Source of the DNA: an uncultured archaeon
Lineage (GTDB): Archaea > Asgardarchaeota > Lokiarchaeia > Sigyniarchaeales > SOKP01
Direction of reading: 5' to 3'
DNA length: 12,996 nt
NCBI GenBank assembly: GCA_964632315.1
Contig: CAZWEM010000076.1
Span: 1 to 12,996 of the forward strand
Positions 1-12,996 of the stretch are shown here, piece after piece. Positions within the stretch are counted from its first letter, which is position 1; the number at the start of each line of letters is the position of its first letter. Under the pieces are notes generated by a model. That model did no database searches and had not been told where the DNA came from. It was given only the letters and a program-made list of their open reading frames with translations. The position numbers were made by a program, and so were the translations under genes.

Positions 1-162
1 GGTTCTGTTGATGTTTCTGAAATTGAAGAGAAAATAATTAAGATAATAAAAGATAAACCTGGTTTATCTGATAAAGCATACATGGGATTAATTATGAAAG
101 AATTTAAAGGACAAGTTAATGGTAAAGAAGCAATGGAGATAATTAAAAAACATTTGAAATAA
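1..162 (+). CDS. gatE: C-terminal end (5'-partial) of Glu-tRNA(Gln) amidotransferase subunit E (GatB/YqeY-like tail)
   Basis: Not in the ORF track. Frame 1 is open from base 1: GSVDVSEIEEKIIKIIKDKPGLSDKAYMGLIMKEFKGQVNGKEAMEIIKKHLK*, TAA at 160-162. MGxxMKExKGxxxGK is the GatB/GatE/YqeY tail motif. An aspS start lies directly downstream. Confidence 0.75.
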   Translation, partial: GSVDVSEIEEKIIKIIKDKPGLSDKAYMGLIMKEFKGQVNGKEAMEIIKKHLK

Positions 163-163
163 T

Positions 164-176
164 AAACTTAATAAAT
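164..176 (+). promoter_or_regulatory. Candidate archaeal BRE/TATA element for the aspS fragment
   Basis: AAAC-TTAATAAA (TATA-like at 168-175), then a pyrimidine-rich spacer and ATG at 197. The spacing fits a leaderless archaeal transcript. Confidence 0.4.
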
Positions 177-196
177 ATCCTTTTTCTCTTTAAGTC

Positions 197-304
197 ATGT
201 TAAGAAGTCATAAAATTGGTGAGGTTACTGATAAATTAGCTGGTAAGAAAGTTGAGCTTTGTGGTTGGATAGATTCTATTAGATATTTTAAATCATCCTT
301 ATGA
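197..304 (+). pseudogene. aspS: N-terminal fragment of aspartyl-tRNA synthetase (anticodon-binding OB-fold start), truncated at about 283
   Basis: Not in the ORF track. Translates MLRSHKIGEVTDKLAGKKVELCGWIDSIR|YFKSSL*. The first 29 aa match the AspRS N-terminal pattern M-x-R-T/S-H-x-x-G-E...G-x-x-V-x-L-C-G-W-x-x-x-x-R. The expected (D/E)HG does not follow, and the sequence switches to the antisense of the MDR gene. Confidence 0.75.
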
Positions 305-1098
305 TTACTTCTCCACATCAACATACTAATTTTTTTTTCCCTTGAACGTATTAACGCTGAAAGTATAACTTTAATACGTCCTCCGCCAATAACAATTATT
401 CCTTCAGGGGTTAAAGCGCGTTTATATTCGCTAAGTGAGTGATGAGCTACAAAATCAAGAATTAAATCATATTGGGATCCTAATGCAGTGAAGTCTTCTT
501 GAGTGTAATCAATAGTATAATCCGCACCAATTGATTTTAACATTTCTATTTTTTCCGTACTGTCCACACCCGTAACTTCAGCACCAAAAAGTTTTGCGAT
601 TTGCACAGCAAACGAACCTATCCCACCCCCTGCTCCATTGATCAAGACTTTTTGCCCAGTTTGGATATCTCGTTTACCACGAAGACCCTGCAGTGCGATT
701 AGTGCTGCTGAATTTATTGTAGATGCTTCCTCAAAAGAAATAATTCTCGGTTTGATCATAAAAACTTCTTCAGGGCCACAAACATACTCTGCAAAACCAC
801 CAAAACCTTTCATGTATAAATCTCCAAAAACTTCATCCCCTGGTTTAAAGCGTGTAATATTGGAACCTACAGATACAACTCTTCCAGCTACATCAGTTCC
901 AAGTATTTTAAATCGAGGTTTTAAAAATCCAGTTGGACGAGCCATCCAATAACCTCTTAAATAATCTAAATCAGCACTATTTAAGGAGACGGCATAAACT
1001 TGGATCATAATTTGATTGTCTTTAGGAAAGGGCAGTTCAACTTCTTTTAATTCTAGAACCTCTGGAGATCCATACTTTTCATAAACAACTGCTTTCAT
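208..1098 (-). pseudogene. NAD(P)-dependent MDR-family oxidoreductase (Zn-independent, quinone-reductase-like), C-terminally truncated
   Basis: MKAVVYEKYGSPEVLELKEV start, GroES-like domain (LGTDVAGRV, FKPGDEVFG) and Rossmann motif VLINGAGGGIG. Homology to the neighbouring paralog stops at DDLKYLIE (about 274). The conserved end seen in the paralog ([38 protein letters not shown]) is replaced by antisense-aspS read-through. Confidence 0.85.
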
Positions 1099-1108
1099 AA
1101 GTATTCAT

Positions 1109-2056
1109 CTAAATGACTATTATTACCACATTCCCCTTTTTATGTCCCTTTTCAACATATCTATGCGCTTCAACAATTTCTTCAAGTGGATAACGTTTGT
1201 CTATAGCGGATCTTAATCTTCCTGCTTCAATTAAATCTTTAAGGAAGGTTAGATCTTCGACTTTTAACTTACTTGGGGAATCTTTTATAGTATTGAGATA
1301 AATTCCTGATTCTTTTAGTGAATTTTTACAATATGAAGAAGAAATTCGAGCGACAGCATCAAAAATAACATCATATTTAATTCCATTTAGGGTAAAGTCT
1401 TCTTGTGTATAATCAGTAACTTTATCAGCTCCCAGAAATTTAACCATTTCCAAATTGGTGGTACTACAAACTCCAGTAACTTCTGCCCCATAATATTTAG
1501 CAAGCTGTACTCCAAAAGTACCGACGCTTCCTGAAGCACCATAGATCAGGACCCTTTGTCCACTTTGGATATTTGCTTTTCTAAGAACTGTTAAGGCAGT
1601 AACTCCCCCTGATGCGAAACCACCAGCAGCTTCTTCAAAATTTAGGTTAGTTGGTTTTAAAGTTATTATACCATTCTCAGGCAAGCATTTGTACTCGGCA
1701 TAAGCTCCAAACTTGAATCCGGTTGATGCAAAAACTGCATCTCCCTTTTTAAACTGTTTTACATTTTCACCTAAAGCTTCAATTTCTCCTGCTAGTTCCA
1801 TACCTAACACGGGTCTCTTCGGCTTTTTAATACCAAGCATTAAATACAACATTACAGTTTGGAATTTGGAAGTTGGGTGCTTACCACTTCTAACTATAAC
1901 ATCCCCTATTGTTACAGAAGTTGCGTGTATTTTTATCAATACTTCATTTGCTTTAGGAGTGGGTTTTTCTACATCTTTAAGTTGAAGAACTTCTGGGGGT
2001 CCATATCTTGAATAAACAACGGCTTTCATTTTATCCATTTGTTTCACATTTATCAA
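1109..2056 (-). CDS. NAD(P)-dependent MDR-family oxidoreductase / alcohol dehydrogenase-like (Zn-independent); true start probably ATG 2038 or 2029
   Basis: [58 protein letters not shown] Rossmann motif and a complete GHKKGNVVI end. The structural Zn-Cys cluster is absent. Tandem paralog of 208..1098, separated by 10 bp. Confidence 0.93.
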
Positions 2057-2447
2057 AATATTTTAGAATAATTTTTTAAATAGGGAAATTATCTGATAAT
2101 ATTTTTTTATTAATCATAAATCATTCTAGGTTTCTTATAAGAGATTGATTACCCTTTAAGAAAAAAATGACAAAGTTAGATTCTCCGCCTTTATATCAAG
2201 AATTTATCATCAAAATCATAAAAAATATTTAAATAAAAATCAATTGCTACATAATAATTACGTTATTTTTATTGAATTGGGGAGTAATTGAAACTAAAAA
2301 TTCTAGAATTTTCCCTATCTAGTTGAAATTCGGGAAGATATCGTTCCACCCCAATTTATTTTTTCTCTAAGGAGTAAGTTTTGTCTAAAAATTAAAATAA
2401 AATTTTCGAAAATTTTTTCCATTCAATTGAAAATTAGATCTTTTTAT

Positions 2448-3332
2448 TCATTTAGTTCTAAGTAATTGATCTACCCAACAGGAATACCAATTTAAAGCTA
2501 AAAATACGTGAGGAACAATATCTTTGAATCCTTCAGATTGAAGTTCTTTCTGAAACATTCGAGATGATTGTGCAGTTTTTGACCAAGAGGTAATTGTTAT
2601 GAAATTAGGAATATTACTATAGCTATAGCAATGAGCGATGTTTTGATAGTACTTTTTTTCAAGGTACTTAATTGTAGTACTGATATCAGTTCCTTCTTTT
2701 AGAGAGATGTGAAAAACAGTTATAAAGCTACTATCATAGAGGGGACTATATTCAATTGAAAATAACGCTAAATTATTCTCGATCATGTGGTTTAATCTTT
2801 TCCTAACTGTCTTAGCAGAAAGTCCCACGTCATCTGCTATATCTGTTATAGACTTCCTAGCATCTCGATTTAAAATCCTAATTATATTATAATCAATTGT
2901 AGTGAGGGGTTCAGGGATTGTAATATAGGGCACATTAATAATTCCAACTGTTGGATTTTCTATTTGAGCAACTTTTGAGACAAAACTACTATAGTCTTGA
3001 AGTTCTGATATATTTCTCAGAAAGCCTGAGATATAGAGAAACTTTCCGCCAGCTATGGCCACAAATTCTACATTTTCATTTTGTCCAAGCTCCTTGCTAA
3101 CAAACTCTAATGATTTTGCTTTAGATGTACCAAATATCATAATCCATAAACTTTTTAATGCAAATATGCTCGGTCGTGCGGTGTAAGCATTGATTACTCC
3201 ATCATCTTCGAGTTTCCGTATTCGTTTATGAATTGCACTTACACCCAATTCGACCATATTGGCTAATTCACGATAGGTCAGACGCGAGTTACCGAATAAC
3301 TTCTTTATGATGGTTAAATCAATTTCATCCAT
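2448..3332 (-). CDS. Lrp/AsnC-family transcriptional regulator with two tandem wHTH plus effector modules
   Basis: Two AsnC-type HTH segments: MDEIDLTIIKKLFGNSRLTYRELANMVELGVSAIHKRIRKLEDDGVI and TTIDYNIIRILNRDARKSITDIADDVGLSAKTVRKRLNHMIENN. Each is followed by an alpha/beta RAM-like domain. Confidence 0.9.
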   Translation of the reverse strand: MDEIDLTIIKKLFGNSRLTYRELANMVELGVSAIHKRIRKLEDDGVINAYTARPSIFALKSLWIMIFGTSKAKSLEFVSKELGQNENVEFVAIAGGKFLYISGFLRNISELQDYSSFVSKVAQIENPTVGIINVPYITIPEPLTTIDYNIIRILNRDARKSITDIADDVGLSAKTVRKRLNHMIENNLALFSIEYSPLYDSSFITVFHISLKEGTDISTTIKYLEKKYYQNIAHCYSYSNIPNFITITSWSKTAQSSRMFQKELQSEGFKDIVPHVFLALNWYSCWVDQLLRTK

Positions 3333-3501
3333 TAATTTATAATTTAAATCATCTTTAGTATAAAATTTTAATTTTGTTATGGATAATTATTCACAAGTCT
3401 GAAATCTAGTAATAATTTTCTGTAAATTTTGAAATTATTAATTATTTAAATTTGTAAATCTTTCTAAAATAAAATTAAAGAAAAAAAGGATTAAATGTTG
3501 C

Positions 3502-3585
3502 TTATTCTTTGCCCCGAACTAGTTTTACTAAAAAAACTATCAGAAAAATTGCTCCAATGGTAACAGAAATAATCGTAAAAATCAT
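3502..3585 (-). CDS. Candidate 27-aa single-TM microprotein
   Basis: Not in the ORF track. MIFTIISVTIGAIFLIVFLVKLVRGKE*. Its ATG overlaps the upstream stop (ATGA, 3582-3585) and follows AAAGGAG. It has a hydrophobic core and basic tail, and a T-tract follows on the minus strand (A7 at 3481-3487). Confidence 0.5.
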   Translation of the reverse strand: MIFTIISVTIGAIFLIVFLVKLVRGKE

Positions 3586-3932
3586 ATCTCCTTTTTACTT
3601 AATTTAATTAATCCTCCAGCCAATACACCAAGCAATATAGTAAGAGAAATAGCAACCACAAGGAATAACATATCGCCTGGTGCGATTAGAGCAAAACAAA
3701 CCCAGACAATCGCTATACCTGCACCAAATAATTCACCTAGTAGTCTCTTATAATTAATTCCTTCATTACTAAATCGGATAAATCCTCAAGAAAGTACACC
3801 AAACAAGATAGTAAGAGAAATAGCAACAGCAAGAAATACAAAATTCCCTGCTCCTAGAAATGCAAATAGGATCCAAACAACTGCTATGGCAACACCAAAT
3901 AATTCTCCAAGCATTCTCTTATAATTATACAT
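3582..3932 (-). pseudogene. Internally duplicated 4-TM small membrane protein (116 codons) interrupted by one in-frame TGA
   Basis: Not in the ORF track. MYNYKRMLGELFGVAIAVVWILFAFLGAGNFVFLAVAISLTILFGVLS*GFIRFSNEGINYKRLLGELFGAGIAIVWVCFALIAPGDMLFLVVAISLTILLGVLAGGLIKLSKKEI*. There are two 57-aa repeats. The TGA at 3786-3788 (codon 49) aligns with GGA/Gly at codon 106. Confidence 0.8.
3594..3926. repeat. Diverged tandem direct repeat, period 171 bp, 2 copies
   Basis: Shared blocks in both copies: ATAGTAAGAGAAATAGCAAC, CACCAAATAATTC and TCTCTTATAATTA. The period is a multiple of 3 and preserves the protein repeat. Confidence 0.9.
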
Positions 3933-4299
3933 ATCTTCTACACTCCGAACTTATTTCATTATTTTTTTTTTATATTTTCAATTAAGATTTGTGATAGAGA
4001 TTGGGGTTCTAATAAGATCTTGTTCACCAGAAGGTAAATATTGTAATGAGAAGGTTTGTAAGAACAAATTAGAAGGAGAATTATATTATTATGAATGACA
4101 AAGTTAAGAAGAAAAAGTTTAACCCAATAAAAGATTCACTTTTTTCCACTAAAAATGAAAGATAAGATATTTAATATTCCTAAAATTGTTCTTTTTGGTT
4201 GAAAATTTAACCTTTCATCAATCTTATTTTTTCTAAATAGTATCTTTACAAATTCAGTGAATTTTGTAGGGTTAAAAAAAAAATTTTCTTAATTTTTTA

Positions 4300-4488
4300 T
4301 CATTCTTTCCCTCTAAGGCGAATGAAAATTATAAAGAAGATCACAAATAGGACTGATGTGATTTTATGAATAGCATAAATAATCTCATACACAAATCCTC
4401 TCACAAGGATTGCAGCAGCTCCACCTGAGACTAGGGAAAATACAATGACAATACTTACTATCCATAGCCATTTTTTATTTTTTTCCAT
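4300..4488 (-). CDS. Small 2-TM membrane protein, last gene of the TetR operon
   Basis: 62 aa with two hydrophobic helices. Starts 3 bp after the ferredoxin stop, and T-tracts follow on the minus strand. Confidence 0.75.
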   Translation of the reverse strand: MEKNKKWLWIVSIVIVFSLVSGGAAAILVRGFVYEIIYAIHKITSVLFVIFFIIFIRLRGKE

Positions 4489-4491
4489 AAT

Positions 4492-5418
4492 TTAATTCTC
4501 TACCTCTCTAAATTTATTTGCTTGATCTATTATATCTGTTATTTTTACAGTAGAGTGATGATAATGTTCGGCGTAGGATACGATTTCACCATAAATTGAT
4601 TCGTTAGGACACCACGAAAAGCAAGCAAAACAATTTTCACAATGATTTTGCCATATAGGTTTACCATTTGTGAGCTTTATATTGTTGACAGGACAAATCC
4701 TTACGCAAATCCCGCATCCACTGCAGCTTTCGTCAACAAAAAAACTCCGATCTGCTAAAGGAATCATTTCTTTAAAGGGTAAACGTGAAGTATTAGAAAG
4801 TTTTTGATATCTCTTTTTAAACACTGGTTTCATAAGTAAATAAATAAGTGGAGCAAAAATGAGTTTAGTAATGCTTTTTCGAGTTTCTAATTCACCTTTT
4901 TCCTTATTATTGATATAATTACTTATATGTGTAAGTTTTTCCTTCCAATGTTCTACGACCTTCTGATGCCTTTTCTGAATCTTAAATGTACTCTTGTTCA
5001 TAGATTCTTTTCTGAATATTATTTTTTTTAGCTTTTCACCTATACTTGGAGCATCATTATATGTGAGTACGGTGAATCCGCCAGCCAATTCTCCACCTCG
5101 CGATTTACAAATCTTACTTACCTCTTCCAACGTGGTGCCAGGCATCCCACTATGAGTACACACTGCAAATATATATTTTGAATTAATATTATCTAATTTA
5201 TAGAGAAATCTTTCAACAATAAGTGGAATTCCACTACTACAATTTGATGCGTAGTAAACAGGAAATACGAATCCTATAATTTGAGCGCTAATAGTTATTC
5301 TCTCTTTTTTTACCACCGAAGATATAGGTATGAGTTTACCATTAATATTTTCCGCAATATCTCTAGCTATAAATAATGAATTACCTGTACCCGTAAAATA
5401 ATAGATTTCTGGATTCAT
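4492..5418 (-). CDS. EFR1-family flavodoxin-like / 2x[4Fe-4S] ferredoxin protein
   Basis: N-terminal flavodoxin-like IYYFTGTGNSLFIA and GFVFPVY. C-terminal CSGCGICVRICP and CENCFACFSWCP cluster motifs, plus YHH. ATGA overlap with the TetR gene. Confidence 0.92.
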   Translation of the reverse strand: MNPEIYYFTGTGNSLFIARDIAENINGKLIPISSVVKKERITISAQIIGFVFPVYYASNCSSGIPLIVERFLYKLDNINSKYIFAVCTHSGMPGTTLEEVSKICKSRGGELAGGFTVLTYNDAPSIGEKLKKIIFRKESMNKSTFKIQKRHQKVVEHWKEKLTHISNYINNKEKGELETRKSITKLIFAPLIYLLMKPVFKKRYQKLSNTSRLPFKEMIPLADRSFFVDESCSGCGICVRICPVNNIKLTNGKPIWQNHCENCFACFSWCPNESIYGEIVSYAEHYHHSTVKITDIIDQANKFREVEN

Positions 5419-6086
5419 TCAACCATCATCTTGTCAATTTTCACCATATCAAAAAAAAACGTGATGTGAATCGAGACTTTTTCAAGTAAACTATCAATTA
5501 AAGCCTCATATGAAGCTTCATTATAATCGAGTATAAAGCATTCAAATAGCAAGTAGAGAGTATGGTAAAAGAATTCTTTCGCTAGGGTTTTAGCATCATA
5601 TTGCTTGATATATCCTTTATCCATCATTAATTGAAAAATATTCTCAAACATCTTAATGGTGGGCGCTATATACTGGTTTTTAAGGAAATCTAAACATTTC
5701 TCATTTTGATAGAGTTCAATCCATATAAGTCTCAGAATCTTACGTATGCGTGGAATCCGTATTTGCTCTATCATTGGTCGAATCGTGTTGTTTAAAAGGA
5801 GTTTAGGTTCTATTTCATCAATGAAATCTTCTAAAGGAATTTGGTTTGAATTATACTTGAATTCATCAATTAAGGATTCAATAATCGAATCCATAATCTC
5901 TTCTTTGCTTTTATAATGACTATAGATCGTACTTTTGTGAATAGGCAGCTTTTCAGCAATATCTCTTACAGAAACAGCATTAAATCCTTTTTTTGAGAAT
6001 AAGTCAATCGAAACGTCTCTGATCATAGACTTAGTTCCTTTTTTGTCCTCAATTTTAACCTTATCTGACTTTATGGATCTCTTCAT
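5415..6086 (-). CDS. TetR/AcrR-family transcriptional regulator
   Basis: TKSMIRDVSIDLFSKKGFNAVSVRDIAEKLPIHKSTIYSHYKSKEEI is a canonical TetR N-terminal HTH, followed by a helical C-terminal domain. Confidence 0.93.
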   Translation of the reverse strand: MKRSIKSDKVKIEDKKGTKSMIRDVSIDLFSKKGFNAVSVRDIAEKLPIHKSTIYSHYKSKEEIMDSIIESLIDEFKYNSNQIPLEDFIDEIEPKLLLNNTIRPMIEQIRIPRIRKILRLIWIELYQNEKCLDFLKNQYIAPTIKMFENIFQLMMDKGYIKQYDAKTLAKEFFYHTLYLLFECFILDYNEASYEALIDSLLEKVSIHITFFFDMVKIDKMMVE

Positions 6087-6150
6087 ACCTTAAATCATCA
6101 CTTTTGAATAAGAAAATTATTCTTTTCTAATATTATAGAATAAAATTTAA

Positions 6151-6184
6151 TATATAAATCTTACGACCGACCGGTTGGTCATAA
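6151..6184 (-). promoter_or_regulatory. TATA box (TTTATATA, 6158-6151) plus an adjacent 24-bp palindromic TetR-type operator (6161-6184)
   Basis: TTACGACCGACC|GGTTGGTCATAA, with 10 of 12 positions symmetric. It is a GC-rich island in very AT-rich DNA, about 75 bp upstream of the tetR ATG, covering the BRE position. Confidence 0.75.
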
Positions 6185-6200
6185 AACTTTTTAGGCTAGA

Positions 6201-7197
6201 TTATTTAAAATTAGGTCCTATTGTAGTATAAATGGCACCAAAATTCATTTTTCGAACAGGATCTTCCTTCATTTCTGTCCAAGTCATACCATCCCACCTA
6301 AAAATCTTATTTGAATGGGATTTCGGGATCTAATATCAATATCTTCATAAATAGTTCCCAAAAATCGCCAAAGGGAATCTTTACTTGCACGAACACCTCC
6401 ATGATGCCAATGACCAGGCAAATTAGACTCAAACTGCCAATTATTAGAGTCATAATTGTACACTAAATGTAGCTTCTTAACGGGACCGTAATAATTTTCT
6501 TTCTCCTGATTATAGAAATTCATATTAATATTCCAAACACCAATGACATACAATACATTGTTCCATTTGTCTCCCGATCCATCAGTGGTTGGAATCGGGC
6601 ACGGTGTCATCACTTCCCAGACGTCATTTTTAGGACTATAGCGCTGATTTAAAGATCCTTCATAAGTGTTTTGTTCGGGTTCATTCCCCGTGTTTTCTGT
6701 GGAACAGTATAACCGACCCTTATGATAAGATGGTATTGGAAATGATTAAGCAAATGGAGCGTCTGCAACATCGACGTCCCATGATTCTTTTAACAAGCCA
6801 TATCTCCAGTTCCAATTCACTCGACTAAACGGTCCTTTATTATTATCACCTCCAAATAGATATACATAATGATTATCAATAACGGGATAATACTTGCCTA
6901 ATTTACTACGTGGTTCTGGCATAGGATCGTAAAGTTCCCAACTATCCTCCGTTATATGATATACTTGGATGTGATCACAGCAACCAGAGTGAGCTTTTTT
7001 TTTCCTCCAAAGCAATATATCTTATTTTTCAAATAGGTCCAACCAGCTCCTTGAACGGGATGAATCATAGGAGTAAGCTGTCCATTTTCACTACTATACC
7101 AATCGTCCGATTTAATGCTATAAACAGTGGTATCTCCTACAGCACGTTTATTTTCTACTTTTCCCCCAATTGCCCATAAGAATTCTCCTTTAATCAT
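6201..7197 (-). pseudogene. Kelch-repeat beta-propeller protein, disrupted
   Basis: The track ORFs 6952..7197, 6746..7015 and 6284..6613 join into one kelch protein (LWAIGG..VY....DDW; IYCFGG..VY....DSW; VYLFGG..RY....ESW; RYSPKNDVW; LYVIGV..YNYDSNNW). Lesions: a frameshift in the T9 run at 6995-7003; an in-frame TAA at 6746-6748 (the frame stays open through SFPIPSYHKGRLYC...DVWEV into the next ORF); and a frameshift at about 6317-6319 that restores HSNKIFRWDGMTWTEMKEDPVRKMNFGAIYTTIGPNFK* (TAA 6201-6203). The 5' end is probably truncated. Confidence 0.85.
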
Positions 7198-7355
7198 AGC
7201 TAGAGAAAAGAAGTAATAGAATAAAGAATTATGTCAATTTTAACAGAAAAATAGAGAGAAAACCTAAAAAAAATGTTATAAAGTAATCTTGAACTTGATA
7301 TACTTAACTTTTTAATTCTTTTTCTATTTCAAATTGACGTATTAATAAAAAAAGC

Positions 7356-7913
7356 CTATAAATCCAATAGATACAAGATCTTAGATATAAAATACAAGAT
7401 ACTAAACAAAATTAAAGCCCAATTTTTAAGTTTAATACCGTACAAGCTAAAAAAGGTCATTGAAACTATTATTATTAAAACTGAAATCGTATATAATATC
7501 CAATTACTGCGATCAATTCCAATAACTATTGAAATGATAAAAATTACAGCCCCTAGTGCTAAAAATTGAATGAAATCTGATGTTTTATTTTTATAACAGA
7601 CCAATAATGGAAATACTCCAATACCTATGATTAAAATTGTTCCGGGCAATAAATCATTGAAAATTAATCCGTATATTCTAAGAAATTCAAGATCTTCATC
7701 AGTTGGGGAATGCAGAAATATTCCAAGAATGAAAAAATTAGTGATCTGCCATAATATCGCAAGTATGCTTCCCACAATTAATAGATTGGTTGACTTAATT
7801 CGCTTATCTTTTTTGATCAGTAGAGCTCCTATGAAGAAACAAATATAAGATGCTAATAACATGAAATCTGAAAGGAGGAGATCTCGAAAATGAAAACTAA
7901 TACTCAACATCAT
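7356..7913 (-). CDS. Hypothetical integral membrane protein (about 6 TM)
   Basis: 185-aa ORF with about six hydrophobic segments separated by short charged loops. No motif recognised, and the start is uncertain. Confidence 0.7.
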   Translation of the reverse strand: MMLSISFHFRDLLLSDFMLLASYICFFIGALLIKKDKRIKSTNLLIVGSILAILWQITNFFILGIFLHSPTDEDLEFLRIYGLIFNDLLPGTILIIGIGVFPLLVCYKNKTSDFIQFLALGAVIFIISIVIGIDRSNWILYTISVLIIIVSMTFFSLYGIKLKNWALILFSILYFISKILYLLDL

Positions 7914-8266
7914 GATTAAATACTAAGCTTGTACCATGCTTTAAATGTTTTAGTAGAATCATGATTATTGCTTTTATGAAATGTTAAACAATCGAATTGG
8001 AGTATCGAAAATTGTATTGCTATTGACTAGAAAGGATTTAATTTATAACATTAACTAGATCATAAGAATTGATTAATTTCCCCTTAAAATTTTATCTTTC
8101 ACTAATCAACACGAATTATTATGATCTCTATCCTCGATTTGATTGATATATTGCTTATTGGAGAAATTCCTTTCCAATATTCTCAGAAATGCTAATAAAA
8201 TCCTAAATTGTTTGAAATCCAAATTAGATGAAAAGGACAAAATAATCCCCAATCTTATTAGTTTAC

Positions 8267-8290
8267 TATGTTTTATTTGCATAAAACGTA
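8267..8290 (+). promoter_or_regulatory. Inverted repeat upstream of the zincin-GNAT gene, candidate operator
   Basis: TATGTTTTAT-TTGC-ATAAAACGTA, arms matching 9 of 10, ending 41 bp before the ATG at 8332. Confidence 0.35.
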
Positions 8291-8331
8291 CATATACCTA
8301 TGTTTCATATTTGTTTTGGTGAAATTTTATC

Positions 8332-9711
8332 ATGAGTCGATTTTCAATTACATTCAATATTGAAACATTAGAAAAGATTGTCTTTGATCCTCATGGGGTT
8401 TTGAGAAATTACGACCAATTTTGGGAAAAAGAACGCCCAATGGTTCTTACCAAAAGATGGGCAGAGTCTGTTCATAAAGAGATTGATTACAATTTATGGA
8501 AAAAGAAATTGCTTGATTGGGCAGAATTTTCTGAGACTGAAAGGGTAGATCATAAAATCTACAAGACTGCAATTAATATTATTAAATCTAAAGATAAATT
8601 TTTAGATGAAGCAATTCCTCATATTAAATCATTTTTACCTGATGAAGCAGAATTGGATGTTCCAGTGGATTTTACCGCCTTTATTCCTTGCAATGCATTT
8701 GCATGGGAAGATGTTGTGGTCAATGTTGCTGATCCATATTGGAATTTTAATCCTGTTCGAATTTTAAACATGATTATCCATGAAGTCTTTCATGGTGGTC
8801 ATAGTTGGTATCGGCAATATTATCCAAAAGGATCCTATGGATCTGAAGCTCTTTTTATCATTTTAAGAAATCTTCAAGGGGAAGGGATCTGCAATTATGT
8901 ATCTTATACAGGTCAAAAAGTTTTTCCTGTTCTTGATGAACGCGATTATATAATGCTTGAAGATCCTGAAGAAGTAAAAAATGCCTTAGATCGAATAAAT
9001 CTGATTTTTTCACGAGTGAATGTCGATCCTGAAGAAAAACTCCGAGACTTAGCTTGGGATCTTGGTGTTAAACATAGAGCTTATTATGTGTTAGGTTCTT
9101 ACATGTGGCAAGCAATCGATCAGAAGTTAGGAAGAGCCGCATTAAAACGTATCCTATCTATTGACTTTACAACTTTTATTCATATTTATAATACTTTAGT
9201 TGATCCTTCATTACGGGTCATTCTTCCAAATATTGTTTTTACACCTGATAAGATAATTCCACCTAAAATAACTTTTCAAGCTATTGTACGTGAAAATTTA
9301 TTTGATGTGTTGAATTTAGACGTAAAACCCGAACAAAGAAAATTTGTCGCTTCTAATGCACGATCTATTGCACTTGCAAATTATTCTGAAAATGTATATT
9401 TCAAAGCAATTTATGCAGACGAGACACCAGTCGGTTTCATTATGCTTGCAGATCCAGGTAGGTTTGGAAATAGTCCCGAACGATATTTTCTATGGCGATT
9501 TATGATCGATCAGAAATATCAAAATCTTGGATATGGAAAAATGGCTTTAGATTTGCTTTGCAAATATGTAAGAACCCGTCCGAATGCAGAATATTTATAT
9601 GGCAGTTATCATCCTGAAACGAATGGTCCTGGAAAATTCTATAAACGCTACGGTTTTGAAGATATCGATGAAATGTGGGGTGATGAACAGGTGATGCGAT
9701 TTAAATTATAA
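8332..9711 (+). CDS. Fusion of a putative Zn-dependent metallopeptidase (DUF5700/DUF2268-like) and a C-terminal GNAT N-acetyltransferase (polyamine acetyltransferase-like)
   Basis: IIHEVFH (HExxH), a downstream QGEGICNY third-ligand motif and AYYVLGSYM...I. The C-terminal ~150 aa carry PEQRKFVASNARSIA, AIYADETPVGF, WRFMIDQKYQNLGYGK (acetyl-CoA motif A) and FYKRYGF. One continuous frame with a Pro-rich linker. Confidence 0.85.
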   Translation: MSRFSITFNIETLEKIVFDPHGVLRNYDQFWEKERPMVLTKRWAESVHKEIDYNLWKKKLLDWAEFSETERVDHKIYKTAINIIKSKDKFLDEAIPHIKSFLPDEAELDVPVDFTAFIPCNAFAWEDVVVNVADPYWNFNPVRILNMIIHEVFHGGHSWYRQYYPKGSYGSEALFIILRNLQGEGICNYVSYTGQKVFPVLDERDYIMLEDPEEVKNALDRINLIFSRVNVDPEEKLRDLAWDLGVKHRAYYVLGSYMWQAIDQKLGRAALKRILSIDFTTFIHIYNTLVDPSLRVILPNIVFTPDKIIPPKITFQAIVRENLFDVLNLDVKPEQRKFVASNARSIALANYSENVYFKAIYADETPVGFIMLADPGRFGNSPERYFLWRFMIDQKYQNLGYGKMALDLLCKYVRTRPNAEYLYGSYHPETNGPGKFYKRYGFEDIDEMWGDEQVMRFKL

Positions 9712-9908
9712 AGAATATCTTTTCATTACTTTATATTCTGGAACTATTCTTTTTATTGACAGATATATTATTCAAATCCGAAATTACTTGGGTATCTATA
9801 TATTAAAAAATTTTTTCGAGTCTTTTTCAAACTTCTCCATAAGGATGCCTTAATTATATTACTTTTTTTAATCCTAATTCTTCCTATAGTGACGATTCTT
9901 GTTTTTAA

Positions 9909-10271
9909 TTAAATATTAATTAATCGATAGGGAACCCCAAAAAAAGTATAAGCACTGATAAGAGTGAGGATCGCATTCATAGTGTCAACCACGTTAAAAT
10001 ATATGATTAATTCTCCCTTTCCATCGCATCTTTCATTAATCATTACTGACACGCTAGAACTTGTATTCTCAATTTGATCAATAAGATCTTGATGATTAGT
10101 CACGACTACTTGAACAGTAACGATATCTGGAAGAGCTTCACAAGATCTAGGTAATCCGTACAGATAAGATCGAGCAAGTATAAACCCAAAATAACCTACA
10201 GGAATCATTATTGTTATAGATATTGCCACAACAATTAGAACCAATCGAGCTGATCTACTTCTTAAATTCAT
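9909..10271 (-). CDS. Hypothetical membrane-anchored protein
   Basis: 120 aa with an N-terminal TM helix after basic residues, two Cys and a C-terminal TFFGVPYRL segment. Confidence 0.75.
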   Translation of the reverse strand: MNLRSRSARLVLIVVAISITIMIPVGYFGFILARSYLYGLPRSCEALPDIVTVQVVVTNHQDLIDQIENTSSSVSVMINERCDGKGELIIYFNVVDTMNAILTLISAYTFFGVPYRLINI

Positions 10272-10355
10272 AATCTAACTAGAAACGTATTTTTTAGTCC
10301 AGAATAATAATTGATAATGGAATAATTATTCTTTACTCGTATTTAAACTATAATT

Positions 10356-10376
10356 AAAAAAAAAAAAAAAAAAAAA
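10356..10376 (-). terminator. Oligo-T (T21 on the minus strand) directly after the response regulator stop
   Basis: A21 on the + strand abuts the TAA at 10377-10379. U-tracts are the usual archaeal termination signal. Confidence 0.55.
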
Positions 10377-11216
10377 TTAAAAATCTTTAACGTATTTAAA
10401 CAACACATCTAAATCCTTTAACTTTTCAATAGGTTTTATGATTACATCATCTGCTAAGGTACTTTCTAAAATTTTTTCTTTCTCAGATGGAGTAACCACT
10501 GCTGATATTAAGATAATAGGTATCCTACGATATTCTTCATTAGATTTTAGAATCCTACAGAACTGGTCTCCATTTAACTTACTCGTTTTTAAATTAATGT
10601 CTAGTAAAATGACCTTTGGAGTCAATTGCTTTAAAAGATAAAGTCCTTCATCTGAAGTTTCTATTGATTTAATATTAACTCCATTTCTTTTAAAATATGT
10701 ATCTAAAGACTTCCGCTCCAAATCATTATCTTCAATGTATAAGATATCAACCTTTTTCACAAATCTTACTAATTTTGGTTCTTCATATCTCTGCTTAACT
10801 AGGGTTTCTAATTCTTCAATTGCAACCTTTGCATTACTAAAGATAGTTAAAAACCGATCCGGCTCATCTAATAATTTTTCTAACATCAATACAGCGACTT
10901 TCAATGGTGAGATTTTTTGTTTTAGTTCTTCCTGAAAATTATCACCATCTTCATAGGCAATAATTGCGTCTCGGATGAATTGATCAAGTTGTTCTTCATT
11001 TAATTCACTACTTTCCTTCTTTGACTTCTTTTGATAACTAATAGTTGCATAATCGATGAAATTGCTCACACAACTTCTCATAATTTTTGCTTGGTTGCGC
11101 ACTCCGTGCTTTGACATGAATTGCTTTAATTTTGAATCAAGACTTGAATCCACGTACGTGTACCATTTTACGTCTTTTTTTAATTTCTTTTGGTTCATAT
11201 TAATGTTTTCAGTCAT
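10377..11216 (-). CDS. Response regulator: N-terminal RHH-like and DHp-like helical region, C-terminal receiver domain
   Basis: The REC residues are intact: ILYIED (E162/D163), VILLD (D206), IILIS (S238) and IIKP (K261). The start overlaps the kinase stop (TAATG at 11214-11218). Confidence 0.88.
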   Translation of the reverse strand: MTENINMNQKKLKKDVKWYTYVDSSLDSKLKQFMSKHGVRNQAKIMRSCVSNFIDYATISYQKKSKKESSELNEEQLDQFIRDAIIAYEDGDNFQEELKQKISPLKVAVLMLEKLLDEPDRFLTIFSNAKVAIEELETLVKQRYEEPKLVRFVKKVDILYIEDNDLERKSLDTYFKRNGVNIKSIETSDEGLYLLKQLTPKVILLDINLKTSKLNGDQFCRILKSNEEYRRIPIILISAVVTPSEKEKILESTLADDVIIKPIEKLKDLDVLFKYVKDF

Positions 11217-11971
11217 TAATCTTCACTCCATATAATTTTAAATTGAGGTATCAAGAGAATGAAATTACTACCTTTAGAATAATCTCCCTTAATTCGATCT
11301 TCTAAAGAGATCTTTCCACCACATAATTCTATTAATTTTGCAACTAGTGAAAGTCCAATTCCCATCCCTTTGGATAATTTGTGTTGATACTGTTCTCCTT
11401 GAAAGATTTTTTGCTTGTGATCATCCTCTATACCAATACCATTATCTTTAAACTCAAGCTTGACATAATCCCTATTGTTTTCTTCTATAACAGAGACATA
11501 AACGGTAATGTGAACTTTCTCGTTTTTATTATAGATAATTGAATTCATAATTAGATTTTCGAAAACGTCAAGCAATAGCTCATTTGCCATAACATAAAGA
11601 TTTCTTTGCTCAGGTAAGACTTTGAACTCAAATTTTTTATTGGAAAAATTAAGTTGAGCAAATTGGATAGCATTTCTTAGAGTTTGATAGATCTCTATAG
11701 GCTCTAATGGCATTTCATGGTCTTCTAACATTGAAAGACTTCGCACGTTATTTATGAGCTTCTTTCCCCGGTTTAACTGCTGGGCAATTAATTCAAAGTA
11801 ATCTATAATTTCCCTCACATTCATTTCATCTCTAAGTAAAGATTCACATATCTCAACTGAATTACTTATTATTTGAAACAAGTTTGAAACGTCATGAGTA
11901 AAGATACCTTTGAAACATTTAGTCCTGTAATATGCCTCTCGATAATCTTTTTCAAATTCAATTTGTTGCAT
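11216..11971 (-). CDS. Histidine kinase without a sensor domain (DHp + HATPase_c only)
   Basis: H-box FTHDVSN (H26), N-box VFENLIMNSIIY, G1 FKDNGIGI, F-box KIF and G2 GMGIGL. An AGGTG SD-like motif lies about 9 nt upstream of the ATG. Confidence 0.92.
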   Translation of the reverse strand: MQQIEFEKDYREAYYRTKCFKGIFTHDVSNLFQIISNSVEICESLLRDEMNVREIIDYFELIAQQLNRGKKLINNVRSLSMLEDHEMPLEPIEIYQTLRNAIQFAQLNFSNKKFEFKVLPEQRNLYVMANELLLDVFENLIMNSIIYNKNEKVHITVYVSVIEENNRDYVKLEFKDNGIGIEDDHKQKIFQGEQYQHKLSKGMGIGLSLVAKLIELCGGKISLEDRIKGDYSKGSNFILLIPQFKIIWSED

Positions 11972-12134
11972 TTTTTTTTACACCTAATTTTTCTTAATAT
12001 AGAGATATGAAATGGTTTTATTATAGTTTTTAAGTTCTTACTTTTAACGAAGTTCGAATTATTGACCGAATTATGATAATGAAATAAAAAGCAAATTATC
12101 AAAAATTAAAGATAAAGATCATATAAATTCTCAT

Positions 12135-12758
12135 ATGAGGAGAATAGTACTTTTTTCAACACCAGAATTAAATGATAAATTTTCAGAAATACTAAGCTTA
12201 ATATTTCCATCAGAAATTAGTGAAAAAAAGCACTTTTTATGCCGTCCCAAGGTGTTCCTAATACTCAACAGAAATTTTTTGATGAATGGAATGGATATGC
12301 AAAAGAATACAACGTTCAGCTTGAATATATCGATAATACTGCAGTAGATAGACGAAAAGAAATTAAAAAACTTAACAGATCAAATATATTAATTACTTCT
12401 GGAGGAAACCCATTTAAACTCCTTCGAAATTTACGAAATTATGGATTAGATAAAGCAATTGTCAAATTTACTAGGAAAAAAGAGTTCATTCTAGTTGGAT
12501 ATAGTGCAGGAGCTCTAATCCTAACCCCTTCATTATTTATTGCTAAATTTATCTCTGAGAAAGATCCAGATAGAATAAGATATATATCTCAAATTATTCT
12601 TAATAATTTAACTGGATTGGGTACTGTAAAATTTGAAATAATCCCCCATTATTCTAAAACAAAGCATGAGGAAATTCTCAAACAATATATTTTTTGAGTA
12701 AAATAGCAGAGTGGTGAAAACGATTACTTATGATGAATATATAGTGATCAATTACTAA
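12135..12758 (+). pseudogene. Peptidase S51 (dipeptidase E-like, class I GATase-like fold), frameshifted
   Basis: ILITSGGNPFKL, the nucleophile motif VGYSAGA and the catalytic IIPHY. The N-terminus MRRIVLFST...ISEKK (from 12135) joins ALFMPSQG by adding one A to the A7 run at 12223-12229. After the premature TGA at 12695-12697 another frame gives a plausible tail NSRVVKTITYDEYIVINY* (TAA 12756-12758), itself preceded by a stop. Confidence 0.75.
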
Positions 12759-12996
12759 AAAAGCGAACTAATTCTATCATCTAATTTAAATCTTAAGTCT
12801 CCCAAGATTGCATCTATTTTTTTATTGAATTCTGTAAAAATCTCCACATCTTCACAAATTATTTCATGAATTTCAAAATCGTTTAAAAAGGCATTAAGTA
12901 TTTCCTTTAAATGCTTCTTTACAAATGAAGGATCAGTTTCTTTCTCAATAATCGCAAATATTAGCAACGGGTCAGCATTATCAAGATCTGTAATTG
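12755..12996 (-). CDS. 5'-partial protein, C-terminal part of a probable longin-like domain
   Basis: The frame is open to the window edge (...ITDLDNADPLLIFAIIEKETDPSFVKKHLKEILNAFLNDF...FTEFNKKIDAIL...), so the track's TTG start is not the real start. The pattern beta-strand, amphipathic helix LxxIxxxFxxxF, then FxxFxxxIxxIL resembles Asgard longin-like domains. Confidence 0.55.
   Translation of the reverse strand, partial: ITDLDNADPLLIFAIIEKETDPSFVKKHLKEILNAFLNDFEIHEIICEDVEIFTEFNKKIDAILGDLRFKLDDRISSLF

Follow-up and report, generated by a model that had tools for sequence, protein, structure and literature searches.

A terminal fragment of Pacearchaeota-like DNA on a Lokiarchaeia contig is almost certainly an assembly or library artefact

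At one end of a contig binned with an uncultured Lokiarchaeia archaeon, the tail of gatE and the start of aspS on the plus strand run head-on into a dehydrogenase gene on the minus strand, and aspS and the dehydrogenase gene break off at the same place. Does such a junction record an exchange of DNA between two archaeal lineages, or was it made after the cells had been sampled? The window, i.e. the whole stretch of DNA analysed here, is the entire contig C76 of bin G000 (G000:C76:1-12996; 12,996 bp), and the junction lies less than 300 bp from the contig end. The first-pass annotation of this DNA had described two genes on opposite strands that are cut at the same spot, and this description was confirmed: the resemblance to an aspS start on one strand, and to an MDR protein on the other, ends at the junction. 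The features discussed below are as follows.

1..162, plus strand: foreign tip, part 1, the 3′ end of gatE (last 53 codons and stop), which runs off the contig end
163..196, no strand: foreign tip, part 2, the 34-nt spacer between gatE and aspS
197..295, plus strand: foreign tip, part 3, the 5′ end (33 codons) of an aspS of bacterial type (MLRSH...GWIDSIRYFKS)
273..295, no strand: junction stretch of 23 nt, ATTCTATTAGATATTTTAAATCA, which fits both parents
208..272, minus strand: spurious end of the 296-aa ORF as called, SIQPQSSTFLPANLSVTSPIL and then a stop
273..1098, minus strand: native MDR gene for a 318-aa protein, of which codons 1-275 and one further base lie here
1109..2056, minus strand: intact tandem MDR paralog of 315 aa, the yardstick of the earlier reading

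Frame +1 of positions 1-162 translates to a 53-residue C-terminal peptide ending at a stop codon. Against the Pfam family GatB_Yqey (PF02637) this peptide scored 24 bits (E = 4e-5), which falls short of the gathering cut-off of 27 bits, 53 aa being all that is left of the protein. Tails of GatE proteins of roughly 475-480 aa are 75-85% identical to it, and the best matches, where named, were from Pacearchaeota or Nanoarchaeota. The loci encoding these relatives, which were drawn from contigs representing one genome per species, came in 48 out of 48 cases from MAGs of Pacearchaeota, Woesearchaeota, Nanoarchaeota or other DPANN archaea, bearing out the earlier suggestion that the left side of the junction is Pacearchaeota- or Woesearchaeota-like. 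In many of these 48 loci an AspRS-like ORF begins within a few hundred bases after gatE. Judged by its tail domain, fragment 1-162 fits the short DPANN form of Glu-tRNA(Gln) amidotransferase subunit E.

The ATG at position 197 opens MLRSHKIGEVTDKLAGKKVELCGWIDSIRYFKSSL, which is terminated by a stop codon at 302-304. In Pfam this 35-aa head returned a weak hit to KH_5 only, which was considered meaningless; the 33-aa aspS fragment alone is too short for scoring against family models, and its membership was judged via a full-length relative. The peptide from position 197 onward does resemble AspRS: across 29 aa it has 76% identity with the N-termini of the AspRS proteins of two Pacearchaeota loci, L037 and L039. 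The former, from the Pacearchaeota MAG RS_10_33, is the closest genome to the tip that was found, and represents a different species from a different sample. Comparison by blastn showed L037 to be collinear with the window over positions 10-295 at 80.8% DNA identity, stopping exactly at 295. Its aspS starts, with MLRTHNLGEVDEKLAGSKVSLCGWIDSIRYFKSMVFLVLRD, 34 nt after gatE, the same spacing as in the tip, and the two spacers are alignable in sequence. The 465-aa AspRS of L037 scored 651 bits against NF001750 and 588 bits against TIGR00459 (aspS_bact), both above cut-off, and failed the archaeal model TIGR00458 (206 bits vs a cut-off of 368), whilst the 474-aa GatE passed the GatE models NF003107 and TIGR00134. 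With this N-terminal identity and with the L037 protein above the bacterial cut-offs, 197-295 is assigned to the bacterial-type AspRS, and the bacterial-style start proposed in the first-pass annotation holds.

In L037 (L037:1732-4588) the gene for a shortened GatE of 474 aa immediately precedes that for an AspRS of bacterial type, likewise shortened, at 465 aa, and many of the 48 Pacearchaeota, Woesearchaeota and other DPANN loci (L013-L060) have these two genes side by side. The GatE and AspRS of L037 each match their own model in two stretches, and an internal domain is apparently missing from both.

On these resemblances, positions 1-272 are best read as a fragment of a Pacearchaeota-like archaeon and not as Loki chromosome at this position of C76. 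Exact scans for window 247-272 in the genome_contigs set, and for window 251-276 in metagenome contigs, returned no match to the tip; the actual foreign parent was found neither by these scans nor among the GatE tails, the best of which is 85% identical. No contig of the bin carries a partner end for the foreign part, and the tip is a dead end after 272 nt. The foreign genome was probably of low coverage and barely covered by the reads.

The minus-strand side of the junction was deposited as an ORF at 208-1098 that encodes 296 aa with ADH_N and ADH_zinc_N domains. No relative of this protein aligns past residue 277/278, the resemblance being lost after about residues 275-278, and its final 21 residues come from an accidental read-through of the foreign aspS head in antisense. 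Pfam scores for the MDR gene were 53 bits for PF08240, 67 bits for PF00107 and 42 bits for PF13602, all above cut-offs, which gives the domain arrangement ADH_N plus ADH_zinc_N / ADH_zinc_N_2. The neighbouring paralog at 1109-2056 is 46% identical to this gene, and when its tail was used as a tblastn query, an MDR fragment turned up on C102, a second contig of the bin, right where that contig begins. The missing 43 codons lie at C102:20-150, the whole tail falling within the first 150 nt, and C102 carries the MDR frame on as LKYLIE and then LFEAGKIKPIIDKFYNLSQVSEALKYLEDGHNKGKLVIQIKES and a stop. Joining the reverse complement of C76:273-1098 in silico to C102 from position 20 onward yielded a 318-aa protein, which aligned over its full length (1-315/318) with orthologs from the same genus at 50-61% identity. 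A GroES-like ADH_N domain, a Rossmann ADH_zinc_N domain and a joined length of 318 aa (about 320 aa is expected) place it within the MDR superfamily. By sequence, 273-1098 together with C102:20-150 encodes a putative quinone-oxidoreductase-like, zinc-type dehydrogenase, whose substrate and zinc dependence are predictions.

The same protein was present in independent assemblies. At 318/318 residues the joined product is identical to P0244, which is encoded on a 9,948-bp JGI contig, the comparison being one of proteins; a related-locus search with P0244 in metagenome contigs returned relatives of at most 64% identity only. The 90% cluster to which the MDR protein belongs has ten members, eight of which are 318 aa long and come from Logan, JGI and ENA assemblies, the other two being an 84-aa fragment and the 296-aa form from the NCBI record of C76, which is the only source of the chimeric form in the cluster. 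The seven 318-aa variants other than P0244 differ by 4-7 substitutions and have the same tail, and all eight 318-aa members carry LFEAGKIKP(I/V)IDKFYNL... at the point where the 296-aa form has its spurious tail. Moreover, on G008:C1 the gene after the MDR ortholog, in the same orientation, encodes a protein with 57% identity to the regulator of C102 (300 aa, with a double AsnC-type HTH), and this gene order supports the adjacency of C76 and C102. The native MDR gene is intact in nature, with its end on C102. This intact gene, restored by the C76-C102 join and identical to P0244, supports the first-pass view that an amplification, library or assembly chimera is the likeliest explanation of the junction.

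The MDR side has orthologs of 53-61% identity in genomes of the same genus. Named database relatives of the MDR protein belong to Promethearchaeota/Loki, and the expectation that the remainder of the contig is Loki-like held. When the two sides of the junction were compared separately, DPANN archaea were found on the left and Promethearchaeota/Loki on the right, which are not the same lineage. Genomes of the same genus contain up to 8 matches to the MDR protein each, often in tandem. At its other end C102 has 55 nt in common with the right end of C5, and a further MDR paralog lies about 1.8 kb into C5. The native locus, made up of window 273-2056 on the minus strand, C102:1-3865 (L061) and C5:143000-148319 (L062), is a run of MDR paralogs, two on C76 and one on C5, with the regulator that has the double AsnC-type HTH and also an ABC-2 transporter pair placed between them.

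What the two parents share at the junction can be delimited from both sides. Reverse-complemented, the first 19 nt of C102 (C102:1-19) match window 273-291 exactly, and from 272 leftwards the two sequences part, which sets the left limit at 273. On the right, L037 matches the window base for base between GATTC... and ...AAATCA (295), after which the sequences differ, starting with 296; its AspRS reads GWIDSIRYFKSMVF, with the residues GWIDSIRYFKS followed by MVF. The right limit of 295 is thus taken from a relative of about 81% DNA identity, L037, and not from the actual foreign parent. Between these limits the stretch encodes ..SIRYFKS of aspS on the plus strand and ..DLKYLIE of the MDR protein on the minus strand, and exactly this 23-mer, 273-295, is shared by the bin and L037. 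The first-pass annotation had ended the resemblance to AspRS after the arginine at 283 and had proposed a microhomology of 10-15 nt (274-283, possibly 269-283). Its extent needs correcting on both sides: the AspRS resemblance runs on through YFKS to 295, as judged from L037, the MDR side begins at 273 and cannot reach 269, and the shared stretch becomes 273-295, or 23 nt.

A match of this length is not exceptional. When the bin genome with the tip removed was compared with 268 kb of DPANN DNA in order to obtain a chance-level count, 23 exact matches of at least 21 nt were found (about 86 per Mb) and five of at least 23 nt (about 19 per Mb), one of the latter being the junction 23-mer in L037. 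The shared stretch is therefore at chance level for two AT-rich genomes and carries no biological signal. Two such genomes in one read set collide often at k = 21, so that a microhomology can arise without any biological signal, and a k-mer collision of this kind needs only that both organisms are present in one read set.

The contig ends of the bin point to the assembler that made them. The bin comprises 4.45 Mb on 119 contigs and is, by marker counts, 99.5% complete and 8.6% contaminated. Sixty of its contig ends overlap another contig by 54-55 nt, with 57 of the matches being exactly 55 nt, and its runs of N are either 10 or 100 long; we infer from the end overlaps and N-run lengths the signature of SPAdes or metaSPAdes with a final K of 55. 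Together with the completeness of 99.5%, these features make the bin look like a metaSPAdes assembly of a bulk metagenome and not like an amplified single cell. By default SPAdes uses the K series 21, 33 and 55 and passes the contigs of each round into the next. The smallest K of 21 used below is an assumption, taken from these defaults as implied by the 55-nt end overlaps.

The pair formed by C76 and C102 does not behave as the other contig ends of the bin do. In the end pairs C35/C41, C69/C53, C4/C72, C55/C50, C79/C25 and C61/C70, the overlapping end regions are 84-98% identical, which suggests that strain microdiversity or recent paralogs may be a main cause of fragmentation of the bin; the 4-7 substitutions seen between samples in the MDR protein cluster can be set beside this microdiversity. 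C76 and C102 overlap by 19 nt and are then 30% identical, i.e. random. End pairs that overlap and then diverge otherwise remain 84-98% identical, with the sole exception of C47, and an ordinary strain-variant overlap between C76 and C102 was rejected on this difference. The right end of C47, which lies outside the window, diverges from the end of C41 into a long poly-G run over its last ~56 nt. Such runs are typical of no-signal reads in two-colour Illumina sequencing, and this one is proof that the assembly of G000 has kept artefactual sequence at the tips of contigs. We also considered the 19-nt overlap as the k-1 of an assembler run at k = 20, which was rejected since SPAdes is indicated both by the 55-nt overlaps and by the lengths of the N runs.

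Taken together, the marks of a chimeric contig are present at this tip. The two sides have different origins (DPANN for 48 of the 48 loci on the left; same-genus orthologs and Promethearchaeota/Loki names on the right), the native continuation is contiguous in independent data (C102, P0244, the seven 318-aa variants and the synteny in G008), and the exact stretch shared by both sides, at 23 nt, is no shorter than the smallest k, assumed to be 21. The tip of C76 is almost certainly an assembly or library artefact.

Within that conclusion, the junction was probably made in silico, as a misjoin in the K = 21 assembly graph. The reads at the dead end of C76 and those of its true neighbour would have overlapped by no more than 19 nt, which is below K = 21, and would not have been joined. 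A foreign fragment sharing 23 nt with the same dead end, at or above K = 21, would have been joined to it in the first de Bruijn graph, the foreign scrap becoming attached to the Loki contig because of the chance identity at 273-295. The resulting K = 21 contig would then have been carried as a pseudo-read into later rounds, keeping the false link up to K = 55, and the tip would stop after 272 nt as the foreign organism was barely covered. The survival of a K = 21 misjoin to K = 55 is deduced from general knowledge of how SPAdes reuses contigs. Two points count against such a misjoin: it requires a local gap in Loki coverage, yet the JGI assembly crossed the same spot without trouble, and the right limit of the shared stretch comes from L037, which is ~81% identical.

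A chimera formed in vitro is a less likely source, and the main rival of the misjoin. Here the junction would be a wet-lab artefact of library preparation or amplification, arising by template switching or by annealing of incomplete products at the 23-nt match. The 272 nt beyond the junction correspond roughly to one read pair or fragment, the head-on orientation with microhomology is in keeping with such an origin, and the poly-G tip of C47 illustrates that reads of artefactual origin extend to the ends of contigs in G000. However, a rare chimeric molecule alone would not block the join between C76 and C102, and at normal coverage the branch should show a 55-nt overlap like the other 60 ends, not one of 19 nt. 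The shared length of 23 nt is just above the smallest usual k of 21, as a graph join needs and a chimera formed in vitro does not. Moreover, the bin, a 99.5% complete assembly of metagenome style, shows no sign of whole-genome amplification. A chimera from multiple displacement amplification (MDA) of a single cell, which had been entertained as a hint of physical association, likewise has no support in the features of the bin.

A real rearrangement in a subpopulation is very unlikely. It would require that a Loki cell line took up Pacearchaeota DNA by illegitimate recombination at the 23-nt match, disrupting one MDR paralog, and that in the assembly the variant branch ended up in C76 and the wild type in C102. 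A mixture of variant and wild type would also break the contig at the junction, the MDR gene has many paralogs (up to 8 matches in a single genome of the genus) so that its loss could be tolerated, and DPANN archaea live attached to other archaea, which makes a transfer of DNA conceivable. If the junction were physically real in a minority of cells, with the DPANN donor presumably living on or near the Loki-type host, it would be a direct trace of DNA transfer from DPANN to Asgard archaea, but this we regard as improbable in the extreme. The bin itself also contains the wild-type MDR gene, as do eight other assemblies, none of which has the chimeric form; the foreign part comes to its dead end after 272 nt with no partner contig; two truncated housekeeping genes are what it contains, with no mobile-element or integration features; the length of the match is at chance level; and a true branch at K = 55 should leave an overlap of 55 nt, not 19 nt. 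This 19-nt overlap is less well explained by a library chimera or a minority rearrangement than by a K = 21 misjoin. The further readings offered in the first-pass annotation, integration of DPANN DNA or an MDA chimera hinting at association, gain no support from a bin that is metaSPAdes-like, and the junction gives no evidence of gene fusion, of integration or of physical association between DPANN and Asgard archaea.

Lastly, the bin was searched for intact copies of the genes cut at the junction, as had been advised. Family searches located a complete gatE of its own on C51, with an open frame of 649 aa, and a complete aspS of archaeal type on C15. The termini of the C51 and C15 genes are unlike the tip, and a copy of the bin's own gatE or aspS was rejected as its source because those termini are unrelated. 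There is also a pair on C6 (C6:109698-113969), in which an AspRS/AsnRS-like (asnS-like) gene that does not reach the aspS cut-offs precedes a gatB-like gene of the same orientation by about 1.7 kb. The rest of a tip-type gatE or aspS was on no other contig of the bin in family searches, which returned only C51, C15 and the C6 pair; tblastn of the two tip peptides against the bin found nothing else, and blastn of the 48 DPANN gatE-aspS loci matched only C76:8-295, besides weak conserved matches to the C6 gene. That the tip is native, i.e. part of a second, horizontally acquired gatE-aspS pair elsewhere in the chromosome that was misjoined by intragenomic misassembly or inversion, is hardly credible, since, although the 8.6% marker 'contamination' could reflect duplicated markers and both sides are AT-rich (27% GC in 1-283 vs 33% genome-wide), the remainder of such a pair is on none of the other contigs by any of these searches.

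With an artefactual join as the preferred reading, the tip of C76 matters as quality control and not as biology. A public genome record carries 272 nt of DNA from another phylum, and the 296-aa chimeric protein, with NCBI as its source, is already in a public protein collection, where it is clustered with eight correct versions of 318 aa. Chimeras at contig ends can seed false claims of horizontal transfer or symbiosis, especially for Asgard and DPANN genomes, for which claims of this kind are readily noticed. The present case offers a test that needs no reads: to search the beginnings of the bin's other contigs for the missing end of the truncated gene, and to ask whether the stretch shared at the junction is just above the smallest k of the assembler.

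The junction can be compared with three kinds of known system. As in chimeras from MDA or PCR recombination, it is head-on (inverted), with a short identity at the crossover. MDA chimeras mostly join nearby segments of one molecule; unlike them, C76 has sides from different phyla and an identity length just above the smallest k of the assembler. Scars of microhomology-mediated recombination or horizontal gene transfer resemble it in having a short identity between foreign and resident DNA at the junction and in truncating both genes, but here the bin itself and all other assemblies contain the undisrupted MDR allele, the foreign DNA is a dead end of 272 nt, and the chimeric allele does not occur independently. 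Interspecies chimeric contigs occurred in 20.5% of near-complete metaSPAdes MAGs in CAMI benchmarks, and the outermost ≤1 kb of a contig is left aside by the tools that detect and correct them (preprint 10.64898/2026.10.15.759294). Like these contigs, C76 joins two unrelated genomes at a short shared sequence and goes unseen by marker-based quality scores. Unlike the usual case, its foreign part is only 272 nt long and sits at the extreme end, within the ≤1 kb that the tools exclude, and what it yields is not a block of foreign genes but a deposited protein with a false C-terminus.
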